NCBI GenBank assembly: GCA_042218075.1
Contig: JBDGRK010000005.1
Coordinates: forward strand, 68,716-132,715
Direction of reading: 5' to 3'
DNA length: 64,000 nucleotides
From: Candidatus Nanohaloarchaea archaeon
Lineage (GTDB): Archaea; Nanohalarchaeota; Nanosalinia; Nanosalinales; Nanosalinaceae
The notes beneath the pieces were generated by a model that saw only the letters and a program-made list of their open reading frames with translations, made no database searches and was not told the origin of the DNA. Position 1 is the first letter of the stretch. Every line of letters starts with the position of its first letter. This document shows positions 1 to 64,000 of this stretch, piece after piece. A program made the position numbers and the translations under genes.

Positions 1-1341
1 TCTGGATGCGTGGACTGTATCTCCCTGGAGGTAGACATCAAGCCAGAATGCTCCTCTTGTTCCTGTCTGGATATCTAGATCGGTTGGCTCACCGTTAATC
101 ACGTAATCGAAGCCATCCCCATCCCTGTAGTAGCTCTCCACCAGTGCCTTAGTGCCGTTTTCACCTCCTATCTCTTCATCGCCAGATATCATCAACACGG
201 CTCTACCGTCAAAGTTTGGATCTCTCCTGAGGTCGACGAATGCCTTCATCATGGCCGCCACCTCGGCCTTCATATCCGTTGCTCCACGGCCGTAAAGCTT
301 TCCATCCAGAACTGTGGGATCAAACGGATCAGTTACCTCCCAACCCACTCCAGGTTCAACAACATCGAGGTGACCGTTGAAGCAGACGGAAGTGCACCCG
401 TTTCCTATCTCGGCCGTGAGGCTCTTTACACCCTGGATGTCGTGTATATCTGATTTTATCCCGTTTTCCTGCAGGTAACGCTCCATAGTTCTGAAGATTT
501 CGGGATCCTTCACCGGGGAGACTGTCTCCTGGCCTATCAGCTCTTTCGCAACATCCACAATATCTCTATCATCGGTTTCAAGCTCTTCCTCTCTGACTCT
601 GCGCCCCTTGTAGCCTATCTTGTGGGAGTAGCCCTTGGTTGACATCACTATTGGATAGAAATCTTCTTCCGCCCTGAGTTCTTCTCCCTCTTTCCTGGCG
701 AAGACCTCTCCCTCTTCAACTTTCTCGAAGTTCCTTGCTGTGAACTCGTAACCCGATCCCTTTTCCTCTCCGAATATGCTGAAAATATCCGGGTCGCTGA
801 CCCTGTAGTCCGCGTCTATAACACCTTCAGCAGCGAGGAAGTTCACCATGATATCATATGCGTTCTCCGCGGCTTCCTCTGAACCCGGCTTGCCGCATTC
901 CACTGAGATACCTCTCATGTAGTTCATCATGGTCTCCGGCATCCAGGAAAGATCCACCGCTGTATCCAGTCCGGAGTTCTTGACCAGATCTAGATCCCTC
1001 GGATCTATGAAGAAACCGAAAGGCGTGGGCTCTGACTCTGTGGAGTGGAAGTCAAGAACTTTAAGACCCTCTACTTCCTCAAGCAGTTCCGCAGCTAGCC
1101 TCTCCTCGTGTACATCGCTTTCAGGGTCTCCCGGGAAGCATCTGTTCAGGTCTTTCTCGATGTACCTTTCCCCCTCTTCCCTTGCCTCTTCATTCGCCAG
1201 AATAAACTTTACCGCTTTCTTCAGCTCGTGTTCCGACCGCTTCAGCTTCCTCATCGCCTTCAATCCGCAGTCCTCCACGCCGTGAACACATGCTATAAGC
1301 GCGTACTCCGGCTTACCCTCACCGAGAATTTCCACCTTCAT
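1..1341 (-). CDS. Fusion of succinylglutamate desuccinylase/aspartoacylase-like (M14) domain and M20 (DapE/ArgE-like) peptidase; runs off left edge
   Basis: Missing from the ORF track because there is no stop in the window. Manual translation from ATG 1341, which overlaps the upstream TGA: MKVEILGEGKPEYALIACVHGVE...DLNRCFPG...DFHST (M14-like), continuing in frame into FNGHLDVV, LYGRGATDMK, GDEEIGG, NGEPT, HAS (M20 motifs). Confidence 0.82.
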   Translation of the reverse strand, partial: MKVEILGEGKPEYALIACVHGVEDCGLKAMRKLKRSEHELKKAVKFILANEEAREEGERYIEKDLNRCFPGDPESDVHEERLAAELLEEVEGLKVLDFHSTESEPTPFGFFIDPRDLDLVKNSGLDTAVDLSWMPETMMNYMRGISVECGKPGSEEAAENAYDIMVNFLAAEGVIDADYRVSDPDIFSIFGEEKGSGYEFTARNFEKVEEGEVFARKEGEELRAEEDFYPIVMSTKGYSHKIGYKGRRVREEELETDDRDIVDVAKELIGQETVSPVKDPEIFRTMERYLQENGIKSDIHDIQGVKSLTAEIGNGCTSVCFNGHLDVVEPGVGWEVTDPFDPTVLDGKLYGRGATDMKAEVAAMMKAFVDLRRDPNFDGRAVLMISGDEEIGGENGTKALVESYYRDGDGFDYVINGEPTDLDIQTGTRGAFWLDVYLQGDTVHASR

Positions 1342-3176
1342 CAGACTCTCGCACCCTGATTCTCGCCGTATTCAGTTGCCGGCATAAGCCCAAGGACATC
1401 CTCCAGATGCGCCTCAAGATCTCCAGCGTATGATGGAGCCATCGCCCCTGCTGTATCCATAACATCTGAATCGTACACATCCCTGTAAATATCCATCCAT
1501 TTTTCCTCTTCGTCAAGTCCAGGGAGGGTCTCAGGATCTGAAGGATCTAAACCTTCTACCTCTTTCTCGAAAGCCTGCCTGATCTTTTCACCGTGAGGCA
1601 TAACTGCTGCCTTTGCAAGAGCAACCTGGTACTCGTCATCGTAGTTCTGTCTCGAGACTCTGTACTCGAATCCTCCTGTAGCTGGCTTGGGCCTTACATC
1701 GTGGTGGATGCCCGCCATATGGGCGATTGAGACGTTTCGCTTGTGGTATTCGTCTTTTCTCTCTTCGTCCATTCCCTTGAGGTCAACCTTTCCTCTGACT
1801 CTCTCAAGTTCCGGTTCCTGATCTGAACCGGAATTAACCACCTTTGTGAATTCAATATCGCCGTCTTCAATATATTCCGCCGGTGTCTTGGCATCATCTG
1901 GACTGAGAGCGAGGAGTGTTACATCTTCCAGCTCTAACTCCTCATCTCCGTAAAACTCGACATATTCCTCGTCAGGAGGCAGGACCCAGACCATGTGATG
2001 CTCTGTCATGTAGTGATCCATCATGTTCTCGAACTCTCCCATTTCTCTCTCCTCATCCAGTAGCTTTTCAATGAGAGTCCAGGGTGTTCCGACCCTGTCT
2101 TGCTTGTCTTCTCCTTCAATCTCTGAAATCACGTGCTGTGCGTAAGTGTCATGCTCCCAGTATACCTGGTTGACTGCGGTCCTGGAGGTTTCTCCCTCGT
2201 ATTCAACCTTTGTGTTCGAACTTACCGTTTCAAGACCTCTCTCGAACAGCATCCTGTAAACAATCTCGTCTGAGATTCTCTGGTCCAGATCAAGGTTGCC
2301 GTTCTCATCCGCAAAAAGTCCTGAAGTCAACTGTGTCGAGCCGCCGAACATGTTAAGAGCGACCTTCGGCCCGAATATCGTGGCCATGTAGTCGAAGTAG
2401 TACGGAACATCGGTGAAATGATCAAAGTACTGGTTCAGGAATGCAAGAGCCTCATCCCTCTCCCATTCCTCCAATTTACCTCTTTTAATTACATCTCTTC
2501 CATCTGTCTCATCCGGAACTTCTTCAGGATCTGTGAACTGCGGCGTCAGTCCTTCTTCAGCGTATTCCAGGGCAGGGAACTCTCTTTCAAGGTAATTCTT
2601 CGTGCCCTCCTTGAAGCTTTCAAGTATAGCCAGCAGAAGACCGAACTCTCCATCTTCAGTGACTCTCACTGCTCCGGAATCTATCTCCTGCTGGGCCCCA
2701 AGATCGAAGTCAATTTCGGGCGTGGAAACCGCTATATCCTGGTCCGAGTCCTCAGTTAAGTCAAGTTTTAGAGCCGCAGGTTTCTGCCCGCCATGACCTT
2801 TCTCAACTACTTTATCCAGTTCAAACTCAAATTCCTCTCCGTATTCATCGGTTCTCTCTCTTAACTCCGAGTCTATCTCGCTCCAGAGCTCCTCGTTCAG
2901 AATCTGCTGATAAACAGGTGAAAGAGGCATCACTCCCTCCTCATTTAAAATCGGATTCTCGCTCTCAATACCGATTCCGACTCCTTCCGAGGAAGAGGCA
3001 TCGACATTCGAATTTTCCTCATAGTTCTCTTCCCAGTCCTCAACAGCACTTTCTCTAAAATCATCGTAAGAAAGGGTTTCCTCTACCTGATCATCTTCTT
3101 CAAGCATCTCTTCCACTGTTTCATTCTCCGAATCTCGGCTTTGAGATTCCGAAACATTTGCTTGTGAAACTGACAT
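1341..3176 (-). CDS. Large acidic hypothetical protein (~611 aa)
   Basis: Long ORF with halophilic D/E-rich composition; ATG 3176 preceded by SD AGGTGA (3181-3186); no family recognised. Confidence 0.75.
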   Translation of the reverse strand: MSVSQANVSESQSRDSENETVEEMLEEDDQVEETLSYDDFRESAVEDWEENYEENSNVDASSSEGVGIGIESENPILNEEGVMPLSPVYQQILNEELWSEIDSELRERTDEYGEEFEFELDKVVEKGHGGQKPAALKLDLTEDSDQDIAVSTPEIDFDLGAQQEIDSGAVRVTEDGEFGLLLAILESFKEGTKNYLEREFPALEYAEEGLTPQFTDPEEVPDETDGRDVIKRGKLEEWERDEALAFLNQYFDHFTDVPYYFDYMATIFGPKVALNMFGGSTQLTSGLFADENGNLDLDQRISDEIVYRMLFERGLETVSSNTKVEYEGETSRTAVNQVYWEHDTYAQHVISEIEGEDKQDRVGTPWTLIEKLLDEEREMGEFENMMDHYMTEHHMVWVLPPDEEYVEFYGDEELELEDVTLLALSPDDAKTPAEYIEDGDIEFTKVVNSGSDQEPELERVRGKVDLKGMDEERKDEYHKRNVSIAHMAGIHHDVRPKPATGGFEYRVSRQNYDDEYQVALAKAAVMPHGEKIRQAFEKEVEGLDPSDPETLPGLDEEEKWMDIYRDVYDSDVMDTAGAMAPSYAGDLEAHLEDVLGLMPATEYGENQGARV

Positions 3177-3265
3177 TGTATCACCTTTCAATTAGGAAGT
3201 GCAGAAAGAGCGAATTCTTTTCATGGAGGCCCGCCCTTTCAACACTCCGGGTCGATGGGCCCCCT

Positions 3266-3355
3266 TCAAACGACTAAAATAATCAGCAGGATAGCGATAC
3301 CGCTGACCAGATTCACTGATCCCGGTTCAAAGTTTTCGGCCAGCGTTTCTAACAT
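3266..3355 (-). CDS. Putative Ile/Leu/Val-rich leader peptide (MLETLAENFEPGSVNLVSGIAILLIILVV)
   Basis: ATG about 21 nt after a TTTAAAT TATA-like box; 9 of the last 10 codons are I/L/V; followed by alternative GC-rich helices overlapping the downstream SD. Confidence 0.6.
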   Translation of the reverse strand: MLETLAENFEPGSVNLVSGIAILLIILVV

Positions 3356-3424
3356 ATTTGATGCATCCACAGCAAACATTTAAATAAGGTTTGACAGTAT
3401 TTTATGATCCCGAAATAGTAATAG

Positions 3425-4471
3425 CTATCCGGACCCTGTCTCCTCAAGATACTCCTTTCCCTCAGTGCAGTTTTCTCCAAATTTTTCCAGGTCAGTGTTT
3501 GCGCCACAGAGAGGCACCGCGACCTTTCTTCCCTCCAGATTCATGCCTAAATCTCTGCTGAAAAGCACAGCTGACGCAGCAACTGCTCCCGCAGGTTCAG
3601 TAACGACCTTCTGTCTCTCCGCCAGCATAGCTACAGTCGCCTTCACCTGTTCATCGGAAACATAGACCACTTCGTCGACAAGTTCCCTCATGTGCCCGGC
3701 GGGAAGATCTCCTACCCTTCTCGTAGCTATACCTTTCGCAACTGTGTCGACTGAATCTCTCTCGTACACCTTCTCCCGGTTGATAGTCTGCTTCGCGGAA
3801 CCGCACCCCTCTGTCTGTACACCGACAACTCTTGAATCAGGATTCAGGTGCTTTACTGCCGTAGCGACTCCACTTATTAGACCGCCGCCGCCGATGGCCA
3901 CAAAAACAGTGTTGAGTTCCGGGAACTGTTCCACCATCTCTTTTCCCAGTGTTCCCTGCCCTGCTATAACACCCGGATCATTGTATGGATGGACGAAGGT
4001 TAATCCCTGCTCCTTTTCCAGCTTTCTCGCATATTTCTTCGACTCCTCGAACTCCTCTCCATGGAGAACCACATCAGCACCGTAGCCGGAAGTAGCCTCA
4101 ACCTTCGCATCCGGGGTGTTCTCCGGCATCACTATCGTGGCTTCAACACCAAGCTCTCTGGCGGCGAGAGCAACTCCCTGCGCGTGGTTTCCTGAAGAAG
4201 CTGCGATCACTCCCCTCTCCTTATCTTCCCCGGAGAGCCGGGAAATCTTGTTGTAAGCTCCTCTAAGCTTGAAGGCCCCGGTCCTCTGGAAGTTTTCCAT
4301 CTTGAAACCTACTTTATCAGCTCCGGATTTCTCGGCGAAGGTTCTGGAGAAATCCATCGGAGTTTTCTTCGCGATTCCCTCAAGCCTTTCAGCTGCTCCT
4401 TTTACAGAGCTGTAGCTCACCAGTTCTTCGGATTTTGAAGTTTTCAGCGTTGCGTGGTCGTGTTTTGTCAT
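3425..4471 (-). CDS. ilvA: Threonine ammonia-lyase (threonine dehydratase), short form without C-terminal ACT domain
   Basis: KMENFQRTGAFKLRGA PLP-lysine motif, ASSGNHAQGVA, GGGGLISG; ATG 4471 preceded by SD GAGGTG. Confidence 0.92.
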   Translation of the reverse strand: MTKHDHATLKTSKSEELVSYSSVKGAAERLEGIAKKTPMDFSRTFAEKSGADKVGFKMENFQRTGAFKLRGAYNKISRLSGEDKERGVIAASSGNHAQGVALAARELGVEATIVMPENTPDAKVEATSGYGADVVLHGEEFEESKKYARKLEKEQGLTFVHPYNDPGVIAGQGTLGKEMVEQFPELNTVFVAIGGGGLISGVATAVKHLNPDSRVVGVQTEGCGSAKQTINREKVYERDSVDTVAKGIATRRVGDLPAGHMRELVDEVVYVSDEQVKATVAMLAERQKVVTEPAGAVAASAVLFSRDLGMNLEGRKVAVPLCGANTDLEKFGENCTEGKEYLEETGSG

Positions 4472-4517
4472 TTTGCGAAGCACCTCTTGGAGAATAATCT
4501 AAGAGAAAGCTCGATTT

Positions 4518-4640
4518 CTACCCAATAATACCGATAATCGAAATGATGGAAATAGATCCAGAAACTTCAGAAAAATCAGATAGAGTTGGGACTCCCGAAA
4601 CTTTACTCAGATTCAGTAGACCGAAGGATAAAGCGTCCAC
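4518..4640 (-). CDS. Putative Ile-rich leader peptide of ilvA (MDALSFGLLNLSKVSGVPTLSDFSEVSGSISIISIIGIIG)
   Basis: GTG start 22 nt after TTTATAAT (leaderless position); 7 Ile in the last 11 codons and none before; stop 46 nt upstream of the ilvA ATG. Confidence 0.68.
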   Translation of the reverse strand: MDALSFGLLNLSKVSGVPTLSDFSEVSGSISIISIIGIIG

Positions 4641-4701
4641 CCTTCATTGACGAACTCACAGAATTATAAAGAGAAATAAGAATTTAAAAAGGGAAGGGAG
4701 A

Positions 4702-5469
4702 TTACATTCCCATAGTTCCCTGAGAATCGACCTCATCTGTTTCCGGAGTTCGGTCTCGAACATAGCTATCTATAGATGTTCCCGGCATGTAGCCTCTTGA
4801 TTTAATGTACTCCTCTCTGGCTTCAACTATAACTTCATCCGGTATCTCAACATCTCTTCGAGCTTCTGGAGCCCCATCATACCTGTTAGCGGTTACAGCA
4901 TAGCGAGTATCTCCTTCGAGAAGCTGGGTTATCTGCCACTCATGAACCGGATTGATATTGCTCCCAGTGACTTCCTCAAGAAAGTTCTCATCATCTATAT
5001 CCGTCTCCTGCGCCAAGACCCTTATCATCTCCAAATCGTCCACACCAAGATATTCCTCCTCTTCAGGCACTCTATCTCCATAGATCAGAGAATCCGGCAT
5101 CTCATCTTTATAGATGAAATCTCCTTCTCCCGGATCCCACCATCTCTGATCTCTCGGATCCTGTCTGAACTCTACAGTCTCAGCACCACGATTATCAGTG
5201 CCGCTCTGAGTTTGAGTTATCACACCTCCATCGGTTCTTGCTTCATAACCCTCTTCTTCAAACATGAATTCTGAGGCGGTTTCCATATCGCTTTTCTCTT
5301 CCATGATAGAATCGTGGGGATGTTCTGTACTTGTACCGGGATCCCGGCTTTTAGCTTCATTCGGATTTGTGGGCGGAGATTCATCATGAAGAATTTCATG
5401 AACCCTGATGCCTTCTCTGAGTCTTTCATCCAATTCTTCCCTATTCTTGTACTGAGACTTACCCATCAT
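4702..5469 (-). CDS. Acidic hypothetical protein
   Basis: 255-aa ORF with halophilic composition; SD GGAGGTGA upstream. Confidence 0.7.
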   Translation of the reverse strand: MMGKSQYKNREELDERLREGIRVHEILHDESPPTNPNEAKSRDPGTSTEHPHDSIMEEKSDMETASEFMFEEEGYEARTDGGVITQTQSGTDNRGAETVEFRQDPRDQRWWDPGEGDFIYKDEMPDSLIYGDRVPEEEEYLGVDDLEMIRVLAQETDIDDENFLEEVTGSNINPVHEWQITQLLEGDTRYAVTANRYDGAPEARRDVEIPDEVIVEAREEYIKSRGYMPGTSIDSYVRDRTPETDEVDSQGTMGM

Positions 5470-5546
5470 CTCTCACCTCCTTCTACAGCTGTTTCCACGG
5501 ATTTTGAGTCGCGTTGCGTATGTTGGGTTTGGTTGTAGTTTGTCAT
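5466..5546 (-). CDS. 26-aa small ORF (MTNYNQTQHTQRDSKSVETAVEGGER) translationally coupled to the downstream gene
   Basis: Strong SD GAGGTGA before ATG 5546; its TGA overlaps the next ATG (ATGA). Confidence 0.45.
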   Translation of the reverse strand: MTNYNQTQHTQRDSKSVETAVEGGER

Positions 5547-5594
5547 AGAGTGTTCACCTCGAAATTGAGAAACGAGAAATGAACACTGCGCTTT

Positions 5595-5708
5595 TTACAG
5601 CAGCAGTGCCAGCAGAATCAAAAGTAGCAGTGAAAGTCCAAGATCAATTGAATCGGAAATCGAGAAAATAGCTGGAGCTCGTTTATCGCAATTCCAGAAC
5701 GCGTCCAC
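5595..5708 (-). CDS. Putative Leu-rich leader peptide (MDAFWNCDKRAPAIFSISDSIDLGLSLLLLILLALLL)
   Basis: GTG start with the same GTG-GAC-GCN opening as the ilvA leader; 11 Leu in the last 15 codons; stop lies inside a hairpin that competes with an SD-sequestering helix. Confidence 0.6.
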   Translation of the reverse strand: MDAFWNCDKRAPAIFSISDSIDLGLSLLLLILLALLL

Positions 5709-5750
5709 CTATAGTTAATGGCTCCATACTATTTCCCGTTTAATCAGTCT

Positions 5751-6098
5751 TTATAAATTCTTGAGGTTGGCAGTCGCACTGTGATGTCTGTCTTTGCCAT
5801 GCGCAGGATGCCTGTCTATTTCAGAATTTAGCAATCTTTCCGCTTTATTCACCTTTTTGGCATCTTCAGGTTCAAGTTCTACATTTACATCTCTGAGTTT
5901 TATTTCAGCCAAATCCATCAAGTTATACATAGAATCAGAGGGTGTATCCTGGATAAGATCATTCAAATATTCAGCAGCTTCCTCCAGAGCGTCACTTTCA
6001 TATCTATCGGCAATAGTTTCGATGTCGGCAGTCGCTTCTCTGATATCGTCATATCTATCAAGAGCTTCCTTTGGGTAGACGACCATATTACTTATCAT
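5751..6098 (-). CDS. Hypothetical protein
   Basis: 115-aa acidic helical ORF. Confidence 0.6.
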   Translation of the reverse strand: MISNMVVYPKEALDRYDDIREATADIETIADRYESDALEEAAEYLNDLIQDTPSDSMYNLMDLAEIKLRDVNVELEPEDAKKVNKAERLLNSEIDRHPAHGKDRHHSATANLKNL

Positions 6099-6133
6099 TT
6101 CATACAGTTTTTAATACTTTTTGGTAACAACAA

Positions 6134-6823
6134 TCAGAACAATCCCTTCTTTTCTGTTTCTTCAATACCGTTATCTGTTATCTTGAACTGCTTTGACTTT
6201 CCCTCCGGCATCGAGCGGTGCTTCTCCACCTCTATCTCTCGAAGACCGCTATCGACTTTCGAAAGCTTCAGGAGACACTTCGACCAGTAGCGGGGAACAT
6301 CTCTCCCCACCAGCTCGATATCATCCTCGTCAAAGGAAGTGTAGACCTGGTTGGTGACAAGAGCAGGAATATCATTCTTCCTCGCCACCTTCGAAATCTC
6401 GGAGAGCTGCTGGGATAGCTTCTGGTTCATCTCCTGGACCTGGTCTCCCTGGGCCTGTAAGCGGTAGAGCGAAACCATCGAGTCAACTATAACTGCGGAA
6501 GCGTCTTCCTCCTCCGCTATCGATTCAAGAGAGTTGATAGCCTCCTGCTGCTGCCCGAAGTCGAGAGGCTCGTTTACCACCATGTTTTCCAGCGCTTCCT
6601 CAGAGGCGATCTGGCTGAACCGCTCCGCCGAAAAACCCTTCTCGGTATCGAGGTAGATGACCTTCTCGCCTTCCGAGGCCAGATGCGCCGCGACCTGGAC
6701 GCAGAAGTTGGTCTTCCCTGATCCCGACTCTCCGAATACATTGGTGATTATACCCTTCTCGAGCCCTCCTTTTAGGAAAGAGTCGATAGGCTCGCTTCCA
6801 GTAGATACACGTTCTACTTCCAC
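6134..6823 (-). CDS. radB: DNA repair and recombination protein RadB
   Basis: Walker A GESGSGKT, VIYLDTE, IVDS, NQVY, C-terminal KHR motif; lacks the RadA N-terminal domain. Confidence 0.92.
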   Translation of the reverse strand: MEVERVSTGSEPIDSFLKGGLEKGIITNVFGESGSGKTNFCVQVAAHLASEGEKVIYLDTEKGFSAERFSQIASEEALENMVVNEPLDFGQQQEAINSLESIAEEEDASAVIVDSMVSLYRLQAQGDQVQEMNQKLSQQLSEISKVARKNDIPALVTNQVYTSFDEDDIELVGRDVPRYWSKCLLKLSKVDSGLREIEVEKHRSMPEGKSKQFKITDNGIEETEKKGLF

Positions 6824-6873
6824 ACCCGAGCTTTCACTCGAAATCTTTTATCGGTGTGTGATAGAACTTTCAT

Positions 6874-7063
6874 ATGGGCTTAATAGAGGAGGAAGTTGAA
6901 GATAAGAATCAACTTGGAAAGGATAAATACTGAAATTGGCGAGTATTCAATAGCTGTAGAAGCACTTATTTTTGATCTCGAAGGTGATCGGATTCTGATG
7001 GAAGAAGGATCCGGATGTTGAGACGAAGTTGATAAATTGGAAGTTATTGCCGCCTGTTATTGA
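6874..7063 (+). pseudogene. Possible degraded gene fragment (NUDIX-like N-terminus)
   Basis: Broken frames read ...YSIAVEALIFDLEGDRILMEEGSGC*DEVDKLE, with stops and a frameshift; adjacent to a low-GC cassette. Confidence 0.25.
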
Positions 7064-7701
7064 ACCTGTTTAATGTCTGCTTCAGTATCTCCTGATAGTT
7101 TCTGAACTTCCATATTCCATGCGACCGATTTGAAAATCTCTCCACTATCTAACTCATAATTTGTTAAAGCGTCCCTAAGAGCTTCTTGATATTCTTGTTG
7201 AGATCTCCCATATGCTTCTTTAGCAGTTTTGCCTTTCAATAGAGAGATAGGAACTTGGTTCGAGGGATAAAGACAAAGTTCAGCGACTTTATCCTCCAAA
7301 GGTTTTGTCGTTTTTTTAGTTTGTATAATGAAGTTAAACTTATCCTCATAGCCTATATATGCTTTAGCCCCGTTTTCCACACAAGAGGGCCCCAGTTCTT
7401 TCGCTGAACTACAAGTTCGTGCATATACAATTTTGTCTTTTGTTAAGTCTTCATTATCATTTTTTTGTAGCATTGGCTCTTCATCTTCGCCTTCAACGCA
7501 TGTTGTTGATCCATGACCATTTAGAACCATCAAATCCGCGTTATTAGATTCAATGTAACTTTCAAAGTTATTTCTATTTGGATTTTCAATATCAAGAACT
7601 TTAACACCAAGGTTGTTGGCCATCGAAATTATTTTTTGACTCCAAGCACTCGCATATGCGGTTGTTTTATCGTATTGTGGTAGAGTAACCAGTAATTCCA
7701 T
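7057..7701 (-). CDS. Putative caspase/gingipain-fold (clan CD) cysteine protease-like protein
   Basis: Hydrophobic strand + NGHGS and IVYARTC, matching His-Gly...Cys dyad spacing; AYIGY strand; AT-rich gene. Confidence 0.55.
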   Translation of the reverse strand: MELLVTLPQYDKTTAYASAWSQKIISMANNLGVKVLDIENPNRNNFESYIESNNADLMVLNGHGSTTCVEGEDEEPMLQKNDNEDLTKDKIVYARTCSSAKELGPSCVENGAKAYIGYEDKFNFIIQTKKTTKPLEDKVAELCLYPSNQVPISLLKGKTAKEAYGRSQQEYQEALRDALTNYELDSGEIFKSVAWNMEVQKLSGDTEADIKQVQ

Positions 7702-7704
7702 TAC

Positions 7705-7905
7705 CTACTTCACTTCTTTAAATTTTCTTAGAGCGTTCAACTCCCTTCTAGTGGCCATTTCTCCAACTTCTGATTGTTTTTCTACCTCATTTATTAGCTC
7801 CTCTTTATTAAATGACCCATGACCACCGATAGATAGCTCAAGATGCTCTGGCATAGACTTTAGTCGTTCTTTTGTCAGTTTGATTTCATCAGTAGAAAAA
7901 TTCAC
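7705..7905 (-). CDS. Small hypothetical protein
   Basis: 66 aa, GTG start with GGGAAGGA upstream, operonic with its neighbours. Confidence 0.65.
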   Translation of the reverse strand: MNFSTDEIKLTKERLKSMPEHLELSIGGHGSFNKEELINEVEKQSEVGEMATRRELNALRKFKEVK

Positions 7906-7916
7906 TTTTCCTTCCC

Positions 7917-8129
7917 CTAGATAATTTCTTGTTCAATTAGTTTTTTACCGGTTTTCTTGCCTAGAGGAGTTTTATTTTCAATATTTCTTCTCGCCATATG
8001 CCAGTTTATAGGTTCATCGTTTATTATGACTACAGTTTTATCTCGTTCTTCCGGCGGCAAATTGGTGTAAACATCCATAAACCGGGAAAGCGGGTATTCG
8101 GGTGTTTCCTCGTTGTTTTCAGCTCTCAT
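7917..8129 (-). CDS. Small hypothetical protein
   Basis: 70 aa, first gene of an AT-rich three-gene cassette. Confidence 0.65.
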   Translation of the reverse strand: MRAENNEETPEYPLSRFMDVYTNLPPEERDKTVVIINDEPINWHMARRNIENKTPLGKKTGKKLIEQEII

Positions 8130-8454
8130 AATGGTTCTCGCAAGCTTATTCGAAGTTTTCCCTCTCCCCTAAACTAGGTTTTCTAGAGCTTGTATAAAAA
8201 GCTCCATTATTAATATACCTTTCAGTAACTTTTATCATATCTTCACTAATACACATCTGTTCTAATCCTTGTGATTGAAGTATTTCCAGATAAATTCTTA
8301 ATTTTCCTCCATATTCCATACGTAAATTGATTCACTGATTTCAAAAGCTTCCAGAACTACCAGAAATATCTGTCTCAGAAATGCATACTATAGATCGAAT
8401 TTTTTACTCACGTCAATAAAAAAAGGTTTAAATGTTGGAGTTGCAAGTGAAGAT

Positions 8455-8805
8455 ATGTCCAAGGAAAAGGAGGCCTCGCTTCTCACCTACAACACTCACA
8501 GGGAAAAGTTCGAGTCCGTGTATGAAAGAAACAAGTTTTACCGCGGGCTATTCGGCTACACGCAAAAGGTGAAGAAAAACGGGAAGACCTACGAGTATGA
8601 GAAAGATGGACTGATGGACGAGATACCCAACTCAAGGATCGACGACTCTGTATTCATAATCGCAAACCACTACGTCACAAGAATCGAAGACTACTTCCAG
8701 GACTGGGGAGAAAAGGTCTCCCACCATATTTTCAAAGTCATAATCGAGGATAAGAACATCATCGAGCAGATAAGAGGAGATAATTATGAACGACAACAAC
8801 AATGA
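8455..8805 (+). CDS. Hypothetical protein (possible ferredoxin-like/Cas2-VapD-like fold)
   Basis: 116 aa; LLTYNT...SVFII strand pattern; overlaps the cdc48 start. Confidence 0.6.
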
Positions 8806-11800
8806 AGACGGAAGCAGGGCGAGGCTCCGAGTAGGAGAGGTACCGCCCAACGCACAGCAGGACATCGGAAAAGGCATAGTCAGGATAGACTCCAACGTGA
8901 TGGAGGAACTGGGAGTCTCGGAGGGTGATGCTGTAACAATAGAAGACGAGAGGGAAACCGTAGGAAGAGTCGCGAGAAGCTATCCCGCAGATAAAGGACT
9001 CGGTATCGCGAGAATGGACGGTTACATGAGAAAGAACGCAGGGACTTCTCTCGGACAGAAGGTAGAGGTTGAGAAAGCCGAGCTGAAAGAGGCTGAGAAA
9101 ATCACCCTCGCACCTGCAGAGGAAGGAGTGATGATCCAGGTCCAGAACCCGAAGATATTCCAGAGAGCTCTGAGAGGAAGGGCGGTGATGCAGGGCGACA
9201 TAGTAGTTCCGGGGGATGGAGACGATCGCAGAAAATCGATATTCGACGACGTATTCGACATGGAAGCCGATCGCTTCAGGTTCTCTTTCGGGCAGGAGAC
9301 GAAGCTGGCTGTGGTCGACACAAATCCAGGAGGAGCAGTAAAGATCACTGAAGCGACCGAGATAGAGGTCAAGCAGCAGGCAGTGGAAGACGTTGAAAAA
9401 CAGCAGGTGAGAGTACCGGAGGTAACCTACGAGGATATCGGAGGCCTCGAATCAGAGATACAGCAGGTCAGGGAGATGATCGAGCTGCCTCTAAAACACC
9501 CTGAAGTGTTCCAGCAGCTGGGGATCGAGGCTCCCTCAGGAGTACTGCTACACGGGCCTCCCGGCACCGGAAAAACTTTACTCGCGAAAGCGGTCGCAAA
9601 CGAGGCGGATGCCACATTCATGTCCATCAACGGTCCGGAGATCATGAGCAAATTCTACGGAGAATCCGAGAAACAGCTCAGAGAAAAGTTTGAGGAGGCG
9701 CAGGACAACTCTCCCGCGATAATCTTCATAGACGAGATCGACGCAATCGCCTCAAAGAGAAGCGATGTAGGAGGCGAGGTGGAGAGAAGGGTTGTGGCGC
9801 AGCTTCTTTCCCTCATGGATGGACTCGAGGAGCGCGAAAACGTTATCGTGATAGCCGCGACAAACAGGCTTGACGCTATTGACGAAGCCTTGAGAAGGGG
9901 AGGAAGATTCGACAGGGAGATCGAGATCGGTGTCCCGAACAGGGAAGGTAGAAAGGAAGTGCTCCAGATTCACACCAGAAACATGCCCCTGACAGACGAC
10001 GTCGACCTTGAAGAAGTCGCGGAGAAAACCCACGGCTATGTCGGGGCTGACATAGAGGCGATGGCGAAAGAAGCCGCGATGAGTGTTCTGAGGAGAGTTC
10101 TCCCCGAGATAGACCTCGACGAGGAGATACCTAGCGACGTGATGGACGAATTAGTAGTTGATCGGGATGCAATGCTCGAAGGAATAAGAAAGGTCCAGCC
10201 CTCAGCGATGAGAGAGGTCATGGTCGAAGTTCCGCAGGTCACCTGGGAAGAAGTCGGAGGACTGGAGAACACGAAGGAACAGCTAAGAGAGATGGTGGAA
10301 TGGCCGCAGAAGTACCCTGAAAGGTTCGAGAAGATGGGTATAGAGGTTCCTAAAGGAATACTTCTCTACGGTCTGCCGGGAACAGGAAAGACTTTACTCG
10401 CAAAGGCTGTCGCGAACGAGGCGAACGCCAACTTTATCTCCATAAAGGGGCCTGAAATTTTCTGCCTGTCCGGAGATACACCTATAGTCACAGATTTCTG
10501 CGGTAGAAGGTCAATCGAGGAGTTCTACGATAGAGCGGTTGAAATTAGTGAAAAAGTCCATAAGGATGATAGAAAGACAGTCTTCGAACCTGAGGAAGAG
10601 ATCAGGACGAAAGGCATCGACGAGAATGGAGAAATAGTTGATTCCAAGGTCGATCGGTTCTACAGCATAGAGGTGCCCAAAAGTTACAGGCTGGAGTTTG
10701 ATGATGGCAGTTCCATCCATGTATCCGGCAACCAGCCTTTCTATACGTCAGAAGGGTGGAAGAAAGCTTCAGAAATAGAAGAGAAAGAAATGGTGGCATC
10801 GCCTTCACGGATAGACTCCTTCGGGAAGGATCGGATTGAATGGGAGCAACTTGACCGGGAGAACTTCCACATTCAGAAAGAAGGAGAACTGGTAGCTCTA
10901 GGCGATACAGAAGTAGAGGAAATGAATCATATCACTTATGCTAGGAAACTAACTTCGGAGGAGAAAACTATACGGATACCGGAGGAACTTAATCCTTCGC
11001 TTTCAGAACTACTGGGATTTATCTCGGCGGAGGGAAGCCTTAAAGAAGACGAGGTAAGGATAGCAGCGAGTGATGAGGACAACAGATCAAGAATAAGAGA
11101 GCTGCTGGAGGAAATATTTGAGGAAGAAAGGATAAATGAGAGAGAAGACGGTTTAGCTGTTTACTCCAGAGCATTTGTAGAACTTCTGCATCAAGGTTTC
11201 GATATTCCAAGAGAGGATAAAACAGCAAATATCAGAGTGCCAGGACTGCTCTTCAAGGCTTCCGAGAAGAACTGGAACGGATTCCTTAAGGGAGCTTTCA
11301 GGGGGGACGGCTACATAGGCGAGAAAAAAGTGGATTACTGCTCGAAGAGCGAGGAACTTGTCGATGGAATATCGACACTGTTAAGGTTCAAGGGATTCAC
11401 TCCGAGAAAGTTTGAAGACGGAGAAGGCTACTTCCACGTCAACCTAAGCGGTAAAGGCGAGATAACAAGGTTCAGGTCGGAAGTGATGGGAGAGGAGATA
11501 GAGATTAAAGAAGACAACAGGAACAAGCAGAGACCGATGCCAGACATGCGAGAGGAGGTAGAAGAGCTTAGGGATAACCTCAGGATGACCTACGGCAGAG
11601 ATATCAAGGAGGGAGTTATAGCACCCATTATCGAGAGAGAGCAGGAATTCGGGCAGGATAGGGCCAGAAAACTCGTGAATGCTTTCAGGGAGAGAACCAA
11701 AGAAGTTGAAGAATTAGAGATTGAGGAAACAATAGGGAGCCTGAGAGAGGCGAAAGATGTGCTGAAAGTTACTTGGCCTGAACTGGAAATGGAACTCGGT

Positions 11801-12673
11801 TACAATCCAAAATACCAGCTGAACGGGAAAAATGAATACGGGGAGAAACACGAAGAGATCAGAGAATACCTGGAAAAAGTGAGGGAATCAATCCTATCGG
11901 ACCGAAACTTCGAGACCCTACAGAAGCTTGACACCGCATCCAGAGATCTCGCATGGAAACAAATTGAATCAATTGAACAAAAGGGAGAAACCACGATGTA
12001 CGACCTTGAAACCTCGACAGGTAGCCTCATAGGCGGACAAACGCCTCTGATGCTTCACAATTCCAAGTATGTTGGAGAGTCAGAGGAAGCGGTGAGAGAG
12101 GTCTTCCAGAAAGCAAGGCAGGTAGCGCCGTGCATACTCTTCATAGACGAGATCGATTCTATAGCAACGAAGAGAGGATCCAGAACAGATTCAGGAGTCG
12201 GAGACAGAGTTGTCAACCAGCTTTTGACAGAGCTCGACGGAATAGAGGATCTGGAAGGAGTTACCGTGATCGCCGCGACGAATCGGCCCGACCTGATCGA
12301 TCCCGCTCTCCTGAGGCCGGGAAGAATAGACAGAGATATTGAGGTTGAAAACCCTGACCTGGAAGCCAGGAGGAAGATCCTGAAAGTTCACACGAGGGAC
12401 ATGCCGCTCTCCGATGAAATAGATCTCGATGCTCTGGCTGAGAAGATAGACGCCTACGTTGGTAGCGACATCGAGTCTCTCTGCAGGGAGGCCGCGATGC
12501 TCGCACTTAGAGAAGATCCGGACTCGGAAGAAGTGAAGATGGAGCATTTCGAGGAAGCTATGGAAGAGATCAACCCGACCGCCACAGAGGAAAACGTCGA
12601 GCACTACAGGCAGATGATGAAAAGGATGAAAGAAATGGAAGAACCTGATGAAAGCCCGGATTACTACGCCTGA
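8786..12673 (+). CDS. cdc48: CDC48/VCP (VAT) family AAA+ ATPase containing an intein
   Basis: N-domain plus two AAA modules ([16 protein letters not shown]; IFIDEID; RPGR); D2 interrupted by a 533-aa insertion. Confidence 0.93.
10463..12061 (+). mobile_element. Intein with LAGLIDADG homing endonuclease
   Basis: Begins CLSGDT, ends LMLHN followed by Ser(+1); LAGLIDADG-like blocks LLGFISAEG and [10 protein letters not shown]; removal restores [13 protein letters not shown]. Confidence 0.92.
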
Positions 12674-12722
12674 GGTAGAGGTAACCGCAGCCTTATTAAC
12701 CTGAGGCAGGAAAGCAAGTACA

Positions 12723-13655
12723 ATGACGGGGCAAAACAAATGCGAGAAATGCGGTGAGAGCTTTGACTCCGAGCGCGGATTACATATCCACCAGTCACAG
12801 ATGCATGAGGAGCAAGAGATGAATCAAGCAGATGAAAAACTTGAGTTCGGTGTGAGAACTGCAATGTTCGGAGTCTTTATTCTTGGAATTTTCGTAGGAC
12901 TATCCTCGGGTCTGGTATTCTCCGAGATAAGTGATTCGGAATCGGCAACAAGTGTGAAAGCTCCCGAGAAATTAGATCAGAGAAAGGATAGCGCTTCAAA
13001 AAATGATTCCAATAATAACAGGGTTAAAATAAAGAAAGATATGCTAGAAGGCGAACCTTCTCTAGGAAATGCAGATGCTCCTATCACTATAGTTGAATAT
13101 TCAGATTTTGGATGTCCATGGTGTGCGGAATGGGCAGGGTTCGAAGCAATTCCCGATGATGCTGTGAGAGTCACGGGAACGATAGATGACAAGGAAACAG
13201 TCAGAAAAATAAAGCAGAATTACGTTCAAAAAGGAAAAGCAAGATTTGTTTTTAAGGATTACCCTGTTAAGGGGCTTCATCCGAAAGCTCCATCAGCTCA
13301 TAGAGCTGCGAACTGTGTGTTCAAACAGGATGAAAAAAGCTTCTGGAAGTTCCACGATCTTCTTTTTGAAAACAGGGATGAGTGGAAAAATAGCAGGAAA
13401 CCTTTGAACGAATACCTGAATTACGCGGAAAATACAGCTATCAACGTCTCAGAATTCGAAAACTGTTACATTAATTCAAACAACTCGGAAGCAGAGAAAG
13501 ATAAAAGACAGATAAAATCGCTGGCCGGCAGACTAGGGACGCCAGCAATATTTATCGGGAACACAGAGGACGGATTTGTTTCTATCCAGGGAGCTCAACC
13601 CTATTCATCCCTGAAGAATGTTATAGAGGCAGAACTTGAACGTGCCAGAAAATGA
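12723..13655 (+). CDS. DsbA-family thioredoxin-fold protein with N-terminal C2H2 zinc finger and TM anchor
   Basis: CEKC...HIHQSQMH, hydrophobic helix, EYSDFGCPWC, GTP motif. Confidence 0.85.
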   Translation: MTGQNKCEKCGESFDSERGLHIHQSQMHEEQEMNQADEKLEFGVRTAMFGVFILGIFVGLSSGLVFSEISDSESATSVKAPEKLDQRKDSASKNDSNNNRVKIKKDMLEGEPSLGNADAPITIVEYSDFGCPWCAEWAGFEAIPDDAVRVTGTIDDKETVRKIKQNYVQKGKARFVFKDYPVKGLHPKAPSAHRAANCVFKQDEKSFWKFHDLLFENRDEWKNSRKPLNEYLNYAENTAINVSEFENCYINSNNSEAEKDKRQIKSLAGRLGTPAIFIGNTEDGFVSIQGAQPYSSLKNVIEAELERARK

Positions 13656-14173
13656 CAAGGGAAATTGAAAAAATAGCAGGAATATTAAGCAGACCGTTAT
13701 ATTTCTCTATCGCTGCTATTTCCACAATTACATCCTTCATGTTTTTTTCCCTCTCAACAAATTCTTCAGCTATATTTATTTACTTCAGAAAAGGCAATTT
13801 TACACTTCTATCAAAGCTTATTCCGGATCTTATTAATGGATTTATTCTCAGTTCCTCGCTTATATCTTTGATTCTAACATTGATAACTTCAGTTCTAATA
13901 GGTCTAAACATTGTGCTCGCCGCTTTTCGGCTGGTAAATGCTTCACAGCTCAATAAGTCAGATATTGGCTCTATACCCGGAATTCTTACTTCAATAGTGG
14001 CTCCGGCCTGCCCTGCTTGTGCAACAACTTTCTTGGCTTTCGCAGGTTTTACAAGCCTTTACGCACTGCTCCCCTTCAATGGCATCTTATTCAAAGTGGT
14101 AGGTATCCTGCTTCTGAGTGGTTCGGCACTATACACTTTTACTCAAATAGACCGGGAGAGATGCAAACTCTAA
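13652..14173 (+). CDS. Membrane protein with CxxC motif
   Basis: About 4 TM helices, ACPAC motif; overlaps the DsbA gene stop. Confidence 0.7.
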   Translation: MTREIEKIAGILSRPLYFSIAAISTITSFMFFSLSTNSSAIFIYFRKGNFTLLSKLIPDLINGFILSSSLISLILTLITSVLIGLNIVLAAFRLVNASQLNKSDIGSIPGILTSIVAPACPACATTFLAFAGFTSLYALLPFNGILFKVVGILLLSGSALYTFTQIDRERCKL

Positions 14174-15057
14174 TTCCTCGTAGTGACTATATTTTCTCCA
14201 TCATCAACACCAACCAGAACCGTGTGCTCGGCCTGTGCAACAGTTCCACCCGCCTCCTCCCTCAGGACCTCGTAGGATTTCACAACACCGGAATCAACCA
14301 GCTTCTTCATCGCCATCTTCTGTCTCGCGCCAAAATCCAGCCATCTAGTGGTGAAGGGAAGGCCGTTGAACTTCTTGATCTCGCCCAGAAGCTTCCTCTG
14401 TGCCCTTCCTCTAACATTCCTGTCCTTCTTCATCTTGTAGATATTGCCGGGCTTTCCATTCTTGATCTTGCCCGATCCATCTGTTATGAAAGGTTCAATC
14501 GCGATCGCGTCACCTATCTCGAACTCATGGGAGGAGGCGTTCTCCACGTTGGGAATTGAAATACCGGCGTGCTGTGTATATTTCCCAAGGTAATGGCCTG
14601 TCAGGTTTCTCACAGGTTCATAGTCCTCAGATACCTGGCTCTCCACGAACCTTCCGAACTCCTCTATAGTTTTACCCGGCTCTATAAACTCCAGCGCTCT
14701 TTCAAGAACTTTCTCCACTTCATCCACCATTTTCCTGTAGCTTCCCGAAGGATTTACCGTTAGCGCGGTGTCAGCAATATAGCCCTCCGAATGCGCCCCT
14801 ATATCTATCTTCAGAACGTCTTCAGGCTTCAGAACACGATCCTCATCATTTGAAGGCGTGTAGTGAGCTGCCTCTTCATTGATCGAAAGATTCACTGGAA
14901 AAGCAGGTTCCAGCCCTTCTTCACGTATAACTGCTTCAATTTCCTCGGCTATGGTTTCAAGCTTGTTCCCCGGCTCGGAGATATCTCTCGCCCTCTTCCT
15001 CGCCTTCTGGATGACTTCTCCAGCTCTTATATAGTGATCCCTGACTTCCTGATCCAT
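14170..15057 (-). CDS. map: Methionine aminopeptidase type II
   Basis: AFPVNLSINEEAAHYTP, KIDIGAH, DTA, NLTGH, AIEPF, AQAEHT. Confidence 0.95.
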   Translation of the reverse strand: MDQEVRDHYIRAGEVIQKARKRARDISEPGNKLETIAEEIEAVIREEGLEPAFPVNLSINEEAAHYTPSNDEDRVLKPEDVLKIDIGAHSEGYIADTALTVNPSGSYRKMVDEVEKVLERALEFIEPGKTIEEFGRFVESQVSEDYEPVRNLTGHYLGKYTQHAGISIPNVENASSHEFEIGDAIAIEPFITDGSGKIKNGKPGNIYKMKKDRNVRGRAQRKLLGEIKKFNGLPFTTRWLDFGARQKMAMKKLVDSGVVKSYEVLREEAGGTVAQAEHTVLVGVDDGENIVTTRN

Positions 15058-15080
15058 GTTACCAAAATAAAACTAAACCG

Positions 15081-15394
15081 TTAAAACCTCTTTCTCACTC
15101 CCCAAGATATCAAGATAATCAAAGAAAACTGATTTAGCTTCCAACAAATTTTCAAGGGATCTACTATTTTCACTCATTTGCCACTGATCTAGAGCTCTGA
15201 CTACCTGAAGATAACTCAAATCGGTTTCATCATCGGCGTAATAAGCCCTCTTGAGTTTCCCGAAAATAGTTTTCCACGTGATGCTTCATGGTTTCCAGCA
15301 GCCAATATTCTTCTGAATCCTCTTCAAAATCCTGCATTTCATTCTCCAGCCATCCAGGAACCCTCCAAAGATCGTTTTTATTTCTAAGCCTCAT
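15081..15394 (-). pseudogene. Frameshifted hypothetical gene
   Basis: MRLRNKNDLWRVPGWLENEMQDFEE... continues as FGKLKRAYYADDETDLSYLQ...RKRF* if one T is removed from a TTTT run near 15263-15266. Confidence 0.4.
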
Positions 15395-15422
15395 AATTCA
15401 TAATATTCAGAAAAAGTTAAAA

Positions 15423-16559
15423 TCAGTCAGCAACTTTTTCAACTTCCTCTGCTATCTCCATCGCGAGTTCACGATCAAGTGTTTCCGGCACAATCCTGTC
15501 TCTTTCTGGCTCGATAAAATCCCTTATAGCCTCTGAAGCGGCTTTTTTCATCTCCTGGTTTATCTCGGAGGCTCGTGCATCAAGCGCGCCCCTGAAGACT
15601 CCCGGGAAGGCAAGCGAATTATTGACCTGGTTGTCGAAATCGGATCTACCTGTAGCTGTGATAAATGCTCCAGCCTCTTTGGCTTCCCCGGGTTCGATCT
15701 CGGGTTCGGGATTTGCCAGCGCAAATACTATCGGCTTATCACTCATCGACTCCACCATCTCCTTTGAGACTATCCCGGGAGCAGAAAGTCCTATGAAAAC
15801 GTCCGCACCTTCCATCACATCCTCTAGACTTCCGAACTCCTCGGAGACAAGGGTTTTCTCAGCGAGCTCTGCCTTGTATCGGTTTTCGTCATTTGTTCTC
15901 AGAATGCCGGAAGAGTCGAGCGGAACTATCTTTTCAGCTCCTGCCTCCAGGAGAAACTCTGCAACAGCGATACCTGAAGCACCGGCACCGGAAATCACAA
16001 TCCTGGAATCCTCCAGCCTTTTCCCACCAAGCTCTAGGGCGTTTTCCAGAGCAGCGAGAACAACTATAGCGGTGCCGTGCTGGTCGTCGTGGAAAACCGG
16101 TATGTCCAGCCTCTGCTTGAGCTCTCTCTCAACCTCAAAGCATTCCGGAGCCTCAATATCCTCAAGATTGATCGCACCAAACGTAGGTGCTTCTCTCTCC
16201 ACATGCTCTACAATCTCTTCGACGGAGTCCGCATTTATGCAGATAGGGAATCCGTCCACGCCACCGAACTTCTTCATCAGGTTGGCCTTTCCCTCCATCA
16301 CCGGCATCGCCGCCTCCGGCCCTATATCGCCCAGTCCCAGAACCGCAGAGCCGTTCGAAACTACTGCCACAAGATTATCCTTTGAAGTGTATTCGTAGAC
16401 CTTTTCCTCATCTTCATCTATCTGCCTGCAGGGTTCCGCCACACCAGGAGTGTATACAAGGTCAAGGTCTTCCAAACTCTCGACATCTACAGAACACTCA
16501 ACGGAAAGCTTGCCCGGATTCTCGGAGTGGAGTTCAAGAGCCTCCTGTCTATCTACCAT
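15423..16559 (-). CDS. NAD(P)-dependent malic enzyme
   Basis: YTPGVAEPC, GSAVLGLGDIG, MEGKA, INLEDI, FHDDQHGTA, GAGASG, ALANPEPE, NQVNN. Confidence 0.94.
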   Translation of the reverse strand: MVDRQEALELHSENPGKLSVECSVDVESLEDLDLVYTPGVAEPCRQIDEDEEKVYEYTSKDNLVAVVSNGSAVLGLGDIGPEAAMPVMEGKANLMKKFGGVDGFPICINADSVEEIVEHVEREAPTFGAINLEDIEAPECFEVERELKQRLDIPVFHDDQHGTAIVVLAALENALELGGKRLEDSRIVISGAGASGIAVAEFLLEAGAEKIVPLDSSGILRTNDENRYKAELAEKTLVSEEFGSLEDVMEGADVFIGLSAPGIVSKEMVESMSDKPIVFALANPEPEIEPGEAKEAGAFITATGRSDFDNQVNNSLAFPGVFRGALDARASEINQEMKKAASEAIRDFIEPERDRIVPETLDRELAMEIAEEVEKVAD

Positions 16560-16601
16560 AACCTCTATAGAAATTTCAGCTTCAAAAGAGCTGGGAAGAG
16601 G

Positions 16602-17015
16602 TCAGAAATTAGGTTCAAATTCTTCGAGATAACCAGGTTTCCCATCTTCCTCAATAAATTCTTCCACATAATCCACCAGATCCTTGCCCCTGATATTTTT
16701 CTCCAAGTCCAGCATCCTTTGAAGATACCTGCTCAAGCTCAACACATCTTTTCTGTCGTACGCCTGGTTACTTTCCCCTCTTTTAACCAAAAGCTCTGAT
16801 CTAACGTATTCGATCAGATCATCCCTTCCCCTTCCCTGATCAAGATTCTCAGAGAATTCAGGATAGAACATGTTGACTGAAACTGAGTTATCAACCTTTC
16901 TCTCATGAAAATCAACCTCAGAACCGCCTTTCAAAGCCTGCATAGCTTCAGGTATTGAGCTATCTGGATTACTTTCTTCCTTTAGTTCACCCAAATTCCC
17001 AAACACGATAAACAC
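16602..17015 (-). CDS. Hypothetical protein
   Basis: 137-aa acidic ORF. Confidence 0.55.
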   Translation of the reverse strand: MFIVFGNLGELKEESNPDSSIPEAMQALKGGSEVDFHERKVDNSVSVNMFYPEFSENLDQGRGRDDLIEYVRSELLVKRGESNQAYDRKDVLSLSRYLQRMLDLEKNIRGKDLVDYVEEFIEEDGKPGYLEEFEPNF

Positions 17016-17053
17016 AATCTAACCAAGAGATTTAAACCAGTACGATCGAAGTC

Positions 17054-17320
17054 TCACTTCCTGAACTCGTACTCCACCTCATCGCAGAAAACCTTCACAC
17101 AGTCATCCTGAAAGCTTACACTCTCAAAGCTCCCGGTACTGAAAGAGTGAAGAGGCATAGAAGCCTCAACTTCACCTTCCCTCGTAACTTTGAAACTCGA
17201 GGAACCTCCATCAAACTCTATCACATCCTCTTCCTGCGAAACTTTTCTCTCACCGAAATGCTCCCTGAACCTTTCAACCAGTTCTTTCCAGTCCTCGGAA
17301 TTCATGATAACCTCATACAA
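17054..17320 (-). CDS. Hypothetical protein
   Basis: 88-aa acidic ORF; start may be the internal ATG. Confidence 0.6.
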   Translation of the reverse strand: MYEVIMNSEDWKELVERFREHFGERKVSQEEDVIEFDGGSSSFKVTREGEVEASMPLHSFSTGSFESVSFQDDCVKVFCDEVEYEFRK

Positions 17321-17563
17321 CTGAATTGTATTTCAAATCCTAATAATTCAGCTGGTTTTGAAAACTAGATCTCCTATTAACAAGATAACTGAAATTTATA
17401 GCTTATTCACAGGTATACTCAGTTTTTGACTACATTAAATTCCCAAACATGATATTGAATGAAACTATAAACCACGAATAAATCCTTTATATAGGGAATA
17501 ACAATCCATGTGTGTAAGGATTATAAGAATTAAATTCCCCAGCTATAATCCAGGGTCAATAAG

Positions 17564-17806
17564 ATGCCAGAAACCAAAGTAACCTTCGAAAAAGATGCCA
17601 TAGAAGGCGTATTAGAAGTATTTGACAAGGAAGTGGATGAAGATGGTTACATTGTTGAATCAGAAAGCGGAGAACGAATCTTGGATAGAGAAGGAGAGAA
17701 TATCAAAAAAGATGAACTGGGGGGCGTAAAAAAAGGATCCGAAATATTCTTGAATGACAACTTTTCCTCCCTAGTAGATTTCGTAAAACGGCATACTAGG
17801 AGGTAA
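17564..17806 (+). CDS. Hypothetical protein
   Basis: 80-aa acidic ORF in an AT-rich pair. Confidence 0.65.
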   Translation: MPETKVTFEKDAIEGVLEVFDKEVDEDGYIVESESGERILDREGENIKKDELGGVKKGSEIFLNDNFSSLVDFVKRHTRR

Positions 17807-17810
17807 AAGT

Positions 17811-18686
17811 TTGCTAGAGAAGCTGAAAAACCTGGTTCAAGCAGACCTGAATATTGATTTGATTAGTAATGTAGGTAATACTGAGGAAAACCACATACAT
17901 ATTCATTCAGACGATACTAAAGGTTCCGAATCTGTATCAGTAAATAGGGAAGAAGGTAGGCTTGATGTAAATATAGCTGAACTAGATGAGGAACAGAAGA
18001 AAGAACTTTTCCAGAAAATACTGCCAGAGGAATTTGAAGAGGGAAGAGTAAAGGAATTCTATAGGACAGATGTACATCAGGATATAGAAACTATTGAAGA
18101 GAACCAAGATGACGAGGATATCGCAGATATAGTAGACTATTTCGGAGGTCTAATATCGGAAAGACATCTCGATATTCTGGAAGATGCACTTTTCCTAAGA
18201 GAGATTTGGAGGGATGGAAGACCTATAGATGAGAAGAAGAGAGATTTGAGGCAGGAATATGGGAAAGAGGGAGTAACTATCGTCAATTTCTGTACAGCTG
18301 AATATTTCGATCAAGGAGGATATTTAAGAGAATTACATAAAAAGATGAGAAGTTCCGATGAATATACTGAAGGAGATTATAGAGAGGAGTTTGAAGAAAT
18401 AGTCCGTAACGCTCCTTTCTCCGTATTCGTATCCTATGGCGATAATGAAGAAGATATCAAGGATGAAGTCAAGCAGAAACTACAGAGATATCAAAAATAC
18501 GGGGTAGATATAGAATTTGTAGATGTTCGAGGCATAGGAGGAAGAAATATACATACAATAGAGCAGGTTATAGAAGCACTGGAAGAAGAAACAGATAATT
18601 TAGAATATAGAAGAAATACAAGAAGTGACGGAGAACTTAGAATAAGAATTGATACCGACAGTGTGGAAGGTCTGACACCACTTTAA
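17811..18686 (+). CDS. Hypothetical protein
   Basis: 291 aa, TTG start with SD GGAGGT, AT-rich. Confidence 0.7.
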   Translation: MLEKLKNLVQADLNIDLISNVGNTEENHIHIHSDDTKGSESVSVNREEGRLDVNIAELDEEQKKELFQKILPEEFEEGRVKEFYRTDVHQDIETIEENQDDEDIADIVDYFGGLISERHLDILEDALFLREIWRDGRPIDEKKRDLRQEYGKEGVTIVNFCTAEYFDQGGYLRELHKKMRSSDEYTEGDYREEFEEIVRNAPFSVFVSYGDNEEDIKDEVKQKLQRYQKYGVDIEFVDVRGIGGRNIHTIEQVIEALEEETDNLEYRRNTRSDGELRIRIDTDSVEGLTPL

Positions 18687-18739
18687 GAAAATCAAACTCT
18701 TTATTTTCCTAACTCATAACTCCAGTTCGAACATCTAAC

Positions 18740-20776
18740 CTATTCTATCTCCATCGCTATATCGGTAATGTAGAGCTCTCCATCCCTCAGCATCGCGGGA
18801 TTGAGGTCGATCTCCTGAATCTCTTCGTGGTTGAGCGCCATCTCGCCGAGCCTGATGATCGCATCCTTCACCGGCTCGAGATTGTGATGCTCTCCCCTCA
18901 CACCTTCAAACATTTCATGGGATTCAAGCTCGTCTATCATGATCTCCGCCTCCTCCTCTGAGATTGGAGCGATACCAAACGAGACATCGTTCAAAACTTC
19001 TATGTAGATGCCACCGAGTCCAACCATAACCATGGGGCCGAACTGTGGATCCCTCTTCACGCCTAGAGCCACCTCAATTCCATCAAGCTGCTCCTGGAGC
19101 TGGACGCCTTTTATCTCAGATCCTGGAGCATTCCGATGCACATTTTCCACAATCTCTTGGAACGCCTGCATCACTTCTTCCCTGGTCTCAACTCCTGTCT
19201 CAACCGCTCCCAGATCAGTCTTGTGCTTTATATCCGGGGAATCGATCTTCATGACAAGAGGATACCCGATATTCGGTGCAGCCTCTGTCGCGTCTCTCGG
19301 GGCTTCCGCAACCTCCGTCAGCGCAACGCTGAAGCCGTAATAGGCAAAAAGATCCTCCTTGTCCTCAAAGTTCTCAAACTTCTCCAGAGCCTCTTCAGCT
19401 TTCTCCCTATCAAACTCGAGATCCCTGTAGCTCTCATCTCTGTCAAGAAACTCGCCGTAGCTTTTCATCGCCTCAAGCGTCGAGACCGCATCCATAGGAT
19501 CCTTGAACTCAGGAACGTGATTCTCCTCAAGTATCTCGATGCCCGACTCCACGTCCTCCTCCCCCATGAAACAGGCGAATACAGGTTTGCTTGATTCCTC
19601 TGAGATATTTGAAATCGTCTTCGCCGTCTTGTCGATCTCCGTGTTCGCCTGCGGGGTCAGAAGGACAATGATTGCGTCCACATTCTCATCCTCAACCACT
19701 GCTTCAAGCGCATTCTTGTAGCGCTCGTGTCCCGCGTCCCCGATCACATCCAGAGGATTGTGAGCGGAGGCCTCATCCGGCAGGGATTCCCCCAGCCGAT
19801 CCCTGGTTTCCGGGGAAAACTCAGCCAGCTCCAGTCCATGCTCGGATATCTCGTCGGTTGTTATCACGCCAGGACCTCCAGCGTTCGTGACCACCGCGAT
19901 GCTATCTCCTTCAGGGAGAGGCTGGTAGTTGAAGGCCCTCCCGAAGTCGAGCAGCTCCCGGTTGGACTCCGCCTCGATTATTCCTGACTTCCGGAAAGCT
20001 GCCTTATAAGCCTCGTAGCTCCCTGCGATCGATCCAGTGTGAGAGGATGCTGCGTCACCCCCCTGGTCGGTCCTCCCCGACTTTACCATCACGATCGGCT
20101 TTTGCTCCGAGGTCTTCTTCGCCTCTTCTATGAACTCCCTGCCGTTCTCTATTCCTTCCGTGTATGAAAGTATAGTTTCTGTTTCATCCTCCCTCCACTT
20201 CCTCAGGAAGTCAACCTCGTCCAGCATCGACTTGTTTCCAAGGGAGACGAAATGCCTGAATCCTATGTGCTCCGCCTTCGCGTAATCGAGAATCGCGGTG
20301 CAGAACGCACCGGACTGGCTCATAAAGCTAATTTCGCCCTCCTCAGGCATCTTGGAGGCAAAGGAGGCGTTCATGGAGTTCTCAGTGTTGATCAATCCCA
20401 GGACGTTCGGTCCAAGCAGATCGATGCCGTGGTCCTCCGCCTTCTGCAGAAGCTGCTGCTCAAGCTCCTCGCCGCCGGACTCGGAAAAGCCAGCAGAAAC
20501 AACAATCGCTGCCTCCACTCCCTTCTCTCCACAATCCTCAATCACTGATGGAACGATCTTCGCCGGAACAGCTATAACCGCCATATCCGCGTCTTCCGGG
20601 ACTTCATCTTCGCATTCGACTCCATGTATCTCATTTGCCTTTGGATTCACCGGAACTACATCTCCCTCAAACTCGTGGAGAAGATTGTCAAAGATTTCAT
20701 GGCCGGTCTTCCCCTCCTGCCTCGAAGCTCCGACCACCGCCACAGTTTCCGGCAGAAACAGCTTTTCCAGTTTCAC
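18740..20776 (-). CDS. acd: Acetate--CoA ligase (ADP-forming), fused alpha/beta
   Basis: VAVVGAS, GPNVLG, SQSGA, SLGNK, SSHTGSIAG, NPLD, ATP-grasp KIDSPDIKHKTD, DLNP. Confidence 0.92.
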   Translation of the reverse strand: MKLEKLFLPETVAVVGASRQEGKTGHEIFDNLLHEFEGDVVPVNPKANEIHGVECEDEVPEDADMAVIAVPAKIVPSVIEDCGEKGVEAAIVVSAGFSESGGEELEQQLLQKAEDHGIDLLGPNVLGLINTENSMNASFASKMPEEGEISFMSQSGAFCTAILDYAKAEHIGFRHFVSLGNKSMLDEVDFLRKWREDETETILSYTEGIENGREFIEEAKKTSEQKPIVMVKSGRTDQGGDAASSHTGSIAGSYEAYKAAFRKSGIIEAESNRELLDFGRAFNYQPLPEGDSIAVVTNAGGPGVITTDEISEHGLELAEFSPETRDRLGESLPDEASAHNPLDVIGDAGHERYKNALEAVVEDENVDAIIVLLTPQANTEIDKTAKTISNISEESSKPVFACFMGEEDVESGIEILEENHVPEFKDPMDAVSTLEAMKSYGEFLDRDESYRDLEFDREKAEEALEKFENFEDKEDLFAYYGFSVALTEVAEAPRDATEAAPNIGYPLVMKIDSPDIKHKTDLGAVETGVETREEVMQAFQEIVENVHRNAPGSEIKGVQLQEQLDGIEVALGVKRDPQFGPMVMVGLGGIYIEVLNDVSFGIAPISEEEAEIMIDELESHEMFEGVRGEHHNLEPVKDAIIRLGEMALNHEEIQEIDLNPAMLRDGELYITDIAMEIE

Positions 20777-20873
20777 AACTCAGAATTGTCGATATCCGTT
20801 ATTTAGGTTGTTGAGTTCACCGGAAGGTCGCAAACCACCTTTTTTATTCGAGTCTGGTCGATTCTCAAACATA

Positions 20874-21929
20874 ATGTCCAGGGAACAGGTATTCTCCACG
20901 GAGATAGAAAAGATCGAGGTCATGGACTCGGACGAGGAACTGGAACTCGAGGAAGAAGAGATGAAAGAACTCTACAGGAACATGATGGTGGCGAGAAAGT
21001 TCGACGAGAAAGCTTTCTCACTCCAGAGAAGGGGCGAGATTTCCACCTACGCGCCCCACAAGGGGCAGGAAGCTGCCCAAATAGGAGCGATGTTCGCTCT
21101 CGGAGACGAAGACTGGATGACCCCCTCTTTCAGGGAGACCGCCGCCTTCATAATGAGAGGAGCACCCCTAGAAAAGATATTCAGGAGGTGGATGGGTGAC
21201 GCGAACGGCCAGAAAGGTCTTTCCGAGCTGTATACTCTTCCTGTCGCAATACCGGTCGGAACCCAGAACCTCCACACAGCGGGAATAGGAATGGCGATGG
21301 AGTTTGAAGACGATGATAAGGCGGTACTTGGATTCACAGGTGACGGAAGCACCAGCCAGGGAGACTTCCACGAGGCGCTCAACTTCTCGGGGGTCTATGA
21401 TGCACATTCCATCTTCCTCGTGCAGAACAACCAGTACGCGATATCGATGCCTGTTGAGAGACAGACCAACTCGGAGACGCTGGCACAGAAGGCCATCGCC
21501 TACGGGATCGAGGGAGTCCAGGTGGATGGAAACGATATACTTGCGGTGATCAAGGCGGTTAGGGAAGCTCTTGAGAAAGCGAGAAACGGAAATCCAGTTC
21601 TGATCGAGGCCCTGACCTACAGGCTTGAAGACCACACGACCTCGGACGACTCGACACGCTACCGGGATGAAGAAGAGGTGGAGGAGTGGAAGAAACACGA
21701 TCCAATAGAACGGTTTAGAGAATACCTGAAGCAGAAAGACATCTGGAGCGAAGAACTGGAAAAATTCGAAGAGGAAGCCGAAGAAAAAGTTGACGAAGCC
21801 GCCCAAGAGGCTATTGAATCGGAAGACCCCGGCTTCGACGAGTTATTCGACTACGTCTACGACGAAATGCCGGATCTGCTGGAAAAAGAGAAAGAACATT
21901 TCAGGAAGGAACTGGAGGTTGATTCGTAA
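20874..21929 (+). CDS. pdhA: Pyruvate (2-oxoacid) dehydrogenase E1 alpha
   Basis: GQEAAQ, TPP motif GDGSTSQGDFHEALN...NN, HTTSDD; true start is ATG 20874. Confidence 0.93.
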   Translation: MSREQVFSTEIEKIEVMDSDEELELEEEEMKELYRNMMVARKFDEKAFSLQRRGEISTYAPHKGQEAAQIGAMFALGDEDWMTPSFRETAAFIMRGAPLEKIFRRWMGDANGQKGLSELYTLPVAIPVGTQNLHTAGIGMAMEFEDDDKAVLGFTGDGSTSQGDFHEALNFSGVYDAHSIFLVQNNQYAISMPVERQTNSETLAQKAIAYGIEGVQVDGNDILAVIKAVREALEKARNGNPVLIEALTYRLEDHTTSDDSTRYRDEEEVEEWKKHDPIERFREYLKQKDIWSEELEKFEEEAEEKVDEAAQEAIESEDPGFDELFDYVYDEMPDLLEKEKEHFRKELEVDS

Positions 21930-22939
21930 TGGCGCCTACCGGAGCCTCAGATGGTGATGGAACTTCCAGAAGTTCCGAAGAGATGAACATAGTTGAAGCG
22001 GTCAACGCGGCGCTCCACGACGAGATGGAGGAAGATGAAAAAGTGATAGCCTATGGAGAGGACGTTGGAGAGGATGGAGGAGTTTTCCGGGCGACGGAAG
22101 GACTTCAGGAGGAGTTCGGTGAGAAAAGGTGTTTCTCGAGTCCTCTGGCGGAGTCGGGAATTGCCGGGACAGCAATAGGAATGAGCATCTACGGTTTTCG
22201 TCCGGTGGTGGAGATGCAGTTCTCAGGCTTTTCCTATCTCGCTTTCTACCAGATCAAGGAACACGCTTCAAGGATGAGAATCAGGAGCAGGGGCGATTAC
22301 GAAGTTCCGATGACTGTTAGAGCTCCGTACGGAGGAGGTATAAACGCCCTCGAGCACCACCAGGAATCTCCTGAGGCTTACTTCGCTCACGCTGAAGGTC
22401 TTCACGTCGTGATTCCCAGCAACCCCCAGGATACCTACTCTCTTCTCAGAAAATCGATCCAGATGGATGATCCCGTGGTATTCCTTGAGCCCAAGAAGAT
22501 TTACAGGGCATTCTCAGAGGAAGTCGACCGTGAGAAAGAAGTCGAGCTGGAAGAAGCGAAAGTAGTTGAAGAGGGAGAAGAAGTTACCCTGATCTCCTGG
22601 GGAGCTATGATCCCGGTTGCGGAAGACGCAGCAGACAAGGTAGATGCTGACGTGGAGATCATCGACCTGAGAACCATATATCCCACAGACTTCGATACAG
22701 TGCATGAATCGGTCAGGAAAACAGGGCGAGCTATGGTGTTGCATGAAGCGCCAAGAAGCGCTGGTTTTGGAGCTGAAGTGGCTTCAAGGATACAGGAGGA
22801 AGACATACTCAAGATGGAGGCGCCGGTGGAGAGAGTCACTGGACCGGATGTTCCCTACCCCCTGTACACTCTGGAAGACTACTACATGCCTAACAAGAAG
22901 AGAGCCGTAAAAGGACTTGAAAGAGTTCTGGAATTCTAG
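21929..22939 (+). CDS. pdhB: Pyruvate (2-oxoacid) dehydrogenase E1 beta
   Basis: GEDVG..GGVFRAT, PLAESG, EMQF, HHQESPE, IDLRTI. Confidence 0.93.
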   Translation: MAPTGASDGDGTSRSSEEMNIVEAVNAALHDEMEEDEKVIAYGEDVGEDGGVFRATEGLQEEFGEKRCFSSPLAESGIAGTAIGMSIYGFRPVVEMQFSGFSYLAFYQIKEHASRMRIRSRGDYEVPMTVRAPYGGGINALEHHQESPEAYFAHAEGLHVVIPSNPQDTYSLLRKSIQMDDPVVFLEPKKIYRAFSEEVDREKEVELEEAKVVEEGEEVTLISWGAMIPVAEDAADKVDADVEIIDLRTIYPTDFDTVHESVRKTGRAMVLHEAPRSAGFGAEVASRIQEEDILKMEAPVERVTGPDVPYPLYTLEDYYMPNKKRAVKGLERVLEF

Positions 22940-24355
22940 GTGATCGAGATCAAGTTCAAGTTTCCCGACACAGGTGAAGGAGTTACAGAGGGACAGTTCC
23001 TTGAATGGGAAGTGGATGAAGGAGATGAAGTGGAAGAAGACCAGGTTGTGGGAGAGGCGGAGACCGATAAAGCCGTGGTCGAAATTCCAGCTCCTTCAGA
23101 TGGAACCGTGGATGAACTTCTCGCTGATCCCGGCGACAAGGTGGAAGTCGGAGACGTCATAATGATACTTGATACTGATGGGGGAGAGGAAGGAGATGCC
23201 GGGAAAGAGAAGGAACAGAACGAGGAGCAAAAAAAGCATGAGGAAGGGAAAAGGGAGAGTGAAGGAGGAGATGATGAGGATGTAGATATAGAAAATAGCT
23301 CCGGTGGAGATGTCCTCGCACTACCTAAGGTCAGGAAGCTCGCTCAGGAGAAAGGAGTTCAACTATCGGAGATAAAGACCGGGGAAAGGATAAACGAGGA
23401 AGAAGTGCTGGAAGCCGCGGAGGACGAAGATGCTGGAACTGAAGAGGTTGAAGAAAAAGAAGTTCAGGATTCTGTAAGCGAAGAAGTCAAGGCAACTCCG
23501 GCGGTGAGAAAGCTGGCCAGGGAGAAAGGAGTCGAGATTCAAAGTATAGACGGTTCTGGAAGAGGCGGAAAGATCACCAGGGAAGATGTTCTGGAAGCGT
23601 CGAAGGAGGAAGCTTCGGAAAATTCTGGAGAAGAACATGGAAAAGATAAAGTGGAGATTGAAGGAAAGGAGAAAAGGATAGAACTTTCGAAAGTCAGGAA
23701 AACTGTGGGAGACAGGATGGAGGAATCAAGGTTCACAGCCCCGCATGTGACACATTTTGATACCGCTGACGTCACCGAGCTGGTGGAGCTGAGAGAGGAG
23801 AAGAAGGATGGGGTGGAAGCACACCTTACATACCTGCCTTTCATAATGAAGGCGGTCCAGCTCTCGATGGAGAAGCACCCGAGGATCAACTCTGAGCTGG
23901 ACGAGGAGGATGAAAGCCTGATCATGAAGAACCACTACGACTTCAATATTGCTGTGGATACAGATGAAGGCCTGATGATCCCTCTGATAGAAGAGGTCGA
24001 CGAGAAAAACATAGTGGAGCTGGCGGAGGAGATAGGTGAAAAGGCAGAAAAGGCGAGAGAAAACGAATTATCGCCTGAAGATATGAGAAACGGGACGTTC
24101 TCCATCACCAACCTGGGAGTCATAGGCGGAGAGGAGTTCACACCGATAATCAACTATCCGCAGGCCGCCATACTCGGCGTGGGAAAGATACAGCAGACAG
24201 CGGAAGTGGTAGAGAGAGAGGTACAGCCTCGGAGTACTGTGAAGCTATCTCTCAGTTACGATCACAGGATAATTGACGGCGCAGATGCCACAAGATTCCT
24301 GAACGAAGTCATTCAAAACCTTCAAGACCCGGAAAACATGATACTCGAGCTCTAA
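22940..24355 (+). CDS. pdhC: Dihydrolipoamide acyltransferase E2 (one lipoyl domain, two E3-binding domains)
   Basis: ETDKA lipoyl site, PKVRKLA and PAVRKLA, DHRIIDGA. Confidence 0.93.
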   Translation: MIEIKFKFPDTGEGVTEGQFLEWEVDEGDEVEEDQVVGEAETDKAVVEIPAPSDGTVDELLADPGDKVEVGDVIMILDTDGGEEGDAGKEKEQNEEQKKHEEGKRESEGGDDEDVDIENSSGGDVLALPKVRKLAQEKGVQLSEIKTGERINEEEVLEAAEDEDAGTEEVEEKEVQDSVSEEVKATPAVRKLAREKGVEIQSIDGSGRGGKITREDVLEASKEEASENSGEEHGKDKVEIEGKEKRIELSKVRKTVGDRMEESRFTAPHVTHFDTADVTELVELREEKKDGVEAHLTYLPFIMKAVQLSMEKHPRINSELDEEDESLIMKNHYDFNIAVDTDEGLMIPLIEEVDEKNIVELAEEIGEKAEKARENELSPEDMRNGTFSITNLGVIGGEEFTPIINYPQAAILGVGKIQQTAEVVEREVQPRSTVKLSLSYDHRIIDGADATRFLNEVIQNLQDPENMILEL

Positions 24356-25764
24356 TGGTAGTAGGAGACATAGAGGAGGGAACTGACCTTCTTGTCATCG
24401 GTGCAGGACCTGGAGGTTATACAGCAGCTATAAGAGCTGCACAGAAAGGGCTCGATGTGGTGCTGGTTGACAAGGAGAAAGTCGGAGGTATCTGCCTGAA
24501 CCATGGATGCATCCCCGCAAAGTCACTGATACATGCGGCAAACTTCGAACAGGATATACTGCACTGGAACCAGATAGGGATTCACACAGGGGAGCTTGAA
24601 GTTGACTTCGGAGAGATACAGGAGTGGAAGGACAGTGTTGTCAAGAGGCTTGACAGCGGGATAGAGAGTCTGCTGCAGAAGCACGGTGTGAAGTTCAAGA
24701 AGGGAGAGGCGTTCTTCCAGGACTCGGAGACTGCGAGAATAGAGATGGAGCACAACGCCGAGACTATCAAGTTCGACAATGCGATCATCGCGACAGGTTC
24801 CCAGCCGATAGAGGTTCCCGGACTGGAGTTCGACAAGGAGAGGATTATATCTTCGAGACAGCTGCTGCAGCTTGAGGAGATCCCTGACGAGATAGTGGTG
24901 GTCGGCGGAGGATACATAGGCATGGAGGCGGTCACAAAGTTCTGCAAGTTTGGAGCCACTGTCAAGGTCGTTGAGGCTCTCGACCAGGTTCTGCCCGCAT
25001 TCGACCGGGAACTGGGGGACAATATCCAGGAGGCCAGCGCCTGTTACGACGACGAGATCTACACGAATACGGAGGCGAAGAAAGTGGAGTACGAGGAAGA
25101 TAAGGCGATACTGGTGGCGGATAGAGATGGAGAGGAGGAAAGAATAGAGGGAGATCAGATTCTTGTCGCGGTCGGGAGAACCCCTGAGCCGGGCCTCGAA
25201 TCATTGAATCTTGAGAATACGGGAGTTGAGCTTGAGAATGGTTTCGTCCAGACAGATAAACGGATGAGAACAACTGATGACAGCATATTCGCGATAGGAG
25301 ATGCCGCAGGAGATCCGATGCTCGCTCACAAGGCTTACAGGGAGGGAAAAGTCGCCGCTAATGTAATAGCTGGAGAGAATGATGCGATGGACAACCAGTA
25401 CATTCCTAAGGTCACCTACACCGATCCGGAACTGGCTGTTGTTGGAATGAATCCAGAAGAGGCTGAAGAAAAGTACGATGAGGTTAAGGTCGGGAGGTTT
25501 CCATTCTCTGCGTCTGGCAGAGCGCTCACGACAGAGCAGGAGGACGGTTTTGTAAGGGTGGTTGCCTCGATAGAGGGAGAACTGCTTGGGGTACAGATAG
25601 TGGGTCCAAGAGCCTCCGACATAATAGCCGAGGCCACCCTTGCTCTTGAAATGCAGGCCTACCTCGATGACATCATCAGAACCGTTCACGCCCACCCTAC
25701 TTTCCCTGAGGCACTGGCGGAGGCCTGCGAGGACGCGAAAGGGGAGAGCATACACACCGCGTGA
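24355..25764 (+). CDS. lpdA: Dihydrolipoyl dehydrogenase E3
   Basis: GAGPGG, CLNHGCIP, GGGYIG, HAHPT. Confidence 0.94.
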   Translation: MVVGDIEEGTDLLVIGAGPGGYTAAIRAAQKGLDVVLVDKEKVGGICLNHGCIPAKSLIHAANFEQDILHWNQIGIHTGELEVDFGEIQEWKDSVVKRLDSGIESLLQKHGVKFKKGEAFFQDSETARIEMEHNAETIKFDNAIIATGSQPIEVPGLEFDKERIISSRQLLQLEEIPDEIVVVGGGYIGMEAVTKFCKFGATVKVVEALDQVLPAFDRELGDNIQEASACYDDEIYTNTEAKKVEYEEDKAILVADRDGEEERIEGDQILVAVGRTPEPGLESLNLENTGVELENGFVQTDKRMRTTDDSIFAIGDAAGDPMLAHKAYREGKVAANVIAGENDAMDNQYIPKVTYTDPELAVVGMNPEEAEEKYDEVKVGRFPFSASGRALTTEQEDGFVRVVASIEGELLGVQIVGPRASDIIAEATLALEMQAYLDDIIRTVHAHPTFPEALAEACEDAKGESIHTA

Positions 25765-25797
25765 CTATTATTAACAAAGTTCTCGCATTGCAAGACA

Positions 25798-28497
25798 ATG
25801 TCCTGGCACGAAATGGGCGAGGAAGAAGTACTTTCAAGCCTTGATACTTCCAGCGAAGGCCTTTCTGGAGAGGAAGCCAGAGAAAGGCTGGAGGAGCAGG
25901 GGCAGAACGAGATAAGCAAGGAGGAATCCGCGTCTCCCGTAAAGATTTTTCTCAGCCAGTTCCACGATTTTCTGATCTACATCCTTATACTTGCGGCGCT
26001 TCTCTCGCTCGCTGTGGGTTTTCTACCCGGGCACTCGCCCGAGTACACCGAGGCAGGACTGATATTTCTTATACTGGCTGCGAACGGGATTTTCGGTTTC
26101 ATACAGGACTACAAGGCGGAGAAATCGATAGAAGCTCTTAAAGATCTCTCAACTCCAAAAACCACGGTGCTTAGAGATGGAGAGAAGAAAAAGATTGATT
26201 CAAGGAAGGTTGTTCCAGGCGATATTATTTTCCTGGAACAGGGAGACGCGGTGCCCTCGGACGCGAGGCTCATCGAACAGCACAGCCTGGAGACAGACGA
26301 GTCGGCGCTTACAGGAGAGAGCACTTCGGTATCGAAGAAAACCGGAACTCTGGACGAAGCTACCTCGCTGGCTGAGAGACAAAACATGGTCTACATGAAC
26401 ACCAACGTGGTCAGGGGTAGAGGAAAGGCTACAGTGGTCGAGACAGGCATGGATACGCAGGTTGGGGATATAGCCTCCCAGATAGAGGAGGCTGACGAGA
26501 AAAAGACCCCCTTCCAGAAGGAGGTGGATGAGCTGGGCAGGAAGATAGGTTACGGTATTTTCGGTGTTATCGGGCTTGTAGCCGCGATACAGTTCTTCTT
26601 CACTTCCGCTGGCCCGATATCGATACTTTTAGTGGCGATAACTCTGGCTGTTGCGGCTGTGCCTGAAGGTTTACCAGCAGTGGTCACTCTCACACTCGCC
26701 CTCGGCTCCAAGAAGATGCTGGAAAAGGACGCGCTGGTCAGGAGGCTGCCGGTGGTGGAGTCGCTGGGATCGGTTGACGTTATCGTGACTGACAAGACAG
26801 GCACCCTGACTGAGGGCACGATGACCGTGAAGAAGGCCTACTTTTCGGGCGAGGAGTACGAGGTGACTGGAGAGGGTGCCGACACGGATGGAGAGTTTCT
26901 GCTGGATGGAGAAGAAAACATGGATCTGAAGCCGATGCTCGAGTGCGGCTACATCTGCAATAACGCGGAGAGAGCTCCTGAAGACGAGGATAAAGACTTT
27001 TACGGTGATCCGACAGAGGTAGCGCTTCTCGTATCGGCGATGAAGGCGGATGCAACACCCTACTTCGAGAGGCAGAAGAGCATTCCCTTCTCATCCGACA
27101 GGAAAAGGATGACGGTGATAACAGGAGAGAAAGAGGCCTACATGAAGGGAGCTCCGGAGACAGTGCTTGAGAGGTGTGACAGAGTTCTGATTGATGGAGA
27201 GGAAGAAAAACTTACAGATCAGAAGAGACAGGAAATACGGCAAAAAAATACAGAATTTGCGGAGGAAGCGCTGAGAGTTCTCGGGTTTGCTAAAAAGGGG
27301 GTTGAAAATCCTGAAGCCCCGGATGAAGAGATCGAATCCGGTATGGTATTCCTCGGACTCCAGGGCATGATAGACCCGCCGAGAAGTGAGGTAAAGGGAG
27401 CGGTTGACGACTGCCGTAATGCCGGAATCGATGTTGTCATGGCTACAGGCGACAACATCGAGACTGCGAAGGCTGTAGGAGGACAGATAGGATTCGATCC
27501 GGAAGGGGCGATGACAGGTAAAGAAGTTGAAGAGTTAAGCGACAGGCAACTGGAGGAGAAAGTCGGGGAGGTAGAGATATTCGCACGCGTCTCCCCGGAA
27601 CACAAGGTGAGGATACTCCAGGCTCTGCAATCAAACGGATACAACGTGGCGATGACAGGCGACGGTGTGAACGACGCTCCAGCTCTGAAGAACTCTGACG
27701 TAGGAGTCGCTATGGGGCAGAGAGGGACAGACGTTGCGAAGCAGAGCGCCGACATGGTGCTCCAGGATGACAATTTTGTGACTATCAGGGACGCGATAGC
27801 AGAGGGCAGGGGAATCTTCGACAACATCAGGAAGTTCGTGAACTACCTGCTATCGGCCAACGCCGGAGAGGTGATGGTTGTATTCTTCGGGATACTGCTG
27901 GGCACCGCCTTATTCCCGCAGGTATTCAGCTCAAGCTCGGAGGCACTTATACTGACACCTATAATGCTTCTATGGATCAATTTTGTTACCGATGGGCTCC
28001 CCGCACTAGCTCTGGGTACAGATCCCAAGTCAGAGGGTATAATGGAGAGAGAACCGAGAGGCAAAGAAGAACCGGTTATAAACAGGAGGATGATGGCGTC
28101 GATAATCGGTATCGGAGGAATTATGGCTGTGGCCGGCATACCTCTATTCTTCCAGGCTCTCAGAAGATCTCTAGGAAGTATGGGAATTGGAGAATCTCTT
28201 GTCGTGGCCCAGACCGTGCTTTTCACCTTCCTGGTTCTGGTGGAGATGATCAGGATACAGGTGATAAGATCAAGGTACAATCAATCCATACTTTCCAACA
28301 ACTGGTTGATTGCTGCGCTTGTATTATCGATCGTGCTGCAGCTAATGGTGCTTTACACGCCGCTGAGAACCTACTTCGAAACTGCGGCGCTAGGAATACG
28401 TAGCTGGATGCTTATGGGAACCGGGGTTACAGGATTTTTGGCCCTAGCCTATGGCATGAGCAAAGTACTGGACTGGTACTCCAGCGATCATCTTTAA
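25798..28497 (+). CDS. P-type cation-transporting ATPase (type IIA, Ca2+-like)
   Basis: TGES, PEGL, DKTGTLT, KGAPE, TGDGVNDAPALK. Confidence 0.92.
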   Translation: MSWHEMGEEEVLSSLDTSSEGLSGEEARERLEEQGQNEISKEESASPVKIFLSQFHDFLIYILILAALLSLAVGFLPGHSPEYTEAGLIFLILAANGIFGFIQDYKAEKSIEALKDLSTPKTTVLRDGEKKKIDSRKVVPGDIIFLEQGDAVPSDARLIEQHSLETDESALTGESTSVSKKTGTLDEATSLAERQNMVYMNTNVVRGRGKATVVETGMDTQVGDIASQIEEADEKKTPFQKEVDELGRKIGYGIFGVIGLVAAIQFFFTSAGPISILLVAITLAVAAVPEGLPAVVTLTLALGSKKMLEKDALVRRLPVVESLGSVDVIVTDKTGTLTEGTMTVKKAYFSGEEYEVTGEGADTDGEFLLDGEENMDLKPMLECGYICNNAERAPEDEDKDFYGDPTEVALLVSAMKADATPYFERQKSIPFSSDRKRMTVITGEKEAYMKGAPETVLERCDRVLIDGEEEKLTDQKRQEIRQKNTEFAEEALRVLGFAKKGVENPEAPDEEIESGMVFLGLQGMIDPPRSEVKGAVDDCRNAGIDVVMATGDNIETAKAVGGQIGFDPEGAMTGKEVEELSDRQLEEKVGEVEIFARVSPEHKVRILQALQSNGYNVAMTGDGVNDAPALKNSDVGVAMGQRGTDVAKQSADMVLQDDNFVTIRDAIAEGRGIFDNIRKFVNYLLSANAGEVMVVFFGILLGTALFPQVFSSSSEALILTPIMLLWINFVTDGLPALALGTDPKSEGIMEREPRGKEEPVINRRMMASIIGIGGIMAVAGIPLFFQALRRSLGSMGIGESLVVAQTVLFTFLVLVEMIRIQVIRSRYNQSILSNNWLIAALVLSIVLQLMVLYTPLRTYFETAALGIRSWMLMGTGVTGFLALAYGMSKVLDWYSSDHL

Positions 28498-28520
28498 TAA
28501 CGGCCTGACAAACCATACTT

Positions 28521-28682
28521 ATGGGACTCTTAAGCGGCGGTGAGGAATGCTACGTCTGCGGGAAGGAAATAGACTCGGATACCTGTATAGAGAAGGATGG
28601 AAAGAAGTTCTGCTGCGAGAAATGCAGGGAGAGGTTCGAGGAAGAGCAGGGTGAACCTGATGAAGTATGCCAGTTCTGCTAG
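28521..28682 (+). CDS. Small Cys-rich TRASH/YHS-like metal-binding protein (53 aa)
   Basis: Manual translation MGLLSGGEECYVCGKEIDSDTCIEKDGKKFCCEKCRERFEEEQGEPDEVCQFC; below the ORF-track cut-off. Confidence 0.75.
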   Translation: MGLLSGGEECYVCGKEIDSDTCIEKDGKKFCCEKCRERFEEEQGEPDEVCQFC

Positions 28683-28691
28683 GCTGATAGT

Positions 28692-29567
28692 ATGAGAGCG
28701 CTCCACAGGATAATCGGGTCGACTCTAGTCGCGATACTGCTGACAGCCTTATCGATATTCGTGGCGCCGGAGTTCAACTTCACCCGGTACGTAGTCCCGC
28801 TTTTGTTACTTGGACTGCTGGCCACGCTGACTCTGACTTCACTGGCGTTCTACCGGGAGGACAGCCTGACACTCCACGACAAGGACATACTTATGAACGG
28901 ATTCCTGATAGCTGTGCTTGTTCCCTCATTCTACACCGCTGGAGCATTCATGCATGAAAGTGCAACCTCCTGGTCTGGCGGCGAAATCCACTACCATGCG
29001 GATTATGAAGTTATCGTGGAGAGGAACGGGGAACTCCAGACACTGGACCTGATAGATCCGGGCAAGTTCTGCGGTGACAGCTACATGTGCAACCTGAACG
29101 ACAGGACCGGGATCACGAAGTACCATGAGCACAACGACAACAGGATACACCTGGAGGGAATCTTCGAGAAGAGGGAAGACGCCACTCTCGCGGCCTACTT
29201 CGAGACTTTTGGCGGGAAACTCACGAACTCTAAACTGGTATACCCCACGAACAACGGAACGGTAAAAGTCTCAGAGAAAGACGAGAAGCAACTGAAAGTT
29301 ATTGTCAGAAAAGGCACGGGAGGAAACAGGCACTGGTGCATAATAGGCAACAATGTGCCTGAAGGAAACATATGCAGGGATCAGTACACCGGGGAACTGG
29401 CAAACTCCCCCTCAGAGTACGTTGTCTCGCCGCACAAGAAGGGACCGAGCCTAGACGACATATTCGTTATCTATGACAGTTCCTCGAAACTCGAAGCACT
29501 GCAAGACCTCCAGAAAGACGGAAAATACAGGGGCACAGGTCTAAGCAAGAAGGGTGAGGGCTTCTAA
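28692..29567 (+). CDS. Membrane-anchored protein with His-rich putative metal-binding domain
   Basis: Three N-terminal TM helices, HYHAD and HEHNDNRIH motifs. Confidence 0.7.
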   Translation: MRALHRIIGSTLVAILLTALSIFVAPEFNFTRYVVPLLLLGLLATLTLTSLAFYREDSLTLHDKDILMNGFLIAVLVPSFYTAGAFMHESATSWSGGEIHYHADYEVIVERNGELQTLDLIDPGKFCGDSYMCNLNDRTGITKYHEHNDNRIHLEGIFEKREDATLAAYFETFGGKLTNSKLVYPTNNGTVKVSEKDEKQLKVIVRKGTGGNRHWCIIGNNVPEGNICRDQYTGELANSPSEYVVSPHKKGPSLDDIFVIYDSSSKLEALQDLQKDGKYRGTGLSKKGEGF

Positions 29568-30331
29568 TGGTGACCGCTACTCTACCTACACTGACCGCTG
29601 TGATTATCACCGCTGCAGTCGACTCGGTAAACCCCTGCGCTATAGGTGTGGCTCTGCTGCTGGTCGCGACACTGGTCAAGCAGGACAGGAGGGGCGACAT
29701 ACTGAAGGTCGGATTGATCTACGTTACTTTCGTCTACCTCACATACTTCACGGCAGGACTTGGAATACTGTTCGGGCTGACATCGATACCCACACAGGTC
29801 GCCAACTACATAACCGTATTCGTATCGCTCATAGTCATAGCGGGAGGTTTACTGGAGATCAAGGACTTCTTCTGGTACGGAGAAGGATCCTCTCTCATGA
29901 TACCGGAGAAGTACTCGGAAAAGATTGCGGAGAAGATGGAGAATATAACGACTCCCGCGGCTGTACTGCTCGGAATCTTCGTGGCGGCGGTGGAACTACC
30001 CTGCACAGGAGGCCCATATCTGGCGATACTGACAGTTGTTCACCAGGCTCTCGTGCAGCCGGCGACCGCCTCAACAGCGGTGATGGTGAACATATTCGGC
30101 TTCAATCTGCCCCTGACAGCTCTGCTGATGATGGCGCTATACAACCTGATCTTCGTGATGCCGCTGATAATCATAGTACTGATGTCATACTTCGGGTCGA
30201 AGAAAGTCCAGGAGATGAAAAAGTGGAAGCACATGAACAGGGCCAGGATGAGATTGGCGGCGGGACTGCTGATGATCTACCTCGGCTGGATCCTGCTTCT
30301 CCTGGCGACCGGGATCGTGAGGCTTGGATAG
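29567..30331 (+). CDS. CcdA/DsbD-like (cytochrome c biogenesis-type) membrane protein
   Basis: DSVNPCA and ELPCTGGPY intramembrane Cys motifs, multiple TM helices. Confidence 0.8.
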   Translation: MVTATLPTLTAVIITAAVDSVNPCAIGVALLLVATLVKQDRRGDILKVGLIYVTFVYLTYFTAGLGILFGLTSIPTQVANYITVFVSLIVIAGGLLEIKDFFWYGEGSSLMIPEKYSEKIAEKMENITTPAAVLLGIFVAAVELPCTGGPYLAILTVVHQALVQPATASTAVMVNIFGFNLPLTALLMMALYNLIFVMPLIIIVLMSYFGSKKVQEMKKWKHMNRARMRLAAGLLMIYLGWILLLLATGIVRLG

Positions 30332-30332
30332 C

Positions 30333-30608
30333 ATGGGAAAGATCGTGAAGAGTCAAGGAGAGAAAGAAGAGTTCGACGAGGGAAAGCTGTGGCACTCGAT
30401 TTACTATCCCGCGAGAGAAGCACACTACACGGAGGAAGAGGCTGTAGAGCTGGCGGATGATGCAAAGCAGGAAGTTATGGGATGGATGGACGAACATGAG
30501 GACGATGTACTGACCTCTAAAGAGCTGAGGCAGAAAATATCTGAAATACTGTCGCGCAAGGACGAGGATGTGGAGTTCCTCTACAGGAAGCACCTGGATC
30601 TCAACTAG
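30333..30608 (+). CDS. Stand-alone ATP-cone domain protein
   Basis: IVKSQGEKEEFDEGKL...LTSKELR ATP-cone pattern. Confidence 0.7.
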   Translation: MGKIVKSQGEKEEFDEGKLWHSIYYPAREAHYTEEEAVELADDAKQEVMGWMDEHEDDVLTSKELRQKISEILSRKDEDVEFLYRKHLDLN

Positions 30609-31132
30609 TCGTATCTCCAGAGGATCACTGCTATAGCCAGGAATGCGGTAAGAGCCATAACAGGCACAGTGATGTATCCGTAGTGGAAAGTGTACTGTGT
30701 CTCGCAGCTCACCTCCATTATCGAGCAGCCCGCTGAGTGGAACTGTTCTATCCTCTGGATTATGGAGTGGTATAGAGCTATAGGTATTCCGATCAGCGCC
30801 AGCGGCATTACGTAGTCCTTCAGGTCATCCTTCCTCAGATATATAGCTGATGCTGAAAGAACCACGATCGGGTACATGAAAATCCTCTGGAACCAGCAGA
30901 GGCGACACGGAGTCCAGCCGAGAACGTTAGAAAGGTAGAGACTTCCTGCTGTCGCTATAGATGCGACAGTCAAGACAATATAGTATTTCCGATCCGAAAT
31001 AAACCCATCAGCAGGCTCCAGGAACTCTAGCTCTTTGCCCATTTTCCTCGCTAAAAATACGATCAATGCAGCTATCAATCCCAGATCCAGTAGAAAAACA
31101 GTGGTAGCTAACGCAGAGGTAACCACTCCCAT
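30605..31132 (-). CDS. Disulfide bond formation protein DsbB/BdbC family
   Basis: PCRLCWFQRIFMYP plus a second Cys pair; 4-5 TM helices. Confidence 0.9.
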   Translation of the reverse strand: MGVVTSALATTVFLLDLGLIAALIVFLARKMGKELEFLEPADGFISDRKYYIVLTVASIATAGSLYLSNVLGWTPCRLCWFQRIFMYPIVVLSASAIYLRKDDLKDYVMPLALIGIPIALYHSIIQRIEQFHSAGCSIMEVSCETQYTFHYGYITVPVMALTAFLAIAVILWRYD

Positions 31133-31184
31133 GGGAGAAAGATGGTAGGTTTAAAATAAAAACCTGTCTACACCAGAATCCCAC

Positions 31185-31997
31185 ATGGTCGACTGCAAAT
31201 ACTGTGAAGAAGAGTTCGATTCTGAAAGAGAGATGCACATCCACTGGGGAGAAGAGCACGAGGACGAGCTCAACTCACACGACGAAGAGAAAGTGAAGAA
31301 GGCGGAGAGAAAGAAGGAGGAGGAAAAGCAGAAGAAGATGTCGAGAAGGAAGAAGCTTGCTGGACAGGGACTCGCTTTAGGGGGAGCGCTGGTGCTAGTC
31401 GCGGTACTGGGATACCAGGCGCTTGGAGCTTTCGGCGGATCAACAGGGTCAGGTAATGCAGAGTTCGAGCTCAAGGGAGAACCCATGCTCGGAAATCCTG
31501 GAGCCAATGTTACAGTGGTCGAGTTCGGAGACTACAAGTGTCCGTTCTGCAGGGACTTCGAGGCAAACCACTTCCAGAGGCTGGAGAAGAATTACATCGA
31601 AAAAGGCAAGGTTAAGTTCTACTTCATGAATTACGCTTTCCTAGGCCAGAGCTCAACCAGGGCGGCGGTAGCGGCCGAGTGCGTCCTGAGGCAGAACGAA
31701 TCCCAGTTCTGGAAATTCCACAAGGCTATATACCAGAACCAGGGGCCGGAATCCCAGGACTGGGCGACTCAGAGCGTGCTCATGAACATTGCCAGACAGA
31801 ACACCCAGGGACTTGACTATCAGAAGCTCAGGAGCTGTATTTCCAATCGGAAAACCATCAACGAGGTTCAGTCCGACAGGAGTCAGGGAGCCGAAAATGG
31901 AGTTTCGGGAACGCCCAAGATATTTGTCAATGGAAGGAAACTTCCGGGATACGAGTACTCGACGATCAAGGCAGCAATAGAGCAGGAGCTGCGATGA
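31185..31997 (+). CDS. DsbA/BdbD-family protein with N-terminal C2H2 zinc finger and TM anchor
   Basis: CKYC...HIHWGEEH, TM helix, EFGDYKCPFC, GTP. Confidence 0.88.
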   Translation: MVDCKYCEEEFDSEREMHIHWGEEHEDELNSHDEEKVKKAERKKEEEKQKKMSRRKKLAGQGLALGGALVLVAVLGYQALGAFGGSTGSGNAEFELKGEPMLGNPGANVTVVEFGDYKCPFCRDFEANHFQRLEKNYIEKGKVKFYFMNYAFLGQSSTRAAVAAECVLRQNESQFWKFHKAIYQNQGPESQDWATQSVLMNIARQNTQGLDYQKLRSCISNRKTINEVQSDRSQGAENGVSGTPKIFVNGRKLPGYEYSTIKAAIEQELR

Positions 31998-32653
31998 AAA
32001 GAGAAGACCTCATGGAGCAGTACAGAGAGAGAAGGAAAGAGATAGACTCCCGGCTTGAAGATTTCGAAAAGCTGAGGCAGGCAAGCGACATCAGAATGTT
32101 CAAAGAACTTGTATTTGTGATCCTGACCTCCCAGACAGAGGCAGAGAAAGCATGGGAAGCAACCGGAGAGCTGGATGACAGAGGTCTCCTTGATGAGGGA
32201 GGAGAACAGAGGATTGCAGAAGTTCTGAGAGATCACGATGTCAGCTACGAGGAGAACAAGTCCAGTTACATAGTGGAGAACAGGAAGAAGCTCTCCCAGC
32301 CGACACTGGATGATCCTTCAGGCGAACTCAAGTTGAAAAATAGAATTGATCCGGAGAATCTGGAGAAAACAAGGAAGTGGCTTGTCGACAGTGTATCCGG
32401 AATAAGCTGGAAAGGAGCCTCCCATTTCCTCAGGAATATCGGTTACGGTAACGGTTTTGCGATAATCTCCAGCCACATACTCAAGGTTATGTCGCAGCTC
32501 GACCTGATAGAGAGCCCGAGCGCCCCTGAGAACAGGGAAGAATACATGGAATACGAGGAGAAACTCCGCCGGCTTTCAGAAGAACTTGGAATCGACATCA
32601 AAGCCCTGGATCTTGTCACATGGTCTCTCAGGACAGGAGAGGTTTTCAAGTAG
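31994..32653 (+). CDS. ogg: 8-oxoguanine DNA glycosylase/AP lyase (archaeal Ogg2 type), catalytic Asp apparently replaced
   Basis: ELVFVILT, KGASHFLRNIG, LDL..W..RTGEVFK C-terminus; AIISSH in place of AI(I/L)DRH. Confidence 0.82.
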   Translation: MKREDLMEQYRERRKEIDSRLEDFEKLRQASDIRMFKELVFVILTSQTEAEKAWEATGELDDRGLLDEGGEQRIAEVLRDHDVSYEENKSSYIVENRKKLSQPTLDDPSGELKLKNRIDPENLEKTRKWLVDSVSGISWKGASHFLRNIGYGNGFAIISSHILKVMSQLDLIESPSAPENREEYMEYEEKLRRLSEELGIDIKALDLVTWSLRTGEVFK

Positions 32654-32912
32654 TATACTCTCCAAATACTCCGCCTTCACTCATTCTTTCATCCATAAAT
32701 TGTTGATAAACTTCCTCTACTCTTTCTTCCAACTGGTATCTTCCTACCTCTAACTCAATGCTTTCATAAACGCTTTCCAGATGATCAGCTAATTGATCTT
32801 TGTTGATCTCATCGATATCTTCTGTCATCGAAAGAATCTGTTTTACATCATTCTCAATAAATTCTTCGACCTTTTCTCTTTTTCTCTCGCGATCTTCAAT
32901 TGCAATTGCCAT
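32646..32912 (-). CDS. Hypothetical protein
   Basis: 88-aa acidic ORF. Confidence 0.6.
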   Translation of the reverse strand: MAIAIEDRERKREKVEEFIENDVKQILSMTEDIDEINKDQLADHLESVYESIELEVGRYQLEERVEEVYQQFMDERMSEGGVFGEYTT

Positions 32913-32954
32913 AGCATTCTAACTGAACGAGTCAAAACTTTATAAACACTTCAA

Positions 32955-33137
32955 CTATGTCAGGTCGCTCATCCTGAGGAGTCCAAACGTGGTAAGTATC
33001 ACACCCAGCAGGGCTCCAAACAGCTCGTAAAGGTAGAATGTTGAGGGAGATTCCAGGGTATAAATTCCTACTCCCGCAGATGCAAGCAGCAGGGATTCCA
33101 GTGAAAGAGCCGCGAGAAGCAGTTTTCTAGTCTCCAC
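32955..33137 (-). CDS. Small two-TM membrane protein
   Basis: 60-aa hydrophobic ORF. Confidence 0.5.
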   Translation of the reverse strand: METRKLLLAALSLESLLLASAGVGIYTLESPSTFYLYELFGALLGVILTTFGLLRMSDLT

Positions 33138-33168
33138 GCCATGTTATTAAATCCGGCTTTTTGTAAAA

Positions 33169-34440
33169 TTAGGCAAAGTCGTACTGGAAGTAGGTGAACC
33201 TGACATAGAGGTAGAAGAAGTAAAGTACTACCAGAAGAAGTGCCCCAGCGATCGAAATGACCCTGTTCTCCGTGGCTTCCAGTCTCTCCGCCACCGAACC
33301 TACTCCAGCATACCTGAAAGGTTTTGCAAGCGCATTGCCGATGTCTTCCTTCGAAAACATATAGAGCAGAAGTATGCCCGCAGTCACTGTCTCAACCGGC
33401 AGATCCCAGAGAACCAGCGGTCTCGGAACAGCATAGGTTGAAATTACAGCCCCGGATCCTATAGCCAGCAGAGGATTCGTTATATTGCTCCCGATCAAGG
33501 TTCCGAGAGAAACACCTTCGCTGCCATGCCTGAGGCCTGTTATAGCGGTTATCATCTCAGGGAACGCTGAAACTATTCCAACCGAGGCAACACCTATCAT
33601 CGACTCCGATAGTCCTGTCTTCGCGACAGCGACCTCGACCACTCTCAGGAAAACCTCCGCAGATCCCAGGACCAGCGCCATCGCCCCCAGGCCAATCGCA
33701 AGATCGAACCACGGTCTACTCGAAGGCTCAACGTCTCCCTGTTCCGCCAGTTCCTCTCCTCTAGTCGTGTAAAGGTAATACATGTAGGCCGCGAAACTTC
33801 CGACAAGTACAATCCCATCCAGTCTCGTCAGGGTTCCCGAAACCGCCAGAGAACCGCCCGATAAAAAGTTCAGTACTCCTTTCCAGTTTAGAGCCAGAAT
33901 CATGGTCATGAGTGTAGTTCCCATCATCGGAGCGTAATCCCTGATCAGGAACTTCCTTGAGAACCGGAAGCTGTGCCTGTCAGCCAGGAGAGCGGAGGAG
34001 AAAATGACCAATCCCAGAACGAGGGTCTGCTGTACGACATCGCTACCAATGTTGGCTCCGAGGACTGCACCTGACTTTCCTCTAAAAGTTTCAGTCGAAG
34101 CAGATGCTGTCTCCGCACCCATCCTCCCAGCCTCCACCAGAGAATTAAGCGCCGCGGAGTGGCTCTCAAGTAAAACCGTGGAAAGATCAAGCGAGAATAG
34201 TTCAAGAGGTAGTGTTGAGCTCATAAGTATCTTTACAGAGCCTATAAGATGGAGTGCAAGCTCAGGAAGTGAAGTGCCTACCGCCACAATAGTCATCGCT
34301 ATAACCACCTCAGAAACACCGAAGTGCTTCGCCACTCCTTCCATCTTTGAAACCACAATTTCAGCGCCGAAGACAAGAGTGATAATCGAGAGAATACCGA
34401 TGACGGCTGTTGCCGCTACACCGGTAAAGCCAAGGACCAT
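33169..34440 (-). CDS. Na+/Ca2+ antiporter (CaCA, YrbG-like)
   Basis: Alpha-repeat motifs GTSLPE and SAFPE, GSNITN. Confidence 0.87.
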   Translation of the reverse strand: MVLGFTGVAATAVIGILSIITLVFGAEIVVSKMEGVAKHFGVSEVVIAMTIVAVGTSLPELALHLIGSVKILMSSTLPLELFSLDLSTVLLESHSAALNSLVEAGRMGAETASASTETFRGKSGAVLGANIGSDVVQQTLVLGLVIFSSALLADRHSFRFSRKFLIRDYAPMMGTTLMTMILALNWKGVLNFLSGGSLAVSGTLTRLDGIVLVGSFAAYMYYLYTTRGEELAEQGDVEPSSRPWFDLAIGLGAMALVLGSAEVFLRVVEVAVAKTGLSESMIGVASVGIVSAFPEMITAITGLRHGSEGVSLGTLIGSNITNPLLAIGSGAVISTYAVPRPLVLWDLPVETVTAGILLLYMFSKEDIGNALAKPFRYAGVGSVAERLEATENRVISIAGALLLVVLYFFYLYVRFTYFQYDFA

Positions 34441-34473
34441 ATCCAAATTAAATAAAAAACGGCTTAAAACTCT

Positions 34474-36879
34474 TTAGCCAAACTTGTCAAGTCCGCTCTG
34501 CTTTCCCTCTCCTTTCAGCTGTCCCTCTGTGTAGTCGAATACTTTCAGCACTCTAAGTGTGGCGGGAAGAACCTGGTTCTCTATGTAGTAGTCAGAGTCG
34601 TAATCCTCCGCGTACTTCAGTATCTCGGCTCGTGAGGAAATGCTTCCCCCTCCCCGCGTAATCACGTAGGCAATTGTCTCACCAGGTGAAATTTCATCAC
34701 CTCTATCGATAGCTTTCTTCGCCGCCTCGACATGCGGTGCTGTGGATTCATAGTTCTCCGGCTTCTTCTTCATCTGGGTGTAAATTCGCAGCTTCTCCAC
34801 CGGTATCTCTCCCTGTCTCAGCTTCTCTACAGTCTGCTTAACTATCTCAGCCGCCTCTTCTACTTCATTTTCCAGTACCTTCCTCAGCACCTTCTTCTGC
34901 GTGTCCTTAGCCACAGGACTCCAGTCCCTCCTCACTTGCTCGAAGCCGGTTATCTTCATTTCTCCATCAGGTGAGATCAGCGCGTACTTCTTCTTCGCTC
35001 CCTCCCCGGAATCGGTCGAGGTGAAGAAACCTCTCCTGAAGAATCCCTCGAACTCAAGCTGCATGAACTCGGGTAGATCCGAATTCACTTTCTCCAGGAA
35101 TTCATCGATCCTTTCCCGGATATTTTCTCCCTTCAGGAACACCGAATCAGTGTCGCCATAGCTCACCTCGAAGCCCATCTCCTCAGCTGTCTCGATCGAA
35201 TCCTGTATATACTCTCTGCCGAGGTAGGTGGTGGCCTCCGCGCTCTCCCTGGAATACCATCGAGCACCGTTGTATCCGAGGTAGCCGTAGAAGCTATTTG
35301 CAAGTATTTTTTCAGCCTGTTGGCGGTTGTCGAGAGACTCGTATTTGGGGTCATCTTTATCCAGATTTTTCATCTCCTGCTTTATCTTTGAACGATCCTC
35401 GACAAGTGATTCCACCAGCTCCGGGAAGAAACCCTGCTGATCCTGGCAGAAGTCGTAGCCGAACTCTTCCACCTCAAATCTTTCATCACAGCCTTCGAGA
35501 TTCAGTGTGTCGGGAGATATATTGTGTGCCACCATTACGGTAGGATACAGAGACTTGTAGTCGAAAAGGGCTACATTTTCGTGAAGTCCCGGCTCAGGAG
35601 TGTATACGAATCCGCCGGAATAGGCTCCCTTCCTCCTTCTTTTCTGCTGCTCCTGATGAGAAGGTCGATTCGGAGCCAGCATCTTCCTCTCGTGAGCCTC
35701 TCTCAGCAGGTAGTTTTCAGTAAGCTGTCCGTAGGTCAGGCGGCATGCATCGAAGGGAATAAGTCCGACTATCCTGGATAGCTCCATGACCTGTGGAACG
35801 ATCTCCTCCCCTAGCCTGAATGCCAGTTCTGAGTCTCTAAGAGCGTAGTCTGCGAAGCTCTCAAGATCCTGCTTCTCCCTCCAGGATTCCTTCATATCCT
35901 CCCAGCTCATTTCGTCCTTGTTCTCTCCCAGTAGCTCCTCCGCCACTGAATCAAGGTCCAGGGTCTCGGATTCCAGTCCTGGAGACATGATGTGTGAGAT
36001 GAAAGGATAGAGATCCAGGTGCATCCTGCCCTTCAGCCGCGCACCGGAGAACCTTCCCCTCCTGTTGAATTTCATCCTCTCACCGTTCCTTCCCAGCTTC
36101 AGCTCCAGGCCGTTTTCGTTGGCTCTCCTCCTGAGAACATCGAAATCGTACTCGTCGGTGTTGTAACCTGTCAGGATGTCGATATCTTTTTCCTTCACAA
36201 TCTCGATCAGCCTTTCGATAATCTCCCTCTCCGATTCCACTTTTTCGGCAAAATCTCTATCAATTTTCTCAGTTGAGACCACTTTCTCAAACCCTTCCGA
36301 GTAAAAGGATGCCATTATTATCCTGTCCTGGTAAACTTCAAGGTCAAAAGCCAGTCTGTTCCACTCAGTTTCTCCAGGTTCTATTCCGGTTTCAACTTGC
36401 CTTAATTCGATCTCGACATCCAAGTCCCCGCTCTTCTTTTTCTCACCACTCGCCCTTATCCACTCACCCGGTTTGATACCCTTATCGATGAGATAGCGCT
36501 TGTAGAACGGAATATCGAACTCCCTGCATTCTTTAACTTCATCAAGCTCCTCCACCTCGCCCTTCAGCTTGGGGATTCTCGGAGGAATGTTGGTGTGAAC
36601 TTTCAAAACTTCCTTTTCTTCGTTTTCATCGACCATCCTGATTCTCTGAATTTCCTCGACAGGAAGAGGCTCGCCTTCCTCCTCGAAATTGGAATCCTGC
36701 AGTTCTCCCTTGAGGTTTTCAATCTCTCCCTCCTCTGGAACCGCGTAGAAGTAGGGGAGGAAATTCCTCTCCTCGCTCAGAACGTTTTTCCCTTCCTTTG
36801 ACTTGCCGAAAAGCCGGAGAACCACCTCTCCATCTTCAATACGGTAGTCAGCGTCCACCACCTTCAGTTCCTGCTTCAT
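34474..36879 (-). CDS. polB: Family B DNA polymerase
   Basis: Exo FDLE, DYKSLYP, KILANSFYGY, YGDTDS, KKKYA, VRRDW. Confidence 0.96.
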   Translation of the reverse strand: MKQELKVVDADYRIEDGEVVLRLFGKSKEGKNVLSEERNFLPYFYAVPEEGEIENLKGELQDSNFEEEGEPLPVEEIQRIRMVDENEEKEVLKVHTNIPPRIPKLKGEVEELDEVKECREFDIPFYKRYLIDKGIKPGEWIRASGEKKKSGDLDVEIELRQVETGIEPGETEWNRLAFDLEVYQDRIIMASFYSEGFEKVVSTEKIDRDFAEKVESEREIIERLIEIVKEKDIDILTGYNTDEYDFDVLRRRANENGLELKLGRNGERMKFNRRGRFSGARLKGRMHLDLYPFISHIMSPGLESETLDLDSVAEELLGENKDEMSWEDMKESWREKQDLESFADYALRDSELAFRLGEEIVPQVMELSRIVGLIPFDACRLTYGQLTENYLLREAHERKMLAPNRPSHQEQQKRRRKGAYSGGFVYTPEPGLHENVALFDYKSLYPTVMVAHNISPDTLNLEGCDERFEVEEFGYDFCQDQQGFFPELVESLVEDRSKIKQEMKNLDKDDPKYESLDNRQQAEKILANSFYGYLGYNGARWYSRESAEATTYLGREYIQDSIETAEEMGFEVSYGDTDSVFLKGENIRERIDEFLEKVNSDLPEFMQLEFEGFFRRGFFTSTDSGEGAKKKYALISPDGEMKITGFEQVRRDWSPVAKDTQKKVLRKVLENEVEEAAEIVKQTVEKLRQGEIPVEKLRIYTQMKKKPENYESTAPHVEAAKKAIDRGDEISPGETIAYVITRGGGSISSRAEILKYAEDYDSDYYIENQVLPATLRVLKVFDYTEGQLKGEGKQSGLDKFG

Positions 36880-37032
36880 GTAGATGTATGGGTGCTGGAA
36901 AGTTAAGAATAGGTTGGGAAAGCCCCGATTCCCACAAAAAAAACTAAAGAAGATTATAGATGTTTAGTAACTGTGAAATACTTTCTGGATACTAACAACC
37001 CTGTTGGAGGGGCTCTATTCTACTTTGTAAGA

Positions 37033-37785
37033 ATGGCGGAGATATCGGAAGAATATGTAATCAAGTTCGATACATCTGAACTGCGTTCAAGCTTTGGAGA
37101 TGATTCAAATCTTTACGATATCGTAAATTCCAACCTAGATAGGAAGGCTGGAGGAAGAATTTTTGAAGGAAACAGTCATTTTTCAGGAGATATGCCTGAG
37201 AAAGTCACTAGGTGCCTCTCTGAAAACCAAGATGAAATCAGGTACCTGGATTTGATTGAGGTTATTGAGGGAGATGAGACAGTGTGCAGGATAGAGTTCG
37301 ATGAATATAATGGAGTCTACACTGAATTCAAGATTAACGAAGAACTGGCGGATTTTCACTCGGATTTCCTGGAGGAATTCAATTCAGAACCCGAAAATGT
37401 GGCGCAAATACTTCCAAGGTGGAGGATGAAGTGGGAGTCTCGAGAAACGAAGTATGTGTTCGGGGGGGAGTACCTGAATCCAACCACAATCTGCACGAGG
37501 GAAGATCGCAAATACTTCGACTTAAGGGAAATTAAGGACTTTGAAGAAAATCCTGACGAGTTGATGATCAAGCTGAAGTATCCTATCCACATGAATATCC
37601 TAGGAAACATCTTGAAACCGATAGTATGGCTAATCATAAGGGAATCGGATCTGAGGTGGGACCACAGACCTCAGGAAATTTACTTTGATGAAAGAGAACG
37701 GATGGAGAAATTTTCCGAGATACTTGAGTTGATTAATAATAGGAGGGAAAGATTGGTACTTGAAGAAGAACTTGGCAGGAGTTAA
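37033..37785 (+). CDS. Hypothetical protein
   Basis: Acidic ORF; ATG 37033 preferred to the upstream GTG. Confidence 0.65.
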   Translation: MAEISEEYVIKFDTSELRSSFGDDSNLYDIVNSNLDRKAGGRIFEGNSHFSGDMPEKVTRCLSENQDEIRYLDLIEVIEGDETVCRIEFDEYNGVYTEFKINEELADFHSDFLEEFNSEPENVAQILPRWRMKWESRETKYVFGGEYLNPTTICTREDRKYFDLREIKDFEENPDELMIKLKYPIHMNILGNILKPIVWLIIRESDLRWDHRPQEIYFDERERMEKFSEILELINNRRERLVLEEELGRS

Positions 37786-37823
37786 TCCAATTCAATTAAA
37801 ATCTCCAGTTCAAATCTATTAAC

Positions 37824-38477
37824 ATGAGACTTCTACTCCTGACCGACATTCACGGGCACACCGAGAAGCTGGAGAAAATCGTTAAGAAAGAGGATTTCGA
37901 TGCTATCCTCTGCGCGGGAGACCTATCGGATGCCACCGAATACGACGATTACTCCGGAAAGCTGGAGCAGGTTCTGGAGGCAATGCAGAAGCAGGGCAAC
38001 ATGGCGAAGGCAGTTCCCGGGAACATGGATCCGGAGGAGAAATGCCTGGAACAGCTGATCGAGAGAAGGATGAATATCCACAAGAAGATCGCCAGCTTTG
38101 AAGACTTTGAAGTAGTCGGCTTTGGAGGCGGAATCACACCGTTCGGAACTCCCTTCGAGCCATCTGGGGGAGAGATCAAGAGTGCTCTGGAACAACTCTA
38201 CGGAAGGATGAACACGGAGAGAAAATTCGCGGTTATACACCAGCCACCACACGATACACAGCTCGATCTTGCCGAAGGCAATCACGTGGGAAGCCAGGAA
38301 GTGAGAGACCTGATAGAGAAGAAAGACTTCGAGCTGGTTCTGACTGGACACATCCACGAGGCAAGAGGAAAAGACACTGTAGGAGACACACTGATTGTTA
38401 ACCCGGGGCCTGTACTTGAAGGCTACTATGCGATCCTTGACACATCAGGCAATCTGGAGATGAAGAGCCTGAACTAG
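37824..38477 (+). CDS. Metallophosphoesterase (calcineurin-like)
   Basis: DIHG, GDL, GNMD, HQPP, GHIHE, NPG. Confidence 0.9.
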   Translation: MRLLLLTDIHGHTEKLEKIVKKEDFDAILCAGDLSDATEYDDYSGKLEQVLEAMQKQGNMAKAVPGNMDPEEKCLEQLIERRMNIHKKIASFEDFEVVGFGGGITPFGTPFEPSGGEIKSALEQLYGRMNTERKFAVIHQPPHDTQLDLAEGNHVGSQEVRDLIEKKDFELVLTGHIHEARGKDTVGDTLIVNPGPVLEGYYAILDTSGNLEMKSLN

Positions 38478-38660
38478 CACACCACTCAAATCTCATCTTA
38501 ACCCGGACTCAGCATGCAAAGACAGTCTGTTCGACAGAAACGAACGCAAATAGTTTGATGAAACAAAATAAAGCTGCAGAAGTCAACCTGTTTTTATAAG
38601 GCAGCTAATACAATTTTATTATAGAATAAAAGAACTTTCCATAAAAGGAGGTGAAACGAA

Positions 38661-38858
38661 ATGGCAGAACTACCACTTGCACCGGTGAAGAGAATCATCA
38701 AACAGGCAGGAGCTCACAGAGTTTCCGAAGACGCAGTAGAGGAGCTGAGAGACGAGCTAGAGGACTACGCTGAAGAGAGAGCGAGGGATGCGAAGGAATT
38801 CGCCGAGCACGCTGGAAGGAAAACGGTGCAGGCAGACGACGTAAAAGCATCAAGCTAG
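38661..38858 (+). CDS. Archaeal histone (HMf-like)
   Basis: [18 protein letters not shown]...HAGRKTV..DD; SD GGAGGTGA. Confidence 0.95.
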
Positions 38859-38896
38859 ATGCTTTCTTAACACTATTCCACTATCTTTCTTTTCTT

Positions 38897-39646
38897 ATGA
38901 GGCTGGAAAATAGCTTTATACTGGTTCCCGGAGTAGGAGAGAAGACGGAGAGGAAACTCTGGAAAAACGGAGTAAGACACTGGGATCAAGTTTCCAGCGC
39001 TGAAAAAATAGGCGGACGAAAGAGGAAGAGGATTGAAAGTTTTCTGGAGAAAGCGAGGAAGAACCTTGAGGTTGGAAACAGCTACTTCTTCGGCGACAAG
39101 CTGCCGAACAGTGAGCTATGGAGGGCCTACAGGAATTTCGAGCAGGAAGCGTGTTTTTTCGACATTGAAACTACTGGACTCGACAGGGAGAAGAACAGGG
39201 TCACAACAGTGAGCTTTCACCGCAACGGAGATACTAGAACACTGGTGAGAGGTGAAGATCTCACTTTTGAAAATATCAGACAGGAGATAGAGAGCTCCAG
39301 CATACTGGTATCTTTCAACGGAAAGAGGTTCGACCAGCCATTCCTGGAGCACAACTTTGATCTGGAGATAGAAATTCCACATCTCGACCTGATGTATCCC
39401 TGCAAGAGGCTGGGATTGACAGGAGGTCTCAAGAAGGTCGAGAAAGAACTCGGTATTGGAAGAAATCTCGAGGATATAGATGGAAGAGAAGCAGTAAAGC
39501 TGTGGAAGAGATACGAGAAGGGAGATCAGGAAGCACTCGAAAAGCTGGTTAGGTACAACGGCTATGACGCGGAGAACTTGAGGCAGGTTCTGGAAAACGT
39601 CCACAGAAGGCTTGAGAGCAAGTTTTTCCGGCCTCACGTTGATTGA
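38897..39646 (+). CDS. YprB-like RNase H-fold (DEDD) exonuclease with N-terminal HhH
   Basis: PGVGEKTE, FFDIETTGL, FNGKRFD, HLDL, YN..D. Confidence 0.85.
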   Translation: MRLENSFILVPGVGEKTERKLWKNGVRHWDQVSSAEKIGGRKRKRIESFLEKARKNLEVGNSYFFGDKLPNSELWRAYRNFEQEACFFDIETTGLDREKNRVTTVSFHRNGDTRTLVRGEDLTFENIRQEIESSSILVSFNGKRFDQPFLEHNFDLEIEIPHLDLMYPCKRLGLTGGLKKVEKELGIGRNLEDIDGREAVKLWKRYEKGDQEALEKLVRYNGYDAENLRQVLENVHRRLESKFFRPHVD

Positions 39647-39655
39647 CAGGAAATA

Positions 39656-39663
39656 TTTATAAA
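39656..39663 (+). promoter_or_regulatory. TATA box of the structured-RNA transcription unit
   Basis: TTTATAAA with purine-rich BRE-like upstream sequence, just after the exonuclease stop. Confidence 0.6.
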
Positions 39664-39695
39664 CTTCACTTCACAATAGTTAGGTGAAGATTCAC

Positions 39696-39812
39696 ATGGC
39701 CCTGAATAACCTGAACTGGAACACTAATGTGCATGTGTCTCCGGTGAGCTATAGCTTTGCCAGGGCCAAGGCCAAATACTTCTCCACCAACACCATTAAC
39801 CTGGCAGAGTAG
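39696..39812 (+). CDS. 38-aa small ORF (MALNNLNWNTNVHVSPVSYSFARAKAKYFSTNTINLAE), possible leader peptide
   Basis: ATG preceded by AGGTGA; final codons lie in a 9-bp helix with 39976-39984. Confidence 0.45.
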   Translation: MALNNLNWNTNVHVSPVSYSFARAKAKYFSTNTINLAE

Positions 39813-40184
39813 AGCGGGATGACGCCTTGGCACCTGACAGGTGCCGACTCGCGCCGACCGCGAAAAACTAAAACACAGGGAAAATCCACACCTGCCATCT
39901 CTACACCGTGGAAATTCTCAGGGCGACTGTCGCTTGCAAGGTGGCGGTCGTCCCCGGAACATTTTCAGCCATCCAACTCTGCCAACTGAAAAAGGTGTCT
40001 ACAATCGACGCGAACACACGAAACTTCGAGACCGAGCTTCAGGCCCAGGAAGAAACAGGAGTGAGAATGGAAACTCAGCTCCACCAGGAAGCCACGGTCT
40101 TGACCGCGACAGCCCTTTAAAACAAACGGCCGGAGAACCATTTTTCCTCCTCTCAAGACGTAATGCTTTTACACACCTCCGGCC

Positions 40185-40217
40185 ACAGGGAGAAATCCCT
40201 GTCATCCCTCTTTTTTT
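40185..40217 (+). terminator. GAAA-loop hairpin plus oligo-T
   Basis: ACAGGGA-GAAA-TCCCTGT then T7; may also serve as a T-arm-like element. Confidence 0.5.
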
Positions 40218-40689
40218 ATTCGGATGCAGCCGACTCGAAAGCCGCCCAGCCGTTCGCTATTGAATCAAGAATTGAGGTGAAGGATCTGGCCGGTTTGATG
40301 ATTTTTCTCCTGCCTTTCTCCCCCTCGTTCCTGCCCCGGTACTCAAGGTAGTCGTACTTTATCACGCCAAGCCTTCTGAGCTTGGGGAGTATATTGTTCT
40401 TCAGGTTGCTCTTGCCCTTCTCATGACCCCATTCATCGAAGGAATTCAGCTTCTCAGAGTCTATTTCTCCCTCATCCTTGAGTTCCCGGAGAAAAATCTT
40501 CGCGTACTTGTTCCTCTTCGGCGACTGCTCCTGGGGGAAGAAGAGATCAACGATCTTCTCCCAGTTCCACGCCCTCTCCGACTTCTTGTACTTCTGCCGG
40601 TCCTCCGGGATCGCGATCGAATGTTTTGTTACGATAGTGGAAGTCTTTCTCGCGGTTTCGTCCACGAAAGGATGATCGTCTTCGGTCAT
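40216..40689 (-). CDS. Putative winged-helix DNA-binding protein
   Basis: 157 aa, unusually basic for this proteome; ILPKLRRLGVI helix followed by a wing-like hairpin. Confidence 0.65.
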   Translation of the reverse strand: MTEDDHPFVDETARKTSTIVTKHSIAIPEDRQKYKKSERAWNWEKIVDLFFPQEQSPKRNKYAKIFLRELKDEGEIDSEKLNSFDEWGHEKGKSNLKNNILPKLRRLGVIKYDYLEYRGRNEGEKGRRKIIKPARSFTSILDSIANGWAAFESAASE

Positions 40690-40699
40690 GTAACTCTCT

Positions 40700-40717
40700 T
40701 AACAAAGGAGGTATATC
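40700..40717 (-). promoter_or_regulatory. 18-bp box GATATACCTCCTTTGTTA just upstream of the wHTH gene start
   Basis: Matches GATATACCTTCTTTATTA at 51977-51994 at 16 of 18 positions. Confidence 0.55.
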
Positions 40718-40737
40718 AATTTTTCACACCTTCCCAG

Positions 40738-41228
40738 CTAAACCAGAATCAGAAAAAATACTAGGCCGGATAACGTCAGAAAAAGCTCATAAGTTATTAT
40801 AAAACGATTCTGGATGTAGAAAGAAACGTAATCCCCCAGTCTTTCCAGGTTGCTTATTGAGAAATCTCCTTTCGAGATTTTATTTGAAATAGACTGTATT
40901 CATTTTCCCTGAAAGGATAGAAAAAGAAAACACCTGTAGTCCTGGCGCACAAATAATCATTAAATAGGTGAAAAAATGTATGAAGCAGTAGTCTCACACC
41001 CAGAACTGAATTGAAAATTGAGACAATAGAGGAAATAACTATCCAGAACCCGGGAGCATGGAAAAGAGACCTGTGATGGTCCCTGACCGTTCTTGCAGTA
41101 AGTATATCAAGATCCGGTAGCATGGAGAAAAGAAATGCTGACGCCATTACTGGAACTGAAACCTCCAGAAAACCTGATTCAGAGAGAAGAAACGTAATCA
41201 AAAATCCGGAAGTGCCGTGGAAAAGCGT
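40738..41228 (-). pseudogene. Disrupted YdjM-like metal-dependent hydrolase membrane protein
   Basis: FHG, SMLPDLD, HHRSLFH, HLFND motifs; probable start is ACG and the C-terminal TM segment lies in the +1 frame. Confidence 0.55.
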
Positions 41229-41265
41229 GAAAATGCTATATTTTAGGAATTCAAACAGTTATAAT

Positions 41266-41838
41266 TCAGTGTTTTCTGTTCACATACTTTATCTTCCAGC
41301 CATCCCTGAATCTCTCCAGCCCGGTTACAGAGCAGTTGTCAAGCTCCAGCCTCCATACCTGCCTAGAATCACAGTTGAGTATGTAGGCGATCATCGCCCT
41401 TATAGTGCCTCCATGACAGACTACCAGAACTCTCTCGTAATCTTCTTCAGTCACTTCACCCAGTACCTCTGAAGCTCTATCCTTGTGCTCTTTCAGGCTC
41501 TCTCCCTCCTCAGGTTTCCATTCGTGGTGATCCTCTGTTTCAATCTCGTGCCACCTCTGGCTCGGCTCGTCGTGAAGCTCTCCGAGATGTCGCTCCCTGA
41601 GTTTTTCCGTCTCTTTGATTTCAATAGCTCTATCCTCAACAAGGATTTCCGCGGTTTCATATGCTCTGCTGAGGTCGCTTGAGTAAACCCCATCGAACTC
41701 AATATCCGAAAGCTTTTCTCTCAAGTTTTTCGCCTGCAGCCTTCCTCTCTGTGTAAGCTCCGAGTTGATCTGTCCCTGTATCAGATTCCTGCTATTATGC
41801 TCGGATTCTCCGTGCCTGACAAGGTAAACTTCCGTCAT
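41266..41838 (-). CDS. Histidine phosphatase (phosphoglycerate mutase family)
   Basis: LVRHGES, SSDLSRA, LRE, GES, CHGG. Confidence 0.92.
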   Translation of the reverse strand: MTEVYLVRHGESEHNSRNLIQGQINSELTQRGRLQAKNLREKLSDIEFDGVYSSDLSRAYETAEILVEDRAIEIKETEKLRERHLGELHDEPSQRWHEIETEDHHEWKPEEGESLKEHKDRASEVLGEVTEEDYERVLVVCHGGTIRAMIAYILNCDSRQVWRLELDNCSVTGLERFRDGWKIKYVNRKH

Positions 41839-41904
41839 GTAAATAAGTTCTCGGCCAGCTTTTGATAGATTGGCTTAAAAATTTCAGATTCGATTCCTGA
41901 AAAT

Positions 41905-42408
41905 ATGGATAATCAATACGAGGAACTTTCCAGAGAACAGCTTGCGGAGGTTCTCAGTGAGCTGGAAGAGAAAATAATGGAACTGGAAGAGGAAAGAGAT
42001 GAAATGGAAGAGAAAGCGAAGAAAGTGAAGGCCGACTTTGAAAATTACAGGAAAGAAGAGGATGAAAGGAAAGAAAAATGGAGGAAAGAGGCTGAGAGAG
42101 AACTTGCGGAGGGCATGATCGAAGTGATCGACAACCTGGAGAGGGCGATCGCATCAGCGGAAGAGGAGACCGGAGTTGTGCAGGGAGTGAAGATGGTGGC
42201 CGACCAGCTCTACGAGGAACTGAAGAAACGCGGGCTGAAAAAGATTGATGCGGAGGGAGAAGAGTTTGATCCGGAACTCCATAAAGCCGTGGAGACCAGG
42301 GAGCACGATGAACAAAACAGGGTTCTCGAGCAGAAGAGGAAGGGATACATGTTTGAGGACGAAGTGCTGAGAGAGGCAGAAGTCGTTGTGGGTGAAAGCG
42401 ATGGGTGA
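41905..42408 (+). CDS. grpE: Nucleotide exchange factor GrpE
   Basis: ADFENYRK, DNLERA, FDPELHKAV, GY...VLREAEVVV. Confidence 0.94.
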   Translation: MDNQYEELSREQLAEVLSELEEKIMELEEERDEMEEKAKKVKADFENYRKEEDERKEKWRKEAERELAEGMIEVIDNLERAIASAEEETGVVQGVKMVADQLYEELKKRGLKKIDAEGEEFDPELHKAVETREHDEQNRVLEQKRKGYMFEDEVLREAEVVVGESDG

Positions 42409-42646
42409 AAATCCCCTGAAATTTCTGAGGGATATGGAAATAGAGGATTCAGATCCGTACGAGCAGATCACTAGCGAGCTTGAGAAAAGGGCTATCGGCT
42501 TCTTTGAAAGGGAATGGGAAGTTGAGGAAGATGCCGCAATGGGACCCTACCACGGCTACAGCCTGGATCTTGAGGATGGCAGAAAAATCGAGATCATACT
42601 GGAATCAGGTACAGAAGATGCGCCTACTTACAGATTGAGGGATTGA
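42401..42646 (+). CDS. Small hypothetical protein
   Basis: Acidic 81-aa ORF between grpE and dnaK. Confidence 0.6.
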   Translation: MGENPLKFLRDMEIEDSDPYEQITSELEKRAIGFFEREWEVEEDAAMGPYHGYSLDLEDGRKIEIILESGTEDAPTYRLRD

Positions 42647-42700
42647 ACCTTCGTGTTTAAAAATTTTTATTGTTGTGTATAAAAACAGGTGTATTGTAAA

Positions 42701-44605
42701 ATGTCAAAGATAATCGGTATCGATCTCGGTACAACCAGAAGTGCAGTTGCAACAATCAAAAACGGAGAACCTCAGATTCTAGAAAACTCGGAAGGGGACA
42801 GAATCACGCCCTCAATAGTAGCTTTCGACGATGGAGAGAGACTGGTCGGGAAGCCAGCTAAAAATCAGATGCTCACAAACGAGGAAAACACTGTCAAGTC
42901 GATCAAGAGGCACATGGGAGAGGAATACGAGGTCGAGCTCGAGGGAGAGGAATACACGCCGCAGGAGATCTCCGCCATGATACTGCAGAAGCTGAAAAGC
43001 GATGCAGAAGATAAACTTGGAGAGGAAGTGGATAAAGCAGTCATCACAGTTCCAGCCCACTTCGACGACACGCAGAGACAGGCAACAAAGGATGCCGGAG
43101 AAATAGCAGGACTCGAGGTTGAAAGGATACTAAACGAGCCTACGGCTGCCTCGCTCGCCTACGGCCTCGACGATGAGAGGGAGCAGACAGTACTTGTGTA
43201 TGACTTCGGTGGCGGAACTTTCGATGTAACGATTCTTGAGATGGGAGACGGAGTGTACGAAGTCCAGTCAACCGAGGGAGACAACGACCTTGGTGGAGAC
43301 GACTTCGACCAGGAGATAGTCGACTGGATACTCGAAATCTTCGAGGAAGAGAACGGAATTGACCTTAGCTCGAACGATGAAGCGATGCAGAGACTTAGAG
43401 AGAACGCTGAAGAGGCGAAGAAAGAGCTATCCTCTAGAAAACAGACAAAGATCAACATTCCTTTCATCCACCAGGAGGATGGAGAGACTTACAATATAGA
43501 CTACGAGCTTACAAGGTCAAAGTTCGAGAATCTTGTTGAGGACCTGATCCAGAGGACCACAGAACCCACAGAGACAGCGATAGAGGACGCTGGAATCGAG
43601 AAGAGCAGTATCGACGAGGTTATACTTGTTGGAGGAACCACCAGAGTTCCGGCTGTGAGGGAGCACGTCCAGGCCATCACCGGACAGGAGCCCAGCAAGG
43701 AAGTCTCACCTGATGAAGCAGTGGCGATAGGAGCAGCGATCCAGGCAGGATCGATCTCGGGAGAGATGGACGACATCCTGCTTCTGGACGTCGCGCCTCT
43801 CTCACTGGGGGTCGAGGTCAAAGGTGGCCTGACGGAGACGCTGATCGAGAAGAACACCACAATTCCCGCAGAAGAGTCAAAGACCTTCACTACAGCACAG
43901 GACAACCAGTCAATGGTTACCGTTCACGTTGTACAGGGGGAAAGAGAGATGGCGAAAGACAACAAGTCGCTCGGCCAGTTCAATCTTGAAGGATTACCTC
44001 CTGCACCAGCGGGAAGGCCAAAGATCGAAGTGACATTCGAGATAGACGCCGACGGCATCCTCAACGTCTCCGCGGAAGAGCAGGAGTCGGGAGAGGAAGC
44101 CTCCATAACTATAGATGATGCCTCGAGACTCGATGAGGATGAGATCGAGGAAATGAAAGAAGAGGCAGAGAAACACGAGGAAGAGGACCGGAAGAGAAGA
44201 GAGTTTATAGAGACGAAGAACAAGGCGGATCAGATAATCTCCCAGGCAGACACCCAGATCGAGAACTTCGAGGACCAGGTTGATGAAGAAATCATAGATT
44301 CAGTTGAAGAAGCGATTGATAAAGTCGAGGAGGCGAAGCAAGATTCAGAAGAGATGGAAGATCTTGAGGAGGCGAAGCAAACTATTGATGAAGCGGTGGA
44401 AAAGCTCGAGGAAGAACTCCAGCAGATCGGACAGGAAATGTATGGAGGAGAAGGAGCAAGACCTGGTTTCGATCCCTCGAACATGAGCGAGGAAGACCTG
44501 AAGCAAGCAGCACAGAATATAGGTGGAGATCAACAAGGCTCTGAGGAAGTGGTTGACGCCGACTACGAGGAAGTAGATGAGGAGGAAGAAGAAAGCCAGT
44601 CCTGA
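42701..44605 (+). CDS. dnaK: Chaperone DnaK (Hsp70)
   Basis: [39 protein letters not shown]. Confidence 0.97.
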
Positions 44606-44662
44606 TCTTTTACGATCCCGGAATAATAATATAAAGGAAGAGAGTAGTTGAGTTAATACAGG

Positions 44663-45727
44663 ATGCTCCAGAGTATCAGGGATAAAATCGACAGGTATAA
44701 CACGGACAGGGCCGGACAGGTATTCTGGGCAGTAGTCGCCACGATAATTCTAGGAATCCTTCTCCACATGTCCGATGTCAGCAAGATGGTGGATGCCTTC
44801 CGGAGGGCGAACAAGGATTACATGTCACTATCAATTATCTTCGGTGCAACCGCGTTTGGTATATGGTCGATGAACTGGCACAACTTTTTCGAGATAACCG
44901 GTATAAAGGCAGGATTCGCAAGGACATTCCAGATATTCACCGCCAGCAGATTCCTGAACCTTGTGACACCCCTAGGACAGTTCGGCGGACAGCCAATCAT
45001 GTCGTACCTGGTCTGGAAGGAATCTAACGCCTCCTACGAGGAGGCTCTAGCGACGCTCTCATCCGCGGACCTGATAGTGATAATGCCTATAACCATCTAC
45101 ACGGGGATAGGATACCTTTACCTCAAGGCAAATGGCGTGGTACCGGCGGAGGTCCAGCAGGCCTCGACCCTGGCTTTGAGCCTGGCGACATTTGGTGTTT
45201 TCATGGGTTACATGGGATGGAGAAGACCCGCCATACTAAAGGATATACTATTCTTTATCGCAAGACAGGTGAGATTCTTCACAGGCAAGGACTCCAACCT
45301 GGTGGAAAAGATAGATCGCTTCTTAACCAACCTTGAGGACTCGTACAGGCATATTGGAAAGCATCCAAGAGGCATCTACACTTCATTCGCATTTGTCCAT
45401 GCATCGTATCTCTGCAAGATAATCGCTTTCTTCATAATCACGGTATCGCTCGGGATGAACATGAGCTTCTTCGAGGCGCTGATACTGATTCCCCTGGTGA
45501 GCATTGCAAACTTCAGCCCGACTCCAGGCGGAACAGGGGCGGTGGAAGCAGCTCTATCCGGGCTCACGGTAGTGGTGGTCGGTGCATCGCTCTCCACAGC
45601 ACTGCTGGCCACACTGATTTACAGGATAGCCACCTACTGGCTCGGCGTCGTTCTGGGTTACGTTTCAATGGCTACTTTGAGCTTCGATGCGGACGAGTAC
45701 GCAGACTTCATGGCCCAGAGAAACTGA
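44663..45727 (+). CDS. Lysylphosphatidylglycerol synthase TM-domain / flippase-like membrane protein (UPF0104)
   Basis: NLVTPLGQFGGQP, PTPGGTGAVE, IYRIATYW. Confidence 0.82.
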   Translation: MLQSIRDKIDRYNTDRAGQVFWAVVATIILGILLHMSDVSKMVDAFRRANKDYMSLSIIFGATAFGIWSMNWHNFFEITGIKAGFARTFQIFTASRFLNLVTPLGQFGGQPIMSYLVWKESNASYEEALATLSSADLIVIMPITIYTGIGYLYLKANGVVPAEVQQASTLALSLATFGVFMGYMGWRRPAILKDILFFIARQVRFFTGKDSNLVEKIDRFLTNLEDSYRHIGKHPRGIYTSFAFVHASYLCKIIAFFIITVSLGMNMSFFEALILIPLVSIANFSPTPGGTGAVEAALSGLTVVVVGASLSTALLATLIYRIATYWLGVVLGYVSMATLSFDADEYADFMAQRN

Positions 45728-45769
45728 GAGCTGTAGAATCTTTTTATTCCTCAGGAATAATCATTAGTC

Positions 45770-46489
45770 ATGGAACTTAAGCCACTGATACCAAGCAGGA
45801 GACATTTATTTGAGCTGGGTTTCCTCTTTCTGGTATCACTAGTACTTCTCAACCCTCTGGAAATATCATTTTCGCTCGCATCAATAGATCTATCTCCAGA
45901 GTCGATCAAGAATGCGGTGCTGGGACTTGGAATGCTGGCACCGGTAGGGATGATTTTCCTTGACTGGCTGCAGGTAGTTATCGCCCCGATGCCTCCCGTC
46001 ACGATGGTGGCGAGCGGCTACACTTTCGGATTCCTGTTCGGAAGTCTCTACAGCTTTATAGGCATGTCTCTCGGGAGCCTGACTGCTATACTGCTTGGGA
46101 GAAAGTTTGGACAGAAAGTGGTGGAAAAAGTGGTCAGCGAGGAGCACATGGAAAAGTTCCACGACCTGACTCAAAGGCACGGTCTGATAGTCTTCACCGT
46201 TATATTCCTGTTTCCAGGCTTCCCGGACGATGTTGTGTGTTACCTCGCGGGTCTGACCGATCTTGACCTGAAAAAACTGTATCTTTCTGCATCACTTGGA
46301 AGGATACCCACTGTTTTGACCCTTACACTTACAGGAAACAGCATCGCCGTTGCAAACATAAAACTGATGGTTGGAGCGCTCGGGGTGTTCGGCGGCCTGA
46401 GTTACGTATCCGTCAGGAACGAGGAGAGAATTATACAGAGAGCTTCCAACCTTGAGAAGTCTCTAGAAGGTTTCATACCTGGATTCTGA
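45770..46489 (+). CDS. TVP38/TMEM64 (DedA/VTT) family membrane protein
   Basis: LQVVIAP, G..FG...G, FPGFPDD..CYLAGLT, GRIP. Confidence 0.85.
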   Translation: MELKPLIPSRRHLFELGFLFLVSLVLLNPLEISFSLASIDLSPESIKNAVLGLGMLAPVGMIFLDWLQVVIAPMPPVTMVASGYTFGFLFGSLYSFIGMSLGSLTAILLGRKFGQKVVEKVVSEEHMEKFHDLTQRHGLIVFTVIFLFPGFPDDVVCYLAGLTDLDLKKLYLSASLGRIPTVLTLTLTGNSIAVANIKLMVGALGVFGGLSYVSVRNEERIIQRASNLEKSLEGFIPGF

Positions 46490-46538
46490 ACAGATTCTTG
46501 GAAGGAATAAAAGTTTTAATGACGACAATTAAAATAAA

Positions 46539-47624
46539 ATGTCCAAGAAATACTACGAGCTCCTTGGTGTATCAGAGGACGCCTCACAGGAAGAGATAAA
46601 GAAAGCATACCGGGAAAAGGCTAAAAAGTACCACCCGGACTCCAATTCGGAGAAGGCGGACGAGGAAAAGTTCAAGAAGATCAACGAGGCCTACGATGTT
46701 CTTTCGGATGAAGATAAGAGGAAGAAGTACGACCAGTTTGGCGAGCAGGGAGTAGAAGGTCATGCTGGCAGAGGCCAGAGAAGAGCAGCATCCAACTTTC
46801 AGGATATCTTCGAACAGATCTTCGGCGGAGGAGGATTTGGTGGAAGGAGACAGAGACAGAAGAGCGGGGAAGACCTGAAGATGCATACAACCATCAGCCT
46901 AGAGGAAGCCTATCACGGGGTTGAGAAAACTTTCGAAGTGGAGAGGAAGGTAGAATGCTCCGAATGCAGTGGAACCGGTGCGGAAGGAGGAGAGACCCGT
47001 TCATGTGGAGAGTGCGGTGGAAGCGGAAGAGTCGAGAAGATGCAGAGGACACCTCTGGGTCGAGCGAGAACTGTAACCGAGTGCCCCAAATGCGGTGGAA
47101 GGGGTGAAATCCCTGAAGAGAAATGCAGTTCATGCGGAGGTGAAGGACTCGAAAGGAAGAAGGATAAGTTGAGCGTGGATATTCCAGCGGGCGCGAGAGA
47201 TGGTCAGGGGATGAAGATGCGTGGAGAGGGTAATGAATCTAGGACGGGAAGATCTGGAGACCTCTACCTGTATGTCAATATTGAAGAACACAATATATAC
47301 GAGAGGCGACAGGACGACCTATTCACGACAGTAAAGATCGGGGTTGGAGATGCAGCTCTTGGCACCTCCATCGAACTTGAACATCCTGACTCGGACATAG
47401 TCGGGGAGATTCCTGCTGGAACCCAGCCGGGACAGGTGCTGAAGTTTGAAGAAAAGGGAATGCCTCGACAGAGAGGCAGGGGAAATGGAGACATCTACAT
47501 AAAGATAGATGTTGAAATCCCCGAAGAACTCTCGGAGCATCAGAGAGAAATTATGGAAGAAATGAGGATTCAAAAGCAGAAAGATAAGTCTTTCTTTGAA
47601 ACTGTGAAAGACTTTATCTCCTAG
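46539..47624 (+). CDS. dnaJ: Chaperone DnaJ
   Basis: J domain HPD, G/F region, four CxxCxGxG repeats. Confidence 0.96.
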
Positions 47625-48355
47625 ATCGCCTGTTTGATATAAGGAATAATGTACATTCCAAATACTCCGACTGAAAACACGATCAGGTGTCTTATCCACT
47701 GATCGCTCTGCTTGAACTCGGGAAGTAGGTCGCTGCCGGCTATATAGACAAAGTTTCCAATCACCAGTGGGAGGAGTATAGGAACTGTGGAGGCGGATAC
47801 CTCTGACAACACTATCACCATTCCAGCCCCCAGAAACATGAAAAGGCTAACTCCGACATTCACTGCGAGAGCCTTCAAGCGGGAGAAACCTCCATCAACC
47901 ATCACACCAAAGTCCCCAAGTTCTTTAGGAATCTTGTGAGCGATCACTGCTACAGTGGCGGCAACTCCTGTAGACACAGAGGCAAGAAAGCTTGCAGCTA
48001 TAAGAATCCCATCAAGAATATTGTGGAGAGAATCTCCGACAGCAAGCACATAGGGAATAGGTTCAGCATGGTTCTCCCGATGATGGCAGTGCCAGTGAAT
48101 CAGTCTCTCGAGTACAAAAGAACCTCCCATTCCAACCAGTATAAGCAGACCTGTGAACCTGCCGTAGCTGAACTTATTCGCCAGCCTGAAAACAAGGTGG
48201 ATGAAAACGCCTCCGAAGATTGTTCCTGCGGATAGTGAAATCAGGTATGGCATGAGAGAATCAAACTCTTCCCTGGAAACGAAAAGCAGGAAAGCTCCGA
48301 TAGCCGATAACAGAGACGTCACAATAAGGCTCAAAAACACCTCTCTCATTACCAT
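47621..48355 (-). CDS. ZIP family metal transporter
   Basis: HWHCHH loop, [21 protein letters not shown]. Confidence 0.88.
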
Positions 48356-48437
48356 AAAATTCACTTTGCTCGCAATCTTTTAACATCTCAAAAAAACGAA
48401 AGTGGAATAAGGTTTCTCGCATAATTAACTAGATATT

Positions 48438-48815
48438 ATGAAACTCGCACACACGATGCTCCGGACTGGTTCCCCACAGCAAATGATAGATTTCTACAGA
48501 GAGGCCTTTGGATTCGAGTTAAGAGAGAAGAAAGAGATGGACACATTCACGCTCTACTTCCTCAGGCATCCGGATCAGACAGCTGAACTTGAACTGACCT
48601 ACAACCATGGAAAAGACGATAAGTACGAGAAGGGAGAGGGATTCGGACACATTGCGATCCGTTCAGACGAAGATCAATCACTCGAGGAGGCGTTCCAGAA
48701 AGCGGTGGAAGCGGGAGGAGAGGATTACCGACCCCCGGAAGAATGTCCCGGCAACTACGCCTTCGTCAAGGATCCGGAAGGCTACGAGGTGGAGATACTG
48801 GGGAGAAGCGCCTAA
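48438..48815 (+). CDS. Lactoylglutathione lyase / VOC family protein
   Basis: HTMLR, LELTYN, GFGHIA, FVKDPEGYEVE. Confidence 0.88.
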   Translation: MKLAHTMLRTGSPQQMIDFYREAFGFELREKKEMDTFTLYFLRHPDQTAELELTYNHGKDDKYEKGEGFGHIAIRSDEDQSLEEAFQKAVEAGGEDYRPPEECPGNYAFVKDPEGYEVEILGRSA

Positions 48816-48855
48816 AGGCCAGGCGAATTTTAAAATTTGAGGGGTTTTTCACTTT

Positions 48856-50205
48856 ATGGTAGCTAAAGCTGAATTTTCCAGTGATCTCGGAGGGGAGTCC
48901 GGAAGTAGTATTGAAGATATAGGGTTCACATCAGTGTCCGGAGCTGAATTCATAGTCGAGCTTGACCGGATTACCGATTTTGATACCCCTAGTCATGAAA
49001 GTTTGAGGGATATTGTAAAAGCAACTATCAATCTACAAAAGAACAAATCGGGTGATGAAGAAATATCTACCGGTATAGATGATAAAACGGAAGACTGGGA
49101 GGAATTTTTCGTAGATTATGAACAAGTTATAACGATATATGGAAATATAGTGGAGGAAGGAGGTCAAGAGTTTGATCGTAATGATATTGATCAGAAAATC
49201 CAAGATCATGTTTCTTCAAATAGAGAGTCACAAGAGAATTTGGATGGCGACTCACTTGCGATCCAAAAAGGTTCAGAAGAACTGAGCGATATCATTCCTG
49301 AAAATATCTCTGTAAATATTCTGGATGGAGGTCTAATTCTAACCTCTTTAGCGAATACTTTCAACTACGATGTATCTGAGGAAGTACTAAGAAGTGAACT
49401 AGAAGATTATAGTAGGGGAGATAAAATCTCTGGTGAAAAATTGCTTGAAATCCTTGATAATATAACTCAAACGGCTGAAGAGCGGATCGTATACGATCTT
49501 GAAAGCCTTAAAGGGGTTTCTCTCAAAACAGATGAAAAATGCAAAAGTACGGAGGAAGTCGAATCATGGCTGAAAGAAGAAGAGTTGGACTGGAAAAAGG
49601 TTGATGAGGATAATGTAATTGAAAGGGATGAATCAAAAAATAATGAATTCGTCTGGAAAGAACTGGAAAGGAATAATTCAGATAAATATTCTACCTTGAT
49701 GCAAATAGAAGGGATCGATGAAGATGAAGCCGAGGAAATTATGGAACATGATGGGAACAGCAAGATGGCCAGAAAGATTCTGGAAACAGAATACAAGAAG
49801 GAGAATCTAGAAAAATTTATCGACTGGGATACTTTTGCCAAGGGATCCACATACAGTGAATCTGAATATCTGTTTGCCGAAATGGATGAAGATGAGAGAC
49901 ATGAAGTGATCGATAAAATGGTGGAGAATAGTAGCATAACCAAGACATGGACCCAAGGAGATACACTAATGGGATACGATGAGGATAAAGGGCATCCGGT
50001 TGCGCTGATATATTCTTACGAGCAGAAAATGGAAAATATGGCAAATAGCTCTAGTGGTATCTCAGAGATGCTGGAAGATGCGGGTCAATACGTCAATGAC
50101 TACGGGAAGTCTGCTCTTAAATCACTGGAAGTTGAAGAAGCTACAGGAAGTATAGAGGAAGAAAAGCTTGTCGAATATATAAATTCTGAATGGCGGATGT
50201 ATTAG
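48856..50205 (+). CDS. Very acidic hypothetical protein
   Basis: 449-aa ORF, AT-rich; possible HhH-like LMQIEGIDEDEAEEI. Confidence 0.7.
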   Translation: MVAKAEFSSDLGGESGSSIEDIGFTSVSGAEFIVELDRITDFDTPSHESLRDIVKATINLQKNKSGDEEISTGIDDKTEDWEEFFVDYEQVITIYGNIVEEGGQEFDRNDIDQKIQDHVSSNRESQENLDGDSLAIQKGSEELSDIIPENISVNILDGGLILTSLANTFNYDVSEEVLRSELEDYSRGDKISGEKLLEILDNITQTAEERIVYDLESLKGVSLKTDEKCKSTEEVESWLKEEELDWKKVDEDNVIERDESKNNEFVWKELERNNSDKYSTLMQIEGIDEDEAEEIMEHDGNSKMARKILETEYKKENLEKFIDWDTFAKGSTYSESEYLFAEMDEDERHEVIDKMVENSSITKTWTQGDTLMGYDEDKGHPVALIYSYEQKMENMANSSSGISEMLEDAGQYVNDYGKSALKSLEVEEATGSIEEEKLVEYINSEWRMY

Positions 50206-50276
50206 TCAGAAACCTTACTAGTACTATAGATCAAAAAACTGTTTATGAGCAGTTTTTCAATCTAATACCGAGATAA

Positions 50277-50672
50277 TTAAGTTAAATCAGTTTCTATTGC
50301 TCTCAATTCTTCCTTAATAGTATTTAACCTTTTTCTGGCAGCCTCACTCTTATTCTCAATTTCATTTATTGCAGATTTAAGTTCTTCCACAGTCTTAATC
50401 GCATCCTGTTCATCGGCTATCATGCTCTTAACTTCGTTTCTATTAATACTTCCGCTCCTCAGAACGTTTCTGTTATCAACTTCCTCTATGTGACTATCTA
50501 AAAATTCAACTACTTCCGTCACATCTCCCATCACTTCCTTTGCGTCTGATTTCCAGATATCTATGAAACTTTGTATTGCGCCAATATACTCATCATTCAA
50601 TTTATCAAACTGACCATGAATCTTCCTGTTACCATTATAGACTTCCATCAACGGTTCTTTAGCCTGAGACAT
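50277..50672 (-). CDS. Hypothetical coiled-coil protein
   Basis: 131-aa ORF, AT-rich. Confidence 0.6.
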   Translation of the reverse strand: MSQAKEPLMEVYNGNRKIHGQFDKLNDEYIGAIQSFIDIWKSDAKEVMGDVTEVVEFLDSHIEEVDNRNVLRSGSINRNEVKSMIADEQDAIKTVEELKSAINEIENKSEAARKRLNTIKEELRAIETDLT

Positions 50673-50944
50673 AAAACATATTACGCTGTTTATTTATAAA
50701 AAACGTTGACAAAGAATTTTAGCAGAACTTTTTTGGATGTAATTTAGATAATCTTAAGATATCCTGGCGGGTCATAAAACTTCCAGAAACCAAGTAGATC
50801 ATCTCTAGGGAATTAAATATTTGAGCTTTATTATGTCGTGATAATTTTCATTCGAATAAAGTTTTTTAGCCTCTAATCCTAAATCCTCCATCCCTGATTT
50901 GAAGTTATAAATATATACATCAAAATAGCTAATCAAATTATAGT

Positions 50945-51610
50945 ATGAAACGTAGAAGATTATTGGGTCTTGCGGCCTCTGCGTCTGTATTATCAGGATG
51001 TAATGAAGCGAGGGAGCAGGATCAAGAACTGGAAACCCAGAAAACTGCTTCAAGCAATTCCACATCAGCTTTGGATCTGTCTCCTCCGAAAGACAGAAGT
51101 TATGAAGTAGCTCATGTCTCATGGCCCGATCCGATAAAAGATGCCGTGAATCGATTGGAAAAAGAGATAGATATCCACATATTTGAAGATAGAGAAATAC
51201 TGGCCAGGAAAAAAGGTTATACAGAGATCAGTAAAATGATCGGTCTGAAGCTGAGTGAAATCGATAAAGATATCTACGAAGTTGAGATATCCTTATCTGT
51301 GGATAAATCAGATTTTGATGACAACTTAGATTATAATCTAGGGCCTGTTTCGGCAAGAAACATTTTGCGACCGATTAACGTCATTTGTTATAATGAATTG
51401 AACGATATATGTTACGGAGACGAAGATGCAAAAAGTTTCGAACATGTCTTAGGTTCTCTCTCAATTCAGCTAAATGGATGGGAAAGAAGTTATGAAATCG
51501 AATATGCCATAGAAAGACTTGAAACAGACGAGTACTCACTCCAGGATTTTGTAAATTTCGATGACAGGAGAGAATTTGAAGAAATATTTCAGGCAAAGAT
51601 GGATGAATGA
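50945..51610 (+). CDS. Putative Tat-exported lipoprotein
   Basis: MKRRRLLGLAASASVLSGC: twin-arginine plus lipobox. Confidence 0.7.
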   Translation: MKRRRLLGLAASASVLSGCNEAREQDQELETQKTASSNSTSALDLSPPKDRSYEVAHVSWPDPIKDAVNRLEKEIDIHIFEDREILARKKGYTEISKMIGLKLSEIDKDIYEVEISLSVDKSDFDDNLDYNLGPVSARNILRPINVICYNELNDICYGDEDAKSFEHVLGSLSIQLNGWERSYEIEYAIERLETDEYSLQDFVNFDDRREFEEIFQAKMDE

Positions 51611-51830
51611 ATCAGCCGGGAAATATGAGCTTCACATTTAGGGAAGTTCGATTGAAACACACAAACTACTGTTTGAACTTTATGAACATCGTATACCTTT
51701 TAATCCATGATGTTTTGATCAAAATAAAACAAAAATTATTACCTGCCCATTGGGATATTGAGGTAAAAATGAGTGTGAATAATTAATGAACACTCATAAA
51801 ATTTTCTGACTTACACCAAAGAATCCCACC

Positions 51831-51996
51831 ACAAAGAAGGTATACAAGATACCTGCTGACCGACTCACTCGCCACCCGTGAAGAAAATATACCTTCTTTA
51901 TTATTACCCTTTTCCACCTCGCCTACCCAAGCCAGTTTACTGAGAAAGTGGTGAAAACGAGAATAAGATTGATTCTGATATACCTTCTTTATTATT
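51831..51996. repeat. Three copies of the TATACCTTCTTT box (one inverted, two direct 19-mers)
   Basis: ATATACCTTCTTTATTATT at 51887-51905 and 51978-51996; inverted ACAAAGAAGGTATA at 51831-51844. Confidence 0.75.
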
Positions 51997-52050
51997 TGAT
52001 ATTGGCCAAGATTCTGAAGAATTGGCTAAAAAATAGTAAAAGAAATTATA

Positions 52051-52689
52051 ATGTTTTCAGAGAGAATTGATATTATGTCTGCTCAAAGTCCGACCGAAGA
52101 ACTTCTCGATGATATAAGAAATCTAGAAGATGATATCGAAGGGCTAGAGAACCAATATCGCAATCTGAACCACTCTATACCTTTATACCTGCAGAAACTC
52201 GCAAAAGGAATGAGAAAGCATGAAAGAACTTTAATTGACAAAAAAAATAGAAAAACTGTGATTGGCTATAGAAAAGGTATTATAGAAGTTTTAGAAATTG
52301 TAAAGGAACTTTATAGGAATAATAATTATCATATAATGCTTAGACAAGTCCAAGACTTGACATGTTCGATTCAAAAACATGAAAACTTTAGTTCGGATCT
52401 GCAAAAGTTGTTAGAACATTTTTCAGCCAAAGAGATAGACAAATTCATCAATACAAACAGAGCGAAACTGTTGGATATAGGCAGAGAAGAAGGCTATAAT
52501 GTGGAAATTCCGCGACTTATTCTGAATAAATCTGAAACAATGCGAAATACAGCAGAAAAGCTGGGAGAAAAGGGAAAAAAATCCGAGGCAGAAGGTTTAC
52601 TTATAATTGGAGCTCTACTTCTGAAGGCGCTAGAGAATTTATATGAGGATAAATGTGGCCAATATATTTTGAAAGAATTAGCCGCATAA
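52051..52689 (+). CDS. Hypothetical protein (non-halophilic composition)
   Basis: 212 aa, AT-rich and K-rich; start may be ATG 52075. Confidence 0.6.
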   Translation: MFSERIDIMSAQSPTEELLDDIRNLEDDIEGLENQYRNLNHSIPLYLQKLAKGMRKHERTLIDKKNRKTVIGYRKGIIEVLEIVKELYRNNNYHIMLRQVQDLTCSIQKHENFSSDLQKLLEHFSAKEIDKFINTNRAKLLDIGREEGYNVEIPRLILNKSETMRNTAEKLGEKGKKSEAEGLLIIGALLLKALENLYEDKCGQYILKELAA

Positions 52690-52918
52690 AGCTTCTGAAG
52701 AGTAAAAATTGGAAAAGTGGGAAAAATAGATAAAGGTTGTTCGTTAAATTATAACACTCATTGATCGAATAAACTACTAACTAGTTAGAACGATATTTTT
52801 AAAATAACTTTGAATGTTCAATATAGTTAAACATAATATTGTTCAGATTCTATGCACACTCAAGTACGCTGTGAGTTTTCAGAGAGGATTTATCAGTATA
52901 ATTTCTGAATAATCAGGT

Positions 52919-53187
52919 GTGAAGCGAGTAGATACCACCTTCCCGGAGGAGAACAGGGATGAAGTAGAGGAAGTGCTCGGGGATTAAGGTGAGAAGAAGG
53001 CTGTGTTCAGTGAGGTTGAGAGGAGGGGAAGGATTTCCTGAGATGCGAGATCGTATGGAAGTCGACGGAGATAGACGAGTTGATAGAGGAGATTGAAGGA
53101 TTTATAGAGATAGAGTCAGGCGACCTGCTGGTCGAGGTTCTGGAGCAGACTACTTGAATCGAGAAGGGAAAGAGCCACAGGGTTTAA
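52919..53187 (+). pseudogene. Degraded gene fragment (resembles the N-terminus of TIGR00341/DUF389-type proteins)
   Basis: MKRVDTTFPEENRDEVEEVLGD*GEKK... host-like codon usage with in-frame stops and a frameshift. Confidence 0.4.
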
Positions 53188-53212
53188 ATATTAGAAAGCA
53201 AATAGATGAAAT

Positions 53213-53734
53213 ATGTCTAAAATCTTTGAGGAGATGACCGGGTACCAGCTGATGATAGTCTGGGGTGCCGCCGTTGTCGCGGGATGGCTGGGTTCCCAGA
53301 TTCTGGCTTCCACGGGCTACTTTGGCGCGAACACCGTGCTTGCGATAACCACTCTGTGGCTGATCGGTGCGCTGATACCAGTGATAGCTTCATACCTGTG
53401 GACCCGGGAAAACGATTTCGAGTGGATCCTGGCTATCTGGCCGGCTGTAGGAGTTGCAGGGATACTGGCAACGTACGCAGTGGCGCTCAACTACCTGACA
53501 GTCAACCCGATGCACATGTACGGTACTTTCTGGTTCGTGGCTCCGGCTGTTGGATTTCTTGCTACGGTTTACTACGTAGATGACTGGAGCAGAAATCTCT
53601 ATCTTGGCGCTGCTTTACTGAACCTTGGGGGGGCATACGCTCTGCTACAGGTTCCATCCTTCGCTACCTACTACTACACGTTCGCTGCGGTAGCACAGGG
53701 AGTGCCGATGCTGGTGCACGGTTACAGGGGCTAG
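53213..53734 (+). CDS. Multi-pass membrane protein
   Basis: 173 aa, about 6 TM helices. Confidence 0.75.
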   Translation: MSKIFEEMTGYQLMIVWGAAVVAGWLGSQILASTGYFGANTVLAITTLWLIGALIPVIASYLWTRENDFEWILAIWPAVGVAGILATYAVALNYLTVNPMHMYGTFWFVAPAVGFLATVYYVDDWSRNLYLGAALLNLGGAYALLQVPSFATYYYTFAAVAQGVPMLVHGYRG

Positions 53735-53820
53735 AACCGCTGGAGAATTTTTACTTTTTCTTTTTTCTTGATAACCACTCTATTTAAATAGATAGGAGAT
53801 TAGTGGTTTGACGTGGTAGA

Positions 53821-54018
53821 ATGGAGTTTTCTGTATCAAAGATGAAGGAAATGATCAAAAATGAAGGCGACAAGAGGGTGTCAGAGGAGGCCGCAGAACA
53901 CCTTGGAGATCTCCTGGAGATGTTCGCGGGCGATGTGGCAGAGGAGGCAATAGCGGTCGCCAGAGACGATAACAGGAAGACTGTGAGAGCCGATGACGTC
54001 AGGGAGGCATTAAACTGA
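53821..54018 (+). CDS. Second archaeal histone
   Basis: KRVSEEA...A....RKTVRADDV histone-fold pattern. Confidence 0.88.
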   Translation: MEFSVSKMKEMIKNEGDKRVSEEAAEHLGDLLEMFAGDVAEEAIAVARDDNRKTVRADDVREALN

Positions 54019-54075
54019 GTTTTCGAATTTTCACGCATCGCCACGGATTTAAGTTTTCCATCTCAACTGTTTTCT

Positions 54076-55071
54076 ATGGAGCAGGAACAAATAATCGAAA
54101 AGATAGTTGAAGAGACAGAGCTTGAAGAGGAAGAAGTAGAGGAAAAAGTGGAGGAAAAGATGGAAGAATTCGAGGGGCTGGTGTCAGAGGAAGGCGCCGT
54201 CCACCTTGTTGCGAAAGAAGCAGGAGTTCAACTCGCGGAGACCTCGAGCCAGGACCTGAAGGTGGATAACATCGTCCCGGAGATGAGAAAGGTTAACATC
54301 AAGGCAAGAATAGTCGACATATCCGATGTAAATACCTTCGAGAGGGACGATGGAGACGAGGGAAAGGTTCAGAACATAGTTCTGGGAGATGATACCGGAA
54401 CGATTAGACTCACGCTATGGGACGAGCAGACAGAGATAGCGGAGAAAGTTGAAGAAGGGGATGCTATAAGCATATCAGGAGCCTACTCGGTGGAGGACAA
54501 CCAGGGAAGAGCCGAATTGAGGCTGGGAGACTCGGCCCAGGTTAAGATGGCGGAGGAAGATGAAGTCCCAGAAGTAGAGAGTTCAGGAAGCATGGATACC
54601 ACCGAGGCAGATATACGAGAAGTAAGATCTGAAAACGCCAGCTACGAGGTAGAAGGAATGATAGTGGATGTCTATACCAGCAACCCCTTCTACTCTACAT
54701 GCCCGGAATGCGGATCGACCGTGAGGGAAAACGATGATGGAGAGTTTGTCTGCGAGGAAGACGGAGAGGTTGAGCCTGACAAGGCGCTGGCAGTGTCGGC
54801 TGTGATCGATGATGGAACTGATAATATCAGGACTGTATTCTTCAGGGATCGTGCCAGGGATCTACTTGGCGTTGAAGAGAAGCAGGAGAAGGAAGGAGAC
54901 AAGGAAGCAGTCGAGAAAGGAGCCGAGGAGACTATTGGGAAAAAGCTGCGGCTGGAGGGAAGGACTCGCTACAACGATTACTTCGGCACTCTGGAGATAC
55001 TGGCAAATGGATTCGAGGAAATTGATACGGTAGATCAGATCAAGGAAATGCTGGAGACACTCAAGGCATGA
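54076..55071 (+). CDS. rpa: Replication protein A (OB-fold ssDNA-binding, zinc finger)
   Basis: GDDTGTIRLTLW, CPEC...C, DDGTDNIRTVFF; directly upstream of radA. Confidence 0.85.
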   Translation: MEQEQIIEKIVEETELEEEEVEEKVEEKMEEFEGLVSEEGAVHLVAKEAGVQLAETSSQDLKVDNIVPEMRKVNIKARIVDISDVNTFERDDGDEGKVQNIVLGDDTGTIRLTLWDEQTEIAEKVEEGDAISISGAYSVEDNQGRAELRLGDSAQVKMAEEDEVPEVESSGSMDTTEADIREVRSENASYEVEGMIVDVYTSNPFYSTCPECGSTVRENDDGEFVCEEDGEVEPDKALAVSAVIDDGTDNIRTVFFRDRARDLLGVEEKQEKEGDKEAVEKGAEETIGKKLRLEGRTRYNDYFGTLEILANGFEEIDTVDQIKEMLETLKA

Positions 55072-55138
55072 CCCAAGCACTAAAAAGATTAAAAAGTATT
55101 TTACAGTTTAGAAGATCTTTAAACGAGGCAAAGATACT

Positions 55139-56089
55139 ATGACAGAAGAAAAAGAGGTAGAACTCGAGGACTTGAAAGGAGTTGGAAGCAAAACAGCGGA
55201 AAAGCTGCGGGAAGCAGGATATGACGACCTGATGTCGATCGCAACAATGAGCTCCGGAGACCTTGGTGAAGTTGCGGATCTTGGCGATAAGAAGGCCCAG
55301 AAGATTATTACAGCGGCCAGACAGGAGCTCGACATAGGATTCCAGACCGGGAAGCAGAAGTACGAGACCAGGAAGGATATGGGAAGGATATCCACGGGAT
55401 CGGATAACCTGAACGAGGTGCTCGGCGGAGGAGTTGAGACCCAGGCCATAACCGAATTCTACGGGGAGTACGGCTCCGCGAAGACCCAGATCTCTCACCA
55501 GCTATCCGTCAACGTCCAGATGCCGGAAGAGGAAGGCGGACTGGAGAAAGGCGTGGTTTACATCGATACCGAAGACACGTTTATTCCTGAAAGAGTGGAG
55601 CAGATGGCCGATGACACAGGGCTTGAGGCGGAAGAGGTTCTGGACAACATCCACGTCGCCAGAGCGTACAACTCCGACCACCAGGTGCTGCTTGCTGAGG
55701 AGGCACAGGATATCTGCCAGCAGCAGGACATCGGCCTGATAGTCGTTGATTCATTGACCTCACAGTTCCGGGCAGATTACGTGGGCAGGGGCGAACTCGC
55801 GCCGAGACAGCAGAAGCTTAACAGGCACATGAACACTCTTCTGAGGCTAGCTAACTCCCACAACGCCGCTGTAGTTGTAACCAACCAGGTTATGAGCAAT
55901 CCCGACCAGATGTTCGGTGATCCGACAAAGGCGATAGGAGGACACATCGTGGCTCACAACTCGGCTATAAGAGTCTACCTCAGGAAGGGAAAAAAGGACA
56001 AGAGAGTCGCCCGACTGGTGGACTCGCCCTACATGCCGGAGGCAGAGGCCGTCTTCAAGGTGAAGGATGAAGGGATAATTGATGGGTAA
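55139..56089 (+). CDS. radA: DNA repair and recombination protein RadA
   Basis: HhH N-domain, GGGVETQAITE, GEYGSAKT, YIDTE, GRGELA.RQQ, DSPYMPEAE. Confidence 0.96.
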   Translation: MTEEKEVELEDLKGVGSKTAEKLREAGYDDLMSIATMSSGDLGEVADLGDKKAQKIITAARQELDIGFQTGKQKYETRKDMGRISTGSDNLNEVLGGGVETQAITEFYGEYGSAKTQISHQLSVNVQMPEEEGGLEKGVVYIDTEDTFIPERVEQMADDTGLEAEEVLDNIHVARAYNSDHQVLLAEEAQDICQQQDIGLIVVDSLTSQFRADYVGRGELAPRQQKLNRHMNTLLRLANSHNAAVVVTNQVMSNPDQMFGDPTKAIGGHIVAHNSAIRVYLRKGKKDKRVARLVDSPYMPEAEAVFKVKDEGIIDG

Positions 56090-56098
56090 TTGAATCAA

Positions 56099-56593
56099 TT
56101 ATGAGGAAATGAGTTCTGCTAATTCTTCTGCGCTCATTCCCTTTATTTCCTCTTTAAACTCATCTCTAGACCAATCCTTGTCGGCCTTTGAAGGAAACTC
56201 TATATCAGATTCCTTGCGAGCTTGATTCAAAGATTCCCTTTTTTGACTAAGGGCCTGATGAACATCTTGAATCGTAGATGCCTCTTGCTCAAGTTTTTCA
56301 ATTTTCTGGACTATATCATAAACCTCTTCAGCAACTACATGTAACAGAGCATTAAAAATGTCATATTGTTTGGCAATTTCCTTTCTTTCCTTGTTATTAA
56401 CTCTTCTCTCAGTTCTTAATCTATTCTCAAGGCTTTCAACACGATGTAATTCGTCCTTTAGAATTTCTGCCTTCTTCAATGCATCTCCTTCTTCACGAGC
56501 TAGAGATTCATGCTTCTCTCTTAAATTTTCAAGGTGTCTCTCTAGTTCATTCACATTTCCCTCAAAAGCATCTTCAATATCATCTATTCCCAT
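56099..56593 (-). CDS. Hypothetical coiled-coil protein
   Basis: 164 aa with heptad pattern. Confidence 0.65.
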   Translation of the reverse strand: MGIDDIEDAFEGNVNELERHLENLREKHESLAREEGDALKKAEILKDELHRVESLENRLRTERRVNNKERKEIAKQYDIFNALLHVVAEEVYDIVQKIEKLEQEASTIQDVHQALSQKRESLNQARKESDIEFPSKADKDWSRDEFKEEIKGMSAEELAELISS

Positions 56594-56602
56594 TTTTTCA
56601 CC

Positions 56603-56863
56603 TCAGACTATATCGTCTTCGCTCACGATAACAAAATCTCCTATGCTTCTTACTGCGGAGAAAGGAATGATGTTTCTGCCCTTCCGGTCTTCCTGGAGTT
56701 TTACTTCATCGATATGCTCTGTAGTACCGGATATCAGTAGGTTCATGAGTTCTCCCGTGTCGGCCACAAAGGAAATATCGTTGACCTCTCCATACTTTTT
56801 GCCGTGTTCTTCGGAAACAATCGTCTTGCCGACCAGTTGAGAGCCTCGGGGTCTGTCCGCCAT
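56603..56863 (-). CDS. PRC-barrel domain protein (CdpB-like, possible cell division role)
   Basis: LVGKTIVSEEHGKKYGEVNDI...IPFSAVRSIGDFVIV. Confidence 0.85.
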   Translation of the reverse strand: MADRPRGSQLVGKTIVSEEHGKKYGEVNDISFVADTGELMNLLISGTTEHIDEVKLQEDRKGRNIIPFSAVRSIGDFVIVSEDDIV

Positions 56864-56914
56864 TTAATCTTACCTCGTGTAAAACTTTTAGCACCTGATC
56901 ATTAAAAACTTAAC

Positions 56915-57451
56915 ATGGTGAGAGCCTTCACCGCCGTGGAAATCAGCGACCGGGATTTACTTGAAGAGCTTTCAAGGGTAAGGGACAGACTTGACCTAGG
57001 TTTTTCCCCAGTCGAGGCTGGAAAAATGCACATGACTCTGGAGTTCTTCAGTGATATAGATCAGGAAGAGCTGGAAAAAGTCAAAGAATCGATGGACCAG
57101 GTTTCGATAGGAGGTTTCAATGGCGAGGTAAGAGGGGTTGGATGTTTTCCCAACAGGGACTACATCAGGGTAGTCTGGGCAGGTGTAGAGTCGGAGAAGA
57201 TTTACGATCTAGAACGCAAAGTATCTGATAACGGTGTTGTATCCGACAACGATCACGATTTTCATCCGCACGTCACTCTAATGAGAGTAAAAAATATAAG
57301 TCAGAAACAGAAAAACAAGTTACAGAGAAGTCTTAGAGAGTTTGAAGACCATTACATCGGCGAAATAGAGATAAAGCGTCTGAAACTTTTCAAGTCAGAG
57401 TTTAAAGGCGGTGAATCTGTATATACGGAATTGCACAGCTCCAGGATCTGA
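56915..57451 (+). CDS. thpR: RNA 2',3'-cyclic phosphodiesterase (2H family)
   Basis: RAFTAV, HMTL and HVTL motifs, RVVWAG. Confidence 0.92.
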   Translation: MVRAFTAVEISDRDLLEELSRVRDRLDLGFSPVEAGKMHMTLEFFSDIDQEELEKVKESMDQVSIGGFNGEVRGVGCFPNRDYIRVVWAGVESEKIYDLERKVSDNGVVSDNDHDFHPHVTLMRVKNISQKQKNKLQRSLREFEDHYIGEIEIKRLKLFKSEFKGGESVYTELHSSRI

Positions 57452-57792
57452 AGCACCGAGAGCTCTACTTTCTGTCCCTAATTTTCGCAGCAGTTGGAAT
57501 AACGGTTCTGTATTTTACTACCGTGTGGATGGAACCGGAAAAAGTGAGAGTTGACGAGATCAAAACATCTATGGTGGGGGACGTCGTGGGGGTCAGTGGA
57601 GAGGTCGCCAACTACAGTTATTATGGCGGGAACAGTTTCTTTCAGCTGAAAGACGGGAATTCAAGCATCAAGGCTGTTCAATTCGATTCTGAGAAAAGGC
57701 TGGAGGAAGGTAAAGAAGTAAGAGTTAAGGGCGAACTGGCTATTTACAAGGGGAAGATGGAGATAATCGTGGATTCTGTAGAGAAGAAATAG
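57448..57792 (+). CDS. Membrane-anchored OB-fold protein, probable CTG start
   Basis: OB fold (F.LKDG..SIKAV.F, YKGKMEI); the frame extends upstream through a TM helix to a CTG overlapping the thpR TGA. Confidence 0.65.
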   Translation: MKHRELYFLSLIFAAVGITVLYFTTVWMEPEKVRVDEIKTSMVGDVVGVSGEVANYSYYGGNSFFQLKDGNSSIKAVQFDSEKRLEEGKEVRVKGELAIYKGKMEIIVDSVEKK

Positions 57793-57821
57793 TTTTAACG
57801 ATCATACTCTCATCCGGAATT

Positions 57822-58208
57822 ATGCTGCTCTACCTTGTTATAATCCTACTGGCGCTCCCATTCCTAGACCTCTATATCCTGATCCAGGCAGCGGACTTTA
57901 TCGGAATTGTCCCGACACTGGGCCTGATACTTGCTACAGGTTTGATCGGTGCAGCGATCCTGAAGCGGGAGATGGAAAGGGTGGGCAGAAAACTTTTCAC
58001 ATCGGTAACTGCCAGGGAGATTTCAAGAAACATGCTGGAAGGTTTTCTTCTACTGGTGGGCGGAATAATGCTTCTGACTCCTGGCTTTTTAACAGATTTT
58101 ACCGGTTTTTTGCTGCTTGTGAGGCCTCTCAGGGTTAAGCTGATGCTGAGGATCGAGGAAAAACTGGAGAACAGCTCTAACGTCAGTGTGCAGGTCGGAA
58201 CTATTTAG
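57822..58208 (+). CDS. fxsA: FxsA family membrane protein
   Basis: GGIMLLTPGFLTDFTG motif. Confidence 0.85.
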   Translation: MLLYLVIILLALPFLDLYILIQAADFIGIVPTLGLILATGLIGAAILKREMERVGRKLFTSVTAREISRNMLEGFLLLVGGIMLLTPGFLTDFTGFLLLVRPLRVKLMLRIEEKLENSSNVSVQVGTI

Positions 58209-58899
58209 CTCGATAAGAAATTATGAATGAAGCGGCGAAGACCGCCAGGCCAAGCTCTGAGGGAACGCTAAATCCGTATAGCGACATTGCTATCAGCAAG
58301 AGTACAATAGAGGAACCCTTTCTTATGTAATCGAGCTCCAGGCCTGAGATATTAATTCTGGCCGCGAGATACAGTGCAGCAAGCGAAATAATCGAAGTCA
58401 ATAGCGCCGGCATTACGTATTCAAAACTGAACTGGAGAGAGCCCGGGTTCTTTACTGATAGCATCAGTCCGGTCACAAGTATGGCCGGAACGGAGAGTTT
58501 ATCCGCCAGCCTGAGCTCTGACAATTTCATTGCTATCGAAATCAGCGCAAGCCCGGCCGCGTATCTAAATCTCTGGATGTGGAACAGCTGCTCGTAGATC
58601 GGCGCCACAAGAGACACTATCAGGGCTCCCAGTAGAAGGTATGGAGCTGCCTGCTTCACCATATATATTGCTTCTTCAGTGTCTCTTGAACAGGAGTAAA
58701 GAACTGCGAGCGTTCCAGCACCTGTGAAAACTGTAAGTGAAATCGCTACAACATCGGAGAAAGTCTCCATCGCTCCAGTGACGAGTAAAGTGGCGAAAAC
58801 TCCATCGATAAGAGGGAGGCAGAGTATAAATATCAGTCTCCTCGTATCGTGATCCGGCAAGTGCCGTGAAGCGCCGTCCCTGTACTCCTCCAGAACCAT
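58201..58899 (-). CDS. Multi-pass membrane protein (DUF5794-like, possible transporter)
   Basis: LPLIDGVFATL motif, about 8 TM helices; ATG 58899. Confidence 0.7.
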   Translation of the reverse strand: MVLEEYRDGASRHLPDHDTRRLIFILCLPLIDGVFATLLVTGAMETFSDVVAISLTVFTGAGTLAVLYSCSRDTEEAIYMVKQAAPYLLLGALIVSLVAPIYEQLFHIQRFRYAAGLALISIAMKLSELRLADKLSVPAILVTGLMLSVKNPGSLQFSFEYVMPALLTSIISLAALYLAARINISGLELDYIRKGSSIVLLLIAMSLYGFSVPSELGLAVFAASFIISYRAK

Positions 58900-58941
58900 G
58901 CAGAAAACCTCATACGAGAACGGCTCTGGAACCAAGCAACT

Positions 58942-59049
58942 CTATTTCCAGTTAAACTTGGTTCCTGTAAACTTCAGAAAGAACTTCTTGGATACTTCAG
59001 CAGCTGTCGGGATTGATACAGTAACCGAATTCAGGACAGCTGCTCGCAT
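58942..59049 (-). CDS. Putative Lys/Phe-rich leader peptide (MRAAVLNSVTVSIPTAAEVSKKFFLKFTGTKFNWK)
   Basis: ATG about 23 nt after a TTAAATA TATA-like box; 5 Lys and 4 Phe in the last 15 codons; stop lies inside a 9-bp hairpin. Confidence 0.55.
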   Translation of the reverse strand: MRAAVLNSVTVSIPTAAEVSKKFFLKFTGTKFNWK

Positions 59050-59072
59050 ATTAATTTTCATTTAGCTAAAAT

Positions 59073-60038
59073 CTATTTAAAGTCTTTCTCGAGAAAAATT
59101 GGATCGCCTTCATCAAGAACCTTCTCACCGTCAAACCATACAGTGGGATCTTTACAGATAGCATCCCAGTGTAGATCACACGGGTTTCTTTCCTTCCTAC
59201 CTTCCTGAACGTAACTAGTGTTGTCCCCGAAGGCTATATGCACAGTGCCAAGCACCTTCTCATCCTGCAACACATTTCCTATCAAAGTTGCTTCAGGATT
59301 TGTTCCAAAACCAAATTCTGCAATCTTTTTTGAGCACGGCATTTGATTGAATTTCTGCTCCAGATTGGATTTCTTCTCATTTTCGTTCTCTATAGATACG
59401 ACTACACCATCTTCTATCTCCACTTTCCTAGCTTCCGGAGAGAAAGGGAAATGATCTAAAAATAGAGTGCCACTTATTCCCTCAGGATAACCGTTTGGTT
59501 CCCCATCAGGCAGATTGGAGCATTTACCCGGCTTCTTTATCATACCCTCGCTTTGATGATATGTTTCAATATCCACCCTGAAGCTGAGATCTGTTCCCGA
59601 AGGAGTTTCTATCCTTACTTTTTCTGTAACCTCCAGCAGTTCATAGACTTTTCGAGTAATCCTTGAAATTTCCCCGTAATCAGCCTGGAGAGATGAATTC
59701 CATATTTTTTTGGATATTTTCGGCATTGATGCCATTCTGGCCCCAGCCTCACAGGCTTTACCTGTTGCATCTGTATGGGTTAAAGACTTCAGAGTTGGAG
59801 CTATAATTACGTCAACCTCTCTCATCCTTTCCGCAACTCTCTCCGGAGGTTCCTCGCCTTGATTTCCCAGCTCCTCGTACTCCAGCAGCTCGTACTCAGC
59901 ACCGTTATCTTCCAGTACTTCAAGTAGCGCGTCTATCAAATCCTGGTCGTTCCCATCGTTCAGGACAAGAACTTCTTCTTCCGGCTGTATCTTCAGGCAC
60001 TGGTCAACTACAGTTTCGGCTCCCTCTATGAGAGACAT
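59073..60038 (-). CDS. Aminopeptidase (M29/AmpT-like)
   Basis: NLPDGE, IAEFGFGTNP, DEKVLGTVHIAFG, HWD. Confidence 0.85.
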   Translation of the reverse strand: MSLIEGAETVVDQCLKIQPEEEVLVLNDGNDQDLIDALLEVLEDNGAEYELLEYEELGNQGEEPPERVAERMREVDVIIAPTLKSLTHTDATGKACEAGARMASMPKISKKIWNSSLQADYGEISRITRKVYELLEVTEKVRIETPSGTDLSFRVDIETYHQSEGMIKKPGKCSNLPDGEPNGYPEGISGTLFLDHFPFSPEARKVEIEDGVVVSIENENEKKSNLEQKFNQMPCSKKIAEFGFGTNPEATLIGNVLQDEKVLGTVHIAFGDNTSYVQEGRKERNPCDLHWDAICKDPTVWFDGEKVLDEGDPIFLEKDFK

Positions 60039-60069
60039 AAATACTGTTGAAGAAAACAGACTTTAATTC

Positions 60070-60267
60070 CTATCCCAGGGAAAAAGTTGCGCCTCGACCC
60101 TTCGTGTCGAAATCAAGCTTCCCCTCTCTGGCCAGCCATCCGATAGCCATGCAAACCTTGGAGCGAGGAGCATCAACATTTTTGTCAATCTGTCTCAGAG
60201 ATGTCTCCCCCTCTTCATCCAGAAACCTCCAAACCTCTCCCGCGGTCTCGCCTATCTCATCGTACAT
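60070..60267 (-). CDS. Small winged-helix protein (DUF2582-like)
   Basis: IGETAGEVWRFL...MAIGWLAREGKL. Confidence 0.82.
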   Translation of the reverse strand: MYDEIGETAGEVWRFLDEEGETSLRQIDKNVDAPRSKVCMAIGWLAREGKLDFDTKGRGATFSLG

Positions 60268-60425
60268 AAACCTTCCTTGGGGAATAATAACGCAGAGCTG
60301 TTTAAAAAACTAGCTAAAGCCTAGAAAACTGATCAATTTGTACTAACTCTCTATTCGATAAAAATTCAAAATATATTAAAGTAAGATCGATCCTTGAATA
60401 ATTGTACTTAAGCTGCAACTTTGAA

Positions 60426-60686
60426 GCCTCGGTGGCTCAGCTTGGCTAGAGCGGTCCCCTCGTAAGGTTACGCTCTTCGCGAAACTCCTTCTGGAGTTTC
60501 TGTGAACGCACAAAATCGCCTCCAGCGATTTTGGAGTACATCGCAACAAGCCATGCGCGTTGCGCATCGCTTCTGGATTCTTCAGGACTCGAGGCGGCAG
60601 CCGAGAGTGGAACCCGGTTGAACCAGAAGTGGAAGGGCTACCTCTTAGGTAGGGACAGATCCCGGGTTCAAATCCCGGCCGGGGCT
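60426..60686 (+). tRNA. tRNA-Thr(CGU) with a 186-nt intron
   Basis: Acceptor GCCTCGG/CCGGGGC, U73, D-stem GCTC/GAGC, anticodon stem GTCCC/GGGAC with CT-CGT-A, T-arm CCGGG-TTCAAAT-CCCGG. Confidence 0.92.
60465..60650 (+). other. tRNA intron at 37/38 (register ambiguous up to 40/41)
   Basis: Removal restores a canonical 7-nt anticodon loop; the intron contains several perfect hairpins. Confidence 0.85.
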
Positions 60687-60824
60687 TACCAAGGTTAATT
60701 TGGGAAGTCCCAAGCGTCCAAATAAGCACCGGTTACCGGCCGGGGGCTTAGCTTTGGCTTTTTCACCGCTTTTAGAGCCTGAAGTCTTAGAATTTTAATT
60801 TGAAACTCTGAGGATTTGAACCTG

Positions 60825-61376
60825 TCAACTACTTTTTATGCTGATTAAAATTGGAGAGCAATTCAAGGTATCTCTCAGATTTTCGATAGAATCCATAAAC
60901 CTTGATTTTGGAATCTGTATCTCTCGTCCAGTCCAGGAATCATTCACAGTAAATTTGCCGTTTTGATAATCACTCAAAACCACCCAATGTGCAAAATGTG
61001 TATACATATCCAAATTCCATTTATCAAGTAAAACTATAGCGAAACCTGTTTCAACAGATTCTATGTAATTATCTGCTGATAATATTTCATGTTTAGGTTC
61101 AATGTTATTCTCCAGAGTTTCTGAAAGTTTTTGATATTTCCAGACAAGATAATCTGATTCTATGAAAACATTGACACTATGCTCCTTCATTAGTTCACTA
61201 ATCAAGTAAGGCTCGTAGCACTCTCTGTCAAATCTAAATGACCTCTCCATCAACTCAAGTTCTTTGTCCTTGTCAAACTCAAAATCTTCATCGTAGTAAG
61301 ATTTTATCATTCCGTAGCAATTCATGAAACAACCGAAAGGCGTAGCCTGTTCTAATGTATTTAATTCGTTTTCCAT
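60825..61376 (-). CDS. C39-like cysteine peptidase
   Basis: EQATPFGC (Q..C), HWVVL, VNDSW. Confidence 0.65.
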   Translation of the reverse strand: MENELNTLEQATPFGCFMNCYGMIKSYYDEDFEFDKDKELELMERSFRFDRECYEPYLISELMKEHSVNVFIESDYLVWKYQKLSETLENNIEPKHEILSADNYIESVETGFAIVLLDKWNLDMYTHFAHWVVLSDYQNGKFTVNDSWTGREIQIPKSRFMDSIENLRDTLNCSPILISIKSS

Positions 61377-61526
61377 CTTTACAAGGAGCTTAAGTAACCT
61401 CAAATTTTTTCAATCTTACTAAAAATAAATTAAATCAATTAATTTATATTTTATAGCTAATTTCTAGCTTTACATATTTTAGCCGCAAGGTATGAACTCT
61501 TAGGTCTTGTAGCTGAGAAAATATCT

Positions 61527-61844
61527 TTAAGCCGGCTGTCCTGTAATGCCTCTCATAGGTAGGTTAAGAGATGTTTCTTTTTCATCCCTTCTTAACGTGA
61601 TAGTCACCATCATAGATTCTTCATCGTCCTTGACGACTATCTCTATATCCTCTATATTAGAGAGTTCTTCCTTAGTGAGAGGCAGTCTTTCACTAGCACC
61701 TATAACTTCAAGACCAAGAAAGTCGCCCTCCGAGTTAACATCTACCACAAAGTTTGCGATATCAATACTTCTCTCGTAATCATCGTAGTCTCCATACTCG
61801 AATACTGCAATATCATCTTTTTCATGGTATTCAAATCTTGTCAT
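61527..61844 (-). CDS. DUF2283-like protein (putative antitoxin)
   Basis: YHEKDDIA...VVDVNSEGDFLGLEVIGAS. Confidence 0.75.
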   Translation of the reverse strand: MTRFEYHEKDDIAVFEYGDYDDYERSIDIANFVVDVNSEGDFLGLEVIGASERLPLTKEELSNIEDIEIVVKDDEESMMVTITLRRDEKETSLNLPMRGITGQPA

Positions 61845-61861
61845 AAAAGGCCTTCATTCTA

Positions 61862-62155
61862 TTATTTGTTCCATACGCTTTTAACATATATTTCATTTCC
61901 GTCCATATTGAAGTAGATAGGCATCTCGTAGAAACTGCCTTTAGAAGTCTCGATGGTTACTTTGTATGTTTTGTTATACCTCGGGTCTTCCTGGTCATTC
62001 GGGCGGACACTGTGAATATCTAAATCCTTTAGTTTCTGCTTTATCTGTTTCAAGTTGACATTTCTCTGTTTAACTCTTCTATGAGAATATGGAGCAATAC
62101 GGACTTCACTATCAACCGTCTTTAATTCAGAAATTACCTCTTCAACTGAAACCAT
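61862..62155 (-). CDS. DUF4258-like protein (putative RelE/BrnT-type toxin)
   Basis: YSHRRVKQRNV...YVKSVW; directly upstream of the DUF2283-like gene. Confidence 0.6.
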   Translation of the reverse strand: MVSVEEVISELKTVDSEVRIAPYSHRRVKQRNVNLKQIKQKLKDLDIHSVRPNDQEDPRYNKTYKVTIETSKGSFYEMPIYFNMDGNEIYVKSVWNK

Positions 62156-62248
62156 AAAGTAAAACTCTATTCTTTTGCTTAAATTAACTGACTAATCCTA
62201 CTATTAGCCTTAAGGTATGAACTAAGAGTTCACCGACCGGCCGGGGCT

Positions 62249-63394
62249 TCATTCCTTTATCTCCGGTTTCTCGAGGTCTTTCCTGGTCAGTATCTTGACT
62301 GAGCCGGAGGTAGCTCTTCCTGTTTTCTCCATTCCAATAATGTAGGAAGCACCGGATTCTTCAACAGTTTCAATCTCTTCCACGTCTATTTCGCCGTCGA
62401 AAACTATCGACTCGCATTCCCCTATATTCCGAACCTGCTCAAAGTCGCTTCCTGGCATTCTATCCACCTCCTCAAGATTCTCGTCCAGAACGCAGACTGC
62501 TCGAGTCCCGACCAGATCCTCCAGAATTTGGCTCATTCTTTCAAGTTTTTCATCCGCCATCTTTTCCTGCTCAACTTCCTTCTCCCTAACGAACTTCAAA
62601 GGCTGCTTGTCCCTGATGCATTCGAAGACCTTCTCCTTTCCAAGCTCCTCCACCTCTTTTTTATCAGGGGCTCTCGCGATGTATTCCACCGATGCTTTCT
62701 GCCTGAGCTCCTTAAGTATAAGTTCTCCCCCCCTGTCTCCGTCAAGGAATGCCGTTACAGTCTTCCCATCCGAAATCTCTTCTATATCCTCGGGTATCGA
62801 GGTGCCGCCTATAGCGACAGCATTCTTGATGCCGTAACTCATCAGGTTCAGCAGGTCGGCCTTGCCCTCCACCAGGACAACTTCGTCCGATACCTCTGCT
62901 TCCGGTCCGGCCTGGAAGCCACGATACTCTGTAATCTCTGAGGTTCTCACCTCTCTCTTGACCTCATCAGTTATCCTGTTCTTCTCCGGTTTTTCGTCCT
63001 TTATATCCTTGAGAAGCTGCTTCGCCCTCTTGACTATAAAGTCTCTCTTCGATGTTCTCTGATCCTGTATTTCTTTAACTTTAATATCCGCAGAGCTTGG
63101 TCCAACCCTCTCTATAGTCTCCAGGGATGCCGCTAGAAGAGCAGTCTCGGTAGAATCAAGTGAAGAAGGTATCTTTATCTCCGCACTCGAGCTTCCCTCA
63201 TCAACCTCAACCTGGACATCAATCCTTCCAACCCTGCCTTTCTCCTGTAGTTCCCTTAGATCGAGCTCTTCACCCAGCAGTCCTTCAGTCTGGCCGAAAA
63301 TGGCTCCAACAATATCCGGCTTTTCAACAAGGCCTCCCGCCCTCATTTCGACCTTTATCACGTATTTTGCAGAGTTCTGGGCGACCTTTCCCAT
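62249..63394 (-). CDS. dnaG: Archaeal DnaG
   Basis: VEKPDIVGAIFGQTEGLLG, TOPRIM VEGKAD and FLDGDRGG. Confidence 0.95.
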   Translation of the reverse strand: MGKVAQNSAKYVIKVEMRAGGLVEKPDIVGAIFGQTEGLLGEELDLRELQEKGRVGRIDVQVEVDEGSSSAEIKIPSSLDSTETALLAASLETIERVGPSSADIKVKEIQDQRTSKRDFIVKRAKQLLKDIKDEKPEKNRITDEVKREVRTSEITEYRGFQAGPEAEVSDEVVLVEGKADLLNLMSYGIKNAVAIGGTSIPEDIEEISDGKTVTAFLDGDRGGELILKELRQKASVEYIARAPDKKEVEELGKEKVFECIRDKQPLKFVREKEVEQEKMADEKLERMSQILEDLVGTRAVCVLDENLEEVDRMPGSDFEQVRNIGECESIVFDGEIDVEEIETVEESGASYIIGMEKTGRATSGSVKILTRKDLEKPEIKE

Positions 63395-63639
63395 CAGAAA
63401 TCCCCCAGTGCTTCCATGAATTCTTTTTCGTCAAGAGATGTTTTCAGCTTTTTCCTCCCTGACCTATGGCCGGAAACGATAGCCGGTCTCTCATCCAGGA
63501 TATTTTCTAGCCTGTTCAGGAGCTCTGAGTTTGCTCTACCGTTCTCTGGCTTATTTTCAAGGAAAATCTCCGGCATACTGTTTAACTCTACATCAAATTC
63601 ATCGGACCCTGGAACCACCTTGATGTAGATTTCACTCAT
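63394..63639 (-). CDS. DUF167 (UPF0235) protein
   Basis: IKVVPGS...PENGRANSEL...IVSGHRSGRK. Confidence 0.85.
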   Translation of the reverse strand: MSEIYIKVVPGSDEFDVELNSMPEIFLENKPENGRANSELLNRLENILDERPAIVSGHRSGRKKLKTSLDEKEFMEALGDF

Positions 63640-63660
63640 TTGATCACCAGGAAAATAGGT

Positions 63661-63748
63661 TAATCTGGCTGCCCTGTAACACAGCCGATCATGCCGCCTA
63701 CCCTCTCGGGGGCGAACTCACGGCCGCTGACCGCGGGACAGCCACGCA
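63661..63748 (-). ncRNA. Box H/ACA guide RNA, predicted target 23S rRNA helix 69 (U1915, E. coli numbering)
   Basis: P1 GGCUGUCC/GGGCAGCC, pocket arms CGCGGUCA and GUUACA, P2 GCGGCCG/CGGCUGU, K-turn-like UGA/AUGA, AGA box 14 nt from the pocket top; own TTTAAG TATA box. Confidence 0.78.
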
Positions 63749-63776
63749 TACTAGTCCAACCCAAGGCTTAAAGTAT

Positions 63777-64000
63777 TCAGAAAATACCGTCCCATCTTCC
63801 GCTCCTGTACGAAGCAGTTTCAAATAATTCTTCAAAACCTCTGTCAGAATAAAACTCGGATAATCCCGGATCAGTCACAATATATACTTCGTCCCTCCTT
63901 TCCAAAGCCTTTTCCAGTAGTCTGCGCATTATCTCTGTAGCAATTCCCCGCCCCCTGTACTCTTCAACGGTGGAAAGCGTATAGATGTAAGCGCCATCTG
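63777..64000 (-). CDS. GNAT acetyltransferase, C-terminal part (starts beyond the right edge)
   Basis: IYTLSTVEEYRGRGIAT motif A and FYSDRGF motif B. Confidence 0.8.
   Translation of the reverse strand, partial: DGAYIYTLSTVEEYRGRGIATEIMRRLLEKALERRDEVYIVTDPGLSEFYSDRGFEELFETASYRSGRWDGIF

Follow-up and report, generated by a model that had tools for sequence, protein, structure and literature searches.

A conserved candidate cis-regulatory leader, with a probably leaderless upstream ORF and two hairpins sharing four bases, ahead of DUF5794 membrane-protein genes in nanohaloarchaea

Cis-acting RNA control has been charted extensively in bacteria, whereas few cases are known from archaea. The locus described here, from the 1.1-Mb genome of a nanohaloarchaeon, raises the question of whether a short upstream open reading frame (uORF) and the hairpins that surround it govern the gene of an uncharacterised membrane protein located just behind them, and if so in response to what signal. 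The host organisms have 1-Mb genomes that keep little regulation. The stretch of DNA that was analysed, hereafter the window, is 64,000 nucleotides long, and the features of interest all lie on its minus strand (Table 1). In the parts of the literature that were accessible, uORFs are reported from archaeal ribosome profiling and leader-peptide or uORF switches are described for bacteria, but no characterised switch of this kind was found for archaea and nothing was found on DUF5794 or on RNA regulation in Nanohaloarchaeota.

Table 1. Features of the leader and of the flanking genes (positions in the window)
Feature	Positions	Strand	Remarks
TATA-like box	59074..59081	-	first T 32 nt ahead of the A in ATG 59049; 24 nt between the end of the box and this ATG
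uORF, 35 codons plus TAG, probably leaderless	58942..59049	-	ORF listing and comparison of 43 distinct leaders
P0 hairpin, in the 5' half of the uORF	58999..59044	-	minimum-energy and centroid folds
Mostly unpaired spacer with AAGUU word repeats	58966..58998	-	encodes the K/F-rich middle of the peptide
P1 (helix 1 of the original prediction)	58928..58965	-	uORF stop 58944-58942 in the loop
Bases common to P1 and P2	58928..58931	-	UUCC here; most relatives have CCAG or CCGG in the corresponding position
P2 (helix 2 of the original prediction)	58888..58931	-	5' arm 58931-58920 paired with 58899-58888
DUF5794 membrane-protein gene	58201..58899	-	232 aa from ATG 58899; the ORF listing gives a TTG start at 58935
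M29-family aminopeptidase gene, directly upstream, same strand	59073..60038	-	PF02073, E 1.6e-08

The original prediction had described a 35-aa ORF whose stop is enclosed by a first helix, a second helix of 12 bp burying an AUG, four bases (UUCC) common to both and an uncharacterised membrane protein downstream. This anatomy is borne out. The uORF runs from ATG 59049-59047 to TAG 58944-58942 and its product is MRAAVLNSVTVSIPTAAEVSKKFFLKFTGTKFNWK; an alternative in-frame ATG at 59061 would give 39 aa and lies just 20 nt from the TATA-like box. In P1, GGAACCAAG (58965-58957) forms nine perfect pairs with CUUGGUUCC (58936-58928), the stop being in the loop. In P2, UUCCAGAGCCGU (58931-58920) and AUGGUUCUGGAG (58899-58888) form 12 pairs, including three G-U, that cover ATG 58899. 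This ATG is the true start of the DUF5794 gene, as the orthologues begin M/V-V-L-E/D there. Some features had escaped the initial description, namely P0 (59044-58999), whose basal stem of 10 bp (AGCAGCUGUC / GACAGCUGCU) begins 5 nt past the AUG, the TATA-like box (59081-59074) and, in the loop of P2 together with a U-rich spacer, a Shine-Dalgarno-like (SD-like) word GAGGU (58911-58907).

The stop codon of the M29-family aminopeptidase gene overlaps the TATA-like box. This gene is directly upstream in 12/26 orthologue loci and is therefore not a fixed neighbour. No Rfam 15 family matched the window at its gathering score, nor did any match the interval 58800-60900 when E values up to 1 were allowed, and ARAGORN found no tRNA within the window. 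An antisense gene was considered and rejected, the corresponding 55-aa plus-strand ORF (58898-59065) having no promoter or SD logic and the covariance-model matches on the opposite strand being weak echoes (E 0.005-0.5).

More than 20 related nanohaloarchaeal genera have the leader layout ahead of their DUF5794 orthologue and together provide 43 distinct leaders. Comparison of the orthologue leaders reveals that the uORF and the helices are conserved, with compensatory changes: the architecture is present in 25/25 orthologue leaders from related genomes and in 38/38 loci retrieved by the covariance model from public genomes. The public genomes matched by the model include those of Candidatus Nanosalina sp. 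VS9-1, strain M3_22 and a Nanohalobium MAG. A TATA-like octamer, scored against a generic consensus, begins 28-36 nt ahead of the uORF ATG in 36/43 distinct leaders, and an SD-like word is seen in 41/43. The covariance model has one match in the genome of the window (E 6e-16, the next best being 0.24) and exactly one in each of 25/41 related genomes, always beside a DUF5794 orthologue; among the 26 genomes that have such an orthologue, 25 have the single match. The motif is therefore not genome-wide, contrary to what had been supposed. Furthermore, tblastn with the uORF peptide of the window gave no match outside its own locus, and the "BCAA leaders" located 55 kb away, to which the architecture had been likened, are, on reading of their sequences, unrelated to the DUF5794 leader. 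One of them, an Ile-rich sORF ahead of a PALP enzyme, recurs in 2/2 close orthologous loci. This suggests that leader-peptide-like sORFs may be a theme of the lineage, without one shared motif.

The predicted folding energy of the 168-nt leader is -52.9 kcal/mol; 200 dinucleotide shuffles average -42.8 +/- 3.9 kcal/mol (z = -2.62), and 3 of them fold equally well. A hairpin equivalent to P0 is found in nearly all leaders, with differing stem sequences (mean z -1.66; below 0 in 42/43; first paired base at nt 1-3 in 27/43); P0 is stable and its loop word GUUUCUG is conserved in many leaders. P1 covaries: 77% of the cells are paired, a value that falls to 51% when the partner is slid, and 28 cells show a double change versus 9.0 +/- 3.3 in shuffles (0/500 reach 28), with pair types such as AU 14 / GC 14 / GU 10 and AU 17 / GC 15. 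For P2, 91.7% of the cells are paired (90.5% on the 43 model-aligned rows) and 35/43 leaders have 8/8 pairs. The 3' arm of P2 is the beginning of the DUF5794 coding region, and its 5' arm varies A/G opposite U, i.e., the changes are only of the kind that keeps pairing. Where the start region of DUF5794 differs, compensatory pairs are observed (L058, L043, L010, L017/L042). In a divergent clade (L018, L063, L065, L069), the 5' arm of P2 pairs with the SD and not with the AUG, as judged by eye. Stems thus change with covariation and unpaired words stay conserved. A bacterial-type intrinsic terminator was rejected: there is no U run after P2, the U-rich stretch being inside its loop, before the AUG.

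The bases common to P1 and P2 (58931-58928) carry a large energetic weight. The median energy of P2 alone is -16.4 kcal/mol, and it rises to -6.9 kcal/mol once the first 4 nt are removed, so that these bases are worth about 10 kcal/mol, and their removal brings the unpaired probability of the start region from 0.09 to 0.45. Column 72, which belongs to the shared bases, covaries with its P1 partner (UA 10, CG 6, UG 3) and pairs in P2 too (AU 15, GU 8, GC 1). The minimum-energy fold splits the shared bases, P1 getting seven pairs and P2 beginning at CC.

A uORF of 29-41 codons is open in all the 43 distinct leaders, with an invariant 5' ATG (43/43), and the remaining two frames are open in 4/25 and 2/25 leaders. 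Its frame is fixed relative to P1 in 33/41 leaders, compared with roughly one third expected. The stop codon falls in the P1 loop in 31/43 leaders and overlaps the P1 3' arm in 12/43. It is separated from the 5' arm of P2 by 3-17 nt (median 8; 12 nt or less in 40/43), to be compared with roughly 12-13 nt measured from an A-site stop codon; in the genus of the window, this distance is 12-15 nt. The gap between the stop and the DUF5794 ATG is 27-57 nt in nanohaloarchaeal leaders. As these gaps (33, 39, 42, 43, 46, 47, 49, 55 nt and others) fall in all three frames, read-through or a fusion between the uORF and DUF5794 was rejected.

The encoded peptides are basic and aromatic, with 10.2% F, 8.2% K and 4.5% D+E versus 3.9%, 5.8% and 18.4%, respectively, in the long ORFs of the window. 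Among their last 18 residues, the medians are three F and three K (43 peptides), and the KF dipeptide occurs in 33/43. The longest run of F or K is two (FF in 10/43, KK in 1/43), i.e., there is no tandem run of regulatory codons, and the longest run of any residue is three (Ala). Leaders L015, L021 and L022, which belong to a more distant family, encode just 1-2 of each residue. Conservation is highest in the C-terminal third (G 32/41, K 31/43, F 25/41, W 24 plus F 6 of 40), and one conserved Phe column uses the codons TTC (9) and TTT (8). The very last residues are diverse (WK, WN, FN, NF, KL, WR, TK, WG, FW, IR, RS), the columns of the peptide alignment average 34% identity, and the peptides have no charge-free hydrophobic segment.

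The pN/pS of the uORF ranges from 0.33 to 2.1, versus 0.08 to 0.38 in the adjacent gene, and is near 1 in several close pairs. Its synonymous divergence is far under that of the adjacent gene (e.g., 0.19 vs. 0.66 and 0.05 vs. 0.71), which points to selection on the RNA. Judging from these alignments, selection is mainly on the RNA plus an open and fixed reading frame, since synonymous sites are as constrained as non-synonymous ones.

The downstream product matches Pfam PF19107 (DUF5794; E 2.3e-20, 73.5 bits for a gathering cut-off of 25), as do 24/24 aligned orthologues. Its AlphaFold2 model is all helical (pLDDT 83). Foldseek, which had been suggested as a check, found nothing in the PDB within an E of 0.001. 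In VIA wide, the highest Z was 11.7, for a designed helical protein, and HrtB reached 7.5, values in a range common for helical bundles, and an Atlas structural search returned DUF5794 clusters only, plus one TerC-cluster row with a TM of 0.55 by query, under the naming bar. With Pfam at E up to 10, no TerC or LysE match was obtained for the 24 orthologues; HlyIII appears in 8/24 (best E 0.12) and only DUF5794 is recurrent. A literature search for "DUF5794" returned nothing. None of the fold, profile or literature searches thus found a function for DUF5794, and the import of Lys or aromatic amino acids that had been suggested for it receives no backing from them.

The haloarchaeal DUF5794 genes were also compared. 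In the 9/9 examined, a TATA-spaced leaderless uORF of 63-75 codons ends 3-6 nt ahead of the main ATG. The comparison with haloarchaeal leaders, which had been proposed as a check, thus shows a leaderless uORF in both groups, with no sequence relation detected between the two sets of uORF peptides (hhalign probability 0.2).

The element looks like a genuine regulator: three covarying hairpins, a frame locked to the structure, a single copy per genome and association with one gene family in more than 20 genera. The reading that we favour, tentatively and at somewhat less than even chances, is that the DUF5794 gene has a 5' leader of its own that regulates it in cis, by way of translation. It probably sets the amount of DUF5794 protein made. 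What the data show are the parts themselves, how they are conserved and covary, the fixed frame, the single copy and the energetics of the common bases; the place where transcription starts, the translation of the uORF, the sign of the effect and its signal are inferred. Transcription would probably begin at or next to ATG 59049, which would make the mRNA leaderless, and ribosomes would load on the 5' AUG, at the foot of P0. They would translate the uORF of about 35 codons and halt inside P1, at a median of 8 nt ahead of the 5' arm of P2. P2 would pair with the start codon and first codons of DUF5794 and leave the SD-like word in its loop, and P1 and P2 would compete for the four bases, the winner setting P2 strong or weak. 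When the last part of the uORF is free of ribosomes, or a ribosome pauses on the 5' arm of P1, the full P2 would form and the DUF5794 start would be closed. A ribosome at the uORF stop would cover the P1 3' arm and the shared bases, P2 would be weakened and a new ribosome could start at the SD-AUG. The output of DUF5794 would thus track the rates of initiation on the uORF, set by P0, and of its completion.

Partition functions of the whole leader with masked ribosomes give an AUG accessibility of 0.30 when free, 0.23 with a ribosome on the 5' arm of P1 and 0.38 with a terminating one. The average shift is small, and in the genus of the window the accessibility is 0.00-0.02 in all three states. 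As the stop is 12-15 nt ahead of P2 in this genus, the terminating ribosome may not reach P2 there. P0, located at the 5' AUG, should hinder leaderless initiation, so that translation of the uORF may be rare. Since the gap from stop to ATG is 27-57 nt, versus an abolition of reinitiation at about 22 nt in Haloferax, a fresh SD-dependent start would be needed (use of the SD being predicted). The opposite sign, with translation of the uORF closing P2, fits the same anatomy.

The constraint on synonymous sites could also mean that the RNA itself is the sensor and the uORF secondary. Hairpins and unpaired words would then act on P2 directly, as a riboswitch, a sensor of temperature or salt, or a binding site for a protein, and the ORF would be open only because any 5' AUG is translated and the ribosome must release before the gene. 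The covarying stems, the conserved unpaired words, the stable P0 with its loop word and the pN/pS values agree with this. However, neither the invariant 5' ATG nor the frame fixed to P1 would be needed, no Rfam family matches the leader and we know of no candidate ligand; on balance, this seems rather unlikely. A sensing of amino acids, as first proposed for this Lys/Phe-rich leader, is unlikely as well. When charged tRNA-Phe or tRNA-Lys is scarce, ribosomes would stall in the last third of the uORF, which is rich in K and F codons, and the balance between P1 and P2 would shift. F and K are enriched, Phe is retained at one column despite synonymous change, a mask mimicking an elongating ribosome lowers the AUG accessibility slightly, and the Ile-rich sORF kept ahead of the PALP enzyme suggests that the lineage may use leader peptides. 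The part of the proposal that does not stand well is the sensing: F or K never exceed runs of two, the more distant members have very few of them, the repeated AAGUU word may be selected as RNA given the constrained synonymous sites, helix 2 is no terminator and no link of DUF5794 to amino-acid transport was found. Moreover, a ribosome stalled on the 5' arm of P1 would leave the four common bases to P2, so that the gene would be closed; such logic fits an exporter, or a consumer that the cell can do without, more readily than an importer.

Two further readings give the main role to the peptide. In one, the uORF would encode a functional small protein, a micropeptide at the membrane interface that acts with or on DUF5794, the hairpins merely tuning a two-gene operon. 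Its constant co-location with DUF5794, a basic and aromatic composition unlike that of the acidic cytoplasmic proteins of halophiles and the small ORF also present upstream of haloarchaeal DUF5794 genes are consistent with it. The pN/pS near 1 in several close pairs, the low column identity, the lack of a charge-free hydrophobic segment and the unrelated nanohaloarchaeal and haloarchaeal peptides argue against it and make it improbable. A prediction of the uORF peptide in complex with DUF5794, made without control runs, scored 0.00 and speaks neither for nor against it. An arrest peptide had been offered as another possibility for the leader. A C-terminal K-F-x-W/F-N/K, alone or with a small molecule in the tunnel, would delay termination and hold P2 open. 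The length of 29-41 aa matches the exit tunnel, the C-terminal third is the best conserved, the replacement of W by F requires two base changes, the composition is basic and aromatic and the stop adjoins P2. However, the peptide is barely more constrained than synonymous sites, its last residues vary widely, its conserved part is partly imposed by the P1 arm (GGN-RCC), and the accessible parts of the literature searched revealed no archaeal arrest peptide. Such a regulatory nascent peptide is therefore weakly placed and we hold it to be very improbable.

A broader proposal can be built on the favoured cis-regulatory leader, although we regard it as doubtful. The leader could be the first archaeal ribosome-mediated leader-peptide sensor, in which a leaderless uORF with many Phe and Lys codons would monitor the supply of aminoacyl-tRNA, or a small molecule bound with the nascent chain, and control the translation of DUF5794 through two helices sharing four bases. 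DUF5794 would be a homeostatic exporter or channel, possibly LysE/TerC-like, the association of a leaderless uORF with DUF5794 would be ancient enough, or sufficiently mobile, to be present in Nanohaloarchaeota as well as Halobacteria, and the Ile-rich sORF before PALP would belong, as a second case, to a larger set of archaeal leader peptides that has so far escaped notice. In any case, the leader offers a compact and testable model for translation on a leaderless mRNA gating a downstream cistron in archaea, as well as a handle on an uncharacterised membrane-protein family that haloarchaea have too. The covariance model can be used for finding further copies in hypersaline metagenomes.

Several known systems resemble this leader in part. 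The classical leader-peptide transcription attenuators (trp, phe, his, ilv) are an obvious comparison: as in those of trp, phe and ilv, a short leader ORF, whose translation is predicted here, lies just upstream in 43/43 leaders. Unlike them, the nanohaloarchaeal leader has no tandem regulatory codons and no terminator hairpin followed by a U run, P2 ending in the coding region and hiding the AUG. Archaeal RNA polymerase terminates differently. TnaC and SpeFL are metabolite-sensing arrest peptides that hold the bacterial ribosome at the stop codon and act through Rho-dependent termination. The likeness lies in a leader peptide of 24-35 aa with aromatic and basic residues, a hold at the stop codon and a release of the gene being proposed here. 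However, their peptides are strongly conserved and Rho-dependent termination is involved, neither feature being shown for the nanohaloarchaeal leader.

According to the available part of the source, a conserved "RNA motif", the Corynebacterium ilvB uORF motif, is actually a translated uORF (PMC10272879). This motif and the trp, phe, his and ilv attenuators share with the present leader a uORF with overlapping helices ahead of the regulated gene, translation being predicted here. In mycobacteria, the accessible text describes leaderless polycysteine sORF attenuators whose runs of Cys codons sense cysteine (bioRxiv 10.1101/834739). The leaderless short first cistron is common to both systems, control of the genes behind being shown there and proposed here; the nanohaloarchaeal leader differs from what that text describes by F/K runs of at most two, an archaeal host and three covarying hairpins.

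For Haloferax volcanii, the consulted portions of two papers report translational coupling by termination-reinitiation (PMC6728339, PMC10666635). In Haloferax, this coupling works with a stop-ATG geometry of 3-6 nt, and a gap of about 22 nt is enough to abolish a restart by the same ribosome; the threshold used here for coupling was a stop and a start that overlap or lie within about 10-20 nt (all from the accessible part of PMC10666635). As in this system, the downstream cistron would depend on a ribosome finishing the upstream one, and 9/9 haloarchaeal DUF5794 loci have the same geometry (3-6 nt). In contrast, the nanohaloarchaeal gap of 27-57 nt exceeds the distance threshold and the reinitiation range, so that coupling would have to act by unmasking of the structure and not by restart of the same ribosome.

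Bacterial translational attenuation is exemplified by leaders of the ermC and cat type and by secM-secA and mifM-yidC2. Unlike the ermC and cat type, the nanohaloarchaeal uORF is probably leaderless and belongs to an archaeal host, the leader hides mostly the AUG and leaves the SD in the loop, and the overlap between helices is just 4 nt. Furthermore, its weakly constrained peptide argues against a sequence-specific arrest, and we know of no inducer or arrest motif. The resemblance is found in the general design: like the ermC and cat leaders, it combines a short upstream ORF with a hairpin that hides the ribosome-binding region, P2 sequestering the AUG (or the SD in the L018/L063 clade), and with overlapping alternative pairings whose balance would, as proposed here, be controlled by the position of the ribosome.

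The gene of the DUF5794 membrane protein is very probably preceded by a conserved, translation-linked cis-regulatory leader. Everything that the original prediction described there was found again: a small upstream ORF (uORF), a hairpin around its stop (P1), a helix covering the ATG of the membrane-protein gene (P2) and bases common to both helices. The 168-nt leader has a folding energy of -52.9 kcal/mol (z of -2.62 relative to 200 shuffles), and its fold also contains P0, a hairpin in the 5' half of the uORF that had not been listed. The TTG at 58935, the DUF5794 start of an ORF listing, was rejected, as orthologues support the ATG at 58899. Within the P2 loop, another ATG (58913) starts a 26-codon ORF (58913-58833, minus strand) overlapping the DUF5794 start out of frame; it was not seen in the alignments of relatives' leaders and is probably fortuitous.

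Features of the DUF5794 locus in the window
Feature	Position	Strand	Remarks
M29-family aminopeptidase gene	60038-59073	minus	upstream neighbour of the leader; Pfam E 1.6e-08
TATA-like box TTTAAATA	59081-59074	minus	overlapped by the aminopeptidase stop TAG
uORF, 35 codons, MRAAVLNSVTVSIPTAAEVSKKFFLKFTGTKFNWK	ATG 59049; stop 58944-58942	minus	ATG 24 nt past the TATA-like box
P0 hairpin	59044-58999	minus	seen in the leader fold
P1, GGAACCAAG with CUUGGUUCC	58965-58957 with 58936-58928	minus	encloses the uORF stop
P2, UUCCAGAGCCGU with AUGGUUCUGGAG	58931-58920 with 58899-58888	minus	
Shine-Dalgarno-like (SD) word GAGGU	58911-58907	minus	7 nt 5' of the DUF5794 ATG
DUF5794 membrane protein, 232 aa	ATG 58899	minus	PF19107, E 2.3e-20
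FxsA gene	57822-58208		converging on the DUF5794 gene from the other side

The source genome measures 1.10 Mb in 40 contigs, and a DUF5794 orthologue is present in 26 of the 41 related genomes searched; public orthologue records are titled Nanohaloarchaea, Nanosalina, Nanosalinarum, Nanohalobium or Nanohalalkaliarchaeum. The M29 aminopeptidase is the neighbour in only 12 of the 26 orthologue loci. All 25 extracted leaders (L018, whose start could not be placed, being excluded, and L026 and L030 being one locus) carry a TATA-like box followed about 25 nt on by an ATG and an ORF 31-41 codons long; its stop is enclosed by a hairpin, and a further helix involves the downstream start. The remaining two frames are open across the uORF span in 4/25 and 2/25 leaders. 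A comparable ORF (29-41 codons) occurs in 38/38 loci found in public genomes with R1, a covariance model of P1 and P2. The pooled set holds 61 leaders, 43 of them distinct.

The original prediction took the system to be genome-wide. This was not borne out, since R1 matches the source genome once (E 6e-16; runner-up 0.24) and has exactly one match, coinciding in position with the DUF5794 orthologue, in 25 of the 41 relatives. Paralogues that lack this leader exist (L027-L029, L049, L052, L072, L075), and R1 matched none of them. The sole orthologue-bearing genome without a match, G022, is part of a divergent clade (L018, L063, L065, L069) that kept the uORF and has an altered DUF5794 start region. 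In this clade, the partner of the P2 5' arm appears to be the SD word and not the AUG. The expected start codon after GAGGTG/AAGGTG is ATG, CTG or ATA depending on the member, and use of near-cognate starts is possible in this clade.

Both helices vary in a way that preserves pairing. In A3, a MAFFT alignment of 24 leaders made without structure fitting, 77% of P1 cells are paired, a proportion that falls to 51% when the partner is slid by one column, and both sides changed in 28 cells versus 9.0 +/- 3.3 in shuffles (0/500 reach 28). For P2, 91.7% of cells are paired and the variation of the 5' arm is almost solely A/G facing U. This arm also tracks altered first codons of DUF5794: L058 has CCAGAGTC with GACTCTGG, L017 and L042 have CCGG with GGTTCCGG, and L043 and L010 are likewise matched to their changed codons. 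The 43 leaders aligned to the model give 85.4% of paired cells and 61 double changes versus 17.0 in shuffles, in an alignment that leans towards the structure to which it was fitted and includes a few weak or opposite-strand rows. The stem sequences of P0 differ between genera; in 42/43 leaders the P0 segment is more stable than its shuffled versions (mean z -1.66; below -1 in 31/43). Its first paired base is nucleotide 1-3 in 27/43 leaders, which places the 5' AUG at the foot of P0.

The sharing of four bases by P1 and P2 also held up. In A3, both helices include column 72, which covaries with the base opposite it in P1 (UA 10, CG 6, UG 3) and pairs in P2 as well (AU 15, GU 8, GC 1). When P1 is extended to 8 nt with the shared CCAG/CCGG, at least 7 pairs form in 35/43 leaders. 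Taken by itself, the P2 hairpin has a median energy of -16.4 kcal/mol, and of -6.9 kcal/mol without its first four bases, whose removal raises the unpaired probability of the DUF5794 start region from 0.09 to 0.45. This covariation and these energies indicate that the overlap is the mechanically important point.

The uORF ATG is invariant (43/43 leaders) and in 36/43 follows the first base of a TATA-like octamer at a distance of 28-36 nt. The P1 5' arm begins at codon position 2 in 33/41 leaders versus about one third expected, and the stop falls within the P1 loop (31/43) or on the P1 3' arm (12/43), 3-17 nt (median 8) ahead of P2. The fixed ATG, TATA spacing, frame and stop place point to selection for a ribosome that moves in one frame to one place. 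Over 14 close pairs, synonymous divergence of the uORF is far under that of the adjacent gene (for example, 0.19 vs 0.66, 0.05 vs 0.71 and 0.13 vs 0.45), and pN/pS is 0.33-2.1 for the uORF vs 0.08-0.38 for DUF5794. This indicates that most of the constraint acts on the RNA and that the peptide is weakly constrained, with some signal of peptide-level selection remaining. The peptides contain 10.2% F, 8.2% K and 4.5% D+E vs 3.9%, 5.8% and 18.4% in the long ORFs of the window; a Phe column is encoded by TTC (9) and TTT (8), and two residues before the end W is swapped for F (TGG 24, TTT 6).

The membrane protein had been proposed to import Lys or aromatic amino acids, a role that gained no support. 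Structure searches with its AlphaFold2 model (pLDDT 83) gave nothing specific in the PDB, and the Atlas search gave one sub-threshold row of TerC-like proteins (TM 0.55). No other family was detected by Pfam in DUF5794 proteins, and searches of the open full-text literature found no paper with the name DUF5794.

How translation of the uORF could act on the gene can be proposed tentatively, as a reading that falls just short of probable: a ribosome terminating on the uORF would weaken P2 and let a fresh ribosome use the SD word and AUG. With the stop in its A site, the ribosome would extend about 12-13 nt beyond the first base of the stop, and would thus cover the P1 3' arm and one or more bases of P2, counted from its first, in 40/43 leaders. 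By withholding the shared bases, it would leave a weaker P2, whereas P2 would stay intact with the ribosome absent or paused on the P1 5' arm. The terminating ribosome itself is unlikely to reinitiate at DUF5794: it would have to bridge 27-57 nt and, according to an excerpt of PMC10666635, coupling in Haloferax is lost at about 22 nt. Partition functions of whole leaders with masked ribosomes give an AUG accessibility of 0.30 (free), 0.23 (elongating) and 0.38 (terminating). For the window's own genus, the computed accessibility is 0.00-0.02 in all ribosome states and the uORF stop lies 12-15 nt from P2. These small or absent shifts and this distance weaken the proposal of a terminating ribosome. 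Candidate signals are P0 stability, tRNA supply, a ligand and a protein, and the effect may have either sign.

The original prediction looked to haloarchaeal leaders for comparison, and the likeness is partial. All nine DUF5794 loci examined (L076-L084; L085-L087 left out) have a uORF of 63-75 codons, whose ATG follows a TATA-like word at a distance of about 25 nt. This uORF is located some 200-230 nt 5' of the gene and ends 3-6 nt ahead of the main ATG (9/9); close to its end is a conserved GGCC...GGCC hairpin. Since these genomes have 59-68% G+C and a second frame is also open in 4/9, openness of the ORF alone means little; the argument for this uORF is the fixed position of its start and stop. 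R1 matched 0/12 haloarchaeal loci and hhalign found no relation between the peptides of the two groups (probability 0.2). To judge from these comparisons, the arrangement is common to both phyla and the sequence is not.

Upstream of a PALP-enzyme gene elsewhere in the window (4483-3425), the minus strand (4484-4701) contains a TATA-like box, then two overlapping small ORFs, one of 14 aa from ATG and one of 40 aa from GTG, ending SISIISIIGIIG, with Ile as 6 of its final 12 residues. This gene was found in only 4/41 genomes; among these, both of the close relatives (L097, L098) show equivalent Ile-rich endings ahead of it. The Ile-rich ORF is probably one of the 'BCAA leaders' of the original prediction. 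Upstream of a 616-aa ORF (3191-1341), a 39-codon ORF (3192-3424, minus strand) directly follows a TATA-like word and ends IAILLIILVV, and G+C-rich inverted repeats precede the next ATG; its product may act as a leader peptide or may be a small membrane protein. On the plus strand, about 60428-60700 resembles an interrupted tRNA gene whose putative intron measures about 190 nt, with an acceptor/D-arm-like 5' part from about 60428 and a T-arm GGGTTCAAATCCCGG near 60662. It was reported by neither ARAGORN nor Rfam; L019 has a similar interrupted tRNA-like stretch upstream of its leader.

Bacteria are known to combine a uORF with a start-hiding hairpin, as in the ermC and cat leaders, secM and mifM, and the DUF5794 leader resembles this class in both respects. 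Archaeal uORFs have reportedly been observed in one ribosome-profiling study. They are also known from another (excerpt of PMC7261190). Leaderless Cys-rich sORFs of mycobacteria exemplify the class (excerpt of 10.1101/834739), and the Corynebacterium ilvB 'RNA motif' proved to be a uORF (excerpt of PMC10272879). Searches of the open full-text literature found no characterised archaeal example of the class and nothing for Nanohaloarchaeota. The class being already known, what is new in the DUF5794 leader is that it is archaeal and probably leaderless, has three hairpins and a proposed four-base toggle, and is specific to one gene family.
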